DNA of 64,000 nt, from NCBI RefSeq assembly GCF_002571385.2, contig NW_019217964.1, positions 189,829 to 253,828 on the forward strand, written 5' to 3'. This DNA comes from Stylophora pistillata. Its lineage: Eukaryota. This document shows positions 1 to 64,000 of this stretch, piece after piece; within the stretch, counting starts at the first letter, position 1, and the number at the start of each line of letters is the position of its first letter. The position numbers and the translations under genes were made by a program. The notes below the pieces were generated by a model, which was not told the DNA's origin, did no database searches, and saw only the letters and a list, made by a program, of their open reading frames with translations.

Positions 1-295
1 CAGTTCAAGTACAACTGATGACCCTGTGGCCCTCTATCCCCATCCATCCCACCCCAGGGGAGGACATCCACCACACAGTAATCTCGTGCGTGGGAAATTA
101 ATGTCTCCTGCCCCTAACCCTACGGGAGACGGGACCTCCATTTATTCGTCCTTATCCGAGTAGACTAGAAACTAAGGTAGCAAATTCTTCTCAGTTCTTT
201 AAAGACCTTGAGTGTTGGTCCGGCCGGGGCTCGAACCCTCGACCTCCCGCACAACAGTCCAGCACTCTATCCATTGAGGTAACCAACTGGCTTAC
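1..295 (-). mobile_element. tRNA-derived SINE (MetaSINE-like), 3' end beyond window edge
   Basis: Minus strand reads GGTTACCTCAATGGATAGAGTGCTGG (A-box-like), GGTTCGAGCC (B box), then GGACCAACACTCAAGGTCTT and CGGATAAGGACGAATAAA..AGGTCCCGTCTCC. Clearly homologous to the copy at 20102-20525. Confidence 0.75.
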
Positions 296-539
296 ACTGC
301 TGAAGATTTGTCTTGTCTAAGTAGCAGGAAGTGACTTAGTGCAATGCTACTCCAAAAAAATCATACAGCTGACTGAGATATCAATAACCCTTTAGTTGAG
401 CCAAGCTAGATAGAAAGGATTGGGCACATCCAAAAGAAGGTTTGTCATAACACACACAATACACTAGTACAAGAAACTAACATTCTTTCCTTCTAATTAT
501 TTCACTGTTAATATATTAAAACAGTCAATAAAATCTAAC

Positions 540-2774
540 CATCTTCCTCAACATCCATGTCCTGCTCTTCCCGATCCAGTTCCACTCTTTTTCGTTTCCT
601 GTCACTGCCTAAAGCAGCAGAGTTTGATGACATTCCTCTCATGTGCACATACTTGGCCACTAAATTGTCAATCTGCTGATGAGGCAGCATTGGAGGAGCT
701 CCCACCTCAGCACAACTGTCTCTAACACCTGTAAAATCACAATCAATTCTTTGACTCCCAGAAGTGATTAACATACAACCTCTCCTGATAATATTAATAT
801 TAATACATTATCCAGCAAACAGGTAATAAGAATATTTCAAAACTTGTCAGATTGGAGTTTATCTTGATCTAACACCCAATTCTTGAAATTAGTTTAGAAC
901 AAAATGTGCAGCAACTTAGGTGAGGGGGGGGACCAACAGTCAGATCTTGGGACTAAAAGGGTTAGCACTTTGAATTCAACTGTGACATAATAATACATGT
1001 AACTGATCCATCATTTCTTAAGTGACTTTTTTCCCTTCCCAAGTAAGTACAAATTTAACATTAGGCTTGTAAAAGGTGAGATACAATTATAATATTAAAT
1101 GTAAACTTGTGCTTTTGTTAAGAAATCCACTTCTTGTAAGTAATGGCATTGGAAATAAAGAAATGGTTTGTGTTATCCAAATAAGGTCACATATCCATTT
1201 AGGCAGGATAAAACTTTTGTTTCATAAAATTTGTAAGACAAAGACAGCTTTTTGCATCATTTCCATAAGCTGTAAGTAGATTTACACATAAATATTGAAG
1301 AAAAAGCCTACCAAAATTCATGTACACGACGCTGAACCTTAACAATTTAATACAAGCATCAATTTTAATAGATGTTTGTCTACAAAATTCCTCTTTGCTT
1401 TTCCGTTTGGGAAATTTAGAGTGAGTGTCTAAGAATGAAAAGAACCCTTGGATACCAAATTTTTCAATTATATTTCTTACATCCTGCTTCTTTTATTCCC
1501 TTTTTCAAAGGAAATTTATATATTTGTGTTAGTGAAATATCAGTGAGTATAACCTTATTTCATAATTATTCCCTTAAAAGCAACTGGCCAAACCTAGGAA
1601 TAATGAAACTGACACCACTCAGTGAGCTTTGATGAAACTGATTAGAGCACTTCTTTCCAATTTTCTAGGTATGCAACATTAGGTTATTAAAAATACCTCC
1701 TTCTTACTATCTTCTGCAAGGTACAAACTCACCTTCTGGTAAGGGAATATTGAATCCTGGGTATTCAATGAAAGAACTTCTAAAGTGTTCTTCATTCTCG
1801 TGTTCATCTTCCTCCTCAATGTAATCATTTATGCTGCCATCTCCATCATAAATAAGCAAACTTGGTTTCACAGTCTTTGGTAAATACCCTGGTGGATAAC
1901 CCAAATGTCTCATTCGGTAAATGTATGGTGGCAAATCTTGCTCTGTGATTCCGAGTGCTTCCCTTAGCTCATCAGTAATCAACCCTGGTTTGAACCTTCC
2001 AAAGCGTTTCATTGCTGAATCATCAAGATGGTATCTAGTTCTTAAGTTCACTGGTGAAGCAAACTTATTGTGGAATTCTCGCCTGTTTGCATTGATTCTT
2101 TGCAAATCATGTGTCTCAGGGCAGTCTTGGAGAGAATGTCCAGGATTTCCACAATTGAAACAACAACTCCGACTTTTCAGCTTCAATTTTGGTGTTTCAT
2201 CTGGAGCCAAAACTCGAAAATAAACTTGTTCGTATTGAGGAATTGTCCAACCATCACTGATCTGAGGATTTAGATCAACTAACGGCAGCCCACTGCAGTC
2301 TATACAATATTCATCGTAGTACTGCAAAGAACTAATGATGGAAAAAGGTTGGCTATAACCCTTGTCCTCAGCTAACTTGCCCACTTCATAATTTGTATCA
2401 AAGACGGAAGCTGGAAAATTTTGGCTTCCAAACGACTCTCCCTCATTAAAATCGTCGGTTCGTCGTAGTATAGTTTGAATGAATTCTTCGACCTTTTCTC
2501 TGGATCTAATCGAAGACTTGTTATCGAAAAAAATCCCTTGAAATAAAGGAGAATACCTATCTTGGTGTTCAGCTGTAGTGGCACAGTTCAACTTCCACAC
2601 ACCGATCAAAGATTTCAAAGCATTCTTCAACCGTATGTTTTCTTGTAGTAACGTGTTCCAAGGCGTTTTACCAGGGCAATCATTCCTCTCTTCTGATGGT
2701 CTTTTTGTTTCCTTTTCTGCCTCAAATTCGGTAAAAAGAAGCTCTTCGTCGAAGCACGCATCTTCCGCCGCCAT
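540..2774 (-). CDS. ZCCHC8: Zinc finger CCHC domain-containing protein 8 (NEXT complex scaffold), 5' part; gene probably continues left of the window
   Basis: Exon 1 2774-1733 (donor GAAG|GTGAGT) holds zinc knuckle CFNCGNPGHSLQDCP and PSP domain FKPGLITDELREALG..LPPYIYRMRHLGYPPGY. Exon 2 728-540 (TTTTACAG|GT..GATG|GTTAGA) joins in phase 1 (GVRDSCAEVGAPPM..DMDVEED). Confidence 0.88.
745..964. mobile_element. Degenerate MITE of the TTAA-CCC...GGG-TTAA type (piggyBac-like non-autonomous)
   Basis: Ends CTTTGACTCCCAG and CTTGGGACTAAAAGGGTTA are imperfect inverted repeats; lies in a ZCCHC8 intron. Confidence 0.45.
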
Positions 2775-3036
2775 TTTGGAAAAACATTAGTTGCCAGTCT
2801 CCTGAGTGAGTGAACAGATAAAATTGCTGGAGAATGTTTCCTCCTCTCCTCTGTTAAATTTTGCTACATAATAATGTTATCTATCAATGAAAGCATTTGA
2901 AAAACAGAAGTTAAATTGTGTACAAAAGTTCTCATTTTCAAAGGTTTTGAAATTAATCTTACATGAGATCAGCAGGAGTAAGTTGCCAAAGTGTATAGAT
3001 GAAGCAGTAAAATTTAATGGTTTGAACCAGGAGGTA

Positions 3037-3270
3037 ACATGTGAAAGTGTAGTGTGATCGTCTGGGTGAGTGTAGTCCTGACAGGGACTGTTGTCGGTGG
3101 TGGCGACTGATGTTTCGAGAACCTGTGCAGAATTCATCATCAGAGTCATCACTTGACTCTCAAGATGACTTCTGCACAAATTGTTGAAACGTCATTCAAC
3201 ACCACCAAGAACAGTCCCTTTCAGGACTACATGTACACTCACCCGATGATCACACTACACTTTCACATGT
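3037..3270. mobile_element. Fold-back element of two inverted Penelope-type terminal repeats, each with a degenerate minimal hammerhead motif
   Basis: ~110-bp imperfect inverted arms (ACATGTGAAAGTGTAGTGTGATC...GATCACACTACACTTTCACATGT). Minus arm 3147-3105: GACT-CTGATGA-T-..-GAAACATC-AGTC. Plus arm 3155-3197: GACT-CTCAAGA-T-GAC..GTT-GAAACGTC-ATTC. Confidence 0.75.
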
Positions 3271-4258
3271 ATATGTAAAGGGCACAACAGATCCCTCCAG
3301 CTTTATCACTGCACTTTTTTCCCTTGAATAATCACTCTATTATCCATTCCAGCTGGCAAGAAAGTGGAAGGTTATAAAAAAAGATTGTGAAAATTCCTTT
3401 AAACTTTTAATCAATTCTCACAGCTAGAGACCCATGGCAAACAATCAACTGAATAAGACAGGACTGTTAACACTTGAACACATGAGCTAGGAATCACCCT
3501 TACAAGAGGAATAGTGGTCTCTTACTTTTGTTTTCTCTTTGTATGCTAACTTTGTTAATGTTCTTAGAGAGTAGCCCTGCTTCACCAACACTAACTGACG
3601 ACACACTCTATGAATACTGGATGGGAAAGTTTCAAGTTATGAACAGGGATGAAAGAAATTTCATTAACTCTCTAAATAGTGTGTAAAATCAATATTGGTT
3701 TATTTCACTCAAAGCAAAAGTAAGCATGTCCAAACAGATGCATTCGTGTACTGTATCTTATGCAATGTTGACTGACATCAAACACTATTCTTAATCTAAT
3801 TCTGTACTGTACCGCAGTGTACCATTGAAATGACTGTCAGTAGTACTTGTTAGTTATAGATGTGAAAAATGGCATTGTAATTAGGAAATTAGAGATCACA
3901 TCTTAAAGAACAGTGTTTTTCTGAGAATCTCATTTGTTCCTTCATGAACAAAGTCTTAAAAATTGGATATTGTTAAAATGATCATCATAGCAGATTTAAT
4001 TTAATAAATCAAAGACAGTATTCAAACAGATTGGTTCAAACTTTATGAATTTTTTCTTCAACAGAAATTTAAACCAGAGAAGAAAGAGATGTAAAGAAAT
4101 ATTTACGGCCAAAAGCAAAGTCTGTCCACAGGAAAAATTGCATGTATACAAACAATATTTTTCTTCAGTTTACAGAAAATTAAATCTTTTACATAAAAAC
4201 TTCTTGCAGTTCCTGATAAAAAGTAGTGGGCAGGTATCAGTCAGTATCACACCCTGCA

Positions 4259-5473
4259 TCAAGTGATTCCTAAATAAGGATCATCTTCACCCTGGGACCA
4301 AGTATCACCATCATCATCTCCAAGGTTACCATCTAAACTCTCAATGCCGTCACTTCCTCCATCTACTGAAAGAGGACAAGTCTTGGGGACAGCACCTGTT
4401 GATAGAAAAACAACTCCTTATCAAAGCTTTAAGTTCCTTTTAATTTAGGATTTTCCCGACTCCCCAAGATTTTTCAAGTCTGAACATACAGTGGTGCAAA
4501 CAAGGAATTAGGATATTTCATACTTACAGACAAAGGACACTGGTGTAAATCTTTTGTTAAAACTGATCCTAGATGACATTCTTGATCCCCTTATCCTTTA
4601 GAAAAATAAATTCAAGACAATGAAATTAATGTACTTTAAGCAATGATATCAGATCACTTGGACAAAAAAAACTGTCAATAAAAGCTACTCAATTAATCTA
4701 TATTTTCCCTTTTCTGAAAGTTATGTAATCCTTCAAAATTTCTGAGTTTTAAAGATATTCTAAGCCATCAAATAACATTGATTTAAGCAGTCTTGAATAA
4801 AATTTTCATGTTAACTGCACTTACAATCCACTCTCATTGCTAAGAAACGACTTCAGGAGTGGTGATGACACACTAGTACTTGATTCTGTGAATAAATGAA
4901 TAAATAGATAAATAAACAAATAAATAAATAGATAGAAAAATGAAAAAAAAAAACTCAGAAAAAAAAGCGACAAACAATTTATTCGACTAGATTCCGGTAT
5001 ACATCACTCAAAGTTAAAACTCTAGCGCAACCTTAGCGCATTAAAAGAGTTTAAATTACGTAAACAATATCATGCATGACCTGCCCTAGTGGCACACCAA
5101 TTTGGTTTCAGGATTGTAAAGTATAACAACAGTGATTAGCTTAAAAGACCAAACACTGACACACACTAAGTAGATTCATGAACGATACATTCTTTCTGTA
5201 GGTAAAAGTTAAAAGGGAATCGTAATCGAGAGGAGAATCGATACGATTGACCGGTCTGTCTTCCAAAGCGTGTGTTACAGCAGTAATCAGATGAATTTTG
5301 TACTCACTTTGTGACACATTTTTCAAGACGCAGGAGGACAAATGCTACAACAAATATAAAAATAAAGATCAGTATTAGTATTTATTGGATCGGACTAGTC
5401 TTATGGCATTGATCACCTTTGCCGCAGACGTAGAACGAGTCAGGGAACGCAAACAACGTGCAGCAGCCGCCAT
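4259..5473 (-). CDS. Uncharacterised 119-aa protein with mitochondrial-presequence-like N-terminus and acidic C-terminus (paralogue A)
   Basis: Exons 5473-5417, 5344-5308, 4885-4825, 4595-4528, 4395-4259, all GT-AG, phases 0/1/2/1, 360 nt open frame: MAAAARCLRSLTRSTSAAK-HLSSCVLKNVSQ-KSSTSVSSPLLKSFLSNESG-LIRGSRMSSRISFNKRFTPVSFV-CAVPKTCPLSVDGGSDGIESLDGNLGDDDGDTWSQGEDDPYLGIT*. Confidence 0.8.
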
Positions 5474-5546
5474 TTTGAATTTACCGCTGATCAAGGTACA
5501 TCGCCTTTATCATTCAGCGTGTAAAGCATGATGGGAAGGTAACAAA
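5474..5546. promoter_or_regulatory. 73-bp bidirectional promoter interval with a ZNF143/Staf-binding-site-like motif, flanked by TISU/YY1-like start contexts
   Basis: Minus strand 5538-5521 CTTCCCATCATGCTTTAC closely matches the Staf-binding-site consensus (YYWCCCRNMATSCMYYRCR, one mismatch). Both divergent ATGs sit in CAAAATGGCGGC. Confidence 0.65.
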
Positions 5547-7259
5547 ATGGCGGCGTTATCTGCACGTTGTTTAAGATCATTTGCTCGTGTTTCAGTGCAA
5601 ATGTCGGTAAGAAGTCTAGATAGCCTGATCTAAAGCAATGAAAATAATACACTGACTGACCAGATTTTTATTTTTGCACAGAAAACAGCTCTGAATGCGA
5701 ACAGCGCGACACAAGGTAACCAGTGCTCCAATATTTTTGCTTCCATGGTTGTTGATGTATTAAACGACAAATTATGTAACAGAGCAACATAACGAGCATA
5801 CTATAATCAGTACTATTTATCTTTTTTTAGTGAGAAGTTTGTCCTCTGCAGCAGGAAAATCCATTCTCCGAGACTGTGGATTGTAAGTATTTTTGGGTGA
5901 CGTTGTCACGTGTAAATAGTGTTCTTTTGCGATCAACCGTTTAAGATGGTTTGGTTGATCTGTTTTCTTGAGAATAACCCGTTTTGGTTGATTTAGTTGA
6001 AACCAAATTGAATCAGTTGAAAAGCACGGGCAGTGGGACTCTCGCAGTAAACAAACAAAACTGCTTAGTTACTTGCGCTATTTCTATACCCACTGGATAC
6101 TGAAGGTAGTTGGATGCAATCCCCTTCGCTTGAAAACAGTATGTTTTCTTACGTGAGCTATGGAGAAATCGTGCATCACTCAATCTCTTCATCTTCCAAA
6201 AAATATTTCCTGAAAAGAGCATTTTTTTCCCTTGCTGAAAATTTCAATTCCAAAGTCAATCAAGATCAGTGTAACATTTTGAGACAAGGCAATCAGATAA
6301 ATTCATTTTGTACTGTAATTTGTCTTGTGATGATACATCTAGGCCTGTCTATATAATTGAAGGTTTTGTGTGGGAAAGTTCATGAAAGTAGTTATCCACA
6401 ACTGTGTTTTGCCATTTTACTCATGCAGATTCCTTAACTCACTTTGAACAAAAACCTATCTTTTTTAATATTGATGTGAAAAGTAAATAAAAATAAATTC
6501 TTAAAGATTGATCAAAAGCTGAAAATACAAAGTAGTTTGGGTGAATTTTGGAATAAATGTCATTTGTACTTCAAAAGACCGCAAACTTTTTGCACATTAC
6601 TTGTGTTACTACCAGGCTCAAGACAATAGCAAGGGATAATGTTGTTAGAAATCTTGCCAGGAGACATACAAGGTTATCAGCAGCAGTCAGTAAGTACATT
6701 TTACATGTAATAAGTTACTTTGAGATTCAGGAAACCATGAACACTGAAAATTCATTGAACTTGGCCAGTAGCTCATTTCAAAATTACCCCAAGCCTCTTT
6801 TTCAAAGAGAGTCCCTCCATTTAAATCAGTGTCCACCTTGACCAAGTGACTGCCCATCAAGCCATTGTTGTAGTCTGTTTAATTAATGCTTGGAGGTGTT
6901 AGGTAAGTAATGACAGTACCAGCCATTCTAAAACTGCATAAATTTGTCCATGAAAACAGTTCTTTCCTTAGAGTTTGTTGAAAAATGAAACTGGTGTTAG
7001 AAATAACCCTGAAGATTTGAATTGTTTAGAAACAATCACAGCTATAATGTCAAACAAACTGCAAGGTTATTTCATTATTAATTATTATGTTTCTTTTTTT
7101 ACCTCTGCCTTTTACTTAGATCAAATATTGTTTACATCGGTTGTGGATATGATGTGTGAAGATGAGGAGGGAAATGGTGATGATGATATCACCACGTCAG
7201 AACTTGTTACTGATGAGGATGAAATATTGAAAGTTTCCCGAATCCTTCACACTCTGTAA
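5547..7259 (+). CDS. Uncharacterised 119-aa protein with mitochondrial-presequence-like N-terminus and acidic C-terminus (paralogue B, isoform a)
   Basis: Exons 5547-5606, 5682-5715, 5831-5882, 6616-6689, 7120-7259, GT-AG, phases 0/1/2/1: MAALSARCLRSFARVSVQMS-KTALNANSATQ-VRSLSSAAGKSILRDCG-LLKTIARDNVVRNLARRHTRLSAAV-NQILFTSVVDMMCEDEEGNGDDDITTSELVTDEDEILKVSRILHTL*. AATAAA overlaps the stop. Confidence 0.75.
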
Positions 7260-7433
7260 TAAACTCTGCTGCTGTGCTCTTTAGGGCAATGCCAAATATT
7301 TTCTTGGCTTAACAAATTGTGCCCAAGATATTTCACAATGAAAAAGTTTTATCATCGCTCCACAATTACCAGCAGACTTTGATTTTATCTATGTTTCAAA
7401 GACAGTAAGCAATTTTATTTTTGGTTTTTATAG

Positions 7434-7561
7434 GTTTGGTGATATCAAACCCACCTGTGATGATAGAAAACTCAGAATCAGATGATGATAGTTTGGAGGC
7501 TGTTTGTGGAGATGATGATGAAACATTTTCGTGTTGCGAAGAAGCAATACCTGGTCTCTGA
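7434..7561 (+). CDS. Alternative terminal exon of paralogue B (isoform b, 115 aa)
   Basis: Acceptor TTTTTATAG|GT, phase-1 compatible with exon 4. Encodes SLVISNPPVMIENSESDDDSLEAVCGDDDETFSCCEEAIPGL*, resembling paralogue A's ESLDGNLGDDDGDTWS. Two AATAAA follow (~7648, ~7703). Confidence 0.7.
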
Positions 7562-9098
7562 AACATTTGTAATGAAACAATTGTGAATGTGACCCTATAA
7601 GGTTACATAATGGTTTTATCTGTCTGTAAGATTATCTTTCTTTTTATTAATAAATGTTTTGCCTTAACTATTATCTCTCTGTAAGATTGTCTTACTTTTA
7701 TCAATAAATGGTTTGCCTTAATTATTAACTCAGGTATCTATCTACATCAACCAATCATGAAACCATCTGGAGACAAAATTCTCATGCCAAGAGTTCAAAG
7801 TCAGACTGAGCTAAGCTTGAACCTAAAGTCCCTTAAATCTTGAATACAGCACAACGCCAATCGGTTACCGCTACTCCCCCATTCTCTAAGTTCCCACTCC
7901 TCCAACAGGTATCAGGTTACATCATCCCAGAACTCATTGCGTGATTATCACTATGCTTGTAAACTGACAGTGCATGGATCATAATTGAAACAAACTCGCA
8001 TCATTATTTGGGTTAATATATAAAAATGTTAGATTAAGGAAAACAAATTTGCTCTCAATCCTATGCCTTACAGGAAAGGAAGAGTGAAAAGATAATATAA
8101 ACGGCTTCTTCATGATCCCTGAGTATGAAAAACCCAATTAACTCATCAACTACGTTGTTTTTTTAATGTGTAAGTAATGGAGCGTTTTTAAGATCGCGAT
8201 GAGTGATCGACCTTACACGATGTTAGGGGGGACGAGGTCACTTAACGTGGAGGCGACTTGGCAGGGAAGCGCAGTGATCAGCATTCTCTGCAACAGCTCA
8301 CGAATGAGTCTATTAAAGAGTACCCCTTTTCCTTATTTATATCAACGGCTCATTTTTTACTGGGCTGTCTATTGAAAAGAAAAACAAAACCTTTTTAAGG
8401 CTTAGGGAAAGATTTCGACCCTGGCCTCGACTCACTTACTGCTCGAATACGTACTGTTGTTTATCTCGTTTTGTACTAATTGGATAAAAACACACCAGGT
8501 GTTAGTAGGCAGAAGGTCAAATGAATTAAATTTTTCGCCAATTTTCTCCTGCTATGTAAAGGTGTAAGAATTCAAGCTAAGAGAGTATAAACAGTTTATA
8601 ATCTCTTTTTAAACTTATTTTAAAACAATTCCTTGGCTTTTAAGACCGATTTAACCAGCTTTGAGTTCTATAAACAGGTTATTTCACTTCACTCGAATCA
8701 AATTCGATAAATACTTATCTGTCTGGGTGTATCAGCTTCGGTAGCTTTTTCTTCTTGACTTGTCGAGGTGCACTTACCGCAAAAAGGCTGAATCGTTCAA
8801 TGGCCTCCCAAAGCATCTAATTATTCACAGAGATCTCATCCGTTTACGACTTTTGGCTCTCAGATACGTTTATTTCTTTCTCTATGACCACCTATTGCAT
8901 ATTGTAATTGTGGATTACAGAATAAGAGTTCTTTAACTGCAACGCAGTGACATATAGGTATCCAACCCAAAGTATTCAAAACTTAAGACGAGCTTTATTG
9001 ATAAAATGAATTAAATATATAAACCACCTGTTAGGGGAACTGGTACAAAGCCGACGTAGATTTCATTAAAGCGGCTTTACATACGAAAACACCATAAA

Positions 9099-12000
9099 AT
9101 GGATACCTCTGGAGCAGCCTGTACTAACGGTCATCAGTACTTGATCAGTTTTATCGCCAAAATGAACCAGATGCGAGAATCTGAGGTGCTATGTGATGTC
9201 GTACTAATGACAGAGAATGGAAGCAAAAAGTTCTATGCGCACAGAGCTGTTCTTGCCGCAAGCAGTGCATATTTTTACAAGCTCTATACAGGTACTTCGT
9301 TATCAAGGTACAACAGAGAAACAGTTCTACAAGGCATAACAGACTCTATTCTTCAGATTGTTTTGGATTACATCTACTCTGCTCACATCTTTGTTACTGA
9401 TGCAAACATTGAAGAGATACTTTGCGCTTCTTTTCACTTGGGATTAGAATCGTTGAAACTTGAATGTGAGCAGTTCCTCATTCGTTATATTTGTGTCGAG
9501 AACTGCATCAAAATGACGGCCATGGCTCGCATCTACTCATGCAAGAAACTTCTGCTGGAAGGAAAGAAATTCATGACAGAAAATTTCTTGGAGATTCAAA
9601 ACTCGGAGGAATTCTTCAAAATGCCAAAAGAGCAACTGGAGGAAATTATCGCAGACGACGACTTGAACGTGAAAAATGAGGAACAAATTTTCAATTCAAT
9701 TCGTGCGTGGACAAACTTTGATGTTATTTCAAGGCGTGACTCATTTTCCGACTTATTGAGTCACGTGCGACTGCCTTTCATCGCACGAACCTTTCTGCTC
9801 GGCACGATCGATAAGGATCCGTTAGTGACGTCATGTTCGATTTGTAGAGGTATAGTAGCCGAGGCCATGTCTTACAAAATGGCCGGCCACAAGGAGAAGA
9901 AATTGCTTCAGAATGAGAGAACTAAACGGAGGTAAATGTATGGTTAGAGCAATTTTCAATCGAGTGTCGAGAGTAATCTGGGATTGCATTGATTTTACTT
10001 TGCCTTACTCTGTGTTTGGTCCAGAAAATTCGCGCCACCGTCTCGACCAAACTGAAGCAAAAGTAAAGCCATGTAATTCCGACACAGTCGCTTGCGTGTT
10101 TTCCAGCGCTTTAGACAGTTTGGTTGGTTTTACTTTGAGTTCTCATTGGCTCTTAAGAGAATTTTTCTCTCCTCTGTTAGGACACTCAATCGCAAAGTGA
10201 TTTAAAATTCATCAACTTAGTGGAGGGGCGGGGAGGGGACGCGATGACGTACTGGTCAGCACGCCAGATATCAGGTTGAGAGGTCCTTGAGCGACCTTGA
10301 CTGTTGTGTTCTTAGGCAAGTAACCGCGATAAGATCTGGTTGGAATGGACCCTAGGCTCGAAAGACTTAACTTAGGCCTAAAAGTTCCGTGCTAAACATT
10401 TTTTTTAGGTACTACATGATCGTCAATTCAAAATATCCTTGAAATCCTTTCTCTCTTTGAGAATACCAGGTGGAAGTCTCACTTGACAGATGTTATCATT
10501 CTGGTGGGTGGAGCCATTGAAAATGGCGTCCAAGCTTGCTGTCATTGTTTCAGTCCGCTGACCAATAAATGGTACTGCCTGTCTCCAGTGATTGACAGTA
10601 GGTTGAACTTTGGCCTGGCCAGGTTACATCGCTGGTTGTATGTCGTTGGTGGTTCTACTTCTGGAGAGAATATGAACGTTCTTTCAAGTGTAGAAAGGCT
10701 GGATCCAAAATTCAACACATGGGAGAAAATCACCTCAACTACGTCAGGTAAAAGTGGTAGACAAAGGTCTGAGAAGAAAAATGCAGTCTCCTGAGATTCT
10801 CAATGAATGTGAATTAAGTCCTGTAGTGTATCCTACGCTAACAATTTAAGAACTGTTATACTCAGGCAAGAAAGAAGACCTTGTCGAGCTAGAGAAGGAG
10901 GATTAAAGGTGTGAAAACTTTAACTCAAAATGAGAACAACGAGGTTTGAACGCAGAAAGCATAACTCTAGCCCTAAGAAAACAATTCAAGCTAAAAGATA
11001 TACCCAGAAATTTATCCGCAGCTGACCCCTGAGTTAATTGCGACAGAAAGAAATTTCATATATCAAGGTTTGTTTCTTTTTTATTTTTCGTTTGTTTGTT
11101 TATCTTTAGGTCGCTTTAACCACGAGACCGTCGAGCTCAATGGGAAAATTTACGTCGTGGGAGGGGTCCTGGGAAATAGTAATCAGGAGCAAGCAATGGA
11201 TTGCTATGATCACGTGACTGATTCTTGGTTCTCGCTGTCCTCGCCCCGTCAGACCCGTTTTACACACTGTGCTGTGTCATTGGATGGATATGTTTATGTT
11301 ATTGGGGGTAAAGATGCTCTGAGAAAATTCGGCTCTAAATGATAACATAGTTCTCTCCAAATAGTTTCGTTTGAGTTTCATTTCCTGTCAATTATGTACC
11401 TCGTCTTTGTTAGCTTCAAAGTAATTGTTGGTTTTCCAACACATTTTTTTAGGATTTAAGCGACACTAGAGGCGGTTGTAGTTGGTATCAGGTTCGTGTT
11501 TGTATTAAACTAAAAATTGTCCGTCTGTGCTTGAGCCGTCACGGTAATGTCTCAGTCTGATTGAACCGGACTATATTGTGGGTCCAGAGCTCTCCGACAC
11601 TTGCTATAAATTATGGTGACTCTTAACCTCTGAATCACATTGCAAAAAGATAAACCTGAGTATACCGATTGCAATTCGGACAGCAAAGATCCCAAGGTGT
11701 AGACTCCGCATTTTAATAAAGCACATAGAGCTAGAACCACATGGCAGGCCTTCATCTCTAAAAAGAATTATTATTATTATGAGAGGTCGCTGACCAAAAA
11801 ATTAGCGTCTGTTCGAGGTTAACAAAAGAAATAGTGCTTTGATATCGACTGATTAAAAAACAAGTATCAAAAACAACGAAACCGATGGGAGCCTTTTGTA
11901 GAACACTCTTTCCGTTTAATTTTGCTGAGAACATGCAGTTGTTAAGCTTTTCTTATATCATTCTTCTGAAGGTGTCTCCAAAAACAACACAGTCCTGAAA

Positions 12001-25700: not shown

Positions 25701-28700
25701 AGTGCTACCAGATGCTAGTATAAAGCAGGGTTCCCACTTAGCATTTGTAGTGTTTTCCTGAGAGTTTTCATGTACCCATCTATACTCTTAAAGTTGAGAG
25801 AGGTACTATGAAAGTAAATTATAAGTAGTGGAACAGATATAAGAACATGTTTATGATGGTCAGAGAGTGGAACTTGCATCCAGAATATAAGGGGCTGGAA
25901 TTGATCAACACACACAATTGTCAAGTACAATTATAATCAAAGGCTCACATTTTGTACCCACACTTTGATCTGCCCAGGGAGATGATGCCATGGAGTTTGC
26001 TGTTAATGTCAGGATACTTGGTGATGAAAAACGGTTTGGATTCTCAGTTATGGGTGGAATAGATGAGGGGTTTCAACCAAGAATTGATGAAATCTCTAAA
26101 GGTAAACTGATGTTATAATGGGGTATAACAATTGTGCTTGTCATTTCAATTTTTTTTTTATTGTCCTTGGTATAAGTTTTTAACTTGCTGATTAGTGAAG
26201 AATGAACTGCTCTGTGTTATCATGAACTTTGCTAGACCTAATGCCATTAATGTTTGTAATAGATTCTCCTGCTGCAAAAACTGGTCTTCTTGTTGATGAT
26301 GAAATCCTGGAGGTGAATGGAGAGCCTGTTACCAACCTTACCCACTCAGAAGTTATCTTAAGTATTCACAAAGTACGTCCCAAATTTATACAAAATTTTA
26401 AAATAATTTATTTTGATACTTCAATAGATTTGATATAGAATTTGTGATAAAATGTCAATAGGTAAAAATGTTATCAGCTAAGTACACTTTTTGGATAAAG
26501 CCTCTTTTGTCAGTTTTCTGTTTTCTTTTGGAAATTAGGTATTTATAAAGTTTGTTTCATTCATCATTCAATTGGATCTTTTTTTAATATTATATTTAGT
26601 GCCTTAGAAATAGAGTAATTGCACTGAAAGTAAGGAGAGGACAAAGATCTTTACAAGGTCAGTAAATGAATGTTTTGAGGAGGGTCATATGATACTGTTG
26701 TTAACTGATTTGTAGGAAAAACTTATGGATTTAGCGTATTTTCGGAAAGAAATGTTTTACTTGAGTGTCTATGACACATAACTTGTTACTGATTAGCATT
26801 TTGACTGTAGGCGTCCATCAGCAAGCTCCCTTAGCTAACAAATAGGGATACTAGCATTACAGATGAAAGCCAACCAATTGAAAACAATAGTAATGCATAA
26901 AAGTATATTTTTAAATACTTTTGACCTCACCGACTCTCCTAGATTGATATAATATACCCATTGCACATTGCTGAATTTTCTCATTGTCATAATCGTCAGA
27001 GTGAGGGAAACCAGGTCAAAGATCTTAATCTAGATGGACTTAGAAAGTAATGACTTTTTTGTAGGGCTAAACAATGGTACAGATGTTTATGATGGAATAA
27101 ATGGGGATTACAATGGGCAAGTGGATACAAACACAAGGGACAAACTTCAACAAATCATGAGAGAACATGAGAGTGATCCACGATTCCAGTATTACAACTC
27201 TGATGCTGAATCAGAAGGATCACACAACAGTCAGGAATTTTATGGAAATGGAGACATTGGTGTTGTGTCACCAACTGGCCCTGGCTGGAATAAAGACATT
27301 GGCAACAAAAATTTTGGAATATCAGGAAAAAACTTAGCTCAATCAAACTTACAAAAACACAAGTCCCTCTCAACGCCACTCTTCGATTTGACGAAGCTAG
27401 ATGCAATAGAGGCTGATGTTGATGTGGATGATGATGATAATACTTGGGCTCTGCAGAATGAAGCTTATGATAGCGACAATGAAAAAGATCACCCAGGTAG
27501 GACCTTATCCTCTATAAAATAATCAACTTAAAGTGCATGCTCTGATTGGGCAATTCAGTGTCTTCTATTTGCTCACAGGAGTACATTGCTGTGTGGAATT
27601 TCAGGAAACATCATTCCATTTATCTTTGATTGTCTTGACCAGTAAAGTCCCCCTGCTGGTTGGGCAGTGACTATTTTTTGTGCCAATATTTTGTCTGGTT
27701 ATGTGAGACTACACAAACGTTTTTGATTCAAGAAAAGGGAACTCTTCTGCTACATTGTATCAATGTTATGTTATAAAATAAATGGTAAACATCACAACAT
27801 ACACTATTGAGTTATGGATGCTCAGGGGGTTTGTTAAGCGAAGAAGTTAGTGTAAGAGTTACTCTTGGCTATCACCTCCACTGGCTCTTTTTTTTTGCTT
27901 GGCAACCTGAAAGCAGTGTCACTTGTATGTTATGATGTTTAAGAGCAATTGGACCAAGTTGGTTTCACTAAGATCTGTAGGAAAGTCAGTGTAGCCCCCT
28001 CTAGCTGACATGTTTTTGTTTCTCATTGTCCTTTTTTGAATAATGTTTTGATATGGTGCAGAGAAGTAGCACTAACATGTATTTGTTTATAAATGTTTCC
28101 AATAAGCATTTAGTGATCAGTGAAGAAAGCCACCTTGCTTTTCTACTGTGTTGTAATCCTTAGTTCTTAGATAATGAACAATCAATGGTTATGTAAAAAT
28201 ATTTTTGCCAATTTAATTTGCAAAATAATTCTCTTTACTAACATGGATTTGATAAATCCATGTTAGTAAAAGGATTTGATAAATCCATGTTATTAGCAAA
28301 ATCTGTTTTGTACTTTAGAATAACTGTTGTTGTTTTGTTTTTCAGGAGAAGCAGAGAAAGAACTGTTGTTCCCAGGCATCGGTGAACTTAAATCAAAGCT
28401 ACAAAGTGGTAACAACAGAGAAGAAATTTCATTTGTGGAAAACCTCTTTGAGCAGAAGGATTTTCAAGATGCTACAAAAGTGAGTAAGGTTTTGATAAAT
28501 ATAGTTTAAAATGTGAACAAGAAGAGTAATTAATGAGGGATTTAACAAATTTCTGTTGCTTAATTCTGAAATTTTTTTCCTCCTGGTTTTAGGTTTACAC
28601 TAAAATGATTGAACTCGAAAGATCGGGACGAGGACCGAGCGCAGTCAAACCTGTTGCTACAAATTCACAACATCTCTCTTCCCAGGTGATTTAATCGTTA

Positions 28701-31700
28701 CTTCCCAATACTTCCTTACAGTTATTTATTTTAAAGCTATCTATGAGAGTTTGAAGGTCAATCAAAACATTACTTTGGGGTTAGTATTACTCTTTACGAC
28801 CTGTTCACCTGTGTGTAAACTTTTGTCAAAGAAGGTCTTCGTGTTTTTGTATTGTTTCGTTGTTTGTTTGTTTGTTTCCTTTAGGGATCCAAATATTTAT
28901 ATAAGTTCGTAAGGTAAAAACAAAACAATATTTTTGAAGGTACGCATTCTGTTGAATATTTTAGTTGAAACATTCCCTCGAGGCAGCAAGGCACTCAAGA
29001 GAGGCAGAAGAATTGGTGCAAATCTTAGAAATGGCAAACTTTCAGGTAAGTTGATTTTTTTTTTTAGTGAACAATTAAGTTTTGAGGTATTTTCATCCGC
29101 TGACTTTGAATCCTAGCCCATGATCAAATTTTGAACTTTCCATTTGTCGCATTGATTGAAAATGAAATACAATCCATGTTCTTTTGAGGAAAATTCAACG
29201 TTTTCCTGGACCTTCCATACTTCACATTGTATGATTTATGTCACTTTGTGCCGTGCAAAGTAAATTCTGCGATTAATTGCATTTCAATGTAGTGTCGTAA
29301 AACCAAGTCTAGATTTTCCTCAACGACCAACAACCCTCATGAAAAACAACCAAACTACGACTGAATCCCGATTGGTTTTACTTTTTTTGCTTCTAATCGG
29401 ACGAGAGAATGGTACAAGTTTCTATACCATTCGTAGAGCTTAGAAAACAAAAGCAATGTGTCTCCGGATTACTTTTGACACTCATCTAAAAATTGCGCCA
29501 TTTCAGGGTCTTTTGATGGCGCATGATAGACTCGCTTTCAGAGAAGCTTTGCCAAGCGATGAAGACGAACAGGAAGTGGATGCACCCGAATCCCAAGACA
29601 GGCAAGAACCACAACAACCTACGGATGAATTCCCTCTTGTGGAAGACGACAATGTGAAGATTGTAAGAATAGACAAAGCAACTGAACCACTCGGAGCTAC
29701 TGTCAAGAATGAAAAGGGCACTGTCATGATTGGAAGGATTGTGAAAGGAGGTGCAGCTGACAAGTGTGGTAAGAATCCTGTTTGATATATTATACTCTCT
29801 CTCTCCCTTTATACTAAAAGCCTGTGGCCTTGTTGACTCTAACAGTATGCAAAACATTTGTTACTTTATCTTTAATCTTTATCTTTAATAAGTATACTCC
29901 TAAGACAGCAAAAACAACTATACCAGGAGTTACATACATGTGAAACTAGTAAATTGCCTAGCTTTCCAAGGAGTCCCTCGTCGCTAAGAGGAAGGGCAGC
30001 TAAGAGCTGCGGTACGTCTTCTCTTTTCTTTTTCTTTTTTAACCGGCTGTTTAATTCTTAGGTCTTCTTCAAGAGGGCGATGAAGTCCTTGAAATAAATG
30101 GAGTAAACATGAGAGGGAAAACCGTAACAGAGGTTTGTGAACTGCTGGCGGACATGAACGGGACGTTAACATTTGTTTTAAATCCGGCCAATCGATCCCG
30201 CGTTCCGCGTGACAGAGAAGTTCACGTGCGCGCGAACTTCGACTACCATCCTTACGAAGACGAGTTGATACCATGCAAGGAACTGGGACTAGCTTTTAGA
30301 AGAGGAGACATTCTGCATGTTGTTAATCAAGAGGATCCTAACTGGTGGCAGGTCAGTGGTGAACGATGTCCCATTCTGTCGCTCACAGCCCAAAATCATG
30401 AACCACTCTGATACCGAGTTTGTAAATAACACATTCGTTTTTGTGTTTTTCGGTTGTAGGCTTGGAGACCTGGCGAGGAAGGCCGACAATTAGCTGGACT
30501 CATTCCATCCAAGCATTTTCAACAACAGTAAGTTAAATAGAGAGCTCGTAGCAGCTTCCTTTTACAGCTACAATATCCTAAGTGGTAGGACCATCTGAAA
30601 AAATATTGTATCGGTCAATCATTTTTTTTTTCTTTCTTTCCCTTTTCTCAACAGGAAAGAATCGATGAAGAAATCAACCCGAGAAGCAGAGCCGTCCAAC
30701 AAAGAAAGTAAGGATTTTCAATTTTGTATTTTAGAGCTGTCCCTAACGCAGTAGTGGTCGGTCACTTTCGCTAACGACAGCCATGGTCGGATCGCCCTTA
30801 GACCACGCTTCATGATAATTTGTTACTCCCAAGGTCAAACCATGTACTGAATAACGATCAGATTGTTGTTTTTTTTTCTGTCTTCAGAGAGTGGATGCCT
30901 CTGTTTCAAGCGAAAGCGAAGGAAAAAGGTCCCTTACAACGCGAAACACAACGAAGGTTGGTATAAAAAATTCGCCAACCAATTCTATGTTGCCGTCGTT
31001 ATTCACTATGACGCCTTTACGTTTGATGTCCTTCTGCACCAATCTAATTATGAAACAGTTTTCCCGTAATGTAGCCGTTTATATTCCATTGCATTTTATT
31101 AGTTTTAACATTAAGTTTTTTTCTAATCCTATTTTTTCTCAGAATATGTGGCGGATGAGGTGTTAACATACGAAGAAGTGGCACATTTACCCCCAGATCC
31201 TCACAGAAAACGGCCTGTGGTTCTTATAGGTAGGCCAGGTCGCTGTGTTTTGTTATTCTCCCAATGCCTCTCTCCACGATGAACTTTCAGGGATAGCTGA
31301 GAAATGCTGTGTGGAGAGGAGAATGGGGGGGGGGGGGGTTGGACGGACTAGCATCCCATCCAGGAACGTAGACCTACACGTGGTTGCTTCATGTTATAGA
31401 AATCAGGGATAAGCCCTCACTTAGTAGGAACAATCACACTCCTCCTTTACAATTAATCCTTGCAGACGCGTGGTTTTGGTCTATTTCTGAGAAATCTTCC
31501 ATTGCGTTTTTGGTCCGAGATCAATATCCTTAATTTTTCTGTTTGGTTGAAGGTTAAAAATTGAGCGTCTGTAAATTTTTTTTTTTGTTCCGTTTGTTCT
31601 TGTATAGGACCTGATAAAGTTGGCCGGAAAGAGTTAAGACAAAAGCTGATTCTATTTTCGCAAGAACGTTTTGCAGGAGTGGTTCCCCGTAAGTATTTCT

Positions 31701-31879
31701 GTGTGCGCGTTTCATCAAACTCACCACTCAATCAAAGAAACATTCGTTAGGTGCAACAAAAACTAAAACGGCCGGATAATGGATCCATTGCCTGCCTGCT
31801 TTCTTTTCTGTCTGTCTCTCTGACTGACAGACTGTCTCTCTTTGAATGACTGTCTCTCTGGGTCTCTCTGTGTCTGAGG

Positions 31880-31911
<32 letters not shown>

Positions 31912-33822
31912 GGGTCTGTCTGTGTACGTGTAGGGGTTCCCGCTTTTTTCTCTTTCAGTCTGTTTTGTCCCCTTTGTCGGTGTATCCATCTATCTCCGTA
32001 GCTCTTCTTTGTGTCTGTTTTTTTTTTTTTTTTAATCGTTTATCCGTCAGACTGTCTATCTGTTGGCTCCTGTTTCTACTTGCAGTGTGTCTCTCGTTGA
32101 CCCTCTCTCATTTCTCTCATTTCTCTCCTTCTTTCCTTTATCGGTTTCATTTACTACAAATTAATACGTCAATAAGAGTACTGCAATTAAAAAAAGTTCT
32201 TTGCTGCGTATTAAATAACTCGTTTTACACATAATACTTCCCTCTTTAGACACCAGCCGCCCCAAAAGACCGGAAGAAATGAACGAAAGGGATTATTACT
32301 TTGTGCTGCTTCCCACGTTTGAGGCGGACATTGTGGCCCATAAGTTCGTTGAATACGGAGAATTCGAGGGTCACTATTACGGCACCGCTTTAGACTCCAT
32401 CAGAAGAGTGGCCAACGCCGGCAAATACTGTATTTTAAATCTCCATTGTGAGGTATGTCCTAAGTAGTTCTACAGTTCCATTACTGGCTCTATGTCGTGC
32501 GAAGAATTTGGGGTTCATTCTAGTACAGCCCACATTACTATGTACCCTTACCTGCAGTCTTTAAAAGTCGCTTTGCTATGCAGTTCCAAAATCAACGCTC
32601 TTAACAAAGTGATTTTATCATATGACCCGAGCGGTCTATGCGCGCTTTTGATGGAAATCAATATCAATATCCCCGCATGAAGGCTGTAAGCCCAGCTTGT
32701 GGTCCTGAAATTCAGGATGGAAAAAATATGAGAAGAAAAGAGGAAGGAGTTAGAGCGCCGATCATATGAAAAATGCTTATTGACTGACTAAGGCCGGACC
32801 GGGCCGGACGGGAACATATTTGGCTCTCGGTTATGACGGATCTCTAAATGTCAAAATGGCACAAAGTAGAAACATAATTTTTATTGACCTCTTACATGCG
32901 TTTACATTGCAGGCACTTAAGATGCTCAAAGCTTCTGATGTGAAACCATACGTGGTTTTCATCTCACCTCCATCCTATGATAGAATTTTGACCCTTCGGA
33001 GAGGAAGAGTGGATCCATTTAACCCGAAACCAAATTCACCAATGACTGTGAGTACCAGTTGTTGTCATTATCGTTAGAGCCTTCCTACCAGTTATCAGGA
33101 TAATGCGGAAATCAAACTGACAAAAAAATATATTACGTTTTTTTAAGAAGAAAATAAAGTTTCTTTACAATAGTGGATCAGTGATAGTCACTGATCATTC
33201 ACCCTTTTGGGTGAATGACAGCCGAGGCAACTTGTAGAGAAAAAATCATGGGCATCAGTATCTGAACAACAGCGCACCTACCCCTCTCCCCCAAAGTCAA
33301 GGTTAACCGTTACTTGTTATCAGTCAGCTGTTGTTTGGTAAGAGAAGGGTAGGTGCTCAGATACTGACTTTGATCCGAAATAGTTATAGCAATTGTTTAA
33401 AAATACGAAACACATAGAAGAGGCCATCGACGAGTTTGACAATATAAAGAACAATTTGAGCTTGTTCAAGGAAGTTTTCAGTACTGGCTAAAACAAGGAC
33501 ATACAGCTAGTCGGTGTTAACTGTTGTGAGAAATTACAAGAGCAACGGAAACCTCATTTCACAGCTTACAAATTGAACTGATTCAGCAAACGTTCTCGCA
33601 TGGTATTTGTTTTGTTTTCATTCTAAGGACGCGGAATTACATGAAATGGTGACGAAAGCGAGAGAAATGGAAGAAATGTACGGTCATTACTTCGATAAAA
33701 CAATCGTGAATACGGATTTAGAAAGAACATTTGACGAACTCAAACAAGCCATCGATAAACTTGATGTGGAACCACAGTGGGTCCCCGCCTTTTGGGTGAA
33801 TGACAACCGAGGCAACTTGTAG
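22764..33822 (+). CDS. PALS1: MAGUK p55-subfamily protein PALS1/MPP5/Stardust-like (PDZ-L27-L27-PDZ-SH3-HOOK-GK), ~897 aa
   Basis: 19 phase-compatible GT-AG exons: 22764-22838, 24523-24666, 25978-26101, 26263-26372, 26600-26657, 27065-27496, 28346-28479, 28593-28685, 28965-29045, 29507-29768, 30062-30351, 30460-30527, 30655-30707, 30888-30956, 31143-31229, 31608-31688, 32250-32452, 32913-33047, 33628-33822 (2694 nt). [34 protein letters not shown]3 [34 protein letters not shown]-terminal EPQWVP. First two exons are less certain. Confidence 0.87.
24781..25020. repeat. 24-bp minisatellite (TACATACATACATTTTATTGTGTT) x ~10
   Basis: Directly visible; contains one N, so copy number is uncertain. 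Confidence 0.95.
25245..25335 (+). mobile_element. 3' end of a CR1/L2-type retroposon with (TATG)n tail
   Basis: CCCG..TAGC.TAGCTA..CGGG stem-loop followed by AAACACAATGAAATG(TATG)5. Confidence 0.5.
25372..25582. mobile_element. MITE of the TTAA-CCC...GGG-TTAA type
   Basis: Internal TATAGAGAACAGTATGGAGAATAT is the reverse complement of ATATTCTCCATACTGTTCTCTATA in the copy at 35959-36135; ends AACCCT / AGGGTT. Confidence 0.55.
29280..29495. mobile_element. MITE (TTTCAAT..GTGTCG family)
   Basis: Ends TTTCAATGTAGTGTCGTAAAA and TTTTGACACTCATCTAAAA; related to 9945-10204. Confidence 0.45.
31340..31420 (+). mobile_element. Fragment of a V-SINE-like element
   Basis: GGACTAGCATCCCATCCAGG..GCTTCATGTTATAGAAATCAGGGATAAGC resembles the conserved 3' region of a common cnidarian SINE (recalled, not searched). 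Confidence 0.45.
31800..31925. repeat. (TCTG)n / (CT)n microsatellite region
   Basis: Directly visible. Confidence 0.9.
33175..33376. mobile_element. GGATC-terminated palindromic MITE interrupted by a templated insertion
   Basis: GGATCAGTG / TCAGTATCTGA..GCACCTACCC on the left pairs with GGGTAGGTGC.TCAGATACTGACTTTGATCC on the right. Confidence 0.65.
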
Positions 33823-35958
33823 AGAAAAAATCATGGGCATCAATTAGCGATAGACGGTGTTACGCGGGACCACACCTTGTGTTTTGCGAATGAAAAGGAA
33901 CAAAGAAAGATGCATCCCCGTTTTCTCTCGCGGAAAGAAGGTATTTTTCTGAAAAGGGTGCCCAAAGGAGGAAACCAAAAGATATATCGAACAATGTCAA
34001 ACAAAAGGAAATGCATTTGCCCAGGAATCTCATTTTTAGTAATGCAAGTTATTCAAAATTGACTCAATATATTTTTAAAGAGAATATAACTAATCTTTTC
34101 ATTTATGGATTCTGTATTGAGCCTGAAATGGATCCGTGTTAAGAAAGCAAGAGCAAATGCTTCAGTTTATGTAACAGAGAGTAGAGAGTTTGAGATATTT
34201 GATCGTTAACTTACAGTATGTGATATTTAGAGAGGGAGGGATTGAAGGACCGTTCCCTCCTTTTTCTTTGTTTTGTTCCCCGTAAGGTAATTTCTTAACG
34301 CTTTCAAAATACGGATTGGATACATGTACTAGCTAACGAAAAATTTACTACACTGTTGAACCGTGCTGAGAAGATCAGTCAAGTTTGAAATGTTTTTAAA
34401 GTATACATATCGGTAAAGACGGAGTATGTAGCAGGTCATTTCAGCGGCCCTTACTAGAGGTGCTTCATTATTTTTAAATGTTAGTGCTGCTTTCAAGTGA
34501 CTTCACACAAGTCCAATTAACAAGCAAGTTTCATTCGATTTTAGAAAAAATTGCAAATTTTGTGAAATCCTTTTAACGAATGAGCAAAATATTGACAATG
34601 AAAATCTGTCAGAATTATCAAGAGAAGTCTGTCATTGGTGAGATTTAATTCAAGCTGCTTGAGATTCAAGGCGTACTTTTAAACGTTACATTCTGTAAAA
34701 ATACTTGCTTTCATACAATGCAAATTTTGATATGAAGAAAACTGATCAGTTAGTGATATAGAACTATTATAGACAACATCAATATTTCCTTCACGTTTTA
34801 GCGATAAGTAACGTAGGAGTGAGGTAATGAGTGTTTGGAGCAGTTTGTTCATAATATGCGAGAGTTATTTTTTACCGAAGGTATTCCAAGGGACCATTAT
34901 GTATTCCATTTATAGGTTTGCGAGAGGTTAACAATTGTGTTTTGCTGAAAACGAAAGCTTAGCATTTAATCGACATTTTTTTTTTCTTTGTTAATCACTT
35001 TTAAGTATATGGATATATTACCACGGAGTTGTCAATCATATGTTACCGTGCTTATTTCTTGACTTATCAGTATCGGGTATTGTATTTCTCATTCCACTTC
35101 TCTAGGGTATGGACTAGTCACGACATAAAATAAAATGACTGATAGGCGTCAAAAAGTTGAAAAAGAAGAAAGCACAGAAAGAAATGAAATAAACCATCGT
35201 CAAACTCGTAATTTTCTGCGGAACAATGGACAAACGCAGAAGAACACGATATTACTGCTCAGCACGTGAGAATCCTTTTGGTTGTGTTTTGCTTCTTTTT
35301 CTTCGCCCTAATTGGTCAGAATAAAACCCACCCGTTTCTTCTTAGAGAAAAGGTTTTCTTTTTTTTTTTCAAAATCCGTTTGCAACCTTTTCTATCTCAT
35401 TTGTCATTCGTTAATCATGGTATGTAAATAGAGAATTTAGGTTCCATGTAGTTTTTGTAACCTATTACAGATGTTTGTGGAGTCTATCTTTTTTAAAAAA
35501 CCAAGTTTTGTGCGTTTACGTGACTTCACTTCATAGAAGACCCTAGCAAAGGGGAACGAATGAACTTAGGAACTGCGTACAATTAAAAATACAGTTTACA
35601 GAACACAACAACAACCCTAACAAAAGATTTAAACAAAAACAGTCTTGTGTAAATTTTTAAATAGCTGTAATAAATTCGAAGCAAATATTTTTATATACTT
35701 CATGGGCCGCAAAGTATTTAATTCTTTTAATGAAATTGTATGTTAATTAGTTTTAGATTTTGTAATTGCATACAATTCAAAATGATAGGTAAGGAAGCAA
35801 ATTATGAGAAGATGTTGCAGATTTCTGCAGCTCAACTGTACAATTTACTGAATTGCTAATTCTCTAAGCAATGTATTTCATGGGAATAAAGGAAACTAAT
35901 ACAGGGTAATTTTAGCCTACGCAGGATCGTTTTCGTTTATTTTAATATTTTAGAAGCA

Positions 35959-36135
35959 TTGATCCTCCACACCCTTACATTAGCACGAATATTCTCCATA
36001 CTGTTCTCTATATAGTTCCTATGGCATTGACAAGAAGAATGTAGCTAAAAAAATGAAGACCTTAATGTTTTAATTCAGCAGGGACTCCTTAGTGAGAAAT
36101 AAGATACAAGTCACTCTCAGGGTTTGATGGGTTAA
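35959..36135. mobile_element. MITE of the TTAA-CCC...GGG-TTAA type
   Basis: Shares a 24-bp core in opposite orientation with 25372-25582; ends GGGTTAA. Confidence 0.55.
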
Positions 36136-36922
36136 GCCAGCGGCGAGCTACACAAACGGTTTTGCTTCAACCTGTTTATTCATTCGAACTGCTTATTAAC
36201 TACCTGTACCCAACACCAGGTTCATTTGTGCCAGGAGATACTAGGAGGGGCAGGAAACCTTCAGCTCTCCATCAGGTTTGATAAAAAAAAAAAACCCAAC
36301 GTTATCCATTTGCGCTCCACGCTTATTCGGAGCGCGGGTCCCCTTTCCCGAAGAATGAGTAATACAAAAGTCTGTTAGTGCTGGCTAAACCAGCCAGTAA
36401 ATCTCTTTAGAAAATGTTTAGTTTGGTTCTCTTACGAGCAGTTTCGGTTCTACTGAGCTTTTATCTTTGCTGGCGAATTCGAGTAACGCAAAGTCCTTTT
36501 TTTTCCTTGAAGGAGTTATTTTGAAATATGTTGAGTTTTGAAAGTCATTAAAAATTGTTAGAAAATTAGTTAATGATCAAAATAGCAGCTTGGTTATGTC
36601 GACAAACACCGTAGTGGTGAAAATATACCAAAGATTGTCAAGGATCGCAGTTATCTACAGTTAAATTCAACATTACAAACATTTTTTTCAACTTTTGGCA
36701 TGAGCACTGCGGATAAACCTTTACTTTGCTTCCTGATCGGTATAAAAAAAAAAGCTGGAACCGATGGAAAAACAGAGCCAGCTGTATTCATGCACCCTTG
36801 AATCCAAAACCAGCGGAAGCGTGAAGTAAGAGTGAACAAGTGGCCGATAGATCCGGCACACTTCAAAGTGCCAAATGCAAATGAAGTATTCATCCTCGTT
36901 TCCAGGCCCTGCCTATTTCCAG

Positions 36923-36953
36923 TGACGTCATGGCCAAAGCCACGCTATTAAAT
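36923..36953 (+). promoter_or_regulatory. Palindromic CRE plus TATA-like box
   Basis: TGACGTCA at 36923-36930 and TATTAAAT at 36946-36953, upstream of the ORF at 37219. Confidence 0.4.
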
Positions 36954-37218
36954 CGAATATGGCCAACTGCGGAAGGACTTCAAGTGAATAATGATCAGAA
37001 CTACGAAATACGATCGAATAATGTTTAAGGAGGAATGGACGTCATTTCCAGGCGAGCTCTTTAATCTAACGAAGCCTGATGTCTGAACAAGTATGTCCGC
37101 TACATGCACACCACTCAAGTTGTCTAGTTACAACTGTGAAAAGGCGAAGATCTTCCTCGTGTTATTGTTGGTAAATTCCATTCTCTTTTTCGGAATCTTT
37201 GTCGCCGCTTCAAGAAGA

Positions 37219-37485
37219 ATGCAGGATCAAGTCAGAACTTCACCACTACCACCAAATCACATCAATCCAACGACCCCACTGGGTCCCACGCTAGAGAATA
37301 CGACAGAAAATGTTCGATTACAACCAGTAAACCTGCACAACCTTCCCAAGGAAATCCAAGACGCGCTAATGAAAGTACATCTATATATGGAGTTGAAAGT
37401 GAATGAGAATAGCGCTTCAATATGTCAATTTGCGTGGAAACTTGACAAGGCAGACAACTCTGTGAATCTATTTATTTGTGGTTAA
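37219..37485 (+). CDS. Putative intronless 88-aa protein of unknown function
   Basis: AGAATGC start context; MQDQVRTSPLPPNHINPTTP..LPKEIQDALMKVHLYMELKVNENSASICQFAWKLDKADNSVNLFICG*. Pro/Thr-rich N-terminus then a helix/strand-like pattern; frame is open from 37093. No family recognised. Confidence 0.4.
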   Translation: MQDQVRTSPLPPNHINPTTPLGPTLENTTENVRLQPVNLHNLPKEIQDALMKVHLYMELKVNENSASICQFAWKLDKADNSVNLFICG

Positions 37486-38471
37486 TTGGCTATTCTAATA
37501 TTCATATGGTGGCGTGACTTGACGAACCTCACAGAATTTCAGTTACGGAATCTCAGTTCCCTCTTGTATTTGCTAAAGTACACAATTCTTCCAATTATGT
37601 GTGTTTACAGTCAATTGAACTTGATTTCAATAAATTTCGCTCGAATATTCGTGGAGAACAAATCTAATTTAGCGACAAGAGGACAAAGCCGACAAGATTT
37701 CCATGTCACCCCAATTCATTATGCATACAATTATCATAAAAGTAAACAATGGCGCAAACTTTAAGTTGCTGCGGAATGCTCAGGTTTTTTTCAGAATAGT
37801 ATGGTGTCATACGGGAATCTCTCCGCAAAGTCCGCACTCCTAGATGTGTCTGTAGTGAGATACTGCATTCTTGTAATTACATAATTGACTATCACTGGGC
37901 TGACTTATGTTACAGAAATTAATTCCTTCCATTTCCGCCACAGCATCGTATCATAGGATGATCTTACTGATTTAACAAATCTTATTACCAGGTTTTTTCA
38001 GAAAAAAGTGGAATTTTGAATTCTACAACATTTGATAGTAATCAACATTGTAATCCCTTTTCAGTGAATAAATACCAAGTAACGGATGACTTTCTATTTG
38101 GAAGAAAATTGGGAAGTTTTTTAGACTTTTTTGGTGCTTGATTTAACCTGCACACACTCAATATTGACGACTGTAATAAATCGGAATTATAAAAATTAGA
38201 AGTAACGGTTATCACTGATTAATCATTGCTAGTCACAATAAAGTGTTTTTAAGATAAGATAGATTTGTAGTCATTATGTTTTACTAGAGTAAATATAGGG
38301 TGCTTTTGATGAAATTTAATGGCCGCATCAGAATCAAGCTGATAGTTGCATTTACTTCTCGGCAGAAGATAGAAAATTAAGAGTAAGATTGAAGATAATG
38401 ACTGAGAGATTTTGAAGTTTACGGACTTGAACATAGCAAGGAGCATTTCAGACTTATTTGGAGCCAAAGCC

Positions 38472-51700: not shown

Positions 51701-54700
51701 TTCAAGCAGATGAACCAGTAATATTCCTTCCGCAGCAGGCGATGAAGGCCGTTGAAGAATATGCAGAACACCAAGTGAGGAGACCTAAAGAAATTACGCC
51801 CTCATATGTACGTGCTGTGCTAAGGGGAGATCGTTCCGTGCATTCATCATCGTCAGGATACTTCAAATATGATGGGAACGAAGGGAAAACTAAGCATTCC
51901 CCTCGAAGTCCTTCCATTGAAAACTCTAGCATCTACGAACTCAAGGGGGCAGACAACGATGATCGCACGTTGCCAGAAAGACTTGAAAAAGTGTCCTTAC
52001 AGCACCTGACTAGAAATGAGAAACTGTGTCTCTTGGAATTCATTTTGATGGATCGTAACTTCACGGACTTGGCTGGTCTTTCTCTGTTGCCTCTTGCTAA
52101 TAACACATTTAGAGATTTTCAAACAGACGTTCATGAATATAACTCAGATGACTGTGTATTAATTGCATCTCGAAACCACCCACAAAGTCTCATTCCTGGG
52201 AGCGATGAGAGATTCTTGGATGAAAACATCGAAAGAGGTGTACTTGACACGTTACGTTCTCTGGCAGGGGAAATGGAAAGCAAGCGTTCGGGACCCACGC
52301 AATTGGTAAACCTTTCACCTTCTCTCGTGCCAAAACTGGTTCGCGAAAGCATACCTGAGCCTTGGAGGATCAGTTCCACAGTTGTATCTTGGGATCCTAA
52401 AGATGAATCCTTACCTGATGATTTATGGCTCCGTGGTCTATGGTCGTGGCTCAAAACAGAATTTCCCAAAGATCTCACTCCTTTCGAAGGAATTCCTCTC
52501 ATCCCTCTGGTGGACGGAAGGTCAGAGAAACGATATCTTATCAAACTGAAAAAAGACCACTGCCTAATTCAGAGTTCATCCTATTTCGCGTCGTTACCGA
52601 GGAACGTGGTGAGTGCTCTTCAAAAGACAGGTTGCATCGTTCTTCCTCACCTGCCCCCATTCTGTGATCACGCTGCCTTGAAGCACTACATCGAGCCGCC
52701 AACTTCCTCAGGTGTACTAAAAGTATTAGCAACGGTCATGAATGAACCAGGGAATGACAGTCTTACCAGCTGTACTATCGAAGAAAAAGCGGCCCTCAGA
52801 GCATTCCTGTCCAGTCTAAGAAATCCTACTGATGATGAAGTAGTAGCCTTAATGACGTTGCCAATCTTTCAGACAATGGATGGGACTACGTTCACAGCAG
52901 TTCAGTCAGTAGGACCCTTGTCAGGAACGAAACTTGATGTTGCCCCACCCCGGCTACATCTACCATCGAGCACAAAGATTCACTGCTCACATGAGATACT
53001 TTCTGCCACTGACGATGACTCATACCAGCTGCTGCGGCGACTTCCCGTTCGAATTCTAAGCACTTCAGACTTTTTGGTCGACAAGATATTTCCTTACATA
53101 GAGAGTGGAGGATTCTACACTAGAGAGGAAGTCTCTAACCTGATGTTTTGGGTGATACAGAGACTTCCCGCACTATCAAGCGACAAAAAAACCTTCCCAG
53201 ATCATCTCAAGAATGTACCGTTTGTTCCAGTTGCCAACGGGTCCCTCAAACCGCCTTCTGAGCTATACGACCCGGAAGATGAAATCATCCAGAAGCTATT
53301 TCAAGGCGAAGCTGACGTATTTCCAGCTCAAGAATTTGCTAAAGCTCACGCCCTAAGCTTGCTTCGAGTGTTCTTGGGCCTACGGCGAAGTCGTTCCTTA
53401 GAAGCCAAAGATATTCTTTTAATAGCAAAGCTAATCACGGGTGCTCCTGAACAGCTTGCTCTTAGAAGAGCGGAGGCATTGCTTCAGTTTCTGAATGATA
53501 ATGCATACCTAGTTGAGAACGAGGTCTTGTTGGAAGAAAGCTCCGGGTCCGCAAAGAAAGTACCTTTGGGGAGCATACTGTCAAGCTTACCCTGGCTGCC
53601 TGCGTCCAAAGAACCCCTAAGCAAATACCCACAATGTATGCCTTGGTTCGGCGTGGCGAGAAGACTCTACTCTCCTAAAGACATGAGAGATGCAGACATG
53701 GCAAACATCGTTGGTTCATCTATGCCGATTCTTCGAGGAAATCTAGACGACAAACTTAAAAAGGCTTTCGGATGGTGGTTTCCTCCTCCAATTTTCCACG
53801 TTCTAGACCAGCTGAAAGGTGCCATAACTACTTGGCAGCAACAAGTGCACAAATCATCTGAAATTGAGCTACTTAAGTTCCAGGGAATGCTGAGAGACAT
53901 CTACAATCATTTGTCGAGCGAAATTGTAACAGCTGAAGCAGCCTTAGTTCTGAAAGAACATTCGTTTCTGCCCTGGATATGGTATGGTTCAGGGTTTGCT
54001 AAATCCAGCAGCGTTGCTATGAGAAGCGAGTGTGCCTTGGATTTAAGACCCTACATATTTGTCTTATCTGAAGATTTCCAAGGTTACTCTTCCTTTTTCA
54101 AACGTTGTGGTGTTTTAGACATCTTCAATGCTACATCAGCCCTAGAGGTCCTCCACATGATTCGAGATTGGCACCTGGAGAAGAAACGACCCATAGAGGA
54201 AGTGAAACGCGATCTCCACCTGTCTCGTGACATTCTGGACTTTTTAACAAAGGACGGATCACGCCTTTCCCCTGACATTCGTAAGAGAGTTTTAGTACCC
54301 ATCCAAGCCGAGGAAGATAGACTCATTCTTCAGCCATCCGCTGATGTGAGCTATTGCGATGCAGAGTGGTTGAGACTAGGAAACAGCGATACCAGTATTT
54401 CCGACGTTACCTTCATGGTGCACAAAACCATTTCCAGTGAAACTGCTCGGCTTCTTGGAACACCTCCTTTAAGTAGGAAATTAGCAGTTACGGAACCGCT
54501 TGGATTTCAGCAGAGTGGACCGTATGAACCAGTAACAACAAGATTAAGAAATATCCTGAAGGATCACAACGACGACATGGCGACTTTCAAAGAATTGATT
54601 CAGAACGCAGACGATGCAGGAGCAACAGAGGTCAAGTTCCTTCTTGACTGGAGGTACAACAGTGCAGAGAAGCTACTGGCACCTGGATTGGCTGAGATGC

Positions 54701-57700
54701 AAGGGCCAGCCCTGTGGATTTGCAACGACGCCCTCTTTACAGATAAAGACTTCGAGAATATTAACAAACTGGCAGGAGGTACCAAGATAGAAAATAAAGA
54801 AAAGCTAGGCCGTTTCGGAATTGGATTTTGTACTGCTTACAATATAACTGACCTTCCAAGTTTCATCAGCCGCGAGTTCATTGCCTTTTTTGACCCACAA
54901 ACAACTCATTTAGGAGACCTCATTAAGGACAAATCTCGTCCCGGCATTCGTTTGAATCTTAGGAGTAATGCAGTGGCATTGAGCGCGTTCTCTGATCAGT
55001 TCAAGCCTTACCAAGGAGTCTTTGGATGCACAATTGATAAGAATGGACGGTCATTTTTCTATGACGGAACTCTATTCAGGTTTCCTTTAAGAACCATGAG
55101 ACAGGCCAGCGACAGCGAGATTTGCAATAAATTCTATGACGAGCAGCAGTTTACCCAGTTGATTTCAGCATTCCAGGAAAACGCATCAAAAATGTTGCTT
55201 TTTCTACAGAATGTGTGCAAGATAAGTTTCTTTCAAATAACATCTGATCAGAACCCATCCTTACCAAATGCAGTGTTTGAGGTGGAAAAGGACATATTGT
55301 TGTTACCGTCGACAGGTACGCTATCAGACAGGCTGACATCAGAGAAAAATAATAACCAAGGAATCCGGGAAAGCGATCTTAATGGCAGTTGGGTCTTTGA
55401 ACAGCAAAGAGTCGAACACCTTGTCGACTCCTCTAAAATAGTGTTCATAAAATTTCAAGCCTTCCCAAATAGTTCTTTGCCATTCTCAAGAAATCAACGA
55501 AACACTGAAGTTTGGTTGGTTACGTCATGTTACGGTGAAAGAAAAGCGCGCGAGATGGCCAACACTGAAGATGGAAAACTAAATGGCTTGTTACCTAAAG
55601 CTGAAGTCGCTGCTCTACTATCAGACAACGATAAAGCTAAGCGATGGCGCCCTACGAAGACAGCGGGAGAAGTATTCCTTGGTCTACCTCTGGGAGCAGA
55701 GACAGGTTTTCCAGTTCACGTGAACGGCTACTTTGCCGTGACGACAAATCGCCGTAGTTTATGGGAAGATACCAAAGAGAGTCCACCCTCAAGAAAACCG
55801 ATTGAAGTACTTTGGAACCAAAGTCTCCTTGAAGATGCCGCTTCAAAGGCTTACGTTCGACTTTTGGTTGAAATTGTCAGTCTACATGGACAGGGAAAGA
55901 TAGAAGAATTTCCATACGACGTTCTTTGGCCGAACCCAGAGAAAGCCTCTTCCAAGACTTGGGTAACGTTTGCCTACACTGTTTATCAGAATATAGCCAA
56001 TGGTACAGGAACTCTTTTGAGGAGTCAATCACAATGGGTATCGTTCAAGGATAGCGTCTTTTTAGAAGAGGATGTCTCACAGTTACCGGAGAGTTATCCC
56101 ATAATGTGCTCATGCGGCTTCAACGTGGTTCAACTGCCAAAATTCGCTTCAAACGGCTTTGAAAGAAGCGTCACAAAAATTGCGGCACAAACTGTAACCA
56201 TGGACAAATTTGTTTGCGACATCTTTTTTCCGACAAGTGAAAGATTGCCGAGTAATCTAAAAGATCCGATAATATGTCATGTTATGGATGAATACCTTCG
56301 GGGATCGTACAAGTACGAGAAAATCTTGCGAGGATATCGATGTATCCCAACATCACCGGATGGTTGCCATAGGTCTCGGCCTGATGAGTTGATTGATCCT
56401 ACAGGAGCTGCTAGCAGCTTATATCTTGAGGAAGAGCACATATTTCCAACTGGCTCAGGTTTTCTGAGAGCAGAGCGACTCGTTGCCTTGAGAAAGCTAG
56501 GGATGGTAGAAGCTTTATTACCATGGAAACGAATCTGTGAGAGGGTCACGTTCATTGCAACGTTAGCCACTGTTAATTATGAAAAAGCTCTGCCGATGTC
56601 GAGGAACTTAATTAAATATTTGAATGACAACTTGAGTAAGCTATCTCCACCAGGAACTCCACAAAGGAAACAATTGTCAGAAATTTGCTTTCTTCCAGCT
56701 ATGGATAGACCAACAGGGTATTACCTGCCGTGGAAGGGATCAGAAGAAAGTGCGAAAAGATTGTTTTCAGCCAAAGAGCTACGACGTGAGGACTCCACAT
56801 ATTTACTAGGAGCGGTACTCCCACTCTTAGACGAATCTCCAGATACCGGATGTGACCGTGTAAGCAAAGATGTCTCTAAGCTATTAAGGCTTGGTGATCA
56901 ACGCCTGACCGTCAATGATGTCCTTCTGCAACTCTACTCCGCTGTAGAAGGTCTCGTTGCGCATGATGCAGCCAGCAGAGAATGTGTCAGGAGGGTTTCT
57001 ACTGCTGTTTACCACTTCCTACAAGAGAGAATAAACACCTCAGACAAGCAAGTTATTAAAAATCTTCTCCATGGAAAGCCGTGGATATTTGTGGAAAGCA
57101 AATTTGTAACTGCTGATCAGGTTGCCTTTTCCTGGAAAAGTCATGGAGACCCTTTTCTTTATTGCCTTCCCGACGACTATACCATGAAATTCAAAGATCT
57201 CTTTAAAGCACTTGGAGTCAGAGAATCGTTTTCCGGTGAAGATATGGTTGATGCACTATTCGTTCTCGCCGAGAGAAAAGATGGCGAACCTCTCACGGTT
57301 CAAGAGTTTAGGACTGTAAAATCGTTCCTGGAGGATATTGCCTCAATGGATGATGATGCTCTGAGTTCCTATTGCGGTCAGCTGCCCTTACCAAATGTGA
57401 ATTTAGTGCTTACGCCTGTAGGAGAACTAACAATCAACGACACACCTTGGATTGACTCCTTTGGGTGGACGAAATGTATTCACAGTGATATTTCCGTAGT
57501 GTTAGCCCACAGGTTAGGAGCTCAAACTATGCGAGGACAAAAACTAGACAAGTATTCTCACCGAATAGGAAAGCCCTTTGGTCAGAGTGAACGCCTTACA
57601 GATCGACTGAAAGGGGTACTGGAAGCTTATCCGTGTGATTTTGGAATTCTGAAAGAGATTATTCAAAATGCAGATGATGCAGGGGCCACAGAAGTTCATT

Positions 57701-60700
57701 TTATACATGATCCGCGTCAACATGGTACTACTCGTATTTTGTCGGAACAATGGAAAGACCTCCAAGGACCAGCACTTTGTGTCTACAATGACTGTCCTTT
57801 CACGGAAAAAGACTTTGAGGGGATACAAAAGCTTGGTATAGGAAGCAAGACTGACAGCCTTGAGAAGGCAGGAAAATATGGTATCGGTTTTAATGCAGTA
57901 TACCATTTAACCGATTGCCCGAGTTTCATTACAAACGCCGAAACATTGTGCGTCCTCGACCCGCACGCCCGATATGCGCCCGATGCAACACTGGACTTTC
58001 CGGGACGTCGATTTGATCCCCTTGATGACGAATTTTGGGTACACTTTGCTGACGTGAGACCCTGTTATTTAGAGGAGTTCTTTCATCTGAAAGGATCTAC
58101 TATGTTTCGTCTGCCAGTAAGAAATGATGCGTCCTCTAAACAGTCAGAAATTTCCTCCAAGGCTTTTAGCAATTCCGAAATTGATCAACTGCTTACCATT
58201 TTTGAAAGCGAGATCCGAGACACGTTACTCTTCCTTCGAAATGTCACTAGAGTAAGCATTTCAAGGATAGAAAACAACAAGTTAGTTAGGCGATACGAGG
58301 CTTCTGCAACAATTTCAAACTCTGACATCCCGAAAATCCAAGCTCTCGACGTAGAAATCATGCGGAGCTTAGAACTGAATACCAGCTGTATTCCATGGTT
58401 TGGAATTACCTACATCAAAACCACTCAAGACACACTGGGAAGACGAGATAATTGGCTCATTCATCAATGCCTTGGTTCTCGTTTGCATGTTGACAAGCAA
58501 TTAATTCCCGAAGGAAGCAAGAATGGTCTTCTTCCTCGAGCAGCTGTGGCAGCATGCGTGACCACAACAGACAGTCTCTCGCCGCGACGAGGACGTTCCT
58601 ACAGCTTACAAAATTCAAGCCAAAACAACAAAATTCATCGTGCATTTTGCTTCCTACCTTTGCCAGTTGAGACAGGTCTTCCAGTTCACATTAACGGCCA
58701 ATTTATACTTGATAATTCAAGACGAAATCTTTGGAAAGACGATGGAGTGCAAGGAGCGAGAACTCAGTGGAACAATTTCATCAAAAGGAATGTTTTAGCT
58801 CCTGCCTATGCTGAACTTATCGTTAGTGCTAGAACATACATACCTGGAATCTCACAAGGAGACCCATGGTACTTCAACGATATCACAGAGGCTAAGGATG
58901 GTTTGAAATGGTATCACAGCATCTTTCCGGATTCAGATGATGTTCACTCAGAATGGAAAAGCATTGTTTCAACAGTGTTCAGACTTCTGGCGAGTTTCAA
59001 TCAACCTGTATTACCCATCTTACGTGACGAATCCTTGCCCAGACCGCCTGCGACCTCTCCTCGGAACTTTTTGAAGTTAGGCACAAAGCCACTTTTTCCC
59101 TGCTTGTGGGTTCCCCCTTGTAGCGACAGAGACGAGCAGCAAGCACTATTCAGCGATCTTTCCAACCCAGAACTGGAAACACTACTCCTAAAAATAGGTG
59201 TGCCGATAGTTCACGCGCCACAAAACCTCTACACCAGTTTCAAACGAGCCGCTGCGATGGTAAAAACCGTTAGTCCCGAGGATGTCATGGCCATTATCTC
59301 GAAGCCTAGGCATAACACAGGTGTGCTCCCTTGCTATATTGACAATACCACCTTCAAACAAGTGAGTAAATTTAAGCTACTGATCGAGTATTGCATGAGG
59401 GATGACAACTTTCTCCAACGGTTAAATGGGATGCCCCTTCTGCTTACTGAAGATGAAGTACTCAGAGAATTTGATTCCAGAAATCCAGTTTTCCTCACTC
59501 CATTTTCCAGTCTGCTCTCTTCTCAGAAAGACATTTTTATCCATAAAGAATTCATCCCGCTGTTTTCAAAATTTACCAGAAATGAAATTTGGAAGTCCGA
59601 AGTGTTCAAACGTTTCGACACGATATCGATTGCTCCATATTTGATTCAACTGCTTCCATCAAAATGGTTCGCAGGCGACAAACATGTCCCATGGGAACCA
59701 ACTGACGTTTGTACACCATCAGTCGAGTGGTTGACAATGCTTTGGGAATTGATCATAACCACATACCAAGAAAGGCAGTCAAGCTTTGAAGACAAAGAGG
59801 ACCCATCCGAAACTCTTCAACCATTTGAAGACTGGCCGATTATTCCTACTTCTACTGGCACCCTTGCTCCTCTGTCCCTTGGCAAAACTGTGTTGGATTT
59901 GAGTACACGTATTTACGATGAAGACAGGTTGGTGAGAATTTTGTGCAAGATTGGAAGTGCTCAACTGGATTTTTCAGTTCTTCCAAAAGTCAACAAGGAT
60001 GAGGCTTCACTTATTGTATCCCCGCACCTGGCGAAACCATACTCGAGACAAGATGTTATCAGCGTTATACATTACCTATCTAAAGGTGATGACTTCAAAT
60101 GCGAACTCGGTCAAGGCGAAATCGTTACACTTCTACGTTTTTTGCAAGAAGATGTCACTACCGTCTACAGTAATCAATCACTAATGAGAAAGCTGCCGCT
60201 CTACAAAACTTTGAATGGGAAGTTTGTGAGTCTCGATTCTTATGCCTTCTCGTATGTTGTCGATCTGCCTCAGTGTGTATCCCTAGCTGACATCGAAGCG
60301 CGCATTGAAAACGAAAGTTGTGTACTATTAGAAGCGATTCAAGAAATAGAACCTTTGTACAAGGCTCTTGACATCAGCCAGCTGTCACAAGTAGACGTAT
60401 TCGTCAAATACATATTGCCAAACTTTGATGCAATGTCGGAGAGAGGCCTTCAGGAAGTGCTGCTCTACATCAAAGATACTCTCTTCGTTACCTTAAAGAG
60501 TTCCACTGAGAGGAGCATTTTAATCGATGCTTTGTGTGAAGCACGTATTTTTCCAGACAAAAGCGACACACTTGTCCCTGTAAGCAATTTTTATGATCCT
60601 GAGAATCCAGTCTTCAGAGAGTTGCTCTCTCCCGGTGATTTTCCACCAGGAAATTACAGCCTTCTAAGTTGGCTCCCGTTCCTTCGTCAAGTAGGACTCA

Positions 60701-63606
60701 AGTACCGTGTTTCCCAACAACAATTTATCCAGTTTGCAGAATCCCTAGCTTCTGATGCAATGACTGGGTTCCAAGATACTCAGTTGAGGGATGTATCTAA
60801 AACATTGGTTACGTGTCTGTTTCAACAGGATGACCTGCACGACCCAAGCTTTCTACATGTCGTATCCAGCATAAAGTTTGTCGCAGCAGAAACTGCATCT
60901 AAACAACTAACAAACTTACAGCCTCAATATGCGTGTAAAAGTAAGGAAGACATTCCTCCTTTTACTGAGTTCCACGGAGCTTTACCATGCGAACAACAGA
61001 AAATTTCCTGGACCTCCATTGCCCTCCTTCCAGCCTGGGCCACTCCTAATTCCGCCGAGAAACAAGTTTTGGAAGACCTCGGAGTCGCACTTCTTCCCCC
61101 ACTGGACAAAGTTATCAATCACATCACTCTTCTAACAAAAGCACACAGCGGAAATGTCCATAAAGACACCCCAAAAGACCAAAGGGAGCTTCTTCATGAT
61201 GTCATATACGAGACGTTTACTTTCTTGAAAGGTGATTGTAATTGTCCCAGTAACACTTTGTCAGACAAGTGTACTAAGTCTTGCCTAGCCATTGGTAGCA
61301 TTCTCAAGAAAACACCTTGCATACCCGTTGAGGAAGGTCGCGTTTTTGTGGAAGGCAATCAATTGGCGTTTGAGACGACAACAGAGATGCCACCTTACTT
61401 TTATAAAGTACCGCGAGAGTACGGCCATTTTGAGCATGTACTTAAGAGACTTGGAGCAAATGAAAAACCAACACCATCGCAATTTGCAGACGTCCTCGGG
61501 AGACTAAAGGAGGTGTGTGAGGATAAGCATATGGAGCCCAATGAGAAAAAGGTGGCTAGAGAAGCTACACGTGGATTTTTCACCACCCTATCACAGTTAG
61601 TGAAGGAAAAAAGCGAAGAGGCTGCAACAAAATGCCTTTTTTCGTTGAATCAACTATTTTTACCTAGCAAAGAAGGTTTTCTCAAGCCATCAAATGAACT
61701 GATCTTTCACGATTGTCCCAGCTTTGAACGTCGTGCACGAGACTTTGCCGGTGACTTTGTGGACATCAGTCGGGAAGGAGAACTCACTGCAGACCGCCTC
61801 TCTTACCTTCTCGGTCTTCTGCCATTGCGTCTTAGGGCAAAGACTATTCAGAATTTACTGCGGGAGGAGATACATCCTACCTGTAGAGATAAGCAATGCA
61901 TAGCAGACAGTACTATTGGATCAGATCCCTGTCCATTTGTGAACAGATATCGGAACGTTTTGCTCTCTCCGAAGTTAGTGAACGGAATTTTACGTGTGAT
62001 CCGTCATCAAAGACAGACACCGAATTTGCCTCAAGATGTCAAAGATCAAGTACAAGTCCTTTGTAGCTCGCTCAATGTAACTTGCATGGCATCACTTGAC
62101 ACTCATCTGATTCACCTGGAATCTGGCAAACCATTACAACACAGCCAAGAAACCCAAGACTGTTTCTTAGAAGAACAGAATGGCGAATGGGAATTGTTCA
62201 TTAGGCATGGCACAGACGAAAATCCCCTCCACATCCAACTTTGCTTTCAAGTAAATCGTTTGATACATAATCAAATAGAGAAGGAGATCTATCTTCAGGC
62301 AATGCTTGCATGTAGGGTACCAGAGGAGATCCTACCTTCACTCGACAGATGCGGTGTAGCGCAAGATCTCATGGGAAGTGAGGCGCGCACTACGGAGCCC
62401 GTTCTAGGATCTGAGATTCCGGTGATGTATCACTACCTGCTCAGGCAAGACATCGAATACTTTTTTCGGCAAGGTGAAATAGTTGGCTACGAGAAAGAAC
62501 GTAGAACTGAAGATGGTCAAATTGATGACTCTGAGCCTCTTTACGTGTACGCCAAGGTGGTGAGGAAAGTGCCAAATCGTAAAAGATCCATGGGAACCAG
62601 CAGATTTGACTTCAAGGCCAAATATCGCGTTGATATTGGAGAGCCTCGCCTCGTAGAAGTAAGCGTACTTGATCTTTACAAATTTGATCGATCTAACGCT
62701 GAAGTTCCAAATGCAGAACCCGAGCTCTCGGATTCTCGTGAAGTATCAATTTTCACCGGAGACCCCAAGGAATCAGAGCGCCGGGCAGCGAGTCGAAATG
62801 AACGCCTTGAAAAGGCGAAACAAGAAATCAAGGATACCCTGTGGGAGGCTTGGAAGCTACCTGAAAATGAGAGAAGGAAAGTCATTAAGCGTTTGTTTCT
62901 CCGATGGCACCCGGACAAAAATATAGGCTCTGACATTGCCAATGATGTGATGCAATTCCTGCTGAACGAAATAGAGAGAATGGAAAAGCTATTTCCTTCG
63001 AATTGGAGAGACAATCTGCGAGATGCCAAAGAGAAAGGAACGCAAGATGGAGCAAGCAATTTTCACGATTTCTTCAACCAGTGGAACCAGCGTGCTCGGC
63101 AAGAGAGGCAAACTTATGACACGTTTAAACGACAAAATCATCAAGGAACTCCTTATTCCAAGAGGTCTACAAACCCTCAGAAGAACGAGGCCAAGCGGTG
63201 GATGAAACAAGCCAAAGAAGACCTGAACGCTGCAAAACATCTAGAAAGTCAACAAACGAAATTCCCTGCGTTGGTTTGCTTTTTATGTCAACAAGCTACG
63301 GAAAAAGTTTTCAAAGGTGCCTTGTATGCAGCTTGCGGCATATCTGAGAAACAACTAGAAACACACGATGTACTGAATCTTGCATATGAGATTACTGAGT
63401 TGGATGGATCTCCTGATGATATTGCCCTCCTGGCTGCTAAGCTCAAGAATTACTACGAGCAAACTAGATATCCTCATTTTCATCGGGGCGACACGATTCC
63501 TGCAGAAGCTTTTACGAGCGATCAAGCACAAGACGCATTAGAAATTTGTGAGTCACTGGTTCAGAAAATAAATGACTTTGTTAACGATAATTTTGCACGG
63601 GTGTGA
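48755..63606 (+). CDS. SACS: Sacsin-like protein (3 SRR/Hsp90-like repeats, DnaJ, HEPN), ~4470 aa
   Basis: Exons 48755-48779, 49247-49335, 49945-50209, 50573-63606 (13413 nt, in frame). Three EL/IIQNADDAGA and G(R/K)(F/Y)G.GF GHKL motifs, LPVH(V/I)(H/N)G motifs, J-domain LRWHPDKN, C-terminal HEPN (AKRWMKQAKEDL..CQQATEK..HD..TRYP). First exon is less certain. Confidence 0.95.
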
Positions 63607-64000
63607 CATTTGAAACACAACCACTGACAATTAAGACTATACATTGAGAAGATGGGGCTGTAAGAAATAGTAACACCGATTACTTATGTAATAGTGTAGT
63701 CCAGTCAAACCATTTACCGCAGTGATTAGTCAGATGCGTCAAAACGAATTGGTTTTGCCTCAAAAAAAGATCGAGGGTCGGTCTTGGGTGTCTCAACACC
63801 TATGTAGCTAGAGTTTGGGATCTAACAAAAAGACATTGGTCACCTAGTTTTCATTGATGCTGAGGAATCGAAGAGTTCAAAACTGGATTTTGATAGTACT
63901 TTATTTATAGTGTATCGCCTGAATTTTAGGCACTTAGAACATGAGAAAATGATGCAAACTAAAGGAAGGTTGCACATGTAAGTACAATTAATATTATTAC

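What the first reader, a model, noticed from the sequence alone, without database searches (positions are those of the whole stretch)
4259..7561. Head-to-head pair of paralogous spliced microproteins: long mitochondrial-presequence-like leader plus acidic 'GDDD' tail
Seen: two five-exon genes, not recovered as such by the ORF track, start 73 bp apart on opposite strands. They share intron phases 0/1/2/1, an N-terminus (MAAAARCLRSLTR vs MAALSARCLRSFAR), an identical exon-3 end (GTGGATT|GTAAGT) and length (119 aa; alternative 115 aa). The first ~73 residues carry 12-13 R/K and only 1-2 acidic residues; each last exon carries 11-13 D/E, with SL(D/E)xxxGDDD..T(W/F)S shared between paralogue A and exon 5b. 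Known: Arg/Ser/Ala-rich, acid-free N-termini typify matrix-targeting presequences. Inference: an old inverted duplication of a mitochondrial microprotein family that I cannot place in any named family; most of the chain may be leader, and the mature product a ~45-aa acidic peptide (possible Ca2+/metal binder, or regulator or sensor of import).
Basis: partly seen in the sequence, partly recalled or inferred. Interest (0 to 1): 0.85.

Follow-up and report, generated by a model that had tools for sequence, protein, structure and literature searches.

The report
Ancient head-to-head pair of small coral proteins
Two small, expressed, back-to-back genes in this coral encode related disordered proteins with a basic, mitochondrial-signal-like head and an acidic tail. 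The same gene pair is present in a sea anemone, so it is old and under selection, but its function and location in the cell are still untested.

Summary
Gene A (minus strand, 4259-5473) and gene B (plus strand, 5547-7561) are five-exon genes with GT-AG introns in phases 0/1/2/1, and their ATGs lie 73 bp apart. PolyA RNA-seq contigs from four studies show the junctions of A and of B ending in exon 5b; no exon 4-to-5a junction was seen in this species. Model Bb is letter-for-letter the RefSeq protein "uncharacterized protein LOC111331909 isoform X2" of Stylophora pistillata, so the genes are annotated but unnamed.

- **Distribution:** orthologues of both genes occur across stony corals and in Nematostella.
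- **Arrangement:** the head-to-head layout, the intron phases and both alternative last exons of B are conserved.
- **Paralogy:** the A and B profiles match at hhalign E 3e-9.
- **Known families:** there is no Pfam or PDB match and no paper.
- **Structure:** A is predicted to be disordered.

The N-termini look like mitochondrial presequences: no acidic residue for 45-50 residues, net charge +5 to +7, and a strongly amphipathic stretch at residues 3-16. Localisation is untested. The idea that about 70 residues are a disposable leader is not supported, because leader and tails have similar dN/dS (0.13-0.26) and the leader holds blocks conserved as far as the anemone.

Verdict: a real, old, hexacoral-restricted family of unknown function, of moderate interest.

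The parts
5417..5473 (-). Gene A exon 1 (ATG at 5473-5471; MAAAARCLRSLTRSTSAAK), phase-0 donor
   Evidence: Model. RNA joint 5344/5417 in X9 and X11. Orthologous exon in L002, L003 and L005.
5308..5344 (-). Gene A exon 2 (37 nt)
   Evidence: Flanked by the joint 5344/5417, and implied by the length of X11 record 7.
4825..4885 (-). Gene A exon 3 (conserved LLKSFLS..SGL block; ends GTGGATT|GTAAGT)
   Evidence: Joint 4594/4824 in four runs. Nearly invariant block.
4528..4595 (-). Gene A exon 4
   Evidence: Joints 4393/4526 and 4594/4824 in four runs.
4259..4395 (-). Gene A exon 5: acidic tail with the near-invariant LDGNLGDDDGDTWS motif, and the stop codon
   Evidence: phmmer hits at 60-86% identity in other corals. 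dN/dS 0.13-0.26.
3698..4258 (-). Gene A 3' UTR (at least ~540 nt). AATAAA on the minus strand at 3703-3698. The exact end is not fixed.
   Evidence: RNA contigs run from 4393 down to 3717/3724 (X6, X1) or past 3600 (X9, X11). Sequence.
5474..5546 (.). 73-bp spacer between the two ATGs, taken to be a shared bidirectional promoter. Each ATG sits in CAAAATGGCGGC, a TISU/YY1-like element.
   Evidence: Both ends of the spacer are conserved in Pocillopora and Oculina. RNA contigs X9 record 20 and X11 record 7 run unbroken across 5417-5605.
5547..5606 (+). Gene B exon 1 (MAALSARCLRSFARVSVQMS)
   Evidence: Joint 5605/5681 in three runs. Matches P0032.
5682..5715 (+). Gene B exon 2 (34 nt)
   Evidence: Joints on both sides.
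5831..5882 (+). Gene B exon 3 (ends GTGGATT|GTAAGT)
   Evidence: Joints 5713/5829 and 5882/6616.
6616..6689 (+). Gene B exon 4 (LKTIARDNVVRNLARRHTRLSAAV), one of the two best-conserved blocks of the protein (with exon 1).
   Evidence: joints. Identity 100% to Pocillopora, 92% to Oculina and 64% to Nematostella.
7120..7259 (+). Gene B alternative last exon 5a (acidic, probably helical tail). The junction was not seen in this species' RNA contigs.
   Evidence: No joint 6689/7120. Open and conserved in Oculina (66% aa identity, dN/dS 0.14) and recognisable in Nematostella. Present in annotated isoforms P0035, P0036 and P0038, and in a full-length spliced transcript contig, L006.
7434..7561 (+). 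Gene B last exon 5b (acidic tail with DDDSLEAVCGDDDETFSCC), the main form in the RNA
   Evidence: Joint 6689/7434 in four runs. 81% aa identity to Oculina and 46% to Nematostella. Matches the end of P0032.
7562..7728 (+). Gene B 3' UTR with two AATAAA signals (7649-7654 and 7703-7708)
   Evidence: Contigs end at 7663-7673. A poly(A) loose end lies behind 7728 in X6. Sequence.

Best explanation
Shown:
- These are two real, polyadenylated, spliced protein-coding genes of Stylophora pistillata, transcribed divergently.
- They are ancient paralogues of one unnamed family, found so far only in hexacorals (stony corals and the anemone Nematostella).
- The head-to-head arrangement, the five-exon 0/1/2/1 structure and B's two alternative acidic last exons predate the coral-anemone split.
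- The coding sequence is under purifying selection along its whole length.

Inferred:
- The 73-bp spacer is a shared bidirectional promoter.
- The products are largely disordered, charge-bipolar proteins of about 115-120 aa.
- Their first ~20-35 residues (acid-free, Arg/Ser/Ala-rich, amphipathic) act as a mitochondrial matrix-targeting presequence.
- The rest is the working part, not a disposable leader. It consists of a conserved basic middle and an acidic tail carrying the short motif SL(D/E)xxxGDDDx(D/E)T(W/F)S.
- The tail most likely acts as a short linear motif that docks onto a basic partner.
- The shared promoter keeps A and B in step, and B can swap its tail by choice of last exon.
For: - **Gene models and RNA junctions:**
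- **Identity with the RefSeq isoform:**
- **Orthologues:** A in Pocillopora, Oculina, Montipora, Acropora, Porites and Nematostella; B in Pocillopora, Orbicella, Oculina and Porites, and in Nematostella by exon matches at the neighbouring locus.
- **Conserved pair arrangement:**. Flanking genes differ in Nematostella, so the pairing itself is what is kept.
- **Intron phases 0/1/2/1:** seen in every orthologue that could be mapped.
- **Paralogy:** hhalign 96% probability, E 3e-9, and segment shuffles.
- **Selection:** dN/dS 0.13-0.26 for leader and tails alike.
- **Disorder:** AF2 pLDDT 54 with no fold for A. The ESM Atlas model of B has pLDDT 0.46.
- **Presequence-like head in all seven sequences tested:** first D/E at residue 45-50, net charge +5 to +7 over residues 1-40, hydrophobic moment 0.82-0.88 among the highest-scoring stretches at residues 3-16, and no transmembrane segment.
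- **Nearest language-model neighbours of B:** small plant mitochondrial or chloroplast proteins, score 0.86-0.87, a lead only.
- **Start codons:** both lie in TISU-like CAAAATGGCGGC. In mammals TISU goes with very short 5' UTRs (median 12 nt) and YY1 binding (PMC2518114), and is enriched in mRNAs for mitochondrial proteins (PMC4864462).
- **Copy number:** no other copy of the family was found in the genome.
Against: - No localisation data and no dedicated predictor (TargetP, MitoFates) could be run. A basic acid-free N-terminal half also fits a nucleic-acid- or membrane-binding disordered protein.
- No MPP cleavage motif is conserved in position.
- The TISU-mitochondria link is mammalian and only statistical.
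- RNA contigs cross the whole spacer, which does not fit uniformly very short 5' UTRs.
- The tail's partner is unknown.
- The A-B complex test gave no verdict.
- Family range outside Hexacorallia could not be searched exhaustively, so 'restricted' rests on limited searches.
Confidence: 0.5

Rival explanations
1. Not mitochondrial. These would be cytosolic or nuclear disordered proteins in which the basic half binds nucleic acid, acidic lipid or an acidic protein. The acidic tail with an aromatic residue would be a docking or activation-type motif, or would fold back to mask the basic half.
For: - The basic half is as conserved as the tail, which is unusual for a presequence.
- B's basic half is predicted helical in one AF2 model.
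- The charge split is strict: pI about 12 for residues 1-70 against about 4 for the rest.
- No conserved MPP site was found.
Against: - The extreme N-terminus (MAAxARCLRSxxRS) has the composition and amphipathicity of a matrix presequence in every orthologue.
- The language-model neighbours are small organellar proteins.
- No NLS-type K/R cluster or known nucleic-acid-binding domain was found.
Confidence: 0.3
2. About 70 residues would be a long removable mitochondrial leader, and the mature product a free ~45-aa acidic peptide acting as a Ca2+ or metal binder, or as an import sensor.
For: - Arg residues cluster at positions 60-69, just before the tail: KRF in A and RRHTRL in B. R-2-type patterns occur there in B and in Nematostella A.
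- The charge reverses exactly at the exon 4/5 boundary.
Against: - The leader has dN/dS 0.15-0.22, no higher than the tails.
- B exon 4 is the best-conserved block from coral to anemone.
- The LLKSFLS..SGL block of A is nearly invariant.
- The candidate cleavage patterns are not at conserved positions in the A family.
- No EF-hand or other metal-binding domain was detected.
Confidence: 0.12
3. Non-coding or artefactual. The two loci would be divergent promoter-associated transcripts whose open frames are accidental.
For: - The products are short and of low complexity.
- They are predicted to be disordered.
Against: - The frames stay open with dN/dS of about 0.15-0.25 across corals.
- Motifs are conserved as far as Nematostella.
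- Intron phases are conserved.
- Spliced polyA RNA is seen in four studies.
Confidence: 0.01

Closest known systems
Small nuclear-encoded mitochondrial proteins with a cleavable matrix presequence (general class)
   Same: Acid-free, Arg/Ser/Ala-rich amphipathic N-terminus. Size about 115-120 aa. TISU-like start context.
   Different: No sequence relation to any named member. The region behind the N-terminus is conserved as strongly as the tail. Localisation has not been shown.
EMRE/SMDT1 (uniporter subunit: presequence, one transmembrane helix, poly-Asp C-tail)
   Same: Similar length, a presequence-like head and an Asp-rich C-terminal tail.
   Different: No transmembrane segment (highest 19-residue Kyte-Doolittle mean about 1.0). 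No Pfam or sequence match. The tail is a patterned motif with W/F, not a poly-Asp run.
Conserved head-to-head paralogue pairs with a shared promoter (for example COL4A1/COL4A2 and histone H2A/H2B; from general knowledge)
   Same: Divergent paralogues a few tens to hundreds of bp apart, kept together over very long times, which suggests co-regulation.
   Different: In those pairs the products are known to assemble with each other. Here an A-B interaction is only a conjecture, and the complex test gave no verdict.
Smac/DIABLO-type IAP antagonists (presequence removed to expose an AVPx N-terminus)
   Same: Stylophora and Pocillopora A read ...FVC-AVPK..., recalling Smac's ...LC-AVPI.
   Different: The tetrapeptide is not conserved: SIPK, KVAQ, NLVQ, NVAQ and NSPS in other species. 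B has LVIS at that place.

Membership tests
Mitochondrial matrix-targeting presequence (feature class) | N-terminal 15-50 residues rich in Arg, Ser, Ala and Leu, with essentially no acidic residues and a net positive charge | tested here: met
   First D/E at residue 45-50 and net charge +5 to +7 over residues 1-40, in seven A and B sequences from coral to anemone.
Mitochondrial matrix-targeting presequence (feature class) | Ability to form an amphipathic helix | tested here: met
   Hydrophobic moment 0.82-0.88 (11-residue window, 100 degrees) at residues 3-16, among the highest-scoring stretches in each of the seven sequences. AF2 gives no confident helix there for A and a helix at 2-26 for B in one model.
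Mitochondrial matrix-targeting presequence (feature class) | MPP cleavage motif (R-2, R-3 or R-10) at a conserved position | tested here: inconclusive
   Simple pattern scans find candidate sites, but at different positions in different orthologues. Only an R-10-type pattern giving residue 19 recurs in the A family.
Mitochondrial matrix-targeting presequence (feature class) | Demonstrated import into or localisation in mitochondria | not testable with these tools
   There is no proteomic or imaging data, and no paper mentions the gene ids.
EMRE/SMDT1 | Single transmembrane helix between presequence and acidic tail | tested here: not met
   The highest 19-residue Kyte-Doolittle mean is 0.93-1.27, below transmembrane values (the ~1.6 threshold is from my own knowledge). 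No Pfam hit.
IBM-type IAP antagonists (Smac-like) | A conserved Ala-(Val/Thr/Ile)-(Pro/Ala)-x exposed after processing | tested here: not met
   AVPK occurs only in the Pocilloporidae. Other species have SIPK, KVAQ, NLVQ, NVAQ, CIPK and NSPS.
BH3-only proteins | L-x-x-hydrophobic-G-D-x-hydrophobic core | tested here: not met
   The tails read L-D-G-N-L-G-D-D-D and L-E-A-V-C-G-D-D-D. That is one residue too many between L and G-D, with an acidic residue at the last hydrophobic position. No Pfam hit. The motif definition is from my own knowledge.
Acyl carrier protein (DSL phosphopantetheine site) | PP-binding four-helix domain around Asp-Ser-Leu | tested here: not met
   5b holds DDDSLEAV, but there is no PF00550 match at E up to 10. 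The tail, 42 aa, is too short for the domain.
TISU translation/transcription element | [quoted passage not shown] | tested here: inconclusive
   Both genes read CAAAATGGCGGC, 11 of 12 positions against the consensus as I recall it. A transcript contig from another coral has only 9 nt before the ATG. Contigs here run across the whole spacer, and transcription start sites were not mapped.
Coral acid-rich skeletal proteins (CARP/SAARP) | Secretory signal peptide and long Asp/Glu-rich domains | tested here: not met
   The N-terminus is polar and basic with no hydrophobic core. The family is also present in the skeleton-less Nematostella.

The most novel reading that the evidence does not exclude
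A and B are co-imported partner proteins specific to hexacorals. Their acidic W/F motif would be a ligand for a conserved basic component of core mitochondrial machinery, such as an import receptor, cytochrome c or a uniporter regulator. The pair, locked together by a shared promoter for over 500 million years, would then be a lineage-specific regulator of a universal mitochondrial process, and B would switch ligand by choosing between two last exons.
Probability: 0.12. Interest if true: 0.75.

Novelty: new variant of a known kind. Interest (0 to 1): 0.45.

Why it matters
If the proteins are mitochondrial, this is an unnamed family of small organellar proteins, seen so far only in hexacorals and conserved for roughly half a billion years. 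It has an unusually stable bidirectional gene pair and a conserved pair of swappable tails. That makes it a tidy, testable case for two questions: how lineage-restricted disordered proteins plug into universal machinery, and why some divergent gene pairs never separate. Nematostella has the whole pair and can be genetically manipulated, so the question can be put to experiment directly. If the proteins are not mitochondrial, the finding is still a well-supported new family, but of narrower interest.

Tried and rejected
- **Pfam.** Scans of single exons and of full-length orthologues gave nothing at E up to 10 beyond noise.
- **PDB.** Profile searches with the A, B-5a and B-5b families gave nothing.
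- **ESM Atlas.**
  - The exon 5 search gave uninformative tiny hypothetical clusters.
  - The search with full-length B gave only leads under 0.9.
- **Papers.** No paper mentions the six LOC gene ids.
- **Complex prediction.** The A plus B job gave no verdict, score 0.00 with controls not run. It is not evidence either way.
- **AF2.**
  - The model of A has no fold.
  - The model of B-5a is helical in one of five models from a four-sequence alignment. That was too weak for a fold search, so none was run.
- **JGI metagenome scan.** It returned eight coral-like loci and no new lineage.
- **Own-genome searches.** They found no further family member.
- **Family ideas rejected.** EMRE, Smac-type IBM, BH3-only, ACP and coral acid-rich proteins; see the membership tests.
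- **Left out under the operators' rule.**
  - The joined (spliced) models from the window were not typed into any search tool.
  - Searches went exon by exon by reference.
  - Later searches used database proteins that those searches returned: P0032, identical to Bb, and P0014, three residues different from A.
  - The joined translations were built only inside local scripts.
- **Assembly gaps.** The N runs in the window and the 100-N gap in the Pocillopora locus were left as they are.
Full report
**What is there**

Reading 4000-7800 and translating all six frames lets both models be rebuilt exactly.

- Gene A lies on the minus strand, with exons 5417-5473, 5308-5344, 4825-4885, 4528-4595 and 4259-4395. 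It encodes 119 aa.
- Gene B lies on the plus strand, with exons 5547-5606, 5682-5715, 5831-5882 and 6616-6689. Its last exon is either 5a (7120-7259, giving 119 aa) or 5b (7434-7561, giving 115 aa).
- Every intron is GT-AG with a pyrimidine-rich acceptor, and the phases are 0/1/2/1 in both genes.
- The ATGs are 73 bp apart.
- Both exon 3s end GTGGATT|GTAAGT.

**Is it more than chance?**

- The two best inverted repeats in the region are exon 5 of A against exon 5b, and exon 1 against exon 1.
- I shuffled within segments so that the basic-head, acidic-tail polarity could not inflate the score. Exon 1 then gives z = 5.5 and the A tail against 5b gives z = 3.9.
- The middle region, and 5a against either other tail, are not significant sequence against sequence.
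- With family profiles, A and B-5b align over 106 columns at 96% probability and E 3e-9. A and B-5a align only over the shared first 52 columns.

**Expression**

One run search and one lay of contigs were allowed. Contigs came from three polyA RNA-seq studies and a fourth run.

- They show joints at A introns 1, 3 and 4. Intron 2 of A follows from the length of X11 record 7.
- They show joints at B introns 1, 2 and 3, and from exon 4 to exon 5b.
- The exon 4-to-5a joint was not seen. The 5a region is covered only by an unspliced contig (6662-7463) at lower depth. Contigs drop minor forms, so this does not show absence.
- Two contigs run unbroken across the spacer from A exon 1 into B exon 1. 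Either some transcripts start inside the neighbour or the assembler joined overlapping ends.
- A poly(A) loose end lies behind 7728.

**Relatives**

I searched exon by exon by reference.

- Exon 5 of A against 1.84 billion representatives gave coral sequences at 60-86% identity. Among them were full-length proteins of 123 and 128 aa.
- Searching with those proteins gave A orthologues in Oculina, Pocillopora, Montipora, Acropora and Porites, and, by profile, in Nematostella vectensis.
- An open frame containing B exon 4 gave B orthologues in Pocillopora, Orbicella, Oculina and Porites.
- It also gave a protein identical to model Bb: [quoted passage not shown]. So the window is S. pistillata, and the genes are annotated but unnamed.
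- Both tail forms are annotated in other corals (P0034/P0035, P0033/P0036, P0037/P0038).
- A 957-nt JGI contig (L006) encodes a complete intron-less 5a form with only 9 nt before its ATG. 5a is therefore used in at least one coral.

**Arrangement through time**

- In Pocillopora and Oculina the A orthologue sits head-to-head with the B orthologue, with the ATGs 81 and 68 bp apart. They lie between the same Kelch-BTB and ZCCHC8 (PSP-domain) neighbours in Pocillopora; in Oculina only the ZCCHC8 side was seen.
- In Nematostella the flanking genes are different, yet the A orthologue again sits head-to-head with a 122-aa gene. Its exons match B exon 1, exon 4, 5a and 5b.
- Exact splice mapping gives phases 0/1/2/1 for A in Pocillopora, Oculina and Nematostella, and for B in Oculina.
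- The duplication, the inversion, the exon structure and the tandem 5a/5b exons therefore predate the split of anemones and stony corals. From my own knowledge that split is more than about 500 million years old.
- The whole S. pistillata assembly holds no other copy.

**Selection**

Nei-Gojobori estimates on exon-wise codon alignments:

| Comparison | A leader | A tail | B leader | B exon 5a | B exon 5b |
|---|---|---|---|---|---|
| Against Pocillopora | 0.18 | 0.13 | 0.16 | not recovered | not recovered |
| Against Oculina | 0.22 | 0.26 | 0.15 | 0.14 | 0.19 |

- Codon numbers are small (41-72), so these are rough, but leader and tail do not differ.
- B exon 4 is 64% identical between coral and anemone over 28 aa.
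- In A the block LLKSFLS..SGL is nearly invariant.
- This is the main reason I do not accept that about 70 residues are a throw-away leader.

**What the proteins look like**

- No Pfam family and no PDB relative by profile was found.
- AF2 on a 12-sequence alignment gives no fold for A (pLDDT 54). The ESM Atlas model of B has pLDDT 0.46.
- One of five AF2 models of the Oculina 5a form is a set of long helices at pLDDT 75. It comes from only four sequences and I treat it as weak.
- No transmembrane segment is present.
- In all seven sequences tested, residues 1-40 carry net +5 to +7 and the first acidic residue is at position 45-50. One of the strongest amphipathic stretches is at residues 3-16.
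- The nearest language-model neighbours of B are small plant organellar proteins at 0.86-0.87, which is a lead only.
- Both ATGs lie in CAAAATGGCGGC. That fits the TISU/YY1 element, which in mammals goes with very short 5' UTRs (PMC2518114). TISU is also enriched among mRNAs for mitochondrial proteins (PMC4864462). The consensus string itself is from my memory.

**Reading**

The most likely account is a pair of co-regulated, mitochondrially imported, disordered proteins. A short N-terminal presequence would direct import. The conserved basic middle and the acidic SL(D/E)xxxGDDDx(D/E)T(W/F)S tail would do the work, probably by docking on a basic partner.

- Shown: gene structure, expression, paralogy, conservation and purifying selection.
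- Inferred: targeting, the extent of processing, the partner and co-regulation by the spacer.
- The chief rival is a non-mitochondrial charge-bipolar disordered protein.
- Ideas tested and dropped: EMRE (no transmembrane helix), a Smac-like AVPx end (not conserved), BH3 (wrong spacing), ACP (no domain) and coral acid-rich skeletal proteins (no signal peptide, and the family is present in an anemone).
- The A-B complex job returned no verdict.

**Limits**

- Database-wide protein searches were capped, so absence outside Hexacorallia is not established.
- Transcription start sites and 5a usage in this species are open.
- The Pocillopora locus has a 100-N gap where 5a and 5b should be. I left it unfilled, and the 84-aa RefSeq model there ends in retained-intron sequence before that gap.

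**Verdict**

This is a real, ancient, unnamed family seen so far only in hexacorals. It is a new variant of known kinds: small proteins with a presequence-like head, and conserved bidirectional paralogue pairs. Interest is moderate.

Noticed in passing
window 5468-5479 (minus) and 5541-5552 (plus): Both start codons sit in the same 12-mer, CAAAATGGCGGC, in inverted orientation. It is a near-perfect TISU/YY1-type element. The spacer ends next to each ATG are conserved in Pocillopora and Oculina.
   Followed up: partly
window 6662-7463: In all four runs an unspliced contig spans B intron 4, including exon 5a. Its depth is roughly a fifth to a half of that of exon 5b in three of the four runs, and lower in the fourth. 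It could be a retained intron or a precursor of the 5a form.
   Followed up: no
window 7612-7728: The 3' end of B holds a tandem duplication of about 55 nt, and each copy has its own AATAAA (7649-7654 and 7703-7708). Contig ends and a poly(A) loose end suggest that both sites are used.
   Followed up: no
window 5417-5605: RNA contigs X9 record 20 and X11 record 7 are continuous from A exon 1 through the spacer into B exon 1. Either the two transcripts overlap head to head or the assembler merged them.
   Followed up: no
L002:6106-6205 (Pocillopora damicornis): A 100-N assembly gap lies where B exons 5a and 5b are expected. The RefSeq model P0028 (84 aa) ends in retained-intron sequence before that gap. 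The gap was not filled.
   Followed up: partly
window 4891-4938: An (AATAAATA)n-like microsatellite lies in intron 2 of gene A. The reads tool skipped 4888-4967 as a repeat.
   Followed up: no
window 1707-2774 (minus) and 9099-13873 (plus): The flanking genes are a ZCCHC8-like gene (CCHC knuckle and PSP region) downstream of A, and a BTB-Kelch gene downstream of B. Pocillopora shows the same neighbours on both sides and Oculina shows ZCCHC8; Nematostella shares neither.
   Followed up: partly
P0019 and P0025 (Pocillopora damicornis, Acropora cervicornis): These are alternative database models of gene A. One lacks part of exon 5 and the other has a different C-terminus. They look like mis-predictions of a short five-exon gene.
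   Followed up: no
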